A DNA stretch of 54,387 bases. Origin: a virus. Lineage: Duplodnaviria > Caudoviricetes. Below, in pieces: positions 1 to 54,387 of the stretch. The position numbers and the translations under genes were made by a program. Numbering within the stretch: position 1 is the stretch's first letter; each line of letters begins with the position of its first letter. The notes under the pieces were generated by a model. The model saw nothing but the letters and a program-made list of their open reading frames with translations. It was not told the DNA's origin and ran no database searches. Where the stretch lies: the IMG/VR virus record IMGVR_UViG_3300028610_002189, positions 1-54,387 of that record, one strand, 5' to 3'.

Positions 1-166
1 CCCCATCATCACTATCTGGATGATCACTCATGTCAACATATCCTATACTGTTCATAACTTGTTCCGCAGTAATAATACAGTGATTGATATCATCTGTGGT
101 CAATTTAATTCCCTCATTTGGAATAATTGTCAATACAATTTCAGCTTTACATACTATTTTTTTCAT
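1..166 (-). CDS. Hypothetical protein, partial (runs off window start), MKKIVCKAEIVL...
   Basis: AAGGAGGA SD upstream of ATG at 166; open to window edge; not in ORF track. Confidence 0.6.
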   Translation of the reverse strand, partial: MKKIVCKAEIVLTIIPNEGIKLTTDDINHCIITAEQVMNSIGYVDMSDHPDSDDG

Positions 167-344
167 TTCGTTCCTCCTTTTCTTGTGACTCGTTTACAGT
201 TTTCCATAAGCTATCTCCAACATATTTTATTCGCTCACCGCATACACCATGTAGACTATTATGAATACCTGCAACAAATTCACCTTTAGTTTCTCTTAAT
301 ACTTCTTTAATACGATTCGCTACCATATCAAAGTCTAGTATCAT
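147..344 (-). CDS. Hypothetical protein
   Basis: ORF with AAGGAGG SD; same strand as neighbours. Confidence 0.55.
   Translation of the reverse strand: MILDFDMVANRIKEVLRETKGEFVAGIHNSLHGVCGERIKYVGDSLWKTVNESQEKEERNEKNSM
172..210. repeat. 39-bp direct repeat, copy 1 (copy 2 at 3111-3149)
   Basis: tcctccttttcttgtgactcgtttacagtt(t/c)tccataag, 38/39 identical. Confidence 0.9.
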
Positions 345-481
345 AATACCTCCTTCTAAAATAGAAAGTTATAGTTTATACTTCATGCTCTCTAATTGAA
401 ACATATATAGAAAACACTTTACTGTGTAGTGTTGTTATACCAGTATAATTTTCCCTTTTGTTTGTTTCATTTATTCTCTCC

Positions 482-796
482 CTAAAATTTGTTTGCACAA
501 TGTTTAGGACTTTCCCAAGCTATATCTTTCCAAGCAGGATTATCATATGTAACTTTCCCGTCCTCGTCTTTTACATGGAAACCAAGAATTTTATTACAGG
601 AACCTCTAAAATAAAGGGGTTCATTTTCTTCACTACGTTTATATTCTCCTCTGCAAATAAAAAGAATAACTTCTGTTTCTTCACTTTGAGCTTCTGGTAT
701 ATAAGACTCTTCAACAGATTCTCCATTCTCATCTACAAAAATATCGTTGCCATGATCCCATTTCCATTCCTTGCCACATCTTGGACATTTAGCCAT
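482..796 (-). CDS. Cys-rich Zn-ribbon-like hypothetical protein
   Basis: CPRCG..C..C motifs; GGAGG SD favours start MAKCP at 796. Confidence 0.65.
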   Translation of the reverse strand: MAKCPRCGKEWKWDHGNDIFVDENGESVEESYIPEAQSEETEVILFICRGEYKRSEENEPLYFRGSCNKILGFHVKDEDGKVTYDNPAWKDIAWESPKHCANKF

Positions 797-818
797 ACTT
801 ACCTCCATAGTTTGTTAG

Positions 819-844
819 AAAGGAGGAGCCGAAGCTCCTCCTTT
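819..844 (-). terminator. Rho-independent terminator-like hairpin after histone-like gene
   Basis: Minus strand AAAGGAGGAGC-TTCG-GCTCCTCCTTT; C(UUCG)G tetraloop followed by short U run. Confidence 0.75.
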
Positions 845-859
845 TATGTAAGTAGGATG

Positions 860-1423
860 TCAAGCCTTTGCTGTTGCCAACTTCTTACCGAGCTTTGCAG
901 GGACACGAGTAGCTTTTGCTTTCTTAGTTCTTTTCTTAAGAACTTTTCCAGCAGCTTTTACATCCCTTTTCATAGCAGTTTTTACCTTTTTTGTAGCCTT
1001 AAGAGTTTTCCCTGCTTGAGCTTTCTTGTACTTTAGATGACACGGAGCAACTCCGCCTTCAGACTTGTATGTTGCTCTTTCCACCTCTGCAGAAGTTCTC
1101 TTATCAGCAATTCTCGCTGCCAGGATATCTTTTGTGATCTCACCATACGGCACGATAGTCATATGTTGAGCTTGCACCGCTGATTTACTGTTCTTGGTTT
1201 CGCACTTGTGAGTGACTTTAACACCCTTCGCAAGACCGGCAATTATCACATCTCCATCTCTACGAATTTGGAAACCACCTCTTTTGGTCTCACCCAAAGA
1301 GAGGTTTTTGTTTTTTGCCAACAGGGGATTGAGAAGCTTCCTTATTCTTAGCTTATCTTTTTGAGATGCCCTTGTTGGAATTACTGCCTTTTTCATGACC
1401 TTTTTTGTCTGTGACTTTTTCAT
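860..1423 (-). CDS. Basic Lys/Ala-rich putative DNA-binding (histone-like) protein, paralogue 1
   Basis: K/A-rich C-tail; QAQHMT..ILAARI motif shared with 10103 and 12547 ORFs; AAGGAG SD before MKKSQ. Confidence 0.6.
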   Translation of the reverse strand: MKKSQTKKVMKKAVIPTRASQKDKLRIRKLLNPLLAKNKNLSLGETKRGGFQIRRDGDVIIAGLAKGVKVTHKCETKNSKSAVQAQHMTIVPYGEITKDILAARIADKRTSAEVERATYKSEGGVAPCHLKYKKAQAGKTLKATKKVKTAMKRDVKAAGKVLKKRTKKAKATRVPAKLGKKLATAKA

Positions 1424-1495
1424 TACTTCTCTCCTTTTTTGGTTAAGGTTAAATTGATACCTAACTACTCCTACCCTACACTCTATCACCTCCCT

Positions 1496-1714
1496 TTAAG
1501 AAAGATTTTCAATTTCTTGATCAAGATCATCTAGAAAACTACCAATGTCATCCTCACTAATATCCAAATCTTCCCTTTCCTCTTCATTTATAGATCTCAA
1601 CGCTTCTTTAGCATCTAGATTGCTAAGACCAGCCCGAAATATTACAATATCTTTTCTACTTTGTAACACAACACTTATAGAACGAAACTTCTCCCCTTCT
1701 CTAATAACCTTCAT
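1496..1714 (-). CDS. Hypothetical acidic protein
   Basis: GGAGGTG SD before MKVIRE at 1714. Confidence 0.6.
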   Translation of the reverse strand: MKVIREGEKFRSISVVLQSRKDIVIFRAGLSNLDAKEALRSINEEEREDLDISEDDIGSFLDDLDQEIENLS

Positions 1715-1733
1715 ATTCTCACCTCCTTCCTTA

Positions 1734-1946
1734 TTACCATTGTGATGAATCAATAATCATATTAATATTTCCTATCATATTATCAAAATCAACATAACCT
1801 TTTTTCATTACTACTAACTTGTCCTCTCCTCCACGCATAAGAAATACTTCTGCATACTTGGCAAAGAACCAAGTATTTTTAGGTCTATCTTTTATAACTT
1901 TTTTTAGCTTCTTCAGATACTCTAATTCCTCTTTTGTTGGTGTCAT
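1734..1946 (-). CDS. Hypothetical protein
   Basis: ORF with AAGGAGG SD. Confidence 0.6.
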   Translation of the reverse strand: MTPTKEELEYLKKLKKVIKDRPKNTWFFAKYAEVFLMRGGEDKLVVMKKGYVDFDNMIGNINMIIDSSQW

Positions 1947-1975
1947 AAATCCTCCTTGTTTTATGTTATACCCTA

Positions 1976-2004
1976 CATATACATTGTATATACAATGGAT
2001 GCAA
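1976..2004 (-). promoter_or_regulatory. Candidate sigma70-like promoter with a palindromic operator in its spacer
   Basis: Minus strand TTGCAT-17 bp-TATATG; spacer holds perfect palindrome CATTGTATATACAATG (1982-1997). Confidence 0.5.
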
Positions 2005-2044
2005 GCATTATTTTGGGGTTTTCTATTCCTAATTTTGTTATATT

Positions 2045-2260
2045 TTATGTCCTGTATTTAACTCCAAAGCGACTTTTTCTTATTTCTTTAAGATTAGGAT
2101 TATCACATTCCATGCCATGACCATCATGCCTACTTTTTAATTCTGCATCTGAATGTGGGATGTTCATTGCTCTACAATCACCCTCATAAGCCTGCGAACA
2201 TTTAATACAGACCTCATCAGGCGTATCAGGACATATTTTTCCCATTATTTTTGTTTTCAT
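2045..2260 (-). CDS. Cys-rich hypothetical protein
   Basis: ORF with GAGG SD, 5 Cys. Confidence 0.55.
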   Translation of the reverse strand: MKTKIMGKICPDTPDEVCIKCSQAYEGDCRAMNIPHSDAELKSRHDGHGMECDNPNLKEIRKSRFGVKYRT

Positions 2261-2288
2261 GTTTGTTTACCTCTTAACTAATATGCTA

Positions 2289-2558
2289 TTATGATAAAAT
2301 AGCATCTTTGTTCTTCCAAAACTCTATTTTAACTTCATCCATCCATTCATTAGTCTTAATGTCTATATTGCTTTCAATATCGTGTTCACGATCTCCCGAG
2401 CAATAAAAATTCAGGCGAGGATGATAACCACCATACATTACATCATTGTTATCATCTCTCTCAAATTCACCTTCCGCAGTAATCCTAAATGACTGTTCTG
2501 GTATGAACCACTCAACAAAAATTTCCTTTCCACAAACTCTACAAAATCTTTGTTCCAT
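2289..2558 (-). CDS. Zn-ribbon-like hypothetical protein
   Basis: CRVCG ... CSGDREH; GAGGAGG SD. Confidence 0.6.
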   Translation of the reverse strand: MEQRFCRVCGKEIFVEWFIPEQSFRITAEGEFERDDNNDVMYGGYHPRLNFYCSGDREHDIESNIDIKTNEWMDEVKIEFWKNKDAILS

Positions 2559-2737
2559 CTTGTCCTCCTCTCTTTTTCTTCTAAAATGTTAAGCCTCCAA
2601 CTTTTCTATTTTAAATAGATCATTTGGATGCATTTCTTGAGCTTGTTCTAATTCTACTTGTGCTTTACAATAAGACAGAGGCACTACGCTTTCTGGATCT
2701 GGGTCTACCCTCATATAACAAACAACTTGATATTTCA

Positions 2738-3262
2738 TCACTTAACCTCCTCTTCTAGAATGTTAAGTCTTCCATTTTGTTTCTTCACTACGGCTACAAG
2801 ATTTCCAACAAGGACATTAATATGTTCAATAAGTATTTTTAGTCCATCTTTTATGTTATAATAACCTTTTATATTAAATCTATTATTCCAAAAATCACGT
2901 TTAGCCCTTTCTGTAGACGTTATAAGAGTACTGATAGAATAATTAACTTTACTCCAACTAGAATCCTCAGAATTACAACTCCCACTCACATATGTTAAAG
3001 GACAAAATTTACATTCATCATCATCGTTATCACTAACATAGCATAAAGCACATGTGTCACTTGCTAACTCAAAATTATATAGAAATACATGAATTTCTTT
3101 GATTATAAACTCCTCCTTTTCTTGTGACTCGTTTACAGTTCTCCATAAGTCCATAATAGCAGTTTTATTTTCTCTCCAATGTTTCAAACTCAACTCTGCT
3201 GCTGAATATCCTTCCTTCAACAAAGCTTCTATATCATCTCCATTTTCAATATGAATAAACAT
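2738..3262 (-). CDS. Cys-cluster hypothetical protein
   Basis: CALC...CKFCPL...C motif; AAGGAG SD. Confidence 0.65.
   Translation of the reverse strand: MFIHIENGDDIEALLKEGYSAAELSLKHWRENKTAIMDLWRTVNESQEKEEFIIKEIHVFLYNFELASDTCALCYVSDNDDDECKFCPLTYVSGSCNSEDSSWSKVNYSISTLITSTERAKRDFWNNRFNIKGYYNIKDGLKILIEHINVLVGNLVAVVKKQNGRLNILEEEVK
3111..3149. repeat. 39-bp direct repeat, copy 2
   Basis: Matches 172-210 with 1 mismatch. Confidence 0.9.
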
Positions 3263-3274
3263 TTTTCACTCCTT

Positions 3275-3535
3275 TCAAATATTTTTATATCTGTTGGCAA
3301 TATATCTACAAACCAATCCTTGTTTTAGTTCATGCAATCTATCCTTAACTATTGTTTCCTCAGTAGAATCTAACTTGTTTCTCATGGCTCTTTTGAAGTA
3401 TTTCATTGCAAGTGCCACACTTTCTTTATCACCACGGAAGCATCCTCCCACTTCTCTTCCTTCCTCAATATCTGTAGCTTTTGCAAGGGTGCGATTGCCC
3501 TCTAAAATATGTTTATTGATCTTCTTCTTGCTCAT
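3275..3535 (-). CDS. Hypothetical protein
   Basis: GGAGG SD before MSKKK at 3535. Confidence 0.55.
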   Translation of the reverse strand: MSKKKINKHILEGNRTLAKATDIEEGREVGGCFRGDKESVALAMKYFKRAMRNKLDSTEETIVKDRLHELKQGLVCRYIANRYKNI

Positions 3536-3740
3536 AGAATCCTCCCATATCTTCTTCAATTTGCTCTAAGATGTTGCATACAAAATAATGGAGTTCATTA
3601 TCCTTATCATGTTTTTTAACCTGTATTAGATGACTAATCTCTCCCACTGAAATTGTAAGTACAAATTCACGTTCCTCATCTTCTGGCCTAGATCCTGGTA
3701 ACATATCTTCTGTTACTCCTGGTGGCAAATTACTTAGCAT
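3513..3740 (-). CDS. Hypothetical protein (NLPPGVT..MLPG.RPED N-terminus)
   Basis: AAGGAGG SD; N-terminal motif I recall from small phage proteins. Confidence 0.6.
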   Translation of the reverse strand: MLSNLPPGVTEDMLPGSRPEDEEREFVLTISVGEISHLIQVKKHDKDNELHYFVCNILEQIEEDMGGFYEQEEDQ

Positions 3741-3766
3741 AATGCCTCCTTTTCATTATTAGATTT

Positions 3767-3967
3767 TCAAAATACCCTAACTGGTCTTTTCAAGGCATCA
3801 AAACATTCCAAAACTTCTTCTTGTAGTTCTTTTAATATCCTTGTAGTATATAACTCTCTACATGCATGTGTCACGCTTCCTTCTTGTTTGTAAGATGCAA
3901 AGCAATCTTCATGAAATCCTATCCTACGTACAAATAGTTTTTTTATTTTACCTTCTACTTCTCTCAC
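3767..3967 (-). CDS. Hypothetical protein
   Basis: AAGGAGG SD before GTG. Confidence 0.5.
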   Translation of the reverse strand: MREVEGKIKKLFVRRIGFHEDCFASYKQEGSVTHACRELYTTRILKELQEEVLECFDALKRPVRVF

Positions 3968-3985
3968 AATACCTCCTTTTATATT

Positions 3986-4270
3986 TTAGTCATCTTTCAA
4001 AACTTCTTTTGCCCAATTTTGAATATCATTCCAAGTATATTTACAGAGTAAGTAAATAGGTTCATTCATTCGTATATCAAAACCTTGCTCCCTTACTGCT
4101 TTTCTAGCTGCCTGGGATATACTTAAACTATAACATTCAGTAAAATCACGAGCCTCAGCCTCAGTTTTTTCCAAAGCATCGGCTTTTCCATGATCAAAAC
4201 TCTCTTCTCTTAGTTTTTGTGCTCCTAAAATTGCTCTTGCAAATCTCTTTTCAAAATCCATTTCTACCAC
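3986..4270 (-). CDS. Hypothetical protein
   Basis: ORF overlapping upstream stop. Confidence 0.6.
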   Translation of the reverse strand: MVEMDFEKRFARAILGAQKLREESFDHGKADALEKTEAEARDFTECYSLSISQAARKAVREQGFDIRMNEPIYLLCKYTWNDIQNWAKEVLKDD

Positions 4271-4794
4271 CTTTCTTTGCTATATTTCAAATATAGCATA
4301 TAACTCTTCATTTTTCTTTCTACATACTTTGCCAGAATTTCTGTTGTCTTTTTAGGTATCTTCTTCCTAAAGTAATCCCTAATAACGGAGTGAGTCATTT
4401 CGTGTGCTAGAACTCCCACTCTTATACTTTGACATGATAGGTGGATCGTTCTTGCTTTGTGATAGTAAAACGCTATTGGAGACTTCTTCTTCTTGTTTAT
4501 TCTCTTCCACGCTGCATTAACTCCAAATTTGTTTGGATAAATTCTTATCTTAATCGCAGAAGGTAATTTATACATCCCTAAAATGCCTTGTGTAATGTTA
4601 ACCATATCATCTATCATAATCGGTAGAATTTCCATTCCAATGTTCATATTTTTTGAAAAGGTTATCAGGTCTCTTATATTGTTATACTGTATCAGTATTT
4701 TCTTTCCTTTCATCATTTTCTGTTCTGCATATACATTTGTTGTAAAGAAAGATAAGATTATGGTAAATACTATAAAGCGTATTTTAAATTTCAT
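4264..4794 (-). CDS. Exported zincin-like (HExxH) metallopeptidase-family protein
   Basis: Signal peptide MKFKIRFIVFTIILSFFTTNVYA; GVLAHEMTH motif plus downstream EILA glutamate; AAGGAG SD. Confidence 0.7.
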   Translation of the reverse strand: MKFKIRFIVFTIILSFFTTNVYAEQKMMKGKKILIQYNNIRDLITFSKNMNIGMEILPIMIDDMVNITQGILGMYKLPSAIKIRIYPNKFGVNAAWKRINKKKKSPIAFYYHKARTIHLSCQSIRVGVLAHEMTHSVIRDYFRKKIPKKTTEILAKYVERKMKSYMLYLKYSKERW

Positions 4795-4814
4795 ACTTCT
4801 CCTTTCTTTTTCAT

Positions 4815-5027
4815 TTACTTTACTTTTACAAGTACACCCTCTTTCAATATCCCTTGAGCATACCATTTATGTGGTTCTGGATAGTGGGGACCTTCAAGAT
4901 AAACAGTCCCTGTGTGGTATGTCAAATCAGGCCCAAGCCCAGGATTATAACAACGTACCTCTTTTTCCTCTTTCACAGCCTCTTTTAAGGCTTTCTTCGT
5001 CTTGAAGTTCTCTATTGTATAAGCCAT
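4815..5027 (-). CDS. Small phage hypothetical protein
   Basis: NFKTKKALKEAV...EGPHYPEPHKWYA; AAGGAG SD. Confidence 0.65.
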   Translation of the reverse strand: MAYTIENFKTKKALKEAVKEEKEVRCYNPGLGPDLTYHTGTVYLEGPHYPEPHKWYAQGILKEGVLVKVK

Positions 5028-5063
5028 ACTCTTACTCCTTTTATTAGGTATCTATTTTTCTAT

Positions 5064-5459
5064 TTAATAAGCTGGTACAAGAGCTTGTGCAACAACGGCT
5101 CTCATACCGGCTCCAATATAACTATAGTCAAACTTACCATCTGGTATTCTCCCTATTTGATATTTTGCGCCAAATGGAATTCGATATTTCTTTACCACAG
5201 TACCTATCACATTATCCTTCCCATCCTCCTTTTTGAACTCCTCAGCTTCCTCCTCGGATAAGAAACCAGAGTACCCATGTCGTTCTTCCATTGGAACACT
5301 TGACATACAACTTAATTTTTCCTCAGGCAAAGACTTCCATTCACATCCTCTAGAGGAAGAAAACCTTGTAAAAAGAATACTATCTATATCCTTCATAAGT
5401 TTCCAGATAAAAACCTCTCCATCACTAACAAGCACTTCACCTCTCTCTTCTATACACAT
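5064..5459 (-). CDS. Hypothetical protein
   Basis: ORF with AAGGGG SD. Confidence 0.6.
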   Translation of the reverse strand: MCIEERGEVLVSDGEVFIWKLMKDIDSILFTRFSSSRGCEWKSLPEEKLSCMSSVPMEERHGYSGFLSEEEAEEFKKEDGKDNVIGTVVKKYRIPFGAKYQIGRIPDGKFDYSYIGAGMRAVVAQALVPAY

Positions 5460-5489
5460 AACAATCCCCTTTTATTTATTTTTTATGTT

Positions 5490-5708
5490 TCATATCTTCT
5501 TCCTTCGTTTATCCTTAGAAATATGCAAATCAAGTAATTCTCCAATCTTAGAGGGAATATATTTGAGATTCAAGCCACAAATTCTCAGCATCGTGCCACC
5601 AGCCAAGTCTCCTTCAGTAGGATCGAAGTAAATAACTTTACCATCTGCTCTAATTCTAAGATAGCCCCGAATATTGACATCAGCCTCACCCATGCTTAAT
5701 CTTTTCAC
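5490..5708 (-). CDS. Hypothetical protein
   Basis: AAGGAGGTG SD before GTG. Confidence 0.55.
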   Translation of the reverse strand: MKRLSMGEADVNIRGYLRIRADGKVIYFDPTEGDLAGGTMLRICGLNLKYIPSKIGELLDLHISKDKRRKKI

Positions 5709-5725
5709 AATACCACCTCCTTTTC

Positions 5726-6160
5726 TTATTTCTGGTCTAAAGAAGCTATATTTTGATCTAAAGAAGCCATAGCTGCTCTTTTACTTGGCATACTCAATTC
5801 TTCAAATTCAAGCATTAGTTTAGCAGATTCTAATACAATATTCAGTGGTTTTGAACCAAAACTACCAATCGCTTGTTCAATATTTCTTAAAGCGTGTTTC
5901 GATATATTGAGTAAATTGACCCACTGTCTTTTCCTTGTCAACGCTTCAATTCCATCATTTACTTGTTTGTTATATAGTTGAATTTGCCTTGAATAAATAT
6001 CGGATAGAAAAGCTGCAATAAGTTCCAAATGGTCAAATAGCTTTTCTGGGTCTTTTCCATATGCTTTATCCTCGTCAATTAATTTTAGTAGGAACATCGT
6101 GTCATCCGTCCCAACTTCTCTCAAACAATATTTTAAGGTTTCTAACCTTTTTTTATCCAT
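5726..6160 (-). CDS. Hypothetical helical protein
   Basis: GGAGGAGG SD; C-terminal ASLDQ duplication. Confidence 0.6.
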   Translation of the reverse strand: MDKKRLETLKYCLREVGTDDTMFLLKLIDEDKAYGKDPEKLFDHLELIAAFLSDIYSRQIQLYNKQVNDGIEALTRKRQWVNLLNISKHALRNIEQAIGSFGSKPLNIVLESAKLMLEFEELSMPSKRAAMASLDQNIASLDQK

Positions 6161-6181
6161 TCTTTGCCTCCTCCTATTTAC

Positions 6182-6457
6182 TTATTTGTCTAATTCTTCA
6201 ATTGCTTTCAAATGGTGAATAATTGGATTATTTGGGTCTATTATCCTTTCTAAATTTAACTCCCCACCCCATTTATCATAAACCTCTTTCCCAATCTGCA
6301 CAATTTTCTTATCACGAACAACGAACCAGCCCTCATAAGAAATGTGTAACCCATCAGGAAGATCAATGTTATCTCCATCCATATAACACTTCATTTCGGG
6401 ATTCGGAGTACTCTTTATCTGAATCCGTTCATCTCCAATAAAATCCATTACTCCCAT
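6182..6457 (-). CDS. Hypothetical protein
   Basis: AAGGAGG SD. Confidence 0.6.
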   Translation of the reverse strand: MGVMDFIGDERIQIKSTPNPEMKCYMDGDNIDLPDGLHISYEGWFVVRDKKIVQIGKEVYDKWGGELNLERIIDPNNPIIHHLKAIEELDK

Positions 6458-6786
6458 TTTACTGCCTCCTTTTTCTCTTTACATTCTTTTCCTTCTGTTG
6501 CCAGTTGTATCCCAGCAAGAGAAGCAAGAAGAATGGTTTTAGTATGTTCATCACTCCGTACAATAGTTTCATTTATAGATTCACTCAAAGCCCTGTTTGC
6601 AGTCTCATGGGCCGACATGATTTCATTGGATATCGAATACAGAGTCTTTCCCATATTTTCGTTTCCTGTGGCAAAGAAGGCATCAGCAATACCCTTGAGT
6701 TCATAAGAGAGATTGAACAATTTACTCATTGCTCTACCGTGATCATTCAACCATCCTACTTTACCATTTGCTTTATTTTTTTTCAT
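6448..6786 (-). CDS. Hypothetical protein
   Basis: AAGGAGG SD. Confidence 0.6.
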   Translation of the reverse strand: MKKNKANGKVGWLNDHGRAMSKLFNLSYELKGIADAFFATGNENMGKTLYSISNEIMSAHETANRALSESINETIVRSDEHTKTILLASLAGIQLATEGKECKEKKEAVKWE

Positions 6787-6821
6787 TAAACCTCCTTTCT
6801 TTAAGATATTTTAAACATCTC

Positions 6822-7103
6822 TTAGATAACGTCAACCCAATCCATTGTCGTACCTATCACATTATCATAGTCTCCACTTGTAGCCTCTTTCTTATACTTG
6901 TCAATTTGCTCTTTCGTAGCTCCTGCTTTCCTCAAGGCTTTAATGGTTTTGCCGATAATAAAGAGAGCATTTCCATCCTCTCCACTTAGCTTAACTGTTG
7001 GTTTCTTATAACCACGTTGAAACTCTAATCCTTTTTCCTCATCATCTTCTACATCAGTCATTTCTTCTATAATCATAATAAACTTCCTCCAAACACATAA
7101 CAA
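6822..7103 (-). CDS. Conserved-looking small phage protein (GEDGNA...SGDYD type); true start probably 7076
   Basis: VKLSGEDGNALFIIG..ALRKAG..EATSGDYD; GGAGG upstream of MIIEE. Confidence 0.65.
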   Translation of the reverse strand: MLCVWRKFIMIIEEMTDVEDDEEKGLEFQRGYKKPTVKLSGEDGNALFIIGKTIKALRKAGATKEQIDKYKKEATSGDYDNVIGTTMDWVDVI

Positions 7104-7211
7104 GTTTAATTTCTATTGTTTCATTAAGCATATATACAGTTACATATACGGTGTTGAAAGCTATATGTAAAGGTTAAAGTAGTTATATTCTACTGTCAAA
7201 GAGCCTTAGTA

Positions 7212-7622
7212 TTAATCCATTTTACGCATATCTTCCTTAGAGATTTCTATGCAGTCGATCTTTGACATATGATTTCCGAGAAAGATATGTATCCATGGTA
7301 AACTTATTCTTGGACACACACCACGCACAAGAGTATTTCCATTATTGTCCAAGTGTTTCCATACAGGAACATTGAACTTATTATATCCCCATCCATATTC
7401 AAATTTCTCAAATATTGAAATTGTGACTTTATAATGAGACTCGAAAAGATTAAAACCCTTTGGCATTCCAAGTAATATCTTACCAGCACCAGATATAACT
7501 GTTCCAGGACAATGTTTGCTACATCCAAAGTCAAGACCTTCTGCATAGCAAGAAGTATCACTACCACAAACACACCCAGGACATTGATATCTCTCTACTG
7601 CTTTCTTAATTTCTTCTTTCAA
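7212..7622 (-). CDS. Cys-rich hypothetical protein
   Basis: YQCPGCVCG..C..C..HC; AAGGAGG SD before TTG. Confidence 0.65.
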   Translation of the reverse strand: MKEEIKKAVERYQCPGCVCGSDTSCYAEGLDFGCSKHCPGTVISGAGKILLGMPKGFNLFESHYKVTISIFEKFEYGWGYNKFNVPVWKHLDNNGNTLVRGVCPRISLPWIHIFLGNHMSKIDCIEISKEDMRKMD

Positions 7623-7646
7623 TTTCTTATCCTCCTTTTCTTTTAT

Positions 7647-7817
7647 TTAGAATAATATAGCTGCAATGGTCAAAAGGACAAAGAACATAAAGGTGGCAGT
7701 AAAAAGGAATATTTTCCTCGTTCGACTTATATCCTTTATCCCTTGCAATGAAAGTCCAACATATATTATAATCATACTGGAGAGGACTATAATGAGGGAA
7801 ATAAGTGGTGTTTTCAT
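7647..7817 (-). CDS. 56-aa two-TM membrane protein, paralogue of 7951-8157 (not in ORF track)
   Basis: MKTPLISLIIVLSSMIIIYVGLSLQGIKDISRTRKIFLFTATFMFFVLLTIAAILF; SD context identical to paralogue. Confidence 0.7.
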   Translation of the reverse strand: MKTPLISLIIVLSSMIIIYVGLSLQGIKDISRTRKIFLFTATFMFFVLLTIAAILF

Positions 7818-7950
7818 CTTTTACTCCTTTCTTTCATCTGAAGTATTATCATATACTTCAAGATTATCTTCACACCCACCAATACAATCTTCACAGTCTA
7901 AACCTGTATTGCAAATGTATAGCATAATCTAATATCCTCCTTCCTTTCAA

Positions 7951-8157
7951 TTAGAATAATATAAATACAATGACCATAAATACAATGAATGTAATAACAG
8001 TAAGGATGAATATTTTTCTTCGGTGAACGTGATGGTGTTGTATTTGACTTCTATCTTTTATCTTTTGTGAGTAAAGCATAACATTTACTATAACCATGTA
8101 GAAGAGGATTACGATACATATAAAGGCTATAATGAGAGGAATGGATGATGTTTCCAT
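7951..8157 (-). CDS. Two-TM small membrane protein
   Basis: Two hydrophobic segments flanking a basic/His loop; AAGGAG SD. Confidence 0.7.
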   Translation of the reverse strand: METSSIPLIIAFICIVILFYMVIVNVMLYSQKIKDRSQIQHHHVHRRKIFILTVITFIVFMVIVFILF

Positions 8158-8473
8158 CTTTTACTCCTTTCTTTTAAGGTTCTCAATAAGAAGTTTCTAA
8201 AAGAATTCAAGGTCTCAACAAGAAATATCTAAAAAGGACGAAAGAGTTGAGGTCCTCTAGAACACTTTCTAACTCTATAGAGTAGAAGCATTTCTAATCG
8301 AAATAGAAGTATTTCTTTTGAACTATACATAATCTTTACTATACCTCCTTAAGAGATGTAGTAGAAATGTTTCTATATACACTTTCTATAGACATATGTA
8401 ATTTCAAGAGTTCATACTGAACAAGGGAAAGTGCTATGTTGCATACATACGGTTATACCATTGTATAGAAGTT

Positions 8474-8674
8474 CTACATATCTTCTACTAACTTTTCCAT
8501 TAGTTTTATAATCTCACTATCGTTTTCTATAATTCTAATCATTATATCTTTTGTTGTTGTTGGTTTATGATGCATTGCAAGTCGTAAGATCTCTATCTGA
8601 GCACGATTATTTTGAGACTGTAAAAACTGGACTTTGCTGAGAAGAATATTAGCTTCACCTATTTTATATTTCAT
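8474..8674 (-). CDS. Small helical protein, paralogue of 8685-8888
   Basis: Shared pattern K.Q.L..QN.....I.RLA..H......KD.....EN...IIKL. Confidence 0.65.
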   Translation of the reverse strand: MKYKIGEANILLSKVQFLQSQNNRAQIEILRLAMHHKPTTTKDIMIRIIENDSEIIKLMEKLVEDM

Positions 8675-8684
8675 AAATCCTCCT

Positions 8685-8888
8685 TTAGAAATATTTCTGT
8701 TGCTCTTTAAATAACTCTGTTCTTAGTTTTATAATCTTAGCAACATTCTCCTCAATTTTGATCAATCTATCTTTTATAGGTGATGATGCATGTGCTTTCG
8801 CAAGTCTTTCTATGTTTACCCAATGGTGATCATTTTGAGTTTTAAGAGACTGAATTTTATTGAGGATAGCATCAGATTTGCTTATCAT
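8685..8888 (-). CDS. Small helical protein, paralogue of 8474-8674
   Basis: Same pattern; AAGGAGG SD. Confidence 0.65.
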   Translation of the reverse strand: MISKSDAILNKIQSLKTQNDHHWVNIERLAKAHASSPIKDRLIKIEENVAKIIKLRTELFKEQQKYF

Positions 8889-8926
8889 AGTACCTCCTTC
8901 TTAATAACCTCTCTGTAGAAACATTT

Positions 8927-9154
8927 CTATTTTGTCTCTTGAAAGAGTTGAACTAAATTAAAGTTTATTGTATCTACCACTATGATGAATATTATATGAC
9001 CACAACCCTTACAATAAAAGATCTCTAATGCAGTATCTTTCTTGAAAAAAGGAACTTCAGGAAATAGTTCTATTCCACTTTCCTTGTCTATGAAGTCACT
9101 TTCACTCTTACCATAATAGTACTCTTTTTTACAGGTCTTACAGATTACTATCAT
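8927..9154 (-). CDS. Zn-ribbon-like protein, possible paralogue of 482-796
   Basis: CKTCKKEY..DFID..G...PE..FYCKGC. Confidence 0.6.
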   Translation of the reverse strand: MIVICKTCKKEYYYGKSESDFIDKESGIELFPEVPFFKKDTALEIFYCKGCGHIIFIIVVDTINFNLVQLFQETK

Positions 9155-9164
9155 ATTAACCTCC

Positions 9165-9497
9165 TTAATAACCTCTTTGTAGAAACATTTCTTTTCTTCT
9201 TTTTGTTAATTCTATCTTTATTAAGTACTCTTTGGGCCATTCAGACTCAACAAGGTACTCTCTACATACCTCTACTACTCTTTTGAGGGGTAAGTATGAA
9301 TATTTGACTTGGAGTCCTTGAGCGAGTATTTTAGCCTTCTGATCACGCATTTCCTCTATCACCGCTAACTTAAACTCATATGGAAATATTTCTTCTCCTT
9401 CTTTTGCCCTGACTATATCTTTATCTATTGTTTCTCTTGTCCTATGTATGAATGTGCCAAACAAAGTGCATTGTTCTCTTACTCTTTGCCAATTCAT
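9165..9497 (-). CDS. Hypothetical protein
   Basis: AAGGAGG SD. Confidence 0.6.
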   Translation of the reverse strand: MNWQRVREQCTLFGTFIHRTRETIDKDIVRAKEGEEIFPYEFKLAVIEEMRDQKAKILAQGLQVKYSYLPLKRVVEVCREYLVESEWPKEYLIKIELTKRRKEMFLQRGY

Positions 9498-9509
9498 TTA
9501 ATACCTCCT

Positions 9510-10100
9510 TGGCTATTGTTTGGTAGAAGTGGTTATTGCCCTTTGCCCTACATATATGCAGTTTATATGCCATGTATATACATAGAGTTTACATTTGTAA
9601 GTTGCTGTATATATAACATAAAATAATATCTATTTATACATATGTCTTTAGATGTTAGTAAAAGTGTGTTGTTTTATATACATGAGTGTGTTAATAATAA
9701 CACAAGAGGTTTATAAGTTGTTGTATATACAAGGTTTAGAGGCAGGTGTGTATATACACAGACTATATCAAAATATACACAGTCTATAGAGGTATTGTAA
9801 GGGTTAAAACAGGGTATAAGGTTGTTAATAAAGGGAAGTGTTATGGATATGTTTCTGTTGGAGATATATATCTATCTCTTTTTGATACACTAATGGGGCG
9901 TAGTCTTGTTAGAGGTGGAAGTATATCTATGTGGGGGAGATTCTACAAAGTAGCTCATACGTCAGGATCTGCGTGTACGAAGTAGAAACATATCTAGAAG
10001 CTCCCTATGAGCGGAGCAGACCAGTAGGGCGTAGTCAGTTTTTGAGGTTAAGTGCTATCTAGAGGTTATAATCTTATAGAGTTATTTTATGTTAATCTAT
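9510..10100. other. Long non-coding region rich in short palindromes (candidate regulatory hub or origin)
   Basis: No credible ORF; TGTATATACA x3, TAGAA-N4-TTCTA variants, GGGCGTAGTC x2. Confidence 0.45.
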
Positions 10101-10102
10101 AT

Positions 10103-10633
10103 CTACGCTGTTGCTACAGCTACCTTAGTTTTAGAACCCTTCTTAGTCTTACGAGTTCTTATTTCAGCTTTGAGTGCTTTTTCTTCTTTAGCAATCTTAG
10201 CCTTTTTAGATTTCATGTTCTTAAGCTTGTCTTTTGTAGTTTTCTTAGCTATCTTAGTCTTACTCCAACAAGGAGCTTTTTCTGTACCATATACGTCTTT
10301 TGAAAAATCATACATGGTCTTCTTACTTTTAATACGAGCAAGAATAGCTTTCTTCAGCACAACTATGGGTATATCAAACTGAAGCCATGTCATATGGAAG
10401 GCTTGTGCTGCTTTCTTACCATACTTCGTAGCTTCTTTTGGTAATGCATCTACCGGCATGGTAATCTTCACAAGACCAGTAGATCCTTTCTTGCTAATTC
10501 CAACTTGTACTTCTTTAGTCTTTGAATTAACAAGTTGATTCCCATCTCTTGCAAGATGATGTGTTTTGACATTAGCTTTGGCTATCTCTGATAATAACTT
10601 TGCTGCTCTTCTTCTTGCTTCTTTCTGATTCAT
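10103..10633 (-). CDS. Basic Lys/Ala-rich histone-like protein, paralogue 2
   Basis: Very similar to C-terminal 180 aa of 12547-13380; K/A-rich tail. Confidence 0.7.
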   Translation of the reverse strand: MNQKEARRRAAKLLSEIAKANVKTHHLARDGNQLVNSKTKEVQVGISKKGSTGLVKITMPVDALPKEATKYGKKAAQAFHMTWLQFDIPIVVLKKAILARIKSKKTMYDFSKDVYGTEKAPCWSKTKIAKKTTKDKLKNMKSKKAKIAKEEKALKAEIRTRKTKKGSKTKVAVATA

Positions 10634-10634
10634 G

Positions 10635-10961
10635 TTACCTCCCTAGCATTTTTCTAATAAGATTATTGAATCTTGGACCTCTATCATAACCACAACGGCT
10701 ATGATAATCACATTTCATACCAGTACTAGCATCAAGATAATGCATAATGTCTTGATCAAACTGGTCTAGTACTTCATGTTCTTCTTTTACAAAGGGTCTG
10801 CTTTTAGGTTTAGATTCTTGACATCTTACATCTCCAGTCTTTAATACTATCCAATATAGTGTCCTCTTATCTTTTTTAGGAAAATGCACCTCCCATTCTT
10901 CTGTATCTAATAATTCCTCTGCATCCATTGTTTCAAAATTAAAAACTTTAGCTTTATTCAT
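10635..10961 (-). CDS. Hypothetical protein
   Basis: AAGGAG SD right after pseudoknot copy A. Confidence 0.6.
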   Translation of the reverse strand: MNKAKVFNFETMDAEELLDTEEWEVHFPKKDKRTLYWIVLKTGDVRCQESKPKSRPFVKEEHEVLDQFDQDIMHYLDASTGMKCDYHSRCGYDRGPRFNNLIRKMLGR

Positions 10962-10972
10962 TTATCTCCTTT

Positions 10973-10999
10973 TAGGTAGTTTAATGACATACCTAGGTC
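10973..10999 (-). ncRNA. Predicted cis-acting H-type pseudoknot, copy A
   Basis: GAC-C-UAGGUA-U-GUC-AUUAAAC-UACCUA. Confidence 0.7.
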
Positions 11000-11006
11000 T
11001 TTGAGG

Positions 11007-11345
11007 TTAGATGTTTATAACAAACGTATCATTATACTTTACAATCTCATGTCTTTCACCTGTTGACCAGTAAATATGTTCTTCACATATTCCAGTTGGG
11101 TTCTTATCTTTTGAGCATTGTACATATAATGTTGTCCATCCTATGCTGTCAAAATGTGATATGTTTACCATAGCTACACATATTTGACAAAGTTCGTTAA
11201 CTTTATCTTCCCAACCTGAATAGATCTTATTAGTTAAAGGATTAGAGAATATATTATGCAGTATACTACACATCTCTTCTTCGTCGTCAGCAGTTTCTAT
11301 CGTTACTTCTGTTTCATCATCAAGATTAAATGTTCCCACTTTCAT
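11007..11345 (-). CDS. Hypothetical protein
   Basis: ORF; AAGGAG just upstream. Confidence 0.6.
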   Translation of the reverse strand: MKVGTFNLDDETEVTIETADDEEEMCSILHNIFSNPLTNKIYSGWEDKVNELCQICVAMVNISHFDSIGWTTLYVQCSKDKNPTGICEEHIYWSTGERHEIVKYNDTFVINI

Positions 11346-11380
11346 CTCCTTTCTTCATCAAATAACAGAATTGTTTTATT

Positions 11381-11407
11381 TGAGCAGTTTAATGTCTTGC
11401 CCAGGAC
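11381..11407 (-). ncRNA. Predicted cis-acting H-type pseudoknot, copy B
   Basis: GUC-C-UGGGCA-A-GAC-AUUAAAC-UGCUCA. Confidence 0.7.
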
Positions 11408-11414
11408 TCTAAGG

Positions 11415-11705
11415 TTAACTTACTTCGTCAAGCAATACTTCAGCTTTCTTTAACAAGTTAGGAAGTTTCTTACTTATTTTCTTGAAATCTTCGCCTATAA
11501 GCCTTGGCATCTTTGAGGTTGTAATAGTGTCTTTAGAGTTTTCAGCACCGTACTTTGTTTGCTCAATGTTTATTGCAACCTTTGGCATACCATTTCCATA
11601 TTTCATTATTCTTACAACTATAGCTTGAAACTGTTGACCATCATCAACTAACACTATCTTGCCTACTTTCTTTAACTCCTTGTCTTTTTTGCTACTGTAA
11701 GCCAT
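11415..11705 (-). CDS. Putative PC4-like (whirly-type fold) nucleic-acid-binding protein
   Basis: MAY...D.EL...V.I.KY.NG.PK..I.......K.PRL..E pattern resembles small PC4-like proteins; from memory, not searched. Confidence 0.4.
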   Translation of the reverse strand: MAYSSKKDKELKKVGKIVLVDDGQQFQAIVVRIMKYGNGMPKVAINIEQTKYGAENSKDTITTSKMPRLIGEDFKKISKKLPNLLKKAEVLLDEVS

Positions 11706-11717
11706 GTTATTTACCTC

Positions 11718-11957
11718 CTAATATTTAAGGGTACGGTTATCTATATTTTTATCGGCGAGTATAAATCCTATTTCACTACGAACTTTTCTTAGTTTTTCAC
11801 AGATTGTCTTATATTTCTTCTGTAAACTATGAGTTTTGTGTATTAGATGTACAGGTCTACATACTATGCTGTTGTAGACTTTTTGTGCTTGGCATCTTAA
11901 ACTTCTAGCTTTCCTACATAAGTCATCTAATTTTGCTCTTACATTATTTTTATTCAT
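11718..11957 (-). CDS. Basic coiled-coil hypothetical protein
   Basis: AAGGAG SD right after pseudoknot copy C. Confidence 0.55.
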   Translation of the reverse strand: MNKNNVRAKLDDLCRKARSLRCQAQKVYNSIVCRPVHLIHKTHSLQKKYKTICEKLRKVRSEIGFILADKNIDNRTLKY

Positions 11958-11968
11958 ACTTTCTCCTT

Positions 11969-11995
11969 TAGGCAGTTTAGTGTCTTACCCAGGAC
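11969..11995 (-). ncRNA. Predicted cis-acting H-type pseudoknot, copy C
   Basis: GUC-C-UGGGUA-A-GAC-ACUAAAC-UGCCUA. Confidence 0.7.
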
Positions 11996-12002
11996 TCTAA
12001 GG

Positions 12003-12290
12003 TTAGGCTACTTCATTAGGCCAAGTGCATATGCAATAATAATTCTTTTTTACTTCAGGATTATGAGGTATTGGACTTTGAAACACTATCTTATTACTGA
12101 AATTACATTTATAGTCACCTGCTGGATCCAGTTTGTCTATTGTCCTACAACTCATTGGAATTCCATCTTCTATTTCTCTTGGGTCTTCAGCCATTATAGG
12201 ACAGTGCCAGTCATCTTTTGGAATGTGCCTTATTTCGCTATTATGTGTTTCCATTAATACATGAACATATCTAAACTCGCCATATTTCAT
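12003..12290 (-). CDS. Cys-containing hypothetical protein
   Basis: AAGGAGG SD. Confidence 0.6.
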   Translation of the reverse strand: MKYGEFRYVHVLMETHNSEIRHIPKDDWHCPIMAEDPREIEDGIPMSCRTIDKLDPAGDYKCNFSNKIVFQSPIPHNPEVKKNYYCICTWPNEVA

Positions 12291-12493
12291 AATTCCTCCT
12301 TTTGTAGTTCAGTCTCTCTAAATTCATGAAAAGAAGTTTGGACAACTGGAATCTCTTCTCTATATTCACATTCTGGTACTAAACAAACTAACATTACTCT
12401 TACTGCGACTCCATAACGGATAGCAGTCCCTTTTACAACTACATTTTCTTCATCACATTTTTTGCACCTAATTGTGAATCCATCTATTTTCAT
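12287..12493 (-). CDS. Zn-ribbon hypothetical protein
   Basis: CKKC...CLVPEC; AAGGAGG SD. Confidence 0.6.
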   Translation of the reverse strand: MKIDGFTIRCKKCDEENVVVKGTAIRYGVAVRVMLVCLVPECEYREEIPVVQTSFHEFRETELQKEEL

Positions 12494-12515
12494 AATTCCT
12501 CCTTTTGTGGGTTAA

Positions 12516-12536
12516 GGGGGAGCATTTAACTCCCCC
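12516..12536 (-). terminator. GC-rich hairpin after histone-like paralogue 3
   Basis: GGGGGAG-N7-CTCCCCC; weak U tract. Confidence 0.5.
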
Positions 12537-12546
12537 CATAGATTAA

Positions 12547-13380
12547 CTAGACAGTCGCTGGAGCTGTTTTTATACCTTTAACTACCTTTGCACCTTTTTT
12601 GGCTTTACGGTTCTTGATTTCGGCTTTAAGTGCTTTCTCCTCATCAGCAATTTTAGCCCTCTTGGTTTTTATATCTTTAAGCTTATCCTCTACACTTTTC
12701 TTGACTGAACTTACCTTATTCCAGCAAGGAGCGTCTTTTGTACCGTATACATCCTCTGCAAATTCGTACATTGTTTTATTATTTTTGATTCTTGCAAGAA
12801 TAGCTTTCTTAAGGCTATTTCTTGAAATGTCGAACTGCAACCATGTCATATGGAAAGCTTGTGCTGCTTTCTTACCATGTTCTGCTACTTCTCTAGGAAG
12901 CACTCCTAATGGCATGGTAACTTTGACAAGTCCAGTACCGCCTTTCTTAGAAATGCCTACCTGAACCTCTCCAGTCTTGCTGTTAATTAACCAGTTTCCA
13001 TCTCTTCCAATGTGATGAGTCTTAGCATTAGCTTTGGCAACCTCTGCTAACACTTCTTTAGCCATTTTACGGGCCTTAGTGTGATTCATGTTTTCCTCCT
13101 TTTTGGATGATTTGGTGTTAATTTTAGCAGGTTTTGTGCTATTTGCAACCTTTTTGGTTGAGGTTTCTACATTTTTGACCTTCTTTGCTTGCTTTCGCAC
13201 ACCTTTTAAGGCTTTTCGTGGTTTTGGACTCTTTCGGTCGTCAATAATAACAACTTCTCCGGCTTTGTTCAATATTTCATTCTTTTCCACAATGTTTCCT
13301 CCTTTTTCGTTGTTTTTAGCTGTTTTTTCCTCTTTTTCATTAACCTTCTCCAACTTGCTTCTTAGTGCATTTAAGCTCAT
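12547..13380 (-). CDS. Basic Lys/Ala-rich histone-like protein, paralogue 3, with N-terminal extension and internal starts
   Basis: KKAAQAFHMTWLQFDI motif identical to 10103 ORF; in-frame SD+start at about 13290 (GTG) and 13089 (ATG). Confidence 0.7.
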   Translation of the reverse strand: MSLNALRSKLEKVNEKEEKTAKNNEKGGNIVEKNEILNKAGEVVIIDDRKSPKPRKALKGVRKQAKKVKNVETSTKKVANSTKPAKINTKSSKKEENMNHTKARKMAKEVLAEVAKANAKTHHIGRDGNWLINSKTGEVQVGISKKGGTGLVKVTMPLGVLPREVAEHGKKAAQAFHMTWLQFDISRNSLKKAILARIKNNKTMYEFAEDVYGTKDAPCWNKVSSVKKSVEDKLKDIKTKRAKIADEEKALKAEIKNRKAKKGAKVVKGIKTAPATV

Positions 13381-13391
13381 ATTCCTCCTTT

Positions 13392-13418
13392 TAGGTAGTT
13401 TAATGACATACCCAGGTC
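13392..13418 (-). ncRNA. Predicted cis-acting H-type pseudoknot, copy D
   Basis: GAC-C-UGGGUA-U-GUC-AUUAAAC-UACCUA. Confidence 0.7.
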
Positions 13419-13425
13419 TTTAAGA

Positions 13426-13689
13426 TTAGATTACTTTATATCTACAGAATACTGTGTTAATTTCAAATCCACAACAATTTGGACATAAGCCATGATCATC
13501 ATGTAGTTCATCTATAAACATACATGGTCGTGCTCCTCCATCTTCACCAGCCATAGGACACTCTTCAGCAGAGATAGAAGCTCCATTTGGATTAGATAGG
13601 TTAAGTTTCTCTTTTTCACCTGGGGATAATATTCCTTCTCCCATATGTCCAATCCAAACTTTTATTTTAAACTGTTTCATTAAGCTCAT
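13426..13689 (-). CDS. Cys-rich hypothetical protein
   Basis: GGGAGG SD before MSLMKQ; CP...C...CPNCC..C. Confidence 0.55.
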   Translation of the reverse strand: MSLMKQFKIKVWIGHMGEGILSPGEKEKLNLSNPNGASISAEECPMAGEDGGARPCMFIDELHDDHGLCPNCCGFEINTVFCRYKVI

Positions 13690-13690
13690 A

Positions 13691-14032
13691 TTACCTCCCT
13701 TTCCAAAAGTATTCATAACAATTAACACGCTTTCCACTAAGAGGCAGTGTTACCCATGTTCTCTTAGCTGCGTTAGCCAACACACCATCACCTCCTTTTC
13801 TGTTATAACTTATAGACTTAGATTTTCTTGGTGCTTTGTATGGCATGAATTTCAAGTGACTACACGAGCGTCTGTAAGAATATCCCTTACAGTTGCAATT
13901 CCATGCCGTTTCCACCCATCTAAGTTCATAAGCATCTCTCTTAGCTTTCCATTCAGGCCAACATAATACAAGATCCTTAGTATCTTTCTTGTAGCAATAT
14001 CTACCCTTATTAGGTATCAGTATTACCTTCAC
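13691..14032 (-). CDS. SWIM zinc-finger protein
   Basis: WNCNCKGYSYRRSCSHL matches CxC-x(n)-CxH SWIM signature. Confidence 0.7.
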   Translation of the reverse strand: MKVILIPNKGRYCYKKDTKDLVLCWPEWKAKRDAYELRWVETAWNCNCKGYSYRRSCSHLKFMPYKAPRKSKSISYNRKGGDGVLANAAKRTWVTLPLSGKRVNCYEYFWKGR

Positions 14033-14241
14033 ACCCTAGTCTCCAAAACTTCGAATATCATTCTAGGTGGTATATCATATACCTCATTACTAATAATCAC
14101 TCTAAAACCATACTTTTTAGTCAGGTGTATTTTTAGATGTGGTACTAATATTGCACAACTCTTTGGCTTGGTTTCACAAATACCAAGCAGACATATGCAT
14201 CTTCTACCTCTTTGTTTTTTGTGGTATGTTCTTACTAACAA
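14029..14241 (-). CDS. Hypothetical protein
   Basis: GGAGGTGAT SD before TTG. Confidence 0.5.
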   Translation of the reverse strand: MLVRTYHKKQRGRRCICLLGICETKPKSCAILVPHLKIHLTKKYGFRVIISNEVYDIPPRMIFEVLETRV

Positions 14242-14381
14242 TAGATATCACCTCCCATCTATAATGTTTCATATACGCAATATGCCATTATCTTAGCTAC
14301 AACTAATACAAATCCCATTACTTCTACTGGAAATAATGGAGCTCCTACAATTAGACCTTTGTAGTTAACAACTATCATTGT

Positions 14382-14591
14382 TTATTTCACCTCCTCACCT
14401 TCATAAAATTTCTCTGTTACTAAATAAGGATATCCCGGCTCTATTTGATAATCTTCAGGGTCTGCAATTTCCATTCCATATACAATCATATGTTCATTAC
14501 TATTATGTTCAAACGAATACACTGTTGCAGTTTTGTCTTTAAGCTCTTCAGGTAATTGGTTTATTTGCTCTGCTAATTCTCTAAATGTCAT
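14382..14591 (-). CDS. Hypothetical protein (MTFRELAEQIN.L type)
   Basis: GGAGGTG SD. Confidence 0.6.
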   Translation of the reverse strand: MTFRELAEQINQLPEELKDKTATVYSFEHNSNEHMIVYGMEIADPEDYQIEPGYPYLVTEKFYEGEEVK

Positions 14592-14867
14592 TTACTTCAC
14601 CTCCTCTGTACCTATGAACTCTTTTGCCTTTCTAAAGCTCCAAAGTTCTGGCTGAAGAATCGTACTCTTATCTTTCCAACCTCCAGGATTGTTAACATTG
14701 AACCATACCATTCTACCACGCTTGCTATCTTCAGTGATATCAAGTAGGATCAACATATCCTTTTCTACCTTATGCCTCTTGGCTGCTAAAGCTCGCATGT
14801 TGTCAATAAACCCACTCAATTCAGCTTCAGCAGACTCAAGCACTGCTATTTTGTCTGCTATTGTCAT
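14592..14867 (-). CDS. Hypothetical protein
   Basis: Coupled (ATGA overlap) to upstream small ORF. Confidence 0.55.
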   Translation of the reverse strand: MTIADKIAVLESAEAELSGFIDNMRALAAKRHKVEKDMLILLDITEDSKRGRMVWFNVNNPGGWKDKSTILQPELWSFRKAKEFIGTEEVK

Positions 14868-15022
14868 TCAACTTGCTTGTAGTGCCTCCATGTTATTCCA
14901 AGTTTGTTACACAATCGTCTACGACCAGATCGCCCTAGTCCAGACAACATCATGTTTTTAATAGCTTCTTCTATGTTTTCAAAGTAGTCTGGTACGACCG
15001 ATTGTACAGGCTTTTTCTTCAT
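14864..15022 (-). CDS. 52-aa hypothetical protein (not in ORF track)
   Basis: GAGGAGG SD; MKKKPVQSVV...LCNKLGITWRHYKQVE. Confidence 0.5.
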   Translation of the reverse strand: MKKKPVQSVVPDYFENIEEAIKNMMLSGLGRSGRRRLCNKLGITWRHYKQVE

Positions 15023-15034
15023 ATACGCCTCCTC

Positions 15035-15271
15035 TTAGTTGTTGTTGAATTTGTTAGCTAGCATACGAACACAATTATTCATCGTGCTTTTCTTCCTAAT
15101 ACCTACAATGGCATTAGGTGATACATAAAAGACCTTATTGTTCTTAAGGACTCTTACTGTTACTGTATTCTTACATATACCCATGACTTCAGCAACCATA
15201 GAACCCTTGCGAGTTCCATCATTGAAGTGTGTCAAATGAGTATATACTGTATACCCACGTTTTACTAACAT
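15035..15271 (-). CDS. Small beta-rich (SH3/Sm-like?) hypothetical protein
   Basis: AAGGAG SD; alternating beta pattern VAEVMGI..TVTVRV...VFYVSPNAI. Confidence 0.5.
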   Translation of the reverse strand: MLVKRGYTVYTHLTHFNDGTRKGSMVAEVMGICKNTVTVRVLKNNKVFYVSPNAIVGIRKKSTMNNCVRMLANKFNNN

Positions 15272-15347
15272 AGTCTTTCTCCTTTTGTTAAGTGTTAGAT
15301 TCCAAGTTACAAACCAACAGGACTATAGCATATTATTATCACCTCCC

Positions 15348-15563
15348 TTATATTGTTCTAACCCTAATGGTATTCTTACTAATACGCCTACCACACACAA
15401 TTCTAGACATACCTATTATTGGCTTACACGCACCTACAAGTTTGCTGTTCTTAGTCATAGCTAAAGTAACACAAGCTTTCTGGTTTGTGCTACCAGCTTT
15501 CAGCTTACGCCTATAGTCTTTTAGTACCTCTTTCCAATGTTTACCATTTGCCATAGTTCTCAC
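15348..15563 (-). CDS. Basic hypothetical protein
   Basis: GGAGGTG SD favours MANGK start at 15554. Confidence 0.5.
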   Translation of the reverse strand: MRTMANGKHWKEVLKDYRRKLKAGSTNQKACVTLAMTKNSKLVGACKPIIGMSRIVCGRRISKNTIRVRTI

Positions 15564-16360
15564 CTCCTAATTAGGTTATTAGATATGAAATAACGATTGA
15601 TGCTATAACACTGATAGCCAACAATACAGCTTCTGATGTTTTCATTATGTCCTTTCTATAATGTATGCACATGCACATACATACTCTTAAGGTTAACTTG
15701 CAACAGGTAGCCTCTGCAATAAAAGGCTGTGCAACCATACTTCAACAACGCCTTAAGTTTCTCAACTAACATGCTATCACCTCCTTTATAACTATCTATT
15801 AAAGGTTTTGTAGTTTGTTAACAAGTCAACATATCTTAACTATGCATATGTACAAATATAAACACCCTACCCCTACTTGCCATAAGCAATTGATATACAC
15901 ACATAAGCTCCCCTCATCTAGAATGAGAAATAAAATTTAGAGGTAAAAAAAATGTATATACAAAAGAATTATATCAAGAAGGGAATTAAGAATATAGGTA
16001 TGGCCTTACATAGCCTATATATGCGGCTACGGCTGTTGGAAATAGAAAATTATTGTTGTTTTTGGGAGAGATGTTAAATTAGATTAGGATATGTAGGTGA
16101 TGATGGGGGTTTCGATATGTAAGAGGTATATCAGAAAAAAAAATAGGCATCTATTGGGGGGTTATGTTAAAGAACATGTATATTACTATCACAGCTATTA
16201 CTTGACAACATGCCATTATAAGTATAAGAAATCTAAAGGAGTAGTTATACCTATAAAGAAAGTAATTACCTACTATCACCCCTGTTATTGTTGCGAAGAG
16301 AAATTGCATTGTTTTTCCTCCCTATTTTGCTATTATGTAAATGGGTTGACAACTACGAGA

Positions 16361-16567
16361 TCATGCATTTGTTGGATGGCGTTTATAATACTCACTTGTG
16401 ATAAAATCTACATTGCTAAGACCTGTTAAAGAGAATTTATCTAATGCTTCTTTGCTAATAGCAACTACTATACCATTCTTAAGGAATTCTATATCCTCTA
16501 GTCTCTCTCTGTTAATTTTACTTAATTCTTCTCTGAGCCATAATATACGCTCTATTGATACTCTCAT
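16361..16567 (-). CDS. Hypothetical protein
   Basis: ORF; AAGGAG upstream. Confidence 0.55.
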   Translation of the reverse strand: MRVSIERILWLREELSKINRERLEDIEFLKNGIVVAISKEALDKFSLTGLSNVDFITSEYYKRHPTNA

Positions 16568-16785
16568 TGTCTCTCTTTTCTCCTTTTATTTATTTATCTT
16601 AAGACCTATATTTCTTTGTTTTAAGATATATTTATAATTTGGATAATACCAGGTACATGCACATTTGTCACAAGATCCTTCATTGGCAAAATGATCTTCG
16701 GGATAATGACCACAATCACATTTAACTCTTGAGTATTTTTTGTTCATATGTTTATCTTCTCACTTTGTTTTATATTGTTTAACTG

Positions 16786-17001
16786 TTATGCAAATGGTTC
16801 AATAATTTCAAGTTCAAAACCAGTAATATCTGATAACGCCTCTGATAATGTCTTAGCCCACTTTTCAACACTGTCATTAGAAAAAGATAGTGCTTGTGCT
16901 TTATCAGCTTCTGATACCCATGATACATAACATGCGCCTTTTAATTCATGAATATACCATCTTGGATGAGTTTTGGTTCGCAACCAAAAGAATTTCTCCA
17001 T
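16786..17001 (-). CDS. Hypothetical protein
   Basis: AGGAGG SD. Confidence 0.6.
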   Translation of the reverse strand: MEKFFWLRTKTHPRWYIHELKGACYVSWVSEADKAQALSFSNDSVEKWAKTLSEALSDITGFELEIIEPFA

Positions 17002-17009
17002 TTTTCCTC

Positions 17010-17279
17010 CTAAAATTTTCTAAAGAGTATTTCTATTCTTTTCTTATCTGTCATAATATCACTTATCTCTATTGCCCAACTAGTTTTATGAAAACCCTTT
17101 AAATGCTCTGTTAAAACTTCCGCCAACGCCCTCCAATCTAACTGTCGAATCTCTGGGGCATGATACAAGGCATCGGACCAAACCTTATTTAAAGCTTTTA
17201 TAAGTCCTGTTCTACCTTCAAAATTTGCTGGAATCTCTTTTTCTATTTGGTCAATCACTTTCCAAATATCTCTTTCCAT
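17010..17279 (-). CDS. Hypothetical protein
   Basis: AAGGAGG SD. Confidence 0.6.
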   Translation of the reverse strand: MERDIWKVIDQIEKEIPANFEGRTGLIKALNKVWSDALYHAPEIRQLDWRALAEVLTEHLKGFHKTSWAIEISDIMTDKKRIEILFRKF

Positions 17280-17294
17280 TTTCTTTCCCTCCTT

Positions 17295-17537
17295 CTATCT
17301 ATGATGCCAATGCGGATTACTTCGTTTGTTAGTAGTGATTTTTGTCTTTTCTTTTACCTTTGGTTCGAATATTATTACTTTTTCGTCTATCAATGCTTGT
17401 ATTATCTCTTTATCTGTCGTTAATAACTTGTTGTCACTCTTGCGATAGTGCTTTGTTCCTGCTGCTAAAGCTTCGCGTATTGAAGCTAAAATTGTAATAG
17501 CCTTATCTACCCTTTCAATTTCTTTATCGTCATACAT
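17295..17537 (-). CDS. Hypothetical protein
   Basis: TAATG coupling to upstream gene. Confidence 0.6.
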   Translation of the reverse strand: MYDDKEIERVDKAITILASIREALAAGTKHYRKSDNKLLTTDKEIIQALIDEKVIIFEPKVKEKTKITTNKRSNPHWHHR

Positions 17538-17860
17538 TATATGTCACTTCCTTTATATTCAATGCCTTCTGATTTGGCCCAATCTTTTGCATACATTATA
17601 GCTTGTTTTCTCTTCATGCCTGGACCAGTGTTGATTGGCTCATACGCATCAAACTCATCATTCCATCCAAATAATACTGCTTTTGGCCCACCAATCGAAC
17701 TCATTATAGTAACGTAAGGAGGTCTTTCTTCTTCCATAATCTCATAAGTTACATAACAGCTAGGACAATGATATTTAGTTTCACCTTTTTCATTGACTCC
17801 AATAAATATCATTCTAATTTTACACTTTTTACACTTTCTTTTTCTTACAATAAGATCCAT
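17537..17860 (-). CDS. Zn-ribbon protein
   Basis: CKKC...CPSC; GGAG SD. Confidence 0.65.
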   Translation of the reverse strand: MDLIVRKRKCKKCKIRMIFIGVNEKGETKYHCPSCYVTYEIMEEERPPYVTIMSSIGGPKAVLFGWNDEFDAYEPINTGPGMKRKQAIMYAKDWAKSEGIEYKGSDI

Positions 17861-17869
17861 ATTAATCTC

Positions 17870-18361
17870 CTATAATTTGCTTACAGGCAACCATTTCGAA
17901 ATTTTATAATCATTAAGATCTCTGGGTTTGGTTATTGTAGGTAATGGGTCTTTTATTGAAATTCCATTCCAATATATTGCATGATGTTGACATTCACATT
18001 CTGCTTCAGTTATTAATATGGCTGGTTGATTCATATATACATCTATACATATTTTACTTTCTACTATATCATGTTCTTGTGGGTTTTTTATATATAGTCC
18101 TAATATATATCCTTTATCTAATAGAAAACCATATATTTCATATTCATAATAACCTTTTTCACCTGTATTGCCTGTTTTATTTTTGATATATTTTTTTATT
18201 TCCTGTATCGGAGTATTTGTTATCATACTTGCTACTGCTGGTAAGCAGTCATTAGAAAAGAGACTTTGTTTAATTGTTTGTTCATGTATATTTTTTCTTA
18301 GGCTATCTATTAGTTCTTTAACCAGTTCTGGTGATTTTTTATAATCTTTTAATGTCAACAT
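17870..18361 (-). CDS. Papain-like cysteine peptidase (C39-like) domain protein
   Basis: Q..F.NDCLPAVASMIT (Cys) ... HHAIYWNG..IKDP (His, Asp). Confidence 0.6.
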   Translation of the reverse strand: MLTLKDYKKSPELVKELIDSLRKNIHEQTIKQSLFSNDCLPAVASMITNTPIQEIKKYIKNKTGNTGEKGYYEYEIYGFLLDKGYILGLYIKNPQEHDIVESKICIDVYMNQPAILITEAECECQHHAIYWNGISIKDPLPTITKPRDLNDYKISKWLPVSKL

Positions 18362-18364
18362 TTT

Positions 18365-18814
18365 TTATTTACCTCTAGATATTATATAGAATCTATTGTC
18401 TAATATAGGCTCTAAAATCTTTTTTACATATTTCCATTTTAATCTTCCATTTGCACAACCTGGACGTGGCAAAATAACTCTCTTATACTTTGGATTACCG
18501 CATATTCTAACCAGTGCTAAAGCACTAGTTTTTATTAACTCAGGACTTGACTTTTCCCACCAGTTGTATTTGGTGGGAAAAGACCATATATCAGTTTTCT
18601 TTTTTAGTCCCAAAATTAATAATCCAGGTACATTGCCATTTTTTGTTATATGTTCTGCTAATACTTTGTCTATCTCTGGGAATTTTAGTTTTGCTTGTAA
18701 TGCACACCCCCTACCCATTACGGCTTTACCATTTCTTTTTATGAAGCTGTTAGTGGTTATGCATATTAAATCTGCATCTTTTTGTTCCCAAAGATCTCCT
18801 TTTATTTCTTTCAT
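18365..18814 (-). CDS. Macrodomain (ADP-ribose binding/hydrolase, DarG-macro-like) protein
   Basis: IKGDLW, ITTN...G.AVMGRGCALQ, FPTK..W...S, LPRPGCANG.L.W motifs. Confidence 0.85.
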   Translation of the reverse strand: MKEIKGDLWEQKDADLICITTNSFIKRNGKAVMGRGCALQAKLKFPEIDKVLAEHITKNGNVPGLLILGLKKKTDIWSFPTKYNWWEKSSPELIKTSALALVRICGNPKYKRVILPRPGCANGRLKWKYVKKILEPILDNRFYIISRGK

Positions 18815-19734
18815 TATGTCTCCAATTCAAGTTCTTCTATAACTTTATTTTTTAGCTTCTTTTGGTTCTTAGATATAGCTTTTAGAATTCTTTTATTTGC
18901 ACCCTTTAGAAGAGTGTGACATTCTAGTTCTGCTAACAGATTTGTATACTTGCCTTTTATTGAGCAACGAGCTAATTGTACTTCATCAGGTATTAGTATC
19001 TTAGTTATATATGTCATTGTATCTAGTAATTTAAGATCCTTTCTAATCAATTTATTTAATCTTACATATTTACTTTCTGTTTCATTAATATTTTTAGTTA
19101 CTCTTCTGGCAGTTCCATATTTTTTTATAAGATATGTGGCAAATTCATTGCCTATTCCTTTAAAACCAGCTACATTGTCTGTTCTACACCCTGCAAGTAT
19201 TTTAATTTCTTTAGCTTGTCTTGGTGTCAGACCTTTTTCTTTTTTTAATTCTTCTTTATCCATTATAAGAAATTCGCCGTCAACATTATTTATAAGAACA
19301 AATCTATTACGTATCATAGCAAATGCATCACTATCATTAGTGTAAAAATATCCAAATCTGTTTTTACCATCTAACTTTCTTTTTATGTAATTTGCTATAT
19401 CTTCTCCTTCATAACCTTTGTGGAATAAATTAGGTATTTGTAATGATTTTAATATTGCTTTAGTTACTTCACTTTCAGTGTGGATATCTATTTCAAGTGG
19501 TTCACGCTTTTCTTTATATTGTGGATAAATTGATTTTTTTATAAGAGGATGTCCTTCCCATGTTACCAATATAAAATCTGGGTTGAACTTTATTTTCATG
19601 TCTATCATTGCTTTTATAAACCCAAATGGTATGCCAGATATTATTTCTTTATCTCTAAAGGTGGCAGTTAATTTTTGGTGACTGAAGAGTGATTTATATG
19701 TTAAAAATTGCCCATCAATTATAAGAAATTTCAT
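18814..19734 (-). CDS. 5'-3' exonuclease / flap endonuclease (PolI N-terminal, T5 D15 family)
   Basis: LIIDG, YK..R, GYEGEDIA, TNDSD, LAGCRTDNVAGFKGIG (H3TH) motifs. Confidence 0.85.
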   Translation of the reverse strand: MKFLIIDGQFLTYKSLFSHQKLTATFRDKEIISGIPFGFIKAMIDMKIKFNPDFILVTWEGHPLIKKSIYPQYKEKREPLEIDIHTESEVTKAILKSLQIPNLFHKGYEGEDIANYIKRKLDGKNRFGYFYTNDSDAFAMIRNRFVLINNVDGEFLIMDKEELKKEKGLTPRQAKEIKILAGCRTDNVAGFKGIGNEFATYLIKKYGTARRVTKNINETESKYVRLNKLIRKDLKLLDTMTYITKILIPDEVQLARCSIKGKYTNLLAELECHTLLKGANKRILKAISKNQKKLKNKVIEELELET

Positions 19735-19976
19735 AGTTCTATACCTCTAGGATTAATTTAAAAAGTTTATATATTTTGCTGTACGGTACTTAAAGCAATA
19801 AAAACAAAAATATATTTTTTCGTTCAAAATACTAACATGGTTTCTATTTGAGTTGATTGGCATTTGTCATATAGAATTTGTTCTGCCATTGTAATTATGT
19901 TATGGTTATATAAATTGTAAAAGAAAACTATAGATTTTAGTAGAGTTAATAGAACTTTAGTTCTGGAGGAGGTGTT
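19735..19976. promoter_or_regulatory. Divergent intergenic region between accessory arm and morphogenesis operon
   Basis: Coding strand switches here; AT-rich; possible TTGAGT-18-TAGAAT at 19848-19877. Confidence 0.5.
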
Positions 19977-20525
19977 ATGTCTTTTGATGAAAAAGGACTA
20001 AGTCTTGAACAATGGAAGGCTGCTGAAATTTTTGCTTTGGGTGTTAAAGTTAAAGATAAGGCTATTGCAAAAGATTGTAACGTAAAAACTAGTACTATTA
20101 GAGAATGGAAGAAAAATCCTATATTTAGACTAGCAGTTTTAAAGAAATTTGAAGAAAATATATCAATATTAAGATCAAATAGAATAGGTAACATTACTAA
20201 GTTTTTATCTCCCATGTATAAAGCTATTGGGGAAAAATTAGAAGATGAGGAGATGGGTGAAGAATATTCCTTGAAACAACTTGTTGATATGGTAACTAAG
20301 CTACATAATGAAATTAGACAAGATTCAGTACAATTTTTAAGAAATAAAGGATTATTGACTATGCTAGCGGAGTATACTGGCAGGGATCCAAGTGAAATAA
20401 GTGAAGAAGGTATGGATGTGTCTGATGCTGCTGAACAAAGATATATTAAGCGTAGGAATAAAGCTAAAAAACATTCTGAGAAAAAGGTTGTGAGTATTGC
20501 TAAAAAGAGGTCATCAACTGGTTAA
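19977..20525 (+). CDS. Probable terminase small subunit (N-terminal HTH)
   Basis: LSLEQWKAAE...KAIAKDCNVKTSTIREWKK.P.F HTH; upstream of TerL. Confidence 0.65.
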   Translation: MSFDEKGLSLEQWKAAEIFALGVKVKDKAIAKDCNVKTSTIREWKKNPIFRLAVLKKFEENISILRSNRIGNITKFLSPMYKAIGEKLEDEEMGEEYSLKQLVDMVTKLHNEIRQDSVQFLRNKGLLTMLAEYTGRDPSEISEEGMDVSDAAEQRYIKRRNKAKKHSEKKVVSIAKKRSSTG

Positions 20526-20530
20526 TATTA

Positions 20531-20839
20531 ATGAAAACAGTTCAAGAGATTTATGCTGGTGTGTTTAAATTTGAGCTTGAAGATGGCACATTTATAGAAA
20601 CTATAGTTAAGGGTATTTTTAATAATTACTATGAAATTACTGTAACTACTTATTATGAGCAGGTTTTTGATTTAGTGCGACTATGTGAAAGTATATTTAG
20701 ATCAAAATTAAGAGTAGTAGATCTTCCTGGTAAATTGATTAGTTGGAAGTTGATATGGTTTAGTGCTAAAGGAATTGAGGAACTTGATAAGAATATATAT
20801 CTTGATCAATTAAAAGATTTTGATGGTACTGTTCATTAA
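20531..20839 (+). CDS. Hypothetical protein
   Basis: ORF tightly packed between TerS and TerL. Confidence 0.55.
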   Translation: MKTVQEIYAGVFKFELEDGTFIETIVKGIFNNYYEITVTTYYEQVFDLVRLCESIFRSKLRVVDLPGKLISWKLIWFSAKGIEELDKNIYLDQLKDFDGTVH

Positions 20840-20842
20840 ATT

Positions 20843-22741
20843 ATGAGACGTTATCCTGTAATAATTAAAGAGAAAAAGAAAAAGGAAGTAAAGCGTAGTC
20901 CTGTAATTGTTAAGAGTGCAAAGAAAGCAAAAAGAAAGAAGAAAATAAAAAGATATCCTGCTTCTTCCTCAGGTCCATTAATAATTTCCTATGTTGATCC
21001 CACCGAAGATCCGCAAGGCTTTAGAGAATCTACTAAAGAAGCTATGAAGAGTTTTGCTGAAGCCATTTCTACCGAAGCTGGTTGGATAGAAAATCTTACA
21101 GAAAGCCCTAGTGATGTTGGTTTTGCTCCTTCAGTTTTATATCCCTATCAAAAAGCTCACATGAGTAACTATAACAAGTATCGTTGGATGAATAAAAGCA
21201 GGCAGATAGGTGCTAGTTTTGGATTTAGTTGTGAAGGACTTGCTAAATGTCATTTGTTAGATCATTATACAAAAATATTTGTTAGTTATAATCAGGAAGA
21301 GGCTAATGAGAAAATTAATTATGCTCGTTCATTATATGAAAGTTTGCCTTTTAAATATCAACGTAAATTAACTGTAGATAGAGTGACTGCTTTAGAATTT
21401 GAGAAACGAACAGTTGGTGGCCGTCGTTGTATTACAAGATTAATTTCTCATCCTCAAAGGGCTGTACGTGGTAAGGGAGGAAATGTTGATGTTGATTTAG
21501 ATGAGTTTGCACATTTTACTTGGGATACAAAAATATATGTGGCTGCTGTGCCAGTAATTACTCGTGGTTTTGGTCAAATTACAGTAGGGAGTTCTCCACT
21601 TGGCAGATTAGGATTGCATTGGCAAATTGGTGAAGATAGAAAACGCTATCCTACATATAGTAGACAAAATATTTTTTGGTGGGAATGTCCAGTATTTGTT
21701 AATAATTACGGTAATTTACATTTTGCAGAAGTACAGAAAAAAGCTCCTCTTATGTCTACAGAGGAGCGTGTATTGACATATGGAAGTGAAGCAATTATAC
21801 AGGCTTATTACTCATCTATACTTGAAGATTTTCAGCAAGAATATGAATTGCGTCCATTTGATGAGAGGGAGTCATACTATCCTATTGATTTAATTAAGTC
21901 TTGTACTTTTGAAAAACTAAGAGGAATAGTGGAGATTAGTGAAGATGATAGTTATGGAGATAATCCAGAACAAATTAAGCCTGTGCATCCTGGATTAGAA
22001 TATAAGATTTATGATACTATAAATGAATTGGCTAGAGATATTCAAAGAGGGAAAGTAAGTAAATTTCTATATGGTGGTTATGATGTTGGTAGACATGAAA
22101 ATACAAGTGAACTTACAATTTTAGAAGAAATTAGAGATTCTGATAATTTTCAAATGATTAGGCTGTCGTTAACTGGAAGAAATATGGAGTTTGAAGCGCA
22201 ACGCCAACTCCTTGATAAGGCTTTTAAGTTTTTACCAATAAGGAAGCTTTCTATAGATTCAACTGGAATGGGTAAAGATTTAGGTGAATATATAAAGAAG
22301 CGTTATAGAAGTAGAGTTGATTGTGTAGATTTCAATAATCAAAATAAGCAAGATATGTGTGTAAATATTAAAATAAGAATGGAAGATCAGATGATTGGCT
22401 ATCCATCTGATAAAGATTTAATTAGACAAATACACTCTATTAAGCGTGAGATATCACAAACTAATCAAGTTAGATTTAATGCTGAGAAAAGTAGAACTCA
22501 TCATGGTGATAAGTTTTGGTCTTTAGCTCTATCTTCTGTAAGTGGCTCTCCAATACAGAGACTTAGAGCTTTCATTACTCCAAAAGTAGAGGTTGTGAGC
22601 CAAACTGCAAATGTAATTGTGTTAGATGAAAGACGCAAATTTCCAAAAAATAAAGATATATTTATCTTGCCATCTGGTATTGAAAAACCACCTATGCACA
22701 TAGACTCTTTAGGTGCAACTATTTTAAAAATAGGGAGATAA
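20843..22741 (+). CDS. terL: Terminase large subunit (Mu gp28-like)
   Basis: LYPYQ, KSRQIGAS Walker A, VDLDEFAH Walker B, FQQEYE, GYDVG, IDSTGMG, HGDKFWSLAL. Confidence 0.93.
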   Translation: MRRYPVIIKEKKKKEVKRSPVIVKSAKKAKRKKKIKRYPASSSGPLIISYVDPTEDPQGFRESTKEAMKSFAEAISTEAGWIENLTESPSDVGFAPSVLYPYQKAHMSNYNKYRWMNKSRQIGASFGFSCEGLAKCHLLDHYTKIFVSYNQEEANEKINYARSLYESLPFKYQRKLTVDRVTALEFEKRTVGGRRCITRLISHPQRAVRGKGGNVDVDLDEFAHFTWDTKIYVAAVPVITRGFGQITVGSSPLGRLGLHWQIGEDRKRYPTYSRQNIFWWECPVFVNNYGNLHFAEVQKKAPLMSTEERVLTYGSEAIIQAYYSSILEDFQQEYELRPFDERESYYPIDLIKSCTFEKLRGIVEISEDDSYGDNPEQIKPVHPGLEYKIYDTINELARDIQRGKVSKFLYGGYDVGRHENTSELTILEEIRDSDNFQMIRLSLTGRNMEFEAQRQLLDKAFKFLPIRKLSIDSTGMGKDLGEYIKKRYRSRVDCVDFNNQNKQDMCVNIKIRMEDQMIGYPSDKDLIRQIHSIKREISQTNQVRFNAEKSRTHHGDKFWSLALSSVSGSPIQRLRAFITPKVEVVSQTANVIVLDERRKFPKNKDIFILPSGIEKPPMHIDSLGATILKIGR

Positions 22742-22744
22742 CTA

Positions 22745-24355
22745 ATGAATCAGGAAGCAATAATAAATCCTAATAGATCTTTAGCACTTTCTAATTATGG
22801 AAGATTTAGGAATGATAGTAGAGAAGTAATTGGTATAATGCGTAATCTAGGTGTTGATAAGTCTGTTAGAGATAAAATGAGAGTTTTTTTAGCTGATGCT
22901 GAAAAGTCTATGAAGATTAACAGAAAGGCTATGCAGAAGGAGTTAACAAAATCTGGTCATCCTACGTTTGTTTATACTATGATGCCTGAAACCATTGGTG
23001 CATATTATCCAGATGATATACCAGTTGATACTTATATGAAAATGAAACAAGATCCGCAAGTATCACTTGGACTTGCTATAATTAAAATGCCGCTAATGTC
23101 TTTGAAATGGGTTATAGAATGTGAAGATAAAGATATAGCAGCGTTTGTTACTGAAGCTATTAGTATGATTTGGAGAAAGTTATTGAAGTCTATGTTAACG
23201 GCAATTGAGTTTGGTTTTGCTAGTCATGAAAAAGTATGGTGGATGTTTCCTATGGATGTGCATTCTACTACTGCCGCTGGTAGAAAAAAGACTCATTTCA
23301 AAGGTAAAGCTGAGGTATATAAAAAGGTAAAAGCACATTATCCTAGTACAATAAGGATTAGAACTGATGGAAATACAGGCGATTTCCTTGGAATAGTGCA
23401 AGATATTGGTGGTGGTAGTGTTGTTTCGCTTGATAGAGATAAATGTTTTTTATTTTCTCTTGAAGATGATTTTGGTAATTACTTTGGAGGTAGTAGATTA
23501 AAACAAGCTTATAAGCCTTGGTATTGGAAAGAAGTTCTATATCAATTTATGTTAAGATATTATGAGAGAAGAGGTAGTCCTCCAACGATTGTTACATATC
23601 CTATGGGAGTAAATATAGACCCAAGTGGGAATGAGGTAGATAATTGTACTATTGCTCTTAGGGTAGGTCAAAGTCTTATTGAAAATAGTGTTGTTACTCT
23701 ACCTTATGAGGAGACTAAGGATGGAAGAAGTAATCAATGGCAAGTTGATTATTTAAAAGATGAGAAACGTGGTGAAATGTTTATAGATTGTATAACACAT
23801 TTAGAAACTCAAATATTACGTGGATTACTTGTACCAGAGAGAGTGGTTACGCAAGATATATCTACTGGTAGTTATAGTATGGCAGCTACTCATGCTGAGG
23901 CTTTTCTTTTAGCACAGGAAGGTCTTACTAGCACAATTGAAGATGCTGTGAATGATCAATTAATACCTCCGCTTGTTGAATTTAATTTTAAACCAAAAGA
24001 AAGGATATCTTGTAGGTTGCAACTTGAAGGTATACAACATGATAGGAAAAGATTACTTAAAGAGATATTTATTGCGATAATAAATAATATAAATACGTTT
24101 GCTAAAATGGGACAGATACCTAATGTGTTACCAAGTATTGTTGAGATGGCTAAGGTATTGAAAGTTCCATTGCAACCATTTTCTGAGGAGTATGTAAGTG
24201 GTGAAGAAGTTGGTTTGCTAGAAACTACAGGAGATAAAGCAAGAGGTAAAGGAGGTGATGATAAAGTTACTAAGGAAGAAGTTGCTGAGAGTAAGAAAGT
24301 TATTCCTATTAAAAAGAAGACTGCTAGTGTAAAGCGTTACCCTATAACTTTATAG
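22745..24355 (+). CDS. Portal protein (Mu gp29 / DUF935-like)
   Basis: AIEFGFASHEKVW, YERRGSP, GSYSMAATH, NDQLIPPLVEFNF; follows TerL. Confidence 0.88.
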   Translation: MNQEAIINPNRSLALSNYGRFRNDSREVIGIMRNLGVDKSVRDKMRVFLADAEKSMKINRKAMQKELTKSGHPTFVYTMMPETIGAYYPDDIPVDTYMKMKQDPQVSLGLAIIKMPLMSLKWVIECEDKDIAAFVTEAISMIWRKLLKSMLTAIEFGFASHEKVWWMFPMDVHSTTAAGRKKTHFKGKAEVYKKVKAHYPSTIRIRTDGNTGDFLGIVQDIGGGSVVSLDRDKCFLFSLEDDFGNYFGGSRLKQAYKPWYWKEVLYQFMLRYYERRGSPPTIVTYPMGVNIDPSGNEVDNCTIALRVGQSLIENSVVTLPYEETKDGRSNQWQVDYLKDEKRGEMFIDCITHLETQILRGLLVPERVVTQDISTGSYSMAATHAEAFLLAQEGLTSTIEDAVNDQLIPPLVEFNFKPKERISCRLQLEGIQHDRKRLLKEIFIAIINNINTFAKMGQIPNVLPSIVEMAKVLKVPLQPFSEEYVSGEEVGLLETTGDKARGKGGDDKVTKEEVAESKKVIPIKKKTASVKRYPITL

Positions 24356-24496
24356 TAAAATATTTTTTCAAAGGTGTGATATTTATATTTTTGAATTGAC
24401 TGGTTATAATTTAGAATGTTCTAGCTTGTGAATACTGTATTTGTAGTATATATATAGTATAGATTTAAAAAAATAGAAAAGAAGGGGGGATAATTA

Positions 24497-24829
24497 TTGT
24501 CATTAAAAGTAAACATTAACTTTCCATTATTTAGAGAACTTAAACAAATGGGAATCGTTGTTAATGACGGTTCTGTCGAGCGTGTATCTGGTCCTTTTGG
24601 AATTAAAATGGAAACTATAAAAGGGCTGAATACTGGAGGTACACGTACTTTGGCAAAAACACCCATCGCAAATGGTGTCATAGGAGTAATTGCTTTAGAA
24701 CCTGGCGCTCCAGATTCAGATGCAACTAATATGACGTTGACTACGGATTATACATTGTCTGGAACTACATTTACATTTGTTGGTGATTGGTCACATCATT
24801 TTATTATTACAACCTATGCCTATGGCTAG
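24497..24829 (+). CDS. Small beta-rich protein, probably virion-associated
   Basis: TTDYTLSGTTFTF Ig-like strand pattern; GGGGG SD before TTG. Confidence 0.5.
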   Translation: MSLKVNINFPLFRELKQMGIVVNDGSVERVSGPFGIKMETIKGLNTGGTRTLAKTPIANGVIGVIALEPGAPDSDATNMTLTTDYTLSGTTFTFVGDWSHHFIITTYAYG

Positions 24830-24841
24830 GATAGAAATTAA

Positions 24842-25453
24842 ATGGAGGGTAATATGTTAGATCGCATGATTAAGTTTGGTGAGCTTAAGATTACAACTCT
24901 ATATACTAGCCAAGACCATAGTGACGTACATTATTTGTGGAAGATGCGAAAAGCACTATCTATTTTATGTGTTGAAGATTCAATAAAAGTTAGTGAAGTA
25001 GAGATTGTTGATTTGCATACTTCTATGGTAAGAAACATGATTAATATAGGTAAGGGTCATTGGTATGACGAGTGGGAACCAGGTTTAGATTCTACTCTGC
25101 CTGATGATCTTAAGCTTGCCAGTGATGGATATAATCCACCTGAGGGTAGTGGATTATTTGATTTGACTGAAAAAGATATAGAGGAAAGACAACTCTATAT
25201 GGATTATGGTGCTATAAAATGTTGGACAATTTCTACTAAGCGGGAGAATGTTCCTGCTGGTCATTTTTTTGATTCGAAGAATAAAAAATATCCTTATAAG
25301 AATTCTAATGGTACTATAAACTGTGAAGGTATTTTAGCAGCAAAGCGTATGGCTGCTGGAGTTAAAAATAGTGAGAAGGCTTCTGCTGTGATTAGAGTTA
25401 AAATAAATCGTATGTGGAGTGGTAAATGTAAAGAAAAGGAAGATAAAAAATAA
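24842..25453 (+). CDS. Head-module hypothetical protein
   Basis: Between portal and protease; C-terminal KYPYK..GTIN..G..AA motif. Confidence 0.55.
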   Translation: MEGNMLDRMIKFGELKITTLYTSQDHSDVHYLWKMRKALSILCVEDSIKVSEVEIVDLHTSMVRNMINIGKGHWYDEWEPGLDSTLPDDLKLASDGYNPPEGSGLFDLTEKDIEERQLYMDYGAIKCWTISTKRENVPAGHFFDSKNKKYPYKNSNGTINCEGILAAKRMAAGVKNSEKASAVIRVKINRMWSGKCKEKEDKK

Positions 25454-25471
25454 ATAGAGGAGGTAAGCATC

Positions 25472-26587
25472 GTGAAAGATAAGTTTATTAGTTTCATTAA
25501 ATTGACTGATACTGGAACCGACGATGACGAGCTTGTACACGTTGAAATGCTGCGAGTTGGCAAGTTTGATCATCCTTTTCATGGCGAACTTGATATTACA
25601 CCAGAGCTTCTTGGAGGTATAGTTACAAATTTTGAAAACAATGTGTTAAAAAGAGATGTAAGTTTTGATTGGAACCACGACCAAAAAGAAGCTTCAGCTT
25701 GGTTGAAAGACCTTGAAATTGTTGATGATGTGCTTGTTGGTAGTGTTAGTTTTACTAAAAAAGGTACGGAAAGTGTTAAAGAAGATGAATATGGTTATTT
25801 CAGTATAGAGTATGCTGATAATTATGTTGATCCTGAAACTGATGAAGAATTTGGTCCTACTCTGTTAGGTGGTGCATTAACTAACAGGCCATTTATTAGT
25901 GATCTTAAGAAAATAGAATTTGAAAATCCAGATTTTGATGGTAAAGTTTATAGACTTGAGGAGGCTAAGAGTATGAGAAAAAAGGTAAAGAGGGAGCCTG
26001 TAACTACCGATGATCCTGCTGAGGTTAAAAAGTTGCAGGATGAGAATGATAAACTCAAACAAGCTCTTAAAGATAAAAAGGAAGAGTTAGATGATGTAGA
26101 TAATATTGATGGTAAAGTTAAAAAACTCACTTCTACTGTCAAAAAGATGGTGGAAACTAATAAAGATTTAGAAAAGGAAATTAAAACTCTTAAAGGTGAT
26201 GTTGAAACAAAAGATGAAGAAACACGTAAGCTAAGAGTAGAATCTTTATGTGAAAAATTATCTATAGATGATGGTCATCATAGAGGTGTTATTGAAGTTG
26301 CTAAAGAAATTATGTTAGCTGATAAAACTGGTCGAAAAGTAGTTAAACTATCTGAAACAGTTGGTGAAGGTGATGATGCTGTAACTACTGAGTATGAACT
26401 TAGTGTTACTGATTCTGTTCTTAAGCTTCTTGAAGCTATACCTGATTCGCAACGTACTGACCTTAGTGAAAAAACAAGTATAAAAGATGCTAAAACAATT
26501 GATGATGAGGCTGAAGATAAAGGTATAAAAGCTGCTTTTGAGAGGAAAGGTGTTAAAACTCTCAATGAAAAAAGAAAAGCAGCCTAG
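25472..26587 (+). CDS. Prohead protease/scaffold (Mu gpI-like) with nested scaffold start at 25973
   Basis: DWNH...ASAW, YGYFSIEY, GGALTNRPF; coiled-coil C-half; internal GAGGAGG-ATG in frame. Confidence 0.85.
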   Translation: MKDKFISFIKLTDTGTDDDELVHVEMLRVGKFDHPFHGELDITPELLGGIVTNFENNVLKRDVSFDWNHDQKEASAWLKDLEIVDDVLVGSVSFTKKGTESVKEDEYGYFSIEYADNYVDPETDEEFGPTLLGGALTNRPFISDLKKIEFENPDFDGKVYRLEEAKSMRKKVKREPVTTDDPAEVKKLQDENDKLKQALKDKKEELDDVDNIDGKVKKLTSTVKKMVETNKDLEKEIKTLKGDVETKDEETRKLRVESLCEKLSIDDGHHRGVIEVAKEIMLADKTGRKVVKLSETVGEGDDAVTTEYELSVTDSVLKLLEAIPDSQRTDLSEKTSIKDAKTIDDEAEDKGIKAAFERKGVKTLNEKRKAA

Positions 26588-26610
26588 TTATAAGTTATAG
26601 GTGATTATTT

Positions 26611-27150
26611 ATGTCTCTACAAAGTAATTTTCCTGCTGATGGATGGGGAATACAGTCAAAGTACTATGATGAAGATTTACTTTTTAATGGTACTTATGAA
26701 GTTATCTCTGTAACTTTAGATAAAGATTCTAGAGATAATAACAATACGACTGTAACAACACTTAGAAAAGGATTATTGCTTACTAAACGCAATGATGGCA
26801 AATATGAACCACTTAATACGGCAGATGGTTACTTAAATGGTAACAATCCAACACACTTTATGAAAGATATAGTTATACTTGGATATGAGTTTAAAATAAC
26901 AACTCATACAGTTAAACTTATTAAGAAGGAGAAAGTTGCGGAAGATCTCATAGTTCCTGTTTACTGGTCGTGTAATATAAAAGAAGCTAAATTACGCTAT
27001 AATAACAGTGTAAATGTTGAGATTACAGATGCTCAGTGGATAGAAGTAAATGGTAGAATAGACGTAGTACCTTCTACAATGCGAAAATTCACAAGTGACT
27101 ATGGTGAATTAAGAGTTCTTCCTGGTATTCAAAATGTTGTAACAATTTAA
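26611..27150 (+). CDS. Head decoration protein, paralogue 1
   Basis: SVTLD...LRKGLLL...DGKY; position before MCP; aligns with next gene. Confidence 0.65.
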   Translation: MSLQSNFPADGWGIQSKYYDEDLLFNGTYEVISVTLDKDSRDNNNTTVTTLRKGLLLTKRNDGKYEPLNTADGYLNGNNPTHFMKDIVILGYEFKITTHTVKLIKKEKVAEDLIVPVYWSCNIKEAKLRYNNSVNVEITDAQWIEVNGRIDVVPSTMRKFTSDYGELRVLPGIQNVVTI

Positions 27151-27176
27151 GAAAAAACTTTTAAGGAGGTACAAGA

Positions 27177-27605
27177 ATGAAAACGGGTTACGTTCGACAA
27201 ACTGGAGAATTTGATTCTGAAATTCTGCGTAGTAGTGATTTTCAGTTGATGTCTATCACCCTAGATGATTCTGCTACTTATGGTGGAAATGCAGAAATTC
27301 CCAAAGGAGCATTACTTGTAAAACAGGCAGTTGATACTGATGGTACTTATAGAGTTCTTAGTACTGCTAGTAATTATCTTAATAGTCCTGCTGGTGATAC
27401 TGCACAGTATATTAAGGATCTTGTAGTACTTGCTGAAACTATTAAAGACGCAAGCGCAATGGATCAGCCTGTTAAGGCTTATTTGGCTGGTACATTTGAT
27501 CTGCGTAAGCTTGTGTATGATAATATGGGCTCTGTTGTTATTACAGCTACACAGTGGGCCAAGGTCAATAGAATTAAGGTTGTGGATATTGAAGATACGA
27601 CATAA
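27177..27605 (+). CDS. Head decoration protein, paralogue 2 (lambda gpD-like position)
   Basis: SITLD...IPKGALL...DGTY...VLAET...AYLAGTF. Confidence 0.7.
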   Translation: MKTGYVRQTGEFDSEILRSSDFQLMSITLDDSATYGGNAEIPKGALLVKQAVDTDGTYRVLSTASNYLNSPAGDTAQYIKDLVVLAETIKDASAMDQPVKAYLAGTFDLRKLVYDNMGSVVITATQWAKVNRIKVVDIEDTT

Positions 27606-27686
27606 GAAATAATATTAGATAAAGGCTTACGAAATTATTTAGTATGTGGGCCAGTAATTTTAAATTAAACTAAGGAGGTTTATGTT

Positions 27687-28922
27687 ATGGACGCATTAGT
27701 AAATAGTACCCTACTTAGCCCAAGATATTTACTCAAGGTTATTGATGATATTCCTAGTGACACCGCAACATATCGTGGTGGTGAAATGATGTCATTGATT
27801 ACTAAACCTGGGCCATTAATTGAATGGGATATTAGGAAACCCCTCGGAGGCATGACTCAAGCTGTCGCACGTGGAGCTGAATCTCCACTCGTTCATCGTA
27901 GAGGCGTAGGACAAAAATCTTTTGAACCTGGACATTTTCGTGAGAAAACTGTGTTGGGTGAGTCTGATGTTACAACTCTACGTAAGCTTGGAACTCTTGA
28001 AGAAAGAGCAAAAGCCGCCGAGCTCGTTGCAGAAATTCTTGTTGATCTTAATTCAAGACTTGATACACGTATTGAATGGTTGCGTTGGGAACCTATTATT
28101 AATAATTCTGTTACTATTAACAGTAATAAAGTTCAATATACTGTCAATTATTATTTACCAACTAGAATGAGACCTACCGCTTCTCCTCTATGGAGTACAG
28201 TTGCTACTGCTGATCCTATTACTGATATTCAGACCTGGGTAAGACTTGCTAGAGGAACTGGTGGTAAGATTAAGCAATTCTGGTATAATAGTAAGGTTGA
28301 ACAGTATCTGATGCAGAATGCTCGTATGTTGAGCTTGATTGACCGTGTTGTTACTGGTGGTAATTTGGGTTTGATGGGAAAGGATATTCTTGATAGTTTG
28401 CTGAGAATGTATATTGGTAACTATCCGACTCAGATGTATGATGCTGGATATAACATGGTTACATATTTGACATCTTCTTTAACTGCTGGTCAGACAAGTC
28501 TTACTGTTGATGATGCTTCTGTATTTGAGGCTAATGATACTCTTGTTATAACAGATCCTACTGAGATCTATGAAGAATCTGATACTGTTAGTTCTACTAC
28601 ATTGCCTGGTACAATAGTAGTAGGTACTGGATTTTCTAATACCTATGCTGCTAATTCTATGGTTAGAGCATATAAGACCTTTTTGCCAGATAATGTATTT
28701 ATTATTGAACTTGAGTTCCCGCCTGGATCTGGTGATAAAGGTGAAATTATCAGTGTTGATTCTGTTTATGGTAGAGGTAGTTTAACTAATCCAGTTCCTG
28801 GTAAATTTGCTGAAACTTTGTTTATAACTAAAGATCCAAAACAAATTGAGATCATTGTTGGTATTAATGCTCTCGGTGTAATTTATCGTCAACGTGGCTG
28901 GATTGTTGCTACAATAGCATAA
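27687..28922 (+). CDS. Major capsid protein (lambda gpE-like, HK97 fold) with inserted beta domain
   Basis: V.RGAESP, RLDTRIEWLRWE, WS..ATADPITDI, YDAGY, FLPDN, TKDP; strong SD. Confidence 0.85.
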   Translation: MDALVNSTLLSPRYLLKVIDDIPSDTATYRGGEMMSLITKPGPLIEWDIRKPLGGMTQAVARGAESPLVHRRGVGQKSFEPGHFREKTVLGESDVTTLRKLGTLEERAKAAELVAEILVDLNSRLDTRIEWLRWEPIINNSVTINSNKVQYTVNYYLPTRMRPTASPLWSTVATADPITDIQTWVRLARGTGGKIKQFWYNSKVEQYLMQNARMLSLIDRVVTGGNLGLMGKDILDSLLRMYIGNYPTQMYDAGYNMVTYLTSSLTAGQTSLTVDDASVFEANDTLVITDPTEIYEESDTVSSTTLPGTIVVGTGFSNTYAANSMVRAYKTFLPDNVFIIELEFPPGSGDKGEIISVDSVYGRGSLTNPVPGKFAETLFITKDPKQIEIIVGINALGVIYRQRGWIVATIA

Positions 28923-28992
28923 ATCCATTGTCTAACAACTGTTCGTTTTGTAACTAGTTAGCTCTAATTTAACTGAGAGAGAGGAGGAAAAT

Positions 28993-29346
28993 ATGGCAAA
29001 GAAACAAGCAGTTAGGATATTGTTTGATAATCTTACTCATGCTAGTAAACAATATAAGGCTGGTGAGATTGAATTAAACCCTACAGAACATTTGATAAAT
29101 ATGGCTACTAAAGGTACAAGATATTTTCACAGAGAGTTAAGGGAAAAAATAAAGGTTTGTGAGTTTGTTACTGTTGATACTGAGGTGAAAGAAGAAGGGG
29201 AATATACTATTGAAATGCTCAAGTCTCTTCAGGATTTAGATTTGATAAGGATACTTGTTAAGAAATTTGGTTTTAGTAGAGGTAGAGCATGTTCTTTCCC
29301 TAGAGTTAGAATGGAGAACTATATTATTAATCTTCAGGAGTTATAA
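28993..29346 (+). CDS. Hypothetical protein (head-tail connector region)
   Basis: GAGGAGG SD; synteny after MCP. Confidence 0.6.
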   Translation: MAKKQAVRILFDNLTHASKQYKAGEIELNPTEHLINMATKGTRYFHRELREKIKVCEFVTVDTEVKEEGEYTIEMLKSLQDLDLIRILVKKFGFSRGRACSFPRVRMENYIINLQEL

Positions 29347-29349
29347 TTC

Positions 29350-30177
29350 ATGCCTGATTCTGATTATACAACTTTAGATAAAGTTAGACGCATAATTAGA
29401 AGCGTTAGTGGAGACCCATCTGTACAGAAGAAGATAAAGTTCTCAGATGCTCATTCATTGCCAAAGAAACATAGTGGCAATTCTGGTAGTGGTATGCTTC
29501 TAGATATTACTATTAGTGGTAGTTATGTTGGCAATGAGAATTGGAAAATAACATTTACATCTGCAACAGGATTTACTTTGTATAGAGGTCAAGATGAGCT
29601 TAGTATTGATGGTACAGGTGATATCAATTTACAGTTTATCAGTTCAAGTAAAATAGTAACCATAAACACTACTGATTGGACAAGCACTATTGCTACTGGT
29701 GATTCTTTTACTTTTAGAACAGAATCTAATATTTCTAATAAAGATGCTGAGGGTTTTATTTCTGATGCTGAAGATATAGTTAATGTAATGCTGCAAGAAT
29801 TTTTAGATCCTTCTAATGTTCCTTTTACTGGTAGTGTTCCTAAACAAATAGATACAGCTACAGCGTATATTGCAGCATATGTAATATTTAGTTCTATATA
29901 TTCTACAACAAATCAAGGCGACATACCAGAATTAGTTAATCGTTGGTATAGAATTGGTTCTAATCTTGTTAGTGGCTATATTGAATCTATTCCTGGTATT
30001 TTAGCCAGACATGCTGTAAATATTCCAAGGTTTCTTGGAAGAGAACCTCTGTTTGATTATGTTGGTCTAACTGAAGTTGCAGGTATTGGAGGTGTAATGG
30101 GTGATAAGCATGGTAAGGTTGAAACTACTGATATAGGATATGATAAATTCTTTAATACTGAAGAAGGTGGTGACTAA
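29350..30177 (+). CDS. Head-tail adaptor-like protein with inserted beta-sandwich
   Basis: YTTLDKVR...FISDAEDIVN.L...VPF...VP..I...AYIAAY adaptor pattern. Confidence 0.6.
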   Translation: MPDSDYTTLDKVRRIIRSVSGDPSVQKKIKFSDAHSLPKKHSGNSGSGMLLDITISGSYVGNENWKITFTSATGFTLYRGQDELSIDGTGDINLQFISSSKIVTINTTDWTSTIATGDSFTFRTESNISNKDAEGFISDAEDIVNVMLQEFLDPSNVPFTGSVPKQIDTATAYIAAYVIFSSIYSTTNQGDIPELVNRWYRIGSNLVSGYIESIPGILARHAVNIPRFLGREPLFDYVGLTEVAGIGGVMGDKHGKVETTDIGYDKFFNTEEGGD

Positions 30178-31616
30178 TGCCTTATAATGATGATCCAATG
30201 TATGATGCATGGGGAAGTGTTATAGACCCTGGTGAGGCAGATATGTTGGATCTTGCATTAGATTTTGTTAATAGTAAACTTGTACTACCTGAAGGTGTTG
30301 TTACAGAAGGATCTAGGTTAGAAGCTAGTAGAGTTGCTGAAAGTACAGCACTTGATATGGCTTCATTCGAAAGTTACTTAAGAAGTAATGTTATAGCAGG
30401 TGCAGCGTATTATGAACATCCTGGACGTGTAGAGACTGAGGATGTAGAAATGCCTGTTGAGGCATTTATGGATATAATGCAGTCTATACTTTCTCATAGT
30501 GTTGATCCTCTTAAAGCTGTGTTAGCCATATCTGCTTTAGCTCCTAAAGCTAAGTTTAAAAAATGGCAAACTGAGAAAGTTAAAAGAATGATTACTAGGG
30601 GTGTAACTAAAGGGAGTTTGTTTATAGATTTTAACTTTAATACAACTGAGATTGAGAAAGTAGTTAATAATTTTGAACAGCGTGTTGCAACATGTTTTGG
30701 TAGTAATGATCTTTGGAAACAGGTAACAGAAGCTGTACTTGATAGAACTATTGTTAAAACATCTATAGAGGATTTGTTACTTTCTTTGACGCAGAGTGCT
30801 AAAATTAAAGAAACAGAATATTCTGCTATTCCTGGTACTATGAAATTTAAGAGAATTGGTAGAAAATTAATAGGTTCATTAGGTAAGGTTAGAGATATAG
30901 CTTTTAACGTAGTAAGGGCTGGGAGCATAATGGGTACTGGTGAAATTGCAACAGAATGGTTTACTGGTAAGGTGGAAGGATGGGATGTTGGTAGATTAAC
31001 CAGTTTAGTTGATAGAATAATGAATCTTTCTATGGATGTTGAGAATGATATTGGTGCTTTAGAAGATGTGGATTCTATAAGTGAATACACTGAAAGTATT
31101 GACAATTATGTTGTAGAACTTGAAGATATATTTCAAGAAGTTGGTAACATGTATGGAAATTTTAAAGATGTTTTACCAGATTATTATAACAATGTTTTAT
31201 CAAATATTGCTGTATTACAATTTTCAGTAAAGAAAACCGTTGAATCGCTTTATAAGGGTCGTGAAAGTATTGAAGGTCGTAGAAGTGAAGTTACTGAACT
31301 TAGAGGAACTGATGCTGCTAGAACTGCTGTTGCTGATGCTGGTAAAGGTGATTTTCATACGCTTAAAGCTACTAAGTTTTGGGATTTTTACTATAACTAT
31401 ATAGATCCTATGGGGGGTATTAGTATGATTGAGTATATCTCTCGCGGGTTTAGTGAAGATCTTGAAAAAAGACTTGAAGAAATGAATGTATTTAGTGAAA
31501 GTATTAGAAAAGAATTTGCTGAGGCAGAAAGAATTATATTTGAAGAGGCTGATGATAGAGCTGAGAGAACATTTGGAACTTTTGTTAAACAACATTTTGC
31601 TAATTTATCATTATGA
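30177..31616 (+). CDS. Large helical hypothetical protein in neck position
   Basis: 479-aa ORF coupled to both neighbours; no recognised motif. Confidence 0.6.
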   Translation: MPYNDDPMYDAWGSVIDPGEADMLDLALDFVNSKLVLPEGVVTEGSRLEASRVAESTALDMASFESYLRSNVIAGAAYYEHPGRVETEDVEMPVEAFMDIMQSILSHSVDPLKAVLAISALAPKAKFKKWQTEKVKRMITRGVTKGSLFIDFNFNTTEIEKVVNNFEQRVATCFGSNDLWKQVTEAVLDRTIVKTSIEDLLLSLTQSAKIKETEYSAIPGTMKFKRIGRKLIGSLGKVRDIAFNVVRAGSIMGTGEIATEWFTGKVEGWDVGRLTSLVDRIMNLSMDVENDIGALEDVDSISEYTESIDNYVVELEDIFQEVGNMYGNFKDVLPDYYNNVLSNIAVLQFSVKKTVESLYKGRESIEGRRSEVTELRGTDAARTAVADAGKGDFHTLKATKFWDFYYNYIDPMGGISMIEYISRGFSEDLEKRLEEMNVFSESIRKEFAEAERIIFEEADDRAERTFGTFVKQHFANLSL

Positions 31617-32074
31617 GTCCTATAGATACAGACAATATTGTTAGTGAGTTTATTGTAAATACAAATATTATTCTTAGGAATAATATGGAGGATTTGCATA
31701 TCAAAAAAGTATATGATGAAGATGTGAGTGTTGTAGATGTTGTTCCGTCTATAGCAACTTCTGTTATGAATATCGTTTTGGAGCGCAGATCTCTTGGTTC
31801 TGTTCAAGCTAGATTTGAAGCTGATATAATTGGCGAGTTATGGTATTATCACGAAGGAATTTCTGTTGATACTCGTAAGAATGAAGTAATGTGTACTGCG
31901 TGGAGTATATGTAAGGTGTTACAGGAAAATGCTACTCTTAATGGGTGGCTTGCTTCTACTAGAGCATATGTGAGAACTTGTACGTGGGCGTTAAGACGTA
32001 ATTCTAATTTGTTGTTGGCTTCAGCTAGAATTATTTTAGTTGCACGTAAACAACTAAGAATTACTACAGTTTAG
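31613..32074 (+). CDS. Probable tail terminator/completion protein
   Basis: Size, P.I, LQENATLNG motif, position upstream of tail tube. Confidence 0.55.
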   Translation: MSPIDTDNIVSEFIVNTNIILRNNMEDLHIKKVYDEDVSVVDVVPSIATSVMNIVLERRSLGSVQARFEADIIGELWYYHEGISVDTRKNEVMCTAWSICKVLQENATLNGWLASTRAYVRTCTWALRRNSNLLLASARIILVARKQLRITTV

Positions 32075-32119
32075 AGCATAGCTAGTTACAGAACGATTAC
32101 AAATATTGGTTTTAAAGGA

Positions 32120-32539
32120 GTGATAATGTGGATAAAAAAGAATTATGGTGCGCCGACTATGGTTCCCTTAATCGGCAAGATTGTTGGTAGTGATGAGTGG
32201 GTTGAAGTTGAAGATTCTACGGGGAAAAGATTAATAAAATCAAATCCACTATATAGTGGTAGATATGATAATCCTTTTGTAGAAAATGTTGTTGAAGAGG
32301 TTGATAGTGATGTAGAAAGTAATTTTGTAAAAATGACAGAAGAAAAACTTGAAACTACAACAGGTTTTTATGACACACATAAGGAAGAGAAAGACATTTA
32401 TAGTATGAATAAGGTTGAGTTAATTAAATTTGCAAGAAAAGTTGCAGAAGAAAAAGGAACTGAAATAAAAGGTATATGGAGAAAAAATGTGGATGAGATT
32501 CGTGAATTAATTATTTTCTTGCAAGAAAATGATATTTAA
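32120..32539 (+). CDS. Hypothetical protein with C-terminal Rho-N/HeH-like motif
   Basis: IYSMNKVELIKFA...GIWRKNVDEIRELI. Confidence 0.5.
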   Translation: MIMWIKKNYGAPTMVPLIGKIVGSDEWVEVEDSTGKRLIKSNPLYSGRYDNPFVENVVEEVDSDVESNFVKMTEEKLETTTGFYDTHKEEKDIYSMNKVELIKFARKVAEEKGTEIKGIWRKNVDEIRELIIFLQENDI

Positions 32540-32553
32540 GAGGAGGTATTGTT

Positions 32554-34581
32554 ATGGTAACAACAACTGGTCCAGCGGTAGGGGCCAAGGCTCAAATAGG
32601 ATTTGCTGAAGAATCTAAATGGGGATATCCTAAGAGTCCCCCTGCTTCATTTGTTGAATTTACATCTGAGGGTGTAGTTAGTGAATTTACTAATCTTATT
32701 AGTGCTTCACTTAGAGCCGATAGGGCTGTACATAAGCAACGTATTGGTACTGAAGCTGCTGGAGGTGATATTAATTTTGAACTTTGTCCGGCAGGTTTTG
32801 GAACATTATTAAAACATGCGCTTGGTAAGAAACGTACGAAACGTGTAGATATTGCTTTTTTGATGGTATATACAGGTAGTGGAATACCATCAGTTACTTT
32901 ATCTGCTAATAGTTTGACTTCTGTAGATGCTGATACTAATCTTAATATAACCATTAATAATAGTGATACTGTACAAGTTGTACTTGATGCTGTTGAAGCT
33001 ATTGCTGGTTGGGAAGCTTATGCAGCTTGGGGTGATGGAAGTACTGGTTATTTTGCAGTAACGAGTAAAATTACTGCTGTAACTACTCTTGGTAGTGGTG
33101 ATTATGCTAATGGTAAACTTGCTAAGACTGCCGGTGGAGTAATCAATCTTGAAACATTTACTTCTGTACCATGTGGTGCTGATGGCGGTACTACGCATGA
33201 AGTATTTTTCCCAATCAATATGAAATATGGTATTTATGAACATACTATTAAAAGTTATCAAGATTTGCCTGAAGTACCAGAAGGATTGACACTTGAAATT
33301 GGACGTGATGTTGCAGCATTTAATTACTATGGTTCAAAAGTTAATAGTCTTGCTTTAAATGCTACTCCTGGTGAGATTGTTACTGGTACATTAAATGTTA
33401 TGTCTAAAGGAGCTTCTACTTGTGGAGATGTTTCTGCTGATAGTGGAAATACTGGCTGGCAGGATCCTATTGTTGGTCTTAAATATGCTGGTTCTGAAAC
33501 TTCATGCAAAATTGCTGTTGATTCTACTAACGAAACATTTTATATGGAAGATGGAGGTTCTGGAACAGAGGTTGCTAAATGGCATTTCTCATTGGAAAGA
33601 GGATATTATGATCATGAAGGTAGTTATTATAATGTACAGACTCTAGGTGGTTTTATAGAGTTTTTACAAGCTTGTAATAGTAGTGGTGATTTTAATCTTG
33701 TTAAGAAACCTTCTGTTGGTTATCCAAGTAATTCTACTGATATTGCAGGTTATGGAAGTGCTGCAAGTCCAAATACTTTATCTGCCGATACTGAAACAGA
33801 ATTGAATTTTGATTCAACACTTAATGCTGATGCTGTTCCACTTATTCGTGGTGACTATACTAGTGATGATACTGGTGACTCTGGTACTATATATGTCAAA
33901 GTATCAACTAATGGAGCAGTTGATGGCACGGCAGCGTTTACAGGTTCTACGAATGATTCTTCTTATGGTAGTGCAACTTCAATTACTTATGGAGTCTGGT
34001 ATGATATTCTTGATGGTAGCGATGTTGATACTGGATTTGATGTAATGTTTCCTAATAATGAATCTCTAACACTTGATGATAAGTGGTCGTTTACAACTTT
34101 TAAAGATGCAAATGAAAGTGTTAGTTATGCTACAGAAGAAACATTTGTTGGTGCTCATGGTTCAGCTACAATTGATGATGATGATGCTGTTATTATGGGT
34201 CTTTCTTCTACTATTACTAATAATCTCTTTGGAGATAAATATGAACTAGGGGATAGACAACGTGCTGCTTTGAAAGAACAACAAATGGCAGTTGAAGGCA
34301 CTGTTACACTTGAGTTTGATAATCTAGATTTATATAGAAAGTTTATTAATGGTACTGCTATGGATCTGGATTTTACATTCACTAGCGATGAATATATCAA
34401 TGATAGTACTACTAAATATTCTGCTATAGTTACATATGCAAATGCTAAATTTAGTGGTACAACTCCTGTTGCTGGTGGGCCTGAAATTATTACAACAGAC
34501 TTTCCATTTGTTGGTTTGTATGATGATACATTAGGATGCAGTATGCAAGTTGTCTTGACAAATAATGAGTCTTATATATAA
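32554..34581 (+). CDS. Tail tube (major tail) protein with large inserted domains
   Basis: GFAEESKWG, GGDINFEL..GFGTLLKHALG, LTLEIGRD..FNYYGSKVNSL, ITNNL, VEGTVTLEF, V.LTN. Confidence 0.8.
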   Translation: MVTTTGPAVGAKAQIGFAEESKWGYPKSPPASFVEFTSEGVVSEFTNLISASLRADRAVHKQRIGTEAAGGDINFELCPAGFGTLLKHALGKKRTKRVDIAFLMVYTGSGIPSVTLSANSLTSVDADTNLNITINNSDTVQVVLDAVEAIAGWEAYAAWGDGSTGYFAVTSKITAVTTLGSGDYANGKLAKTAGGVINLETFTSVPCGADGGTTHEVFFPINMKYGIYEHTIKSYQDLPEVPEGLTLEIGRDVAAFNYYGSKVNSLALNATPGEIVTGTLNVMSKGASTCGDVSADSGNTGWQDPIVGLKYAGSETSCKIAVDSTNETFYMEDGGSGTEVAKWHFSLERGYYDHEGSYYNVQTLGGFIEFLQACNSSGDFNLVKKPSVGYPSNSTDIAGYGSAASPNTLSADTETELNFDSTLNADAVPLIRGDYTSDDTGDSGTIYVKVSTNGAVDGTAAFTGSTNDSSYGSATSITYGVWYDILDGSDVDTGFDVMFPNNESLTLDDKWSFTTFKDANESVSYATEETFVGAHGSATIDDDDAVIMGLSSTITNNLFGDKYELGDRQRAALKEQQMAVEGTVTLEFDNLDLYRKFINGTAMDLDFTFTSDEYINDSTTKYSAIVTYANAKFSGTTPVAGGPEIITTDFPFVGLYDDTLGCSMQVVLTNNESYI

Positions 34582-34604
34582 GCCATGTTCTTAACTTCAA
34601 TTAT

Positions 34605-34649
34605 AAGTGCGCTGTTTGCAGGAATAATTCCTCTACAGCGCACTTTTTT
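34605..34649 (+). terminator. Rho-independent terminator after tail tube gene
   Basis: AAGTGCGCTGT...ACAGCGCACTT stem with inner AGGAA/TTCCT stem, followed by T run. Confidence 0.7.
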
Positions 34650-34875
34650 AAAGGGGGTGATGTTATTAATTTTTAGTATTTATGTTATGGTATCGGTAAT
34701 GTTCTGGATGCCCTACATAGTCTGTGTAGCACTTTCTGCAGTTTGGTTATGGTTTTTGTTAATAATTTGTTTGAAGTTTCTAGAGGGCACTAGAGATGGT
34801 AATTTTGGTATCAAATTAAAGTTAGCTTTAAAGATACAGAAGTATCTTGCTAATCAACTAATAGAGGAGGAACAA

Positions 34876-35232
34876 ATGAAAGGAAAAAGATTTGATAAGC
34901 CGCATGATTATGTTTGTAAATGTGATGCAGGATTACCTGTAAAAGAGCAAACTAAATTTAAAGTGAGATTCTTGACTATTAAAGAACAAGCTGAATTAAG
35001 AGATGATATGTATCGTGTATCTGGTTTTGGTGAAAAGCGTCAAGAGAAGTTAATGACTGGCTCAGTTGCTCTTAAAGCTTTAATTAAAGGTATATTGGGT
35101 TGGGAAAATTTTAAATATGATGACACTGGTGAAGATATTCCTTTTAATGAAGAGAATTTTAGTTGTATACCTCCTGAACAGAGGGATGAAATTGCTGGTT
35201 ATATTAGAGGCGTTCCCGAAGAAGAAGTATAA
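34876..35232 (+). CDS. Tail assembly chaperone (short); ORF extends upstream in frame to 34585 with hydrophobic segments
   Basis: GAGGAGG SD before ATG 34876; F.VR.LT, GILGWENF motifs; between tube and TMP. Confidence 0.7.
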   Translation: MKGKRFDKPHDYVCKCDAGLPVKEQTKFKVRFLTIKEQAELRDDMYRVSGFGEKRQEKLMTGSVALKALIKGILGWENFKYDDTGEDIPFNEENFSCIPPEQRDEIAGYIRGVPEEEV

Positions 35233-35237
35233 AGGTC

Positions 35238-36119
35238 ATGTTTGTAGGGAACCCCTCGCTGGTATTGAGGTTTGACCCTGAGCATATATTTGAGTATGTT
35301 TGTGATGAAGAAGTTGATCCTAAAGACATTACTATTTTTAATGTTAGGCCTCTTACCATTTTACAGTATACAATCTGTAGAAATGTTCTTATGGGAAATG
35401 GGGAGGGGTCTGGCACAAATTTAGGCACTTTTAGTTTAGAGGTGGTGAAATTTGGGCTAGTGGGATGGAAGAATTTTAAATATGAGGATAATGGTGAAGA
35501 TATTTCTTTTTGTTCAAATAATCTTAATGCTTTGTCAGTTAAGATTGTAGATGAAATATCTAGAGCTATATTATCGTTAAGTGAAGTTGATAGTAAATGT
35601 GAAAGATCTATTAGATTTACTATTAAATGGTCAGAATATGTTGGTAAACTACAAAATCCTGATCAATGGAATTGTGATATATGTACGAAAAAGAAGCTTG
35701 CAGGCAGTAGAAATTGTGAAGGAAAAGATCTTCGTCTTTGTAGGAAGTGTAAACTAGAAACTCTGCTTTCTATATGTCCTAAGTGTGATAAAGTTACCTC
35801 TCCTAAGTTTATTCTAAAGCTTAATAATAAACAAACTAGATATGCTAATGAAGGCTTTGATTATGTTACTAGGTGTCCTGTGAGATTTTTGGAGCCTAAA
35901 ATAATGAGCATAATTAACATGGCAACTTTTATTGACGAGGCTGGAAGTTTTCCTGTGAAGGGAGCAGCATTAGAGCAAAGTAATTATTATTATCAAATAA
36001 GGCAGATGATATTAACTGAAAGAAATCTTGCATTAAAAGATGATAATAAACAAAATATACCTAATGTTCCAAAAGAAGTGAATTTAGAATCTTCTAGAAT
36101 GGGTAGAATGGGGAAATAG
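35238..36119 (+). CDS. Second tail assembly chaperone paralogue with Cys-rich C-terminal domain
   Basis: N-half aligns with previous gene (GW.NFKY.D.GEDI.F); C-half has CxxC x3 and RCP. Confidence 0.7.
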   Translation: MFVGNPSLVLRFDPEHIFEYVCDEEVDPKDITIFNVRPLTILQYTICRNVLMGNGEGSGTNLGTFSLEVVKFGLVGWKNFKYEDNGEDISFCSNNLNALSVKIVDEISRAILSLSEVDSKCERSIRFTIKWSEYVGKLQNPDQWNCDICTKKKLAGSRNCEGKDLRLCRKCKLETLLSICPKCDKVTSPKFILKLNNKQTRYANEGFDYVTRCPVRFLEPKIMSIINMATFIDEAGSFPVKGAALEQSNYYYQIRQMILTERNLALKDDNKQNIPNVPKEVNLESSRMGRMGK

Positions 36120-36120
36120 A

Positions 36121-39100
36121 GTGAAAAAAGCCTTATTTCAGATAACTACAAAATATGAAGCTAAGGAACTAAGAGCTTTTAAAGCAGATATTGGTGCTAT
36201 AAAGAAGATAGCTAGTGAACTTAATGTTCTGGCTTCTGCAACAACTGGTATGCAAGCTGCTGGTAGAAATGTACAAACTTTTGTTGCAGAAGTAGCTAAA
36301 ATAGATCCACGACATTCTCGTACTCTACATCAAATTGCAATGAGTATGGAGTATATGCGTAGAAGTACAAAGGATTTGAGTGGAGCTACAGGAACACTTA
36401 AAGGATTTGGCAATGTAGTATTGGAGATTGGTAAAAGAGTAAGCAAATCTACTAAAGCCTGGCCTGCTGGTATGGAAGCTATTAAACAAATGGCTGTTGT
36501 TATAAGACAATTAGGTACTGGTGGTCAAGGTGTTCCAGCCATATTAAATTTAGTAGGGCAGGTGCAGGCTGATACTAGACATGGTAGTATATTGTGGTCT
36601 CTAATGAATTTAGAGTTTGCTGTTAGACCAGTTCAACAGATTTTAAGTGCTTTTCAACAAATTAGAGGCATGAAGGGTGGTTTTGGAATGCCTGGAGTTG
36701 GTGGGGTTGGAGGAGGTGGTGCAGTAGGAGGCGCTACTCCTGGTGTTTATAGTTTTGGTGATCCTGAACATCAGAAATGGATTACTAGACAAACTGGAGA
36801 AGCTTTGAAACCTGGTGGCGCAACCAAGAGAGCTAGAGATCTTGGAGAAGCAGGTGAAAAGTTTTTAACACAGTACTATAAGTATGAGCGTGGTAGCATT
36901 GAAGAAATGCGTCATACATATGAAACCATTGCAAAGATAGAGAATATTAAGGTTGAACAATTTAAAACTGAAACTGAGTATTTAGCCTTTTTGAAACGGC
37001 GGTATGCTGAATCATATAGAGGTACAGTTTCAGCAACTACTGTAGCAGGAATAGCTACTAGAGGATTAAAATTTGGTGAGATTACTACTGGTAAGGGGGC
37101 TGCTCCTATTGGTGCTCAGGGAGTTAGAGGTACTCTTGTACACAAAGGTGTTGAGAAAAGTATGTTAGGGCTAGGAATATCAAAAACAACTGGAGCATTA
37201 AGTCCTGAGCTTGTAGAAACAATAGCTACTGGAAGATTTGCAACTGATCCACAATTTGCTAAGGATTTAGAGACTACTGGAAAGTTTGCTGGTAAGGAGT
37301 TTGAAAAATATGCCAAAGGTGCTTTTGGCGAAGGAGTAACAAAGCAACCTTGGTATCAGAAAGAATTGAATACTATAAGAGGAAGTATTAAAAAGTCAAC
37401 TTTAGGTATTTTAAGAGAATTGTGGAAACAGGCTGCAACTGCACAAAAAGGAAATGTACGTAAAGGGTTGCAAGAAATGAGACTTTTTGTTGAAAAACCT
37501 TTCAAGCCTGTTCAAGTAATTAAAGCTGGTGCTGAACCTATAGCCAAAAGAATATTGCCTGAATTTAAAGGTGTCATGGATCCTTTTCTAAAAAATCTTC
37601 AAAAGGGTCTTGGTCCTAGTAAGTGGTTAGAGTTTGAAAAAGCTACACAAAAATTAGGAATGAGTGTCACTGGAATTGCTGATTATGTTGGTAAAATAGG
37701 AGCTAAAGGATTTGTTATAGACGTTAAAACAGCTAAACAGTCTTTACAAAATGCAAAATATTTTGTGAAACAAGTAAAAGAATTATATGCCAGGATGGGA
37801 AAAAGATTATTTCCAGAGCAAGGTACTCAATTCCAGGCTCTAATTGCTACTGCTGAAGGGGTTGTAAAAGATGTAGATCTTATACACAAAGAAGCTAAAA
37901 CAGCAAAAAAAGCTGAAGGTATATCTGCAAGAGCTATTACTAAGGGTCCATATGCTGAGCGTGTAGGTGTGGAAAGAGCTCGCAGGGAAGAGTTGGAAAA
38001 GGAAAATAAAATTGTTGCTGAAAATAAAAGACTTGATGAAGAAGCAGTTAGAGTTAAAGAAAAGTCTTTAGCTATTGAAAGAGAAATTACAAATGCTAAG
38101 AAACAACAAAATGTTGAACAGACAAGATTAATTGGTGGTGGTGCGGGAAGAATACCTCCTAGCGGAGGAGGTGGTGTATTTGGCGGACGGTTTAGTCTTC
38201 GTGGTACAGAAGGTCTTGTTGATCCTATGACAAGATATGAGCGTGAAATGAATAGAGCTACACTTGAATCTGTAGCATTTGGTAAAAGTTTAGATGTTGC
38301 AGATATAAAAGCTAAACTTATAACTCGCAGTATAAGAGATATGGCTGGTAATATGGCACGTATAGTAGCTTTAGAGAAAGTTAGAAAAAAGGATCCAACT
38401 TTTCTTAGAGCTGAAGCATATGAAAGGCTTAATAATGAATTACGTGAATACGCTACATTACAAGAGAGGGTACTTGAATTTAGAAGGAAAAGTGGAGTTA
38501 TACTTAGAGAAGCTGGAGTTACTGTAGGAGGAAAGAGAGAACTAGAAAAAAGAGCTGGTATAGATAAGAAATTAGCTACTGAATCAGAAGTTAGAGAAGC
38601 TAGAAGGGCTACTACAAGTTTAGCAAGTTTTGAGAAATTAGAAAAACAGTATGGCACAAGCATAAAATATACTAAGGAATTTAGAGGTGCTATAACTGAA
38701 GCAATGACTTCTGGTGGGAAAGGCATTAGTGGTTTGACAGAAAAACTTCATAATATGTTAAAGCCTTTAGGTCTGACAGGTATTAAGGTTAAAGATGCTG
38801 ACCATGCTATGAAATTGCTAGCAAAAACTAGTAGAGAACTATACATGGAAGTTCAAAATGATAGAAATGCTTATAATGCGCTTAATAAAGAGCTCGATAA
38901 AAATAAGATTTTAATTGAAAGAGTTTTAGGTAAGTCAAAGATGAGCAAGCTAAGTACTGTTGAACTTGCTGTTGCTAATAAAATGTTACAACAATATCTA
39001 AGTAGAATAAGTAGAGAATTAGAATTAGTAGAAGGTAAACTTATAGAAGCAGAACAGGCAGCAAAAAGAGATACTGTGGCTATAAAAAGGTTAGGAGATC

Positions 39101-42100
39101 AACATAGACAATTACTTGCTAGATATAAAGAATTTGAGTCAAAGTCAAAAGATGTAAATAAAGCTTTTAGATTACAACGAGGTAGTGCTGAAGGATTACG
39201 TGGTAGTTTGCGTACTACTCTTATGGGCTTCAGAGACATGATAAAGTCTCAGATGATGTGGGTAGCTGGTTATGGTTTGATGTTTGGAACTTTAAGGAAG
39301 TTTAAAGAAGCATTAGGTAGTGTTATAGAGATGGAACATGAATTAGCTCGTGCTATGCGTACAGTGCGCTCTGAAATTCAAACTAATATACAAGTGTATG
39401 AGGGGTTTAGAAGAGTTTCAGTTGATACAATGCTGCGGCTTGGTGTAGGTATTGGTGAAGTTGCTGAAGTTTTATATCAATTAGGTAGTGCTGGCCTGAC
39501 TGCTGAAGAATCAATGGCTGCATTAAAATCTACAATGGATGCTATTGTTGGTACAGAGGCCGATGTTACTAATTATACCAAGGCTGTGGCTGCTACATAC
39601 AATAATTTTAAAGATGCAATTATTCATGTTATTTCTTTACAGGAGAAATTCAAATATATAAATGATTTGTTAGTTGCTACTTTTAGAGATCATCAGGTTG
39701 AAATGGATGAGCTTACCCAAGGATTAAAACATCTAAGTGCTATGGGTAAAGAATCAAACTTAGAGTTTGATGAGATGGTAGGAATTCTTGCTACACTTAA
39801 TGATCATCTAATAAAATCAGGAATGGCTGGTAGAAGTGTGCAATCAGTATTAAGTAGGATATCTAGGCAAGGTAGAGAGTTTTCTGATGCTTTTGATATA
39901 GAAATAGACATGACTCAGCCTATGGATTTTATTAAAATCCTTAAAGATATTAATCTTCGTATGAGAGAAGGTAAAATGTCTGCTGAAAAAGTGGGATTGA
40001 TATTTGAAAGATTAGGTCTTAGAGGAGCAAAGGCTTTTGTGATATTAGCTAGATATATTGGCGAGTTGGAATATAATATTAGTACACTTAGAAACACTTC
40101 AGAAGGCGCAGCCGAGCAGATGGCTAATATTATGACTGCTACTCCTGGTGCTGAACTTAGAAAAACTGGTCAAGCTATTGCTGAATTGACAAGGCAAATA
40201 TTTGGTACATATGTGGAGTTGGCTAGAGTAAGTGCTTTTTTAACTAACGTAAGTGCAAGAGCTATACGTAAAAATAATATAGATATGGGTGAAACTGGTA
40301 ATGTAATTTGGGATATGACAAGAGCTATAATTACACATGGGCTTGCTATAATTGTTCTTTCAAAACTTTTTGGTTTTCTAAGTGGTACAAAAGCATTACA
40401 GGGAGTAGTTTCAGCCTTTAAGAATTGGCGAGTTTTGCTCAAGTCGACTAATTTAATTCTCTTAACTATTACTGTTGCTATAGTAGTGTTCACCAAATAT
40501 CTTTGGAGATCTAGGGACGCTATGAAAAAAGCTAGTGATACTGCAAGAGATTCATATAATGAATATGAAGTAGCATCAAATAAAGTTAAAAATTTAATTA
40601 CAAAACATAGAATATTAACTGATGTTATAAAAAGATGGGGTGAACTTGATAGGTCTGAAAAGCAAAGTTTAATGTCTAGAATAGATGATCTTGTAGATCA
40701 TTATGATAGAGAAGGCATTGCTCACATGAAAAGCATAGAACTTCTTGAAAAAGAAATTGAACTTATCAGAATACAAAGAAAAGAAATGGAGGCAATAGAG
40801 CGTGTAAAATTAGGTAGATATATTGAAGATCAACTTAAGGCAACTATTGGTGTCATTGAAAATGCTATGAAGGTTATGGGTAGGGCTGAATCATTTAAAG
40901 AAATGAAAGAAGCTGGTCCAAGAGGAATGTTAAGGAAAGGTGAGAAAATTGCAGGTATGCCGATTGGTTTTTATCCACAATTAATTTCTATGTGGTTAGC
41001 TGGTGCAAAACCAGAAGATGTAAAAAAAGTACAAAAAGAACTTGAGCAACAGTGGATAATATTAAATGAAAAATTGTCTAAGACAAGAAGTATATTTAAG
41101 GAAAATAGCGAAGAGGTGCGTGGATTAGAGGGAGCTATAAATCAAGTTGAGGTGGCTATTGGTACATTAGCTAGAGAAACTGGTATGAAGTTTAGAGGAA
41201 TAGCTAAGAATATAAATGATGTAGAACAAGAAATTAATGATGCTACATTTAGAATAGGTGAATTTAGAAAAGAAACCGAGAATGCTCTTAAACGCATAGG
41301 TGCTTCACCTGAAGATATATTTGTAGTAAAAGTTTTTGGAAAATTAAGAGAACAAGTAGAAAAAATTAGAAAAGAAAGACCAAATGAGCTTATAAAGAAT
41401 ATAATTAAAGAATTTATGGAATTTAAACCTGGTGTTGAAAAAGTAATATCTAAAGGATTGGAAAGTTATCTTGGTAGGATAGCTAAAGATGCAATGTTTA
41501 AACTTGAGGAACAAATGAAAGTTTCTGAAGAGAGGATGAAGAAATATCAACCATCTGTAGTAAGAGAAGCCTCTATAGCTTTACTTACGACTGGAGGCGA
41601 TATACAAAGAGTTGAAAAGAGACTTAAAAAAGTTGCTCAAGAAATATTTAAGAGATATGGATTGGAAGTAAAAATAAATAATTTAGGAAAACAGGGAGAA
41701 AAAATACTGGATCGAACTAGACAATTAATAACTAGGATAGTTAATGAAACTGCAAAAATAAGAGCCGCAGGTATGCCTGCTGGATTGCCATCTGAAATTA
41801 GCCGTTTGCGTGAAGATGCTAAAGCTAAAATTAAAACAATGAAAGATACTGTAGAAGCTCAGATAAAAATTGTTGAAGATCAAGTAGAAAAGAATTATAG
41901 GTTAAAGGCAGAAGGAGAAGTTGAAATAGAAAAATTAAGAAAACTTGTTTCTGAACGTGAAATAGCCATTACGGAAGAAACTCAGAAAAAAGTAGCTCTT
42001 GCAATAGAAAAGGGAAATACTAAATATGAACGTGCAATACGAAAGAGAACTGAAGAATTGAGAAAACTTAGTTTTCAAACAATAAAATATAAAGACACTG

Positions 42101-43440
42101 AAGATAAACTTGTTTTGGCTATTCTTGAAAGTCGTATTCAACAAACAAAGCATACTGAAACAATAGAAGATGCAAGAAGAGAATTAACTCGTTTATATAA
42201 AGCTTATGATCCATTAATTAAAGAAAAAGAAAGAGGTAAAGATGTTGATGAAAAACTTGTTAAAGTGTTAAAGGAAAAAATAGATTTACATAATAGAGAA
42301 ATTAAAGATAATGAAAAATTTATAGAGGCTTTAAAAATAATATTGAAACTTAAAGAAGAGGAAATTATTAGAACTGGTGAAGGTGAACATACGAAAAGAA
42401 TACAACGTATGAGAGAAGAAATTAACACTATAGAAGCGAGAAAACAAAAGCGTATTGAAGAATTACGTATATTGGGTAAGTATAACATTGAGGCTGAAGG
42501 TAGAACACTCAAACAACGATTTACAGGTATAGGCCAAAGTTTCTTTGCTGGTATAGCACAAGAAACTGGAACTGGTGGTGTAGCTGAAATGATGCAAGGG
42601 TTAGGTGGTACTGCGACACAGGGATGGGTGGAAGCATGGCAATCTACTATATTACCTGATGAACAGGCTATAATTAGAGTATCTGAACAGATAGGTAATT
42701 TAACAAAGCAACGTGATGAACTTTTAGCCAAAGGATTAAGTAGTCCTGAAGATGTTAGAAGGTTAAATGAAATTAATAGTGAACTTCAGAAACAAAATAA
42801 TGAATTAGAAAAACTTACAGATCCAATGGAAAGAGCTAAAGAAGCTTTTAAAAGCTTCACTAAATCATTTTTAGAAGAATTGCAAAAACAAATTATAGCT
42901 TTATATGCTCTTGCTATTGCTAAAAGAATAGCTGGATTCTTTATGAGTTCTCCTAGTGCTCCAGATACTGGAGCAGGGTCAGCATATCAAGGTCAGTTTC
43001 AAGGACAATATAGTAGTGGAGAAATGAGTAATGTAGTGGCTAATGTACCTGGTCAACAAACTGGTGGTTTTATAAGAGGAATTAGGCGTGGAAGGGATAG
43101 TGTTCCTATTCTTGCACAGCCTGGAGAATATTATATTCGTAAGTCTGCTGTAGATTATTATGGTAGAGATTTATTTAGAAAATATAATAGTATGGAAGTG
43201 CCTCGTTACCAAAGTGGAGGTTATGTGCCTAGTAGGAATGAAACTATCAATGTTAGTGGTACACAGAGCAGTTCTGAACAACAAACTGGTAATAACTATT
43301 ACTTTATACAAGCAAATGATGTTGATAGTTTTAGACGCTTATTAGAGGCTAATGGTGAAACTATAAATGACATATCTATGGCAGGATTATATAGAGATAT
43401 AGATATGGATGGACCCATGAGCAAAACTTTAGGTGGATAA
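36121..43440 (+). CDS. Tape measure protein, 2439 aa, with N-terminal PD-(D/E)XK-like domain
   Basis: TMP core (LYQLGSAGL, LATL...IKSGMAGRS..SVLSR, GAAEQMA); coiled coils; C-terminal TGG..G..D.VPILAQPGEY. Confidence 0.9.
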   Translation: MKKALFQITTKYEAKELRAFKADIGAIKKIASELNVLASATTGMQAAGRNVQTFVAEVAKIDPRHSRTLHQIAMSMEYMRRSTKDLSGATGTLKGFGNVVLEIGKRVSKSTKAWPAGMEAIKQMAVVIRQLGTGGQGVPAILNLVGQVQADTRHGSILWSLMNLEFAVRPVQQILSAFQQIRGMKGGFGMPGVGGVGGGGAVGGATPGVYSFGDPEHQKWITRQTGEALKPGGATKRARDLGEAGEKFLTQYYKYERGSIEEMRHTYETIAKIENIKVEQFKTETEYLAFLKRRYAESYRGTVSATTVAGIATRGLKFGEITTGKGAAPIGAQGVRGTLVHKGVEKSMLGLGISKTTGALSPELVETIATGRFATDPQFAKDLETTGKFAGKEFEKYAKGAFGEGVTKQPWYQKELNTIRGSIKKSTLGILRELWKQAATAQKGNVRKGLQEMRLFVEKPFKPVQVIKAGAEPIAKRILPEFKGVMDPFLKNLQKGLGPSKWLEFEKATQKLGMSVTGIADYVGKIGAKGFVIDVKTAKQSLQNAKYFVKQVKELYARMGKRLFPEQGTQFQALIATAEGVVKDVDLIHKEAKTAKKAEGISARAITKGPYAERVGVERARREELEKENKIVAENKRLDEEAVRVKEKSLAIEREITNAKKQQNVEQTRLIGGGAGRIPPSGGGGVFGGRFSLRGTEGLVDPMTRYEREMNRATLESVAFGKSLDVADIKAKLITRSIRDMAGNMARIVALEKVRKKDPTFLRAEAYERLNNELREYATLQERVLEFRRKSGVILREAGVTVGGKRELEKRAGIDKKLATESEVREARRATTSLASFEKLEKQYGTSIKYTKEFRGAITEAMTSGGKGISGLTEKLHNMLKPLGLTGIKVKDADHAMKLLAKTSRELYMEVQNDRNAYNALNKELDKNKILIERVLGKSKMSKLSTVELAVANKMLQQYLSRISRELELVEGKLIEAEQAAKRDTVAIKRLGDQHRQLLARYKEFESKSKDVNKAFRLQRGSAEGLRGSLRTTLMGFRDMIKSQMMWVAGYGLMFGTLRKFKEALGSVIEMEHELARAMRTVRSEIQTNIQVYEGFRRVSVDTMLRLGVGIGEVAEVLYQLGSAGLTAEESMAALKSTMDAIVGTEADVTNYTKAVAATYNNFKDAIIHVISLQEKFKYINDLLVATFRDHQVEMDELTQGLKHLSAMGKESNLEFDEMVGILATLNDHLIKSGMAGRSVQSVLSRISRQGREFSDAFDIEIDMTQPMDFIKILKDINLRMREGKMSAEKVGLIFERLGLRGAKAFVILARYIGELEYNISTLRNTSEGAAEQMANIMTATPGAELRKTGQAIAELTRQIFGTYVELARVSAFLTNVSARAIRKNNIDMGETGNVIWDMTRAIITHGLAIIVLSKLFGFLSGTKALQGVVSAFKNWRVLLKSTNLILLTITVAIVVFTKYLWRSRDAMKKASDTARDSYNEYEVASNKVKNLITKHRILTDVIKRWGELDRSEKQSLMSRIDDLVDHYDREGIAHMKSIELLEKEIELIRIQRKEMEAIERVKLGRYIEDQLKATIGVIENAMKVMGRAESFKEMKEAGPRGMLRKGEKIAGMPIGFYPQLISMWLAGAKPEDVKKVQKELEQQWIILNEKLSKTRSIFKENSEEVRGLEGAINQVEVAIGTLARETGMKFRGIAKNINDVEQEINDATFRIGEFRKETENALKRIGASPEDIFVVKVFGKLREQVEKIRKERPNELIKNIIKEFMEFKPGVEKVISKGLESYLGRIAKDAMFKLEEQMKVSEERMKKYQPSVVREASIALLTTGGDIQRVEKRLKKVAQEIFKRYGLEVKINNLGKQGEKILDRTRQLITRIVNETAKIRAAGMPAGLPSEISRLREDAKAKIKTMKDTVEAQIKIVEDQVEKNYRLKAEGEVEIEKLRKLVSEREIAITEETQKKVALAIEKGNTKYERAIRKRTEELRKLSFQTIKYKDTEDKLVLAILESRIQQTKHTETIEDARRELTRLYKAYDPLIKEKERGKDVDEKLVKVLKEKIDLHNREIKDNEKFIEALKIILKLKEEEIIRTGEGEHTKRIQRMREEINTIEARKQKRIEELRILGKYNIEAEGRTLKQRFTGIGQSFFAGIAQETGTGGVAEMMQGLGGTATQGWVEAWQSTILPDEQAIIRVSEQIGNLTKQRDELLAKGLSSPEDVRRLNEINSELQKQNNELEKLTDPMERAKEAFKSFTKSFLEELQKQIIALYALAIAKRIAGFFMSSPSAPDTGAGSAYQGQFQGQYSSGEMSNVVANVPGQQTGGFIRGIRRGRDSVPILAQPGEYYIRKSAVDYYGRDLFRKYNSMEVPRYQSGGYVPSRNETINVSGTQSSSEQQTGNNYYFIQANDVDSFRRLLEANGETINDISMAGLYRDIDMDGPMSKTLGG

Positions 43441-43442
43441 TT

Positions 43443-44033
43443 ATGGAAGTTTATACTTGGACACCAGATTATGTATATTCAGAATCGATAGCATTCTCTA
43501 CACAAATTACTGGTTTCGCAAGTGGAGTAGAGCAACGTAGAAGAATACGTTCTAGAGGATTAAGAACTTTCCAGTTGAAATATAATCTTTTAGATCAAAG
43601 TGAAATTAATGAAATATGGGATTTTTTTATTGCTCGTTATGGACAATTTGAAGCTTTTAAGTTTCGTAATTATCCTAATGAATATCAAAATACACTTGAA
43701 GCTGTAGGAACTGGAGATAGTACAAATGATTCTTTTTATCTAGATAAATCTTATATAGTGGATCCTACTATTACTACTCTTAGTCCAATAGCTATAGCTC
43801 CTAAAATATATGTTAATGGTGTATTAAAAATTGAATTAACACATTATACATTAGATTATGAAGTTGGTAAAATAACTTTTACAGGTGGAAATGAACCAGG
43901 AAGTGGATTACCCATAACTGCTACATATGAATTTTATTATAAAGTAAGATTTTCTTCGGATACTATGAATAGAGAGTTATTTGAAGTGATGTTATATAGG
44001 ACAGGTTTAAATTTGAAAGAGTTGTTTCCTTAA
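43443..44033 (+). CDS. Distal tail protein (DUF2460-like)
   Basis: SGVEQRR, FFIARYGQFEAFKF, GTGD....F.L.K.Y, G.ITF, F..KVRF.SD. Confidence 0.8.
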   Translation: MEVYTWTPDYVYSESIAFSTQITGFASGVEQRRRIRSRGLRTFQLKYNLLDQSEINEIWDFFIARYGQFEAFKFRNYPNEYQNTLEAVGTGDSTNDSFYLDKSYIVDPTITTLSPIAIAPKIYVNGVLKIELTHYTLDYEVGKITFTGGNEPGSGLPITATYEFYYKVRFSSDTMNRELFEVMLYRTGLNLKELFP

Positions 44034-44086
44034 CAACATATATTATAATTTCTTCCTTCCTCCGCTCTAGCTCTTAAGGTAGAGCT

Positions 44087-44115
44087 ATTATAGCATATTT
44101 TTATGTGTAATGCAA
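44087..44115 (-). promoter_or_regulatory. Antisense sigma70-type promoter inside tail operon
   Basis: Minus strand TTGCAT-17 bp-TATAAT with extended -10 TGn; inverted repeat TAGCTCT-N6-AGAGCTA at 44068-44087. Confidence 0.6.
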
Positions 44116-44222
44116 AAATGTTTTTGTTATTGTTAAGGCTAGATGATAACTTCACTTGGAAGATAAATTGTTGTACTTATTAAAAAAATATTTAAAAATA
44201 ATTTAATTAGATATAAGATGGG

Positions 44223-45350
44223 TTGGTTTTAATGTATGAAATAAATGATGCATATAGAGAACAGATATCAAAAGAAGAGAATACGCCTATTACTCTTTTG
44301 AGAGTTAATACTGGTTATTATTGGGATAATATAGATAGTATAGAAACTGATGATTGGGTTTCTAGTGGAGATTATGCTGTTTCTTCCCAGACTACTAGAT
44401 ATAAGTCTTATAATAATTCATATAAGATAATTTTGGATACAGTTGTAGCTGATCGGTATGGTCAAGTTAGTAAAGATTTTGTTTTTAGTGATAAACAGGG
44501 ATTAAGAGTGTGGTATTATGTAGAGTGGGGTTTAGGTAGTTGGGTTATGGATCCAAATAATTATGGATGTCTTTATGTTCAATTAATTGTTGATGGTATT
44601 GTAAAGGTCGAAAAAGATATTGCAAATTGTCAAAATCGTTGGGATCATTTAGAACTTATTGAAGATTTAGATGGTACTAAAACTGTAGTTTTGAAGTTTG
44701 TTTCTAAAAATACTCGTTTAGTGTCTGGTGTTGATGTTCCAGTAGTGTATTTTGATAATCTTGATCAATATATACAAGATGCTCCTCTTTATATAACAAC
44801 ATTTGATCAAGATGTGTCTTGGTATATTCCAGGAACAAGTACTCCTCAGATTTATACAACATTTCCTATTAGAGTTGATGATATGAAGTCTCAATTGACT
44901 GGTGAGGTTGAAGGTGTTACTATTACTCTTGGAAATGCTAGTTTAGAAATTATATCATTATTACTTTCTAATGATGCTTTATATGGTGAGGAGGTTACTA
45001 TTGTTAAAACTTTTTGGGAGTGTAGAGTTGGAGGTCCTGAGGAAAGTTATACAGCTTATCAATTGGATTTATTTGAAATTGATTCTCCTGCTGCTGATGA
45101 GGGGAAGGGTGTTGTATCGTTTGTATTGAAGTCTAAGTTTGCTGTTAATAAAGTATCTATACCATTAGAGCCATTTGATAGAGATTTTTGTAGACATACT
45201 TATAAAGATCCTGTGACTTGTCAATATGCTGGTGCTCTTGCTGATTGTGATCAAACTAAAGGAGGTCCTAATGGTTGTCAAGTACATGATAATGTGATAA
45301 ATTTTGGTGCATGTCCTGGAATACCTTCTGGAAGAGTTATGGTGGGATAA
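44223..45350 (+). CDS. Tail tip hub protein (lambda gpL-like, C-terminal 4-Cys cluster) with inserted jelly-roll-like domain; ATG start 44232
   Basis: FCRHTYK..CQY.G..CDQT..C..H.N..NFG.CPGIP C-terminus; position after Dit. Confidence 0.75.
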   Translation: MVLMYEINDAYREQISKEENTPITLLRVNTGYYWDNIDSIETDDWVSSGDYAVSSQTTRYKSYNNSYKIILDTVVADRYGQVSKDFVFSDKQGLRVWYYVEWGLGSWVMDPNNYGCLYVQLIVDGIVKVEKDIANCQNRWDHLELIEDLDGTKTVVLKFVSKNTRLVSGVDVPVVYFDNLDQYIQDAPLYITTFDQDVSWYIPGTSTPQIYTTFPIRVDDMKSQLTGEVEGVTITLGNASLEIISLLLSNDALYGEEVTIVKTFWECRVGGPEESYTAYQLDLFEIDSPAADEGKGVVSFVLKSKFAVNKVSIPLEPFDRDFCRHTYKDPVTCQYAGALADCDQTKGGPNGCQVHDNVINFGACPGIPSGRVMVG

Positions 45351-45351
45351 T

Positions 45352-45828
45352 ATGGTTTCTATTGAAGATAGAGAAAAGATAAGACATGTTAGGAATCTTA
45401 TTGGATTAAATTATAAGTTTCTGGGAAGAATTAATGATATTCCTGAATCTAGGTCTGAAGTGGTAAGACTAAATAGAGAGGGGTTTGGTATAGATTGTTA
45501 TGGCACACTACTAGTCGTATATAGATTTCTTGGTTTTAATATCAAGGATTATTTTTATAAGCATAATTGGTATAGAAGAAATAGTGAGAATGGTTTGTTT
45601 GATAAAAGTTATGATAATAATTTCATAAAGGTAAAAGATTTGCAAGTTTGGGATTCAATTACTTTTAAAATAAAAAGTATAGTTCCTAATCATATTGGTA
45701 TATATCTTGGCGAAGGTGAGTTTATACATTGTTTGGATAACTCTTCTGTTTGTGTTAGTAGAATTGCTGGTTTTTGGCATAAATTGAAATGTGATTTTTA
45801 TAGGATAAAAGATGAATGTAGGAGTTAA
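45352..45828 (+). CDS. NlpC/P60 tail-tip protein (lambda gpK-like)
   Basis: GIDCYG ... HIGIYLGEGEFIHC. Confidence 0.85.
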   Translation: MVSIEDREKIRHVRNLIGLNYKFLGRINDIPESRSEVVRLNREGFGIDCYGTLLVVYRFLGFNIKDYFYKHNWYRRNSENGLFDKSYDNNFIKVKDLQVWDSITFKIKSIVPNHIGIYLGEGEFIHCLDNSSVCVSRIAGFWHKLKCDFYRIKDECRS

Positions 45829-45831
45829 TTT

Positions 45832-48800
45832 ATGTCTGTAAATTTTGAATATTTACCTGTAGTTCTTGAAGATAAAAAAGTTACTGCTTTGCTCAAACCG
45901 ACAATGTTGCTTGAAGTTATTGAACAATTTACTGAGCAGTTTCCTGAGTATGAGGGGATACTTAGGCAAACTGTTCAGATATTTGTTAACGGTGAGCTTA
46001 TTGCTCCTGAGCGTTGGCATTTATGTATGTTGAATACTGGTGATAGAGTTCTTGTAGTACCAATTATTGGATGTGGTGGTGGTGGAGTTGTTCAGATTGT
46101 TATAGGGGCTGTTCTAATAGCTGTTGGGGTATTAATTCCTGCTGATCCAGGAACAAAGGCATATTTAATTAAAACTGGTCTTATAATGATGGGTGCTTCT
46201 ATGGTTATTAGTGGTGGAATGCAGCTATTATGGCCTATGAAGCTTCCTTCAATACCTAATATATCTGGAAGCTATGCTTCAGAAGATCCTGTTTATCGTT
46301 GGGATGGTAGACAAATTCAGTTTGGTGTTGGTAATAGAATTCCAATAATTTATGGTAAGACCTATGCTGCTCCTCAATGTATAATGCAATATATTGATAC
46401 TTCTGATGATGGTAAAAAGAATTATATAAATCTATTGCTTTGTTTGGGTTATGGGGAGATAGATGGAATATGTATGGAAAATGGTGATCCAGATATTTTA
46501 ATAAATGGTCAACCATTTTCTAATTATGAAAATATAACATGGGATTGGAGACCAGGAACGTGGGCTCAAACTGCTATGGAAGGATTTAGAGATGTTAGAG
46601 TATATTATTCAAGTTCTGCTAAAGTTACAACTAATTTAGATAAAGTATATACTACTTATGCTGATGATGTTGAAGAGTTTTGGGTACATCTACAATGTCC
46701 TTCTTTATATAAAGTAGATGGGGCTAATGTTATTGAAAATAGAGTTGAATTTCATATCTATTATGCTAGAAGAATTAGTACTAGTCCTGATATATATGAG
46801 AGTTATATAAGTTTAGGAGGGTTTGATATTACTGGTAATTCAAAAGCTGCTTTAAATAAGATTGTTAAAAATGCTTCTAATCTTACAGCAGGTAAATATA
46901 GAATAAAGGTTTCTAGAATTTCTGCTGATTATGAAGATGACTTTGAGAATTTTTCAGATTTATATGTTGTTGGATTTACTGAAACTGAATATGATGAAAT
47001 AGCATATCGTGGTTTAGCTTTACTTGGGGTTAAAGCTTTGGCAACTGAGCAGTTAAGTGGAGCAACACCGAATGTTATACCTAAAGTAAGAGGAATTAAA
47101 GTAAAAGTTCCTAAGTTAACATATGTTGGAGATGTTGTTAACTATAATAATTGTTATTGGGATGATGATGCTGGTGTATATAAGAAACTTTCTGATGATT
47201 CCATTGTAGTTGATACTGGTGTATATACTGGAGATACTGAAAAACAATGGGTACAAGATCCTATATGGCAAGCTAATGATTTAAGTGTAAGTACTGCGTA
47301 TGGTCTTGGAAAGTATACTAATAATGCTGATGCTGATCTTGATCAATTAAAACTAGAATCAAGATATGGAAGACGATTGGTTGATGATGGTGAAGGAAAT
47401 CAAGAAATACAATTTCAATGTGATATACAACTTTCTAGACCTCTTAGTGGTAGAGATGCGGTTGCTGAAATATTGAAAACATGTAGAGGATGGGCTTTTT
47501 GGGTAGAGGATAAGATTAAAATGCTTATAGATAGACCGCAAGATCCTGCATATGTTTTTAATGAAGGTAATATAAAAGAAGGTTCTTTGAAGATTAATTT
47601 TATACCTAATAGCAGTATACCCAATGTACTTGATGTTGAATGGGATAATCTTGATGATAATGCTAGTTTAAATAGATTTAGACTTGTTGATCAGGAGGAG
47701 AGAAAAAAGAACAAACCTTTTAAGCCATCTCAATTAGAATTACATGGTGTTATAAGACGTGGTCAAGCAATAAGAGATGGGTGGTTTAATCTTAATTGTA
47801 CTAGGAATAGAGGTAAGATATTACAATTTGATTCTGCTATAAATGCTGTACATTGTACTCCTGGTGCTATTGTAACTGTACAGAATGATATGGCAGGATG
47901 GGGTGATGGTGGCAGGGTAGTTCGTGGAACTTCTGATAGTATAACTCTTGATATTAATATCACTATAGAAGCTAATAAAACATATCGTGTTGGATATATA
48001 TTATCAACTGGTGTTATAGAAAAGAAGACTGTAACTAATTCTGCTGGAACACATAATACTTTGACTATAGATGGTGCTTGGAGCGAAGTTCCTGCTAGAT
48101 ATGGAATATGGATATTTGGTGAGAGAGATGCTGAAGGTAAAGATTTTAGAGTAACAACAATTACTCGTAAGAACATCGGTGAAGTTACTCTAAGTGTGTT
48201 AGAGTATAATAGAACCGTGTATGGACACTATAGTTCTATTGGTAGAGCTGAAGTAATTAGTACTCTTCCTACAAGACATGGTATGGCAGGTGATGTTGAA
48301 AGTTTGCAATTGACTGCTTTGATGATTCAAGTTGGATTTACAATATCTTTTAATATTCCTAAGAATGATTTTTCTTTTTATGATGCTTTCGTTGAGATTA
48401 GCCCAGATGGTGTTTATTATAGACATATATATACAGCTAGTGGTGATGCTAGTTTTGATATTATACAAGATGTTGAGCCATATGGTACTTATTATGTAAG
48501 AGTTTATAGTCGTAATAGAGATGGATTAAAGTCTCTTGTTCCTGTAGAGACTTCAATAACTTTAGATAATTTGAATATTCAACCATTTGTTCCTACGAAA
48601 TTAGAAATAAAAGGGCAAGGTAATGATACTGTTTTTAATAGTAGGAATTGTGAATTTGAATGGACTGAGACTACGCCTCTTGGAGGGGAATTGTTTGAAT
48701 TTGGAGGCGGTAGATTAGGATATGGTGTTGTTGGTTCTACAACACAATCTTATGAAATTGCTATATTGGTTAATGGGGTTGAAATTGGTGATAGGAGATA

Positions 48801-49074
48801 TACAGAGAATACATTTTTTATTTATACCTTAGAACAGAATATTGCTGATAATGGTGGTACTTCTGCTTCGAGTTTTGAGATTAGAGTTTGGTCTATAGAT
48901 AGGTTTGGTAATAGGTCTGCTGCATATGCGAAGCTTGGTGTTAGTAATGGAGTTCCAACTTTGATTGGATTAGCTGCTGTTGCTGAAGAGGATGCTGTTA
49001 GATTTAATTGGGATAAGAATGAAGATACAGATTTGTTAGGGTATAAATATAGATTGCAAATACATGAATATTAG
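45832..49074 (+). CDS. Central tail tip / host-specificity protein (gpI-like ubiquitin-fold N-terminus fused to gpJ-like)
   Basis: IFVNG..GDRV..VP.I.GGGG, G..IPIIYG, LCLGYGEI, YGLG, F.EGNI, FN3 repeats. Confidence 0.85.
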   Translation: MSVNFEYLPVVLEDKKVTALLKPTMLLEVIEQFTEQFPEYEGILRQTVQIFVNGELIAPERWHLCMLNTGDRVLVVPIIGCGGGGVVQIVIGAVLIAVGVLIPADPGTKAYLIKTGLIMMGASMVISGGMQLLWPMKLPSIPNISGSYASEDPVYRWDGRQIQFGVGNRIPIIYGKTYAAPQCIMQYIDTSDDGKKNYINLLLCLGYGEIDGICMENGDPDILINGQPFSNYENITWDWRPGTWAQTAMEGFRDVRVYYSSSAKVTTNLDKVYTTYADDVEEFWVHLQCPSLYKVDGANVIENRVEFHIYYARRISTSPDIYESYISLGGFDITGNSKAALNKIVKNASNLTAGKYRIKVSRISADYEDDFENFSDLYVVGFTETEYDEIAYRGLALLGVKALATEQLSGATPNVIPKVRGIKVKVPKLTYVGDVVNYNNCYWDDDAGVYKKLSDDSIVVDTGVYTGDTEKQWVQDPIWQANDLSVSTAYGLGKYTNNADADLDQLKLESRYGRRLVDDGEGNQEIQFQCDIQLSRPLSGRDAVAEILKTCRGWAFWVEDKIKMLIDRPQDPAYVFNEGNIKEGSLKINFIPNSSIPNVLDVEWDNLDDNASLNRFRLVDQEERKKNKPFKPSQLELHGVIRRGQAIRDGWFNLNCTRNRGKILQFDSAINAVHCTPGAIVTVQNDMAGWGDGGRVVRGTSDSITLDINITIEANKTYRVGYILSTGVIEKKTVTNSAGTHNTLTIDGAWSEVPARYGIWIFGERDAEGKDFRVTTITRKNIGEVTLSVLEYNRTVYGHYSSIGRAEVISTLPTRHGMAGDVESLQLTALMIQVGFTISFNIPKNDFSFYDAFVEISPDGVYYRHIYTASGDASFDIIQDVEPYGTYYVRVYSRNRDGLKSLVPVETSITLDNLNIQPFVPTKLEIKGQGNDTVFNSRNCEFEWTETTPLGGELFEFGGGRLGYGVVGSTTQSYEIAILVNGVEIGDRRYTENTFFIYTLEQNIADNGGTSASSFEIRVWSIDRFGNRSAAYAKLGVSNGVPTLIGLAAVAEEDAVRFNWDKNEDTDLLGYKYRLQIHEY

Positions 49075-49104
49075 TATATAAATAGTATGGAATAGGATAT
49101 TGTT

Positions 49105-51540
49105 ATGCCTGGAAATATCTTTAGTGCTGATTCTACTTCTGATTTAATTTATAAACACTCAGGTTTCACTGATACTATATTAGATAGTTTTAGTAGTCCT
49201 AGTACTATTCCAATAGGACTTACTTGGGATGGTACTAATTTATATAGTAATGATTCTACTTCTGATTTAATTTATAAACACTCAGGTTTCACTGATACAA
49301 TATTAGATAGTTTTAGTAGTCCTAGTACTAGTCCTAGAGATCTTGCTTGGGATGGTGCTAATATATGTAGTGTTGATGGTAATACTAATAAAATCTATCA
49401 ACACTCTGGTTTCACTGATACAATTCTAGATAGTTTTAGTAGTCCTGACTATTCCCCTTCTGGTTTAACTTGGGATGGCAGTAATTTACTCAGTGCTGAT
49501 TACTCCATTCCTGATTTAATATTTAAACACTCTGGTTTCACTGATACAATTCTAGATAGTTTCAATAGTCCTGGCGGGATGACTGAAGGTCTTGCTTGGG
49601 ATGGTGCTAATATATATAATAGTGATAATTGGTTATCTAATAATAAAATCTATCAACACGATGGCTTTACTAATACAATTCTAAACAGTTTTAATAGTCC
49701 TAGTAACAGTCCTAGAGGACTTACTTGGGAAGAAATAAGTTCAAGTTCTTCTTCAAGTGAGAGTTCTTCTTCAAGTTCTAAGAGTAGTTCAAGTTCTTCA
49801 AGTGAGAGTTCTTCTTCAAGCTCTGAGAGTTCTTCTTCAAGTGAGAGTTCTTCTTCAAGCTCTGAGAGTTCTTCTTCAAGCTCTGAGAGTTCTTCTTCAA
49901 GTGAGAGTTCTTCTTCAAGCTCTGAGAGTTCTTCTTCAAGCTCTGAGAGTTCTTCTTCAAGTGAGAGTAGCTCTTCTAGTAGTGGAAGCTCTTCTTCAAG
50001 CTCTAAGAGTTCTTCTTCAAGTGAGAGTTCTTCTTCAAGTGAAAGTTCAAGTTCTTCAAGTGAAAGTTCTTCTTCAAGTAGTGAAAGTTCTTCTTCAAGT
50101 GAAAGTTCTTCTTCTAGTTCTGAGAGTTCTAGTTCTTCTTCTAGTAGTGAAAGCTCTAGTAGTAGTTCTGCTGGATGGACTGATTGGGTTACTATAGAAA
50201 ATAATTCTATAATAAGGAAATTAGATACTGCTGAAATTGCAAAACAAGGTGCTGGTCAGGCAAACATTAATATAGAAGTGAAAGCAGTTGATATGTATGG
50301 TAATGAATCAAGTGTTATTAAAGTAGGTTCAGATTGTCTTAATTATAAGGCCGGATATAATGTTAGTCCTACAGAGGGGGTGGGTCATTTTCAGTACATT
50401 CAAGAAGCCTTAAATGCTATACCTCCTGGAGGAGGTAAATTAACTCTTAAAGAAGGTATATATGATTTGTCTCGTGAAACTGGTATAGCAAATTACAATA
50501 ATGGAATTGTTATTCCAGATAGAAATATTGATATTGAAGGAGTTAATAGGGATTCTGTTATTATTAAAAATAATCCTGGAGATCATGGATTTATATTGCC
50601 TAATTTAACTAAAACTTTTAAATTTTCAAATTTTGCTATTGATAGTCAAAATATATCTTCCTATACAAATATGATATATATTTATGGAAGTGTAGCTTCA
50701 AATAATACTAGTAATGTAAGAACAAGCTCTATGAAATATTCTTTGGCTGATAATGGAGATTTAAGTGCGCCGGATGGAGATTGTGGAATAAGAGCAGATA
50801 AAGGCGATGGAAGAATAGTGGCATATGATTGTGAGCTTGAGAATGGCTTATATGGAGCTCATATATATGATTATCCTTATGTTTTGTTTACTCAGACTGA
50901 GTTGTCAGGACAGTTATATGCTTCTTTATATACAGATTTGTCAGCTGAATTGCATTTTATAAGTAATCGAATATATGATTTTCAGACTTTTGGAATTCTT
51001 TTTATGGGCTTTAATATTATTAGAGATTGTGAATTGCATAACAATGTTATTAAGAGTAAGAATCATAGTACAGATGTTAGTACTACTGCTGTAAACATAG
51101 AAGCCCAATCTGTTAGCTTTCTTAATAATATTATTCAAATTATAAATACAATGTCAAGTGGAGTGCAAAAAGGAGTGTTAATGCGAGTAGTTGATTCTAT
51201 AGTTTCGAATAATATTATTAAGTTAGATGTTGATTCTAGTGATGAGTTATATGGATTATATGTAAATGATTTAATAGATAGTCAAGTTTGTAACAATACT
51301 GTAAAAGTAGATGGAAGTAATAATACTAGTAACCATTACGGTATGCGCTTACAGGATTCAGATCGTAATGTGCTACAAGGTAACAATATAGATTTGGTAA
51401 GTAATAATGTTAAGGATATTGGTGTTTATCTTAGTACTAATTCTGATAATAATCAAGGTGGAGATAATATTACTCATAATGTTGGAACCTCTATAGATGA
51501 TAATGGTATTGGAAATGTTGTGACAGCGAAGGATGTGTAA
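49105..51540 (+). CDS. Modular receptor-binding protein: 5-repeat beta-propeller + poly-Ser linker + half FN3 + pectin-lyase-like beta-helix
   Basis: IYKHSGFTDTILDSF.SP...GL.WDG repeats; about 144-codon S/E tract; IQEALNA...G.L.LKEGIY and Asn-ladder beta-helix. Confidence 0.75.
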   Translation: MPGNIFSADSTSDLIYKHSGFTDTILDSFSSPSTIPIGLTWDGTNLYSNDSTSDLIYKHSGFTDTILDSFSSPSTSPRDLAWDGANICSVDGNTNKIYQHSGFTDTILDSFSSPDYSPSGLTWDGSNLLSADYSIPDLIFKHSGFTDTILDSFNSPGGMTEGLAWDGANIYNSDNWLSNNKIYQHDGFTNTILNSFNSPSNSPRGLTWEEISSSSSSSESSSSSSKSSSSSSSESSSSSSESSSSSESSSSSSESSSSSSESSSSSESSSSSSESSSSSSESSSSSESSSSSSGSSSSSSKSSSSSESSSSSESSSSSSESSSSSSESSSSSESSSSSSESSSSSSSSESSSSSSAGWTDWVTIENNSIIRKLDTAEIAKQGAGQANINIEVKAVDMYGNESSVIKVGSDCLNYKAGYNVSPTEGVGHFQYIQEALNAIPPGGGKLTLKEGIYDLSRETGIANYNNGIVIPDRNIDIEGVNRDSVIIKNNPGDHGFILPNLTKTFKFSNFAIDSQNISSYTNMIYIYGSVASNNTSNVRTSSMKYSLADNGDLSAPDGDCGIRADKGDGRIVAYDCELENGLYGAHIYDYPYVLFTQTELSGQLYASLYTDLSAELHFISNRIYDFQTFGILFMGFNIIRDCELHNNVIKSKNHSTDVSTTAVNIEAQSVSFLNNIIQIINTMSSGVQKGVLMRVVDSIVSNNIIKLDVDSSDELYGLYVNDLIDSQVCNNTVKVDGSNNTSNHYGMRLQDSDRNVLQGNNIDLVSNNVKDIGVYLSTNSDNNQGGDNITHNVGTSIDDNGIGNVVTAKDV
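49123..49730 (+). repeat. Five ~123-bp tandem coding repeats (~41-aa propeller blades)
   Basis: Near-identical DNA units, e.g. gattctacttctgatttaatttataaacactcaggtttcactgatac twice. Confidence 0.9.
49738..50169 (+). repeat. Poly-Ser(Glu) minisatellite of 18/21-bp units with a 60-bp higher-order repeat
   Basis: agttcttcttcaag(ctctgag/tgag) units; 49801-49967 repeats with 60-bp period. Confidence 0.92.
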
Positions 51541-51959
51541 TGAACTGTGCAATATATCAACATGATTCTGATAAGATAGAACATTTTGTTTTGAATTGTG
51601 TGAAGCAAGGCAATGATTTTATTGGTTCAAATTGTAAAAAATATGGAATCAAACCTACTCATTGGTCTGTTAAATGGACTGATGATGTGGCAAATCCTAT
51701 TTTTGATGAAGAGAATCAAATTGGATGGGATAAAAAAGTATCTGAACTAAATGGAATTGATGATTCTATAGATATAATTAAAACAACAATAGATGATGTT
51801 CAAGAAGCTGTAATGATTCGTAGGCAATTATCTACTACGACTTATAAAGAGATTGATCAATATGTAGAAAGTAATATAATTGATTTACCATCTGCTAAGA
51901 TGTATATTAAAAAGTTATCTAAAGTAGTTTTGGCTATAATTAAAATGATGGATAAATAA
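51540..51959 (+). CDS. Hypothetical protein, possible tail fibre chaperone
   Basis: TAATG coupling to RBP gene. Confidence 0.5.
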   Translation: MNCAIYQHDSDKIEHFVLNCVKQGNDFIGSNCKKYGIKPTHWSVKWTDDVANPIFDEENQIGWDKKVSELNGIDDSIDIIKTTIDDVQEAVMIRRQLSTTTYKEIDQYVESNIIDLPSAKMYIKKLSKVVLAIIKMMDK

Positions 51960-51977
51960 AAAAATTAGAGGTGTATT

Positions 51978-53084
51978 ATGTCTCAATATGGACCTGGAAC
52001 ATTATTAACAGTAGATACTACACAAGGAGAAACTTTATTAACTTTTAGTAGTGAGTGTTTATTACTTACTGAAGTCAATAGAGGTGATTGGTTTACTATT
52101 GATGATGATACTTCACCTACTTTTGAATTACAAGCTCCACTTACTAATATAACAGCACATTTGACTGCTGCGTGGAGTGGTAACAGCGAATCTGGAGCTA
52201 GTTTTGTTATAAGTAGGGATTTCACCTCACGTAAAAATTATCCTATATTTAGACAGGGCGATAAGCGTGTTGCAAAGAATCTTGCTAGACTTGTTAGTGC
52301 CATTGATGATGATATGTCTACTGTTGGAACTGTAAGTGCTGATACAACTACTAATAATGTGTCTAATTATGATTTAGTCTATTATTCTGCTGCTAATAAT
52401 GTAGTTGATGAAGCTGATGCTACTGATTTAACAAAACCAGCAATAGCTGTTGTTTCTAGATCTGGTTTTGTTAAGCAAGCAGGTCAGGCTACTATTAATA
52501 TAGAAAGTGGTATTGCAATATCTAGATTGGATAAATTGTATCTTTCTACATCTGCTGGTAAAATAACTAATATATGTCCAACTGGAGGAGCTAATAGAAA
52601 ACAACTTGTTGGGATAGCTGTGGAAGATGGCAGTGTTGTTGGAGGTACTGTAGGGGCTGTTTTATTGATAGATTGTGGAAAGTTTACTTCTCCTAATAAG
52701 TTAGAAGCTATAACTACACATGATCAATCTGGTGAAAGTTCTGTTACGGTTCTTACAATAGGAATACCTACTGTTGGTTCGTTTATAAATGGTATGGTAA
52801 AAATTGGTACTAAAAATAAGGTCAACCCCGTATATGCTTTATGTAGAAATTATTCTATTCATATTTATAAAGAGAATAGTACTACTTTTCAATGTCAATT
52901 TGATGGGCTTGGTACTGAGTGCCAAGGAAGTGGAGGTAATGCTGTTGATAGTATATCTATTGATGATACTAGCTCAGATGATTATGTATATATTAAGGCT
53001 GTTCCTTCTGATACAACTGCTGGAATTGAAGGATATGTGTCTTTTAATGGTAGTTCTAACAAAGCTGATATAACAATATCTTAG
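51978..53084 (+). CDS. Putative tail fibre / virion structural protein
   Basis: Beta-rich T/S/G composition; LYLSTSAGKIT..PT...QLVG.A motif. Confidence 0.55.
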   Translation: MSQYGPGTLLTVDTTQGETLLTFSSECLLLTEVNRGDWFTIDDDTSPTFELQAPLTNITAHLTAAWSGNSESGASFVISRDFTSRKNYPIFRQGDKRVAKNLARLVSAIDDDMSTVGTVSADTTTNNVSNYDLVYYSAANNVVDEADATDLTKPAIAVVSRSGFVKQAGQATINIESGIAISRLDKLYLSTSAGKITNICPTGGANRKQLVGIAVEDGSVVGGTVGAVLLIDCGKFTSPNKLEAITTHDQSGESSVTVLTIGIPTVGSFINGMVKIGTKNKVNPVYALCRNYSIHIYKENSTTFQCQFDGLGTECQGSGGNAVDSISIDDTSSDDYVYIKAVPSDTTAGIEGYVSFNGSSNKADITIS

Positions 53085-53095
53085 GAGGTGAGGAA

Positions 53096-53461
53096 ATGAT
53101 TAGTAAAATTGCTGATATTTTTGATTTGGTTACTGTTGCTCCTGGTGGTGATACTACTTCTGTTGCTATAAATATAACTAATGTGTCTCCAGATGCTAAA
53201 TTTTATTTTGATCTAGATATAAATCATAATGGTACTGGAGCGTTATCTTTTTTAATTGGAGATACTGAAGATGGTAGTTTTTATGAGCCAGCAAGCAATA
53301 GTATTGCTGCTGGTCATACAAAGACTACTAATACTAGTGGTAGAGATAGGTATACTATTGCAATGGAGGGTACTCTTTGGATTATATTTAAACTTGAAGA
53401 GACTGGAGGAGCGAGTGATATAATTGCTTCTGGTGATTTTTATGTTAATGATAAGGTCTAG
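53096..53461 (+). CDS. Small beta-sandwich virion-type protein
   Basis: GGAGGTG SD; all-beta pattern. Confidence 0.55.
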   Translation: MISKIADIFDLVTVAPGGDTTSVAINITNVSPDAKFYFDLDINHNGTGALSFLIGDTEDGSFYEPASNSIAAGHTKTTNTSGRDRYTIAMEGTLWIIFKLEETGGASDIIASGDFYVNDKV

Positions 53462-53473
53462 GCTTACTAGGAG

Positions 53474-53866
53474 GTGTTTATGGATTTTCTTCTTGAAATT
53501 TTTTATATAATTATTGGACTTGGAGCACTTTTGGGAAGTGCTATTGGAGGTTATAAGGCTAAATCTATTAGAAAAAATAGTAGTTGTAATCCTGGCGGTG
53601 TTGTTTTTAAAAGGCCACAATTAATGAGTGCAGAGACAAAGGGGGAGGTTGATAAATTAGATGCTAAGATAGATAAAGAGGTGCAGAAAGTTACTATGTG
53701 TGGTGAAATACACAAAAGGGTAGATGAAAATTTGATAGATATAAAGGGGGATATTGGTAAAGTTAAGGATGAACTTGTTATTTTAAGAGATGTTGTTGTA
53801 GATTCGAATGGTAAAATTGTTAGTGAAGTAGCTGACGCTGTGGTGAAGGCAATAAAGAAGAGGTAA
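53474..53866 (+). CDS. Membrane protein with N-terminal TM and coiled coil (holin-like position)
   Basis: IFYIIIGLGALLGSAIGG TM; GGAGGTG SD favours ATG 53480. Confidence 0.5.
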   Translation: MFMDFLLEIFYIIIGLGALLGSAIGGYKAKSIRKNSSCNPGGVVFKRPQLMSAETKGEVDKLDAKIDKEVQKVTMCGEIHKRVDENLIDIKGDIGKVKDELVILRDVVVDSNGKIVSEVADAVVKAIKKR

Positions 53867-53892
53867 TAGAGTTATATATAATAGGGGTTACT

Positions 53893-54081
53893 ATGAAAAA
53901 TGGTAAGAGAAACCCCATTGAGCATTATCTTAATCCTCTACATATTAAATGTAGGTTGGTTGAATTGGGTATTAGTAAAAGAATTGTTAATAAAACTATA
54001 GATGTGTATGAGCATATTGTTAGAAGGTGGTTATATTATAAGTTGTACAGAAAAGAGAGGAGAAAGGAAGATGGCAGATGA
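53893..54081 (+). CDS. Small basic hypothetical protein
   Basis: HYLNPLHIKCRLVELG; AGGGG SD. Confidence 0.55.
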   Translation: MKNGKRNPIEHYLNPLHIKCRLVELGISKRIVNKTIDVYEHIVRRWLYYKLYRKERRKEDGR

Positions 54082-54387
54082 GATTAGAGAAAGGCTTTTA
54101 AAAGAGTATGAAGATATAAAGAAAGTAAAAGGTATTTATGGGCATGGTAGAGTAAGTGCTGCTATAGTAGGGCTTAAATTTGAAGATGGACATACTCATT
54201 GGCATTATCCTGATGAAGAGTCTGCTCTTCATATGTTTAAAGTAGCTATGGAGCATAAAGGTATAGTATCTAGTAACAATTCTCGAAATCATGTTAATAC
54301 TTCTTCTGATAAAATATATAAGCATGATAATTTTATTAAAGCCCCTATAGTTAAAAATGTAGAGTCTGCTGGTGAAAAAAGAAAGAT
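54071..54387 (+). CDS. Hypothetical protein, partial (runs off window end), MADEIRERLL...
   Basis: ATG at 54071 with purine-rich SD; open to window end. Confidence 0.55.
   Translation, partial: MADEIRERLLKEYEDIKKVKGIYGHGRVSAAIVGLKFEDGHTHWHYPDEESALHMFKVAMEHKGIVSSNNSRNHVNTSSDKIYKHDNFIKAPIVKNVESAGEKRK

Follow-up and report, generated by a model that had tools for sequence, protein, structure and literature searches.

Very small RNA pseudoknots have been described in a number of settings. The frameshift-stimulating pseudoknots of luteoviruses, such as that of BWYV, measure approx. 27–28 nt and combine a very short first loop (L1) containing a C with an A-rich last loop. The smallest riboswitches are tiny H-type knots with an A-rich third loop (L3) beside the Shine-Dalgarno sequence (SD), and in the very small preQ1-I riboswitch the A-rich tail ends at the SD, as it does in the element described here. 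In the exoribonuclease-resistant RNAs of flaviviruses and plant viruses a small knot stops a processive enzyme and defines the RNA end. Among catalytic RNAs, multiple hammerheads flank genes in prophages and are read as processing sites of long phage transcripts (Perreault et al. 2011, PMC3088659). RNAs that occur in several phyla and combine a pseudoknot with many highly conserved nucleotides usually carry out sophisticated tasks (Weinberg et al. 2017, PMC5737381).

We analysed a stretch of phage DNA of 54,387 nt (the window), in which the minus strand holds four elements of 27 nt, here called copies A to D (Table 1). An initial annotation had described them as compact pseudoknots at gene junctions. 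They were recovered at the annotated positions by a pattern search that gave four matches in the window, where 100 dinucleotide shuffles gave an expectation of zero. As annotated, the two strands of stem S1 are swapped between copies A and D on one side and B and C on the other, and stem S2 keeps six pairs through its changes in every copy, all of them Watson-Crick in A and including one G-U pair in B, two in C and one in D. The 3' strand of the knot adjoins the AAGGAG of the following gene in A, C and D, unlike in copy B, where the next SD lies approx. 40 nt further downstream. Only two types (A/D and B/C) exist among the window copies, which thus record one or two compensatory events. The nested folding energy of the four copies was unexceptional, with z-scores from −0.5 to +0.7; the evidence for the fold is therefore comparative and not thermodynamic. 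At one junction of this gene block a GC hairpin of 9 bp stands in place of the knot.

Table 1. Positions of the four pseudoknot copies and of the adjoining gene ends and gene starts in the window (S1 and S2, stems, written as 5' strand/3' strand; L1 to L3, loops).
Feature	Position	Strand	Details
TAA of ORF 13426-13737 and 7-nt spacer, 5' of copy D	13419..13428	-	Spacer TCTTAAA
Pseudoknot copy D	13392..13418	-	Covariance-model hit E 7.8e-11; S1 13416-13418/13405-13407 GAC/GUC; L1 C 13415; S2 13409-13414/13392-13397 UGGGUA/UACCUA; L2 U 13408; L3 AUUAAAC 13398-13404
SD and ATG of ORF 12547-13380, adjoining S2' of copy D	13378..13391	-	SD AAAGGAGG
TAA of ORF 12003-12290 and 7-nt spacer, 5' of copy C	11996..12005	-	Spacer CCTTAGA
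Pseudoknot copy C	11969..11995	-	Covariance-model hit E 5.9e-10; S1 GUC/GAC; S2 UGGGUA/UGCCUA; L2 A; L3 ACUAAAC
SD and ATG of ORF 11718-11957, adjoining copy C	11955..11968	-	SD AAGGAG
TAA of ORF 11415-11705 and 7-nt spacer, 5' of copy B	11408..11417	-	Spacer CCTTAGA
Pseudoknot copy B	11381..11407	-	Covariance-model hit E 1.2e-11; S1 GUC/GAC; S2 UGGGCA/UGCUCA; L2 A; L3 AUUAAAC
TAA of ORF 11007-11345 and 7-nt spacer, 5' of copy A	11000..11009	-	Spacer CCTCAAA
Pseudoknot copy A	10973..10999	-	Covariance-model hit E 4.7e-11; S1 GAC/GUC; S2 UAGGUA/UACCUA; L2 U; L3 AUUAAAC
SD and ATG of ORF 10635-10961, adjoining copy A	10959..10972	-	SD AAAGGAG

Beyond the window, 52 additional distinct copies from viruses and 96 from bacteria provided the real support for the fold. 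The module consists of an S1 of 3 bp, a single C as L1, an S2 of 5–6 bp, an L2 of 1 nt and an L3 of the form N-Y-U-A-A-A-C. A fourth S1 pair, present in approx. 60% of copies (UA 23, CG 18, UG 17, other 38), was the only supported extension; the longer S1 hairpin seen in the window (UUAG-A-GUC) is not general, as columns 7–9 pair in less than 50% of copies. Standard pairs occupied 93.7% of the pair cells in the viral copies compared with 86.0% after shuffling, a value that none of 500 shuffles brought up to the observed one, and at most 39% when the partners were slid against each other. In the bacterial copies the corresponding values were 93.9% and 86.6%. The middle pair of S1, whose columns lie outside the search pattern, was UA in 31, AU in 24 and another combination in one of the viral copies, and UA in 74, AU in 21 and CG in one of the bacterial copies. 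Pair 17-35 of S2 was GC in 55 and AU in 31 sequences of the bacterial alignment, and further swaps were identified by eye both in S2 (UAAGCA/UGCUUA, UGGACA/UGUCUA, UGGUCA/UGACCA) and in S1 (AUC/GAU). Judged from these alignments, both stems covary in viral as well as bacterial copies, also at columns that are not part of the search pattern; a lack of covariation in homologues had been named beforehand as grounds for giving up the fold.

The annotation had also taken the G-U wobbles as a sign of RNA, and among 1107 pair cells we counted 84 G-U but 18 A-C combinations. We concluded that the strand read here is the RNA strand. The first S1 pair is G-C in 116 of 123 copies and a U precedes it in 62 of 123, which are slight hints of a possible RNase P substrate or exonuclease-resistant RNA; neither flank holds conserved information, and the sequence 3' of the knot is poor in G. 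A DNA-level element, such as a promoter, a recombination or insertion site or a miniature mobile element, could bring a near-identical short sequence into unrelated genomes. Some Staphylococcus phage records place a 'promoter' feature over the knot, and two CRISPR arrays carry the knot sequence as a spacer. Such an element would not account for two crossing helices kept by compensatory changes, for the G-U over A-C asymmetry that singles out one strand, or for the same-strand ORF stop found within 60 nt upstream in 66 of 80 viral copies. The promoter features are BPROM predictions only, terminal repeats and target duplications were not found and the flanks are uninformative, so that we regard an element acting as DNA as highly improbable. 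Together the observations support a strand-specific H-type RNA pseudoknot that would act in cis at gene junctions.

A degenerate pattern of 22 nt located 65 loci in IMG/VR and 29 in bacteria, and a looser pattern more than 120 bacterial loci; these counts take in near-duplicate contigs and are not numbers of independent events. The carriers are tailed phages, one microvirus and bacteria of many phyla. In the cyanophage S-EIVl the covariance model gave six hits. A permissive regular-expression finder returned 253 copies, false positives included (one of five in the window), and with the same reservation nine copies in one contig (L026) and six in each of two others (L068 and L169). Where one phage has several copies, such as the four in the window, they stand around single genes or short gene blocks whose identity varies. 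At a limit of E 10, a BLAST search with 36-nt knot sequences against cultured phages listed 177 records. Many of them were chance matches inside genes, for instance mycobacteriophage tail genes; copies in cultured phages were thus relied on only where the covariance model confirmed them, fully or weakly (Staphylococcus, E 0.003–0.005; Bacillus, E 0.04). No near-identical copy was found in complete E. coli genomes, and no DNA similarity to the region 9000-16000 of the window was found among phages.

In agreement with the annotation, which could not assign the element to a named family, Rfam 15 gave no match in the window at gathering score, none on the elements at E up to 10 and no family match for the bacterial versions. 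Nor was the knot sequence printed or described in the main texts of the open articles searched. The four elements are, as far as sequence comparison can tell, RNA copies of an uncatalogued H-type pseudoknot module, 27 nt long and very widespread.

The spacing to the upstream stop codon had been given as exactly 7 nt. This was correct for all four window copies and turned out to be a local case of a broader rule, as the knot begins 6–8 nt after the stop in 36 of the 66 viral copies that have a same-strand stop within 60 nt (6 nt, n=16; 7 nt, n=14; 8 nt, n=6). The distribution has a sharp lower bound at 5–6 nt, followed by a tail. In the GenBank-annotated S-EIVl, four of the six copies lie 6–7 nt past annotated stops. 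The identity of the stop showed a mild excess of TAA only (37/66, compared with 486/1082 in the background), and a second in-frame stop inside the spacer was seen by eye in approx. 7 of 40 cases, near expectation. In bacteria a different rule was found in 39 leader ORFs, with a constant distance of 8 nt between a conserved Cys codon and the start of S1. In all 37 that are pattern-defined this is the last conserved Cys codon, while the stop of the leader ORF itself varies in position (−8, −2, +4, +10, +16) and the residues past the conserved Cys are not conserved. The leader peptide had no match among NCBIfam families.

A direct action on the ribosome would account for both rules no less well than the boundary reading given below. 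The knot would be lodged at the mRNA entrance with the stop codon, or the leader Cys codon, in the A site. As a roadblock it could slow or fix the ribosome, block run-on or sliding and set termination, coupling or re-initiation of the next cistron, and in the leader ORFs the knot and the conserved nascent peptide could together programme a stall. A partner as universal as the ribosome would account for the conservation across phyla, and the tiny knot with its single C as L1 and its A-rich L3 matches the compact frameshift-stimulating pseudoknots. The distance of 5–9 nt from A-site codon to structure that applies to −1 frameshifting was found as well (7 nt in four of four window copies, 6–8 nt in the viral copies counted above), but a slippery heptamer X XXY YYZ and an overlapping −1 ORF were absent from the four window copies. 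An extension ORF of the MuLV readthrough type was also absent, as an in-frame stop follows after one codon in B, C and D and after 15 codons in A. Thus neither a frameshift nor a readthrough product is expected. Moreover, knots are also found after tRNAs and after terminator-like and long hairpins, where no ribosome arrives, and a sharp lower bound followed by a tail is what mere closest packing would give. We therefore consider ribosome action as the main alternative, possible but rather unlikely.

Structures other than ORFs were found upstream of the knot. In L053 it begins 2 nt past the end of a tRNA and in L171 it lies within a tRNA array. Of 253 copies, 79 have a perfect hairpin upstream whose end is no more than 12 nt away (38 of 239 control sites). 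On the 3' side a U-tract followed 34 of the 253 copies, compared with nine at control sites, but none of the four window copies, which accordingly do not resemble intrinsic terminators. A hammerhead-like ribozyme (E 1.3e-4) was located directly 3' of one knot.

The proteins encoded beside the knot are unrelated to each other: clustering gave 37 groups for 45 upstream proteins and 31 groups for 38 downstream proteins. The annotation had proposed that the element coordinates this gene block through a locally encoded binder, with PC4-like or histone-like proteins as candidates. This could not be upheld, since the ten neighbouring proteins of the window had no homologue in 224 other knot-bearing loci and neither Pfam nor PHROGs identified any neighbour as PC4 or histone; the downstream proteins of the window matched no Pfam or PHROG family at all.

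The knot does recur upstream of scaffold, single-strand-binding and replication genes and could instead serve the downstream gene. As an insulator at the 5' end, a standby site or an enhancer of translation, it would raise expression of the next cistron, either by holding the leader that follows it unpaired or by docking on the 30S platform. It lies 5' of scaffold protein genes in six of 32 bacterial or prophage cases and also in Staphylococcus, Streptococcus and Bacillus phages, and one S-EIVl copy stands 20 nt before a single-strand-binding protein gene, all of them genes needed in abundance. An SD-like pentamer was present within 25 nt of 65 of 253 copies (35 at control sites), S2' adjoins the SD in three of the four window copies, the start codons of S-EIVl follow 20–28 nt past the knot with leaders that by eye lack an SD, and the G-poor 3' sequence agrees with such a role. 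The distance to the next start is, however, broad (10 to more than 300 nt). In addition, some copies have tRNAs on both sides, the hammerhead separates one copy from its next gene, and the U-tract behind 34 of 253 copies is terminator-like. A role for the downstream gene thus appears quite unlikely. An ORF running from an AUG inside copies A and D to the next start was rejected as not general (by eye, in L014).

A binding site for a ligand or protein, in the manner of an operator or riboswitch, or an RNA polymerase pause signal could also switch the adjacent genes. Tandem copies (L080, L093, L133 and L161) and, in L128 and L130, an outer helix around the knot in which the SD of a 75-aa gene is paired point in this direction, as do the bacterial modules of leader ORF and knot that precede Rrf2, NifU, SufC, ferritin and ferredoxin genes. 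On the other hand, most copies lack an expression platform, four to nine copies occur in one phage beside unrelated genes with no common neighbour protein, and no Rfam riboswitch family matched. The small-ligand switch considered in the annotation is possible but weakly supported, and we find switching of this general kind very doubtful.

We tentatively prefer to read the knot as a boundary or punctuation mark that acts autonomously in the processing or stability of mRNA and is packed against the ribosome at termination; an exonuclease block or processing site, as also proposed in the annotation, is among the best readings. The knot would be transcribed within a minus-strand polycistronic mRNA and would fold alone, needing no locally encoded partner. 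Whatever unit lies upstream, here an ORF and elsewhere also a tRNA or hairpin, would have its 3' boundary marked by the knot. The transcript may be cut at or beside it, with either the knot or a universal RNase as the cutting agent, and alternatively or additionally exonucleases may be halted there, so that each gene or short gene block would receive its own defined, capped end. Cutting or capping is what we infer beyond the observed fold, strand, autonomy, breadth and placement. The 6–8 nt would be the closest distance at which a ribosome on the stop codon leaves the knot unmelted, and hardly any naked RNA would then remain at the junction. As the knot recurs in many unrelated phages and bacteria, it is probably a general, so far undescribed signal for gene boundaries on mRNA. 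Against the boundary reading, a plain hairpin such as the 9-bp GC hairpin of the window would suffice as an exonuclease block, so that strictly conserved loops would have to be explained by a more specific partner or by catalysis; furthermore, a hammerhead core neighbours only one of 237 copies.

In its boldest form the boundary reading makes the knot a new class of self-cleaving ribozyme that punctuates polycistronic phage mRNAs and tRNA arrays and, in anaerobic bacteria, is gated by a ribosome stalled on the conserved Cys-rich leader peptide. It would be the smallest natural one; a length of 27 nt is below that of any known natural self-cleaving ribozyme, which speaks against cleavage by the knot. 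We consider this form unlikely.

The fold is conserved almost to the letter, with two covarying helices and approx. ten fixed unpaired bases in 27 nt that are absent from Rfam. By the criteria of the field, such RNAs usually have a specific biochemical task. Whether it acts by cutting, by capping or by stopping ribosomes or nucleases, it would represent a general rule for the separation of genes on one transcript in compact genomes. Synthetic operons could use it as a portable and very small part, and it could open a way to study a new family of leader ORFs, rich in Cys, that precede iron-sulfur and redox genes of anaerobes.

Among described systems, the likeness to the gene 32 operator of T4 and T2, noted in the annotation, holds for the geometry of a compact H-type knot in phage mRNA and for nothing beyond it. 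The window copies are not located 5' of a single-strand-binding protein gene, and a knot that is multi-copy and spread across phyla is not the autoregulatory site of one protein. With the BWYV knots the element shares its size, the C in L1, the A-rich last loop and the placement 6–8 nt past the A-site codon; it differs by a short S1 and a long S2, by a stop codon in place of the slippery heptamer and by the lack of a −1 ORF. From preQ1-I it differs in its stem proportions, in having no Rfam match, in the many copies per genome and in the absence of queuosine genes nearby. Unlike the exoribonuclease-resistant RNAs the knot has no evident ring-forming fold and its setting is bacterial.

The pistol core (Harris et al. 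2015, PMC4604425) resembles the knot in a short hairpin whose loop pairs downstream (6 bp), an A-rich linker and the association with phages. The knot lacks P2, P3 and the GU cleavage junction of pistol, because the sequence 3' of S2' is not conserved, and no Rfam pistol match was obtained at E up to 10. Theta (HDV-like) ribozymes beside phage tRNAs have a 3-bp hairpin and a loop pairing after a 7-nt strand as the knot does, and the copies in L053 and L171 likewise stand beside tRNA genes (Kienbeck et al. 2024, PMC10879173). An HDV-like P1 was rejected: a 6-nt partner of the 7-nt strand within 100 nt was found 21 times upstream and 25 times downstream, compared with 24 and 30 in the reversed control. 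There is thus no cis partner that would form P1, and P2 and J4/2 are also absent. In comparison with the prophage hammerheads of Perreault et al. (2011), the knot measures 27 nt and lacks the CUGANGA...GAAA core, although one copy adjoins a hammerhead-like core, and its cleavage is a candidate activity only; both share an arrangement of same-strand, intergenic copies round single genes or short blocks of inconstant identity.

Reading of the sequence, together with a degenerate pattern search, recovered the four 27-nt H-type pseudoknots (copies A to D; hereafter knots) that the initial annotation had placed in the window, at the same coordinates, on the same strand and with the same stem pairings. 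The pattern matched exactly these four copies, while none was expected from 100 dinucleotide shuffles. All four share the layout S1-C-S2-N-S1'-A(U/C)UAAAC-S2' (S1 and S2, stems 1 and 2; S1' and S2', their 3' strands). Each is preceded by the TAA of an ORF and a 7-nt spacer, and in copies A, C and D the AAGGAG of the next gene lies directly 3' of S2'. The window copies fall into two types (A/D and B/C), so taken alone they amount to one or two compensatory events at most. Their nested folding energies were ordinary (z-scores -0.5 to +0.7); these ViennaRNA energies cover nested folds, and the knot itself is beyond ViennaRNA scoring.

Pseudoknot copies in the window
Feature	Position	Strand	Basis
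Pseudoknot copy D	13418-13392	minus	read from sequence
Pseudoknot copy C	11995-11969	minus	read from sequence
Pseudoknot copy B	11407-11381	minus	read from sequence
Pseudoknot copy A	10999-10973	minus	read from sequence

Across 56 viral copies standard pairs occupied 93.7% of the pair cells, compared with 86.0% after shuffling (0 of 500 shuffles reached the observed value) and with at most 39% when the partners were slid. Positions left unconstrained by the search pattern paired too: the two bases directly 5' of it paired with the W of S1' as UA in 31 viral copies, AU in 24 and other in 1, and on its 3' side pair 16-36 was GC in 30, AU in 12, GU in 8 and other in 6. In 96 bacterial copies S1 pairing was found in 100% (UA 74, AU 21, CG 1) and the S2 pair 17-35 was GC in 55 and AU in 31. 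A fourth, covarying S1 pair was present in about 60% of copies (UA 23, CG 18, UG 17, other 38); the outer S2 pair was weak. Apart from a preferred U at -1 and a shortage of G downstream, the flanks carried no information, and a search around the copies for a cis partner of loop L3 found none. Judged by these pairing counts the fold is real and is RNA. The pseudoknot reading of the initial annotation was right, and its observation holds and is greatly extended. The excess of G-U over A-C (84 versus 18) fixes the strand of the RNA; a DNA-level element is very improbable.

The 22-nt pattern CCTRGGYAWGWCAYTAAACTRC (16 fixed and 6 two-fold positions) was found at 65 IMG/VR loci and at 29 loci in species-representative bacterial genomes, where by our own arithmetic at most a few chance matches would be expected; a slightly looser pattern gave at least 120 bacterial loci. 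GC content of the loci spans 27% to 56%. Bacterial bearers belong to many groups, among them Omnitrophota, Planctomycetota, Desulfobacterota, Chloroflexota, Bacillota (lactobacilli, Enterococcus, Paenibacillus, Clostridium), Saccharibacteria, Akkermansia and cyanobacteria. With a covariance model based on 56 distinct copies, the same contigs yielded additional copies of greater divergence (of 28 listed, the last two lack the fold). Among cultured phages the model also confirmed knots in S-EIVl, a cyanophage with 6 copies, and in Moorella MTATph1, Corynebacterium phi673, Streptococcus Javan271 and a Microviridae genome. Weaker members in Staphylococcus Phietavirus and Bacillus megaterium Page-like phages are probably diverged knots. 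In two of the Staphylococcus phages, B166 (L227:607-643) and B236 (L228:600-638), a GenBank 'promoter' upstream of the scaffold gene overlies the diverged knot; these features are BPROM predictions, not experimental. No Rfam 15 family matched, neither at the gathering score nor at E up to 10, and in the open literature the knot sequence was not found printed or described, though supplementary motif lists may hold it. The knot is a new and very widespread RNA motif.

The window belongs to a virus record of 39% CheckV completeness; its first 19.7 kb hold small minus-strand genes and the remainder plus-strand structural genes. None of ten genes around the window knots matched a Pfam family at curated cut-offs or a PHROG family. 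Two of the encoded proteins, of 176 aa (10103-10633, minus) and 277 aa (12547-13380, minus), are paralogues with 68% identity over 161 aa. The 277-aa ORF contains an in-frame AAGGAGG and ATG at residue 98, where the paralogue likeness starts, and it may represent two products or a fusion. At the junction after this gene (12511-12537, minus) a plain 9-bp GC hairpin (arms GGGGGGAGU/GCUCCCCCU, centroid -17.5 kcal/mol), with no U-tract, replaces the knot.

The proposal that the knots form a local operator was not supported, as the genes on either side show no relationship between loci (45 upstream proteins in 37 clusters, 38 downstream in 31) and the proteins neighbouring the window knots did not recur in 224 other knot loci. 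The knot sits on the coding strand, and of 80 distinct viral copies 66 had an ORF stop at most 60 nt upstream. Sixteen of these had a spacer of 6 nt, 14 one of 7 nt and six one of 8 nt; spacers below 5 nt were almost absent and the tail was thin. The four window copies and a number of near-duplicate contigs are among those counted. In S-EIVl, annotated independently in GenBank, 4 of 6 knots lie 6-7 nt after a stop, with the next start 20-28 nt on.

A second spacing rule was seen in bacteria, where a conserved ORF of 20-25 codons (peptide consensus ..[KR][FYW]M[LI]..V[AST]HC..GC) precedes 37 of 108 copies. The distance from the last Cys codon of this leader ORF to the start of S1 is invariably 8 nt, and the stop of the ORF itself falls at -8, -2, +4, +10 or +16. 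Genes downstream encode Rrf2, NifU, SufC, ferritin, ferredoxin, flavodiiron and GrdB-like proteins, and the hosts are anaerobes. No NCBIfam family matched the peptide. The leader ORFs lie at L071:3256-3333 (minus), L076, L087 and 36 more bacterial loci; Fur/Zur-like palindromes were seen by eye in some of the promoters. Direct action on the ribosome, the knot being a putative roadblock at the mRNA entrance while the A site is occupied by a stop codon or a Cys codon, would fit the spacing rules as well as punctuation of transcripts does, but as a general role it is opposed by the non-coding contexts, and we regard it as rather unlikely.

Such contexts include a knot directly 3' of a tRNA and another inside a tRNA array. 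In the 253 copies of a permissive finder, which include false positives (one of its five in the window), a terminator-like or long hairpin lay upstream in 79, compared with 38 of 239 control sites, and a U-tract lay 3' in 34, compared with 9 at control sites. Direct tandem pairs 0-12 nt apart occurred at five loci (L080, L093, L133, L154, L161). In the Selenomonadaceae MAG locus L169, several units of a long hairpin and then a knot, within about 4 kb (4 copies by pattern, 6 by the permissive finder), resemble a small-RNA array; the unit at position 251, the only one read closely, has a terminator-like hairpin after the knot. By eye, the knot sequence was also a CRISPR spacer between two identical 35-37-nt repeats in two unrelated arrays (L086:635-682, Veillonella; L132 at about 1793, Bradymonadales).

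Downstream of the knot, phage scaffold genes recurred, in 6 of 32 cases, as did replication genes. A putative role as enhancer or insulator of the downstream gene is less well supported and seems improbable. At L128:6241-6290 and L130:156-200 the knot lies, 3' of a promoter, within an enclosing helix, which also pairs with the SD of the gene for a conserved 75-aa protein without assigned function, a layout that looks like a riboswitch. As a reading of the knot at large, a putative ligand or protein switch is less well supported and slightly more doubtful still.

From sequence comparison, the knot is autonomous, needs no local partner, is kept across phyla, and sits where a unit ends, be it ORF, tRNA or hairpin. 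Occurrence in many phyla, together with a pseudoknot and numerous fixed bases, is the mark by which the field recognizes a biochemically specific RNA (PMC5737381). On autonomy, breadth, position at unit ends, this criterion and the arrangement shared with prophage hammerheads, we rank first, tentatively, a candidate function as punctuation of transcripts. At the knot boundary a universal RNase, or else the knot, would cut the transcript; in addition or instead, the knot would cap that boundary against exonucleases, being placed as near the terminating ribosome as folding permits. In Butyrivibrio (L186:2259-2336) an ORF stop, 7 nt and a knot are directly followed by a type III hammerhead-like core (E 1.3e-4; 30.2 bits, below the Rfam gathering score of 48.5). 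In several phages knots flank genes singly or in short blocks, with no constant gene identity, and in this they resemble the multiple hammerheads of prophages, whose same arrangement is read in PMC3088659 as processing of long phage transcripts.
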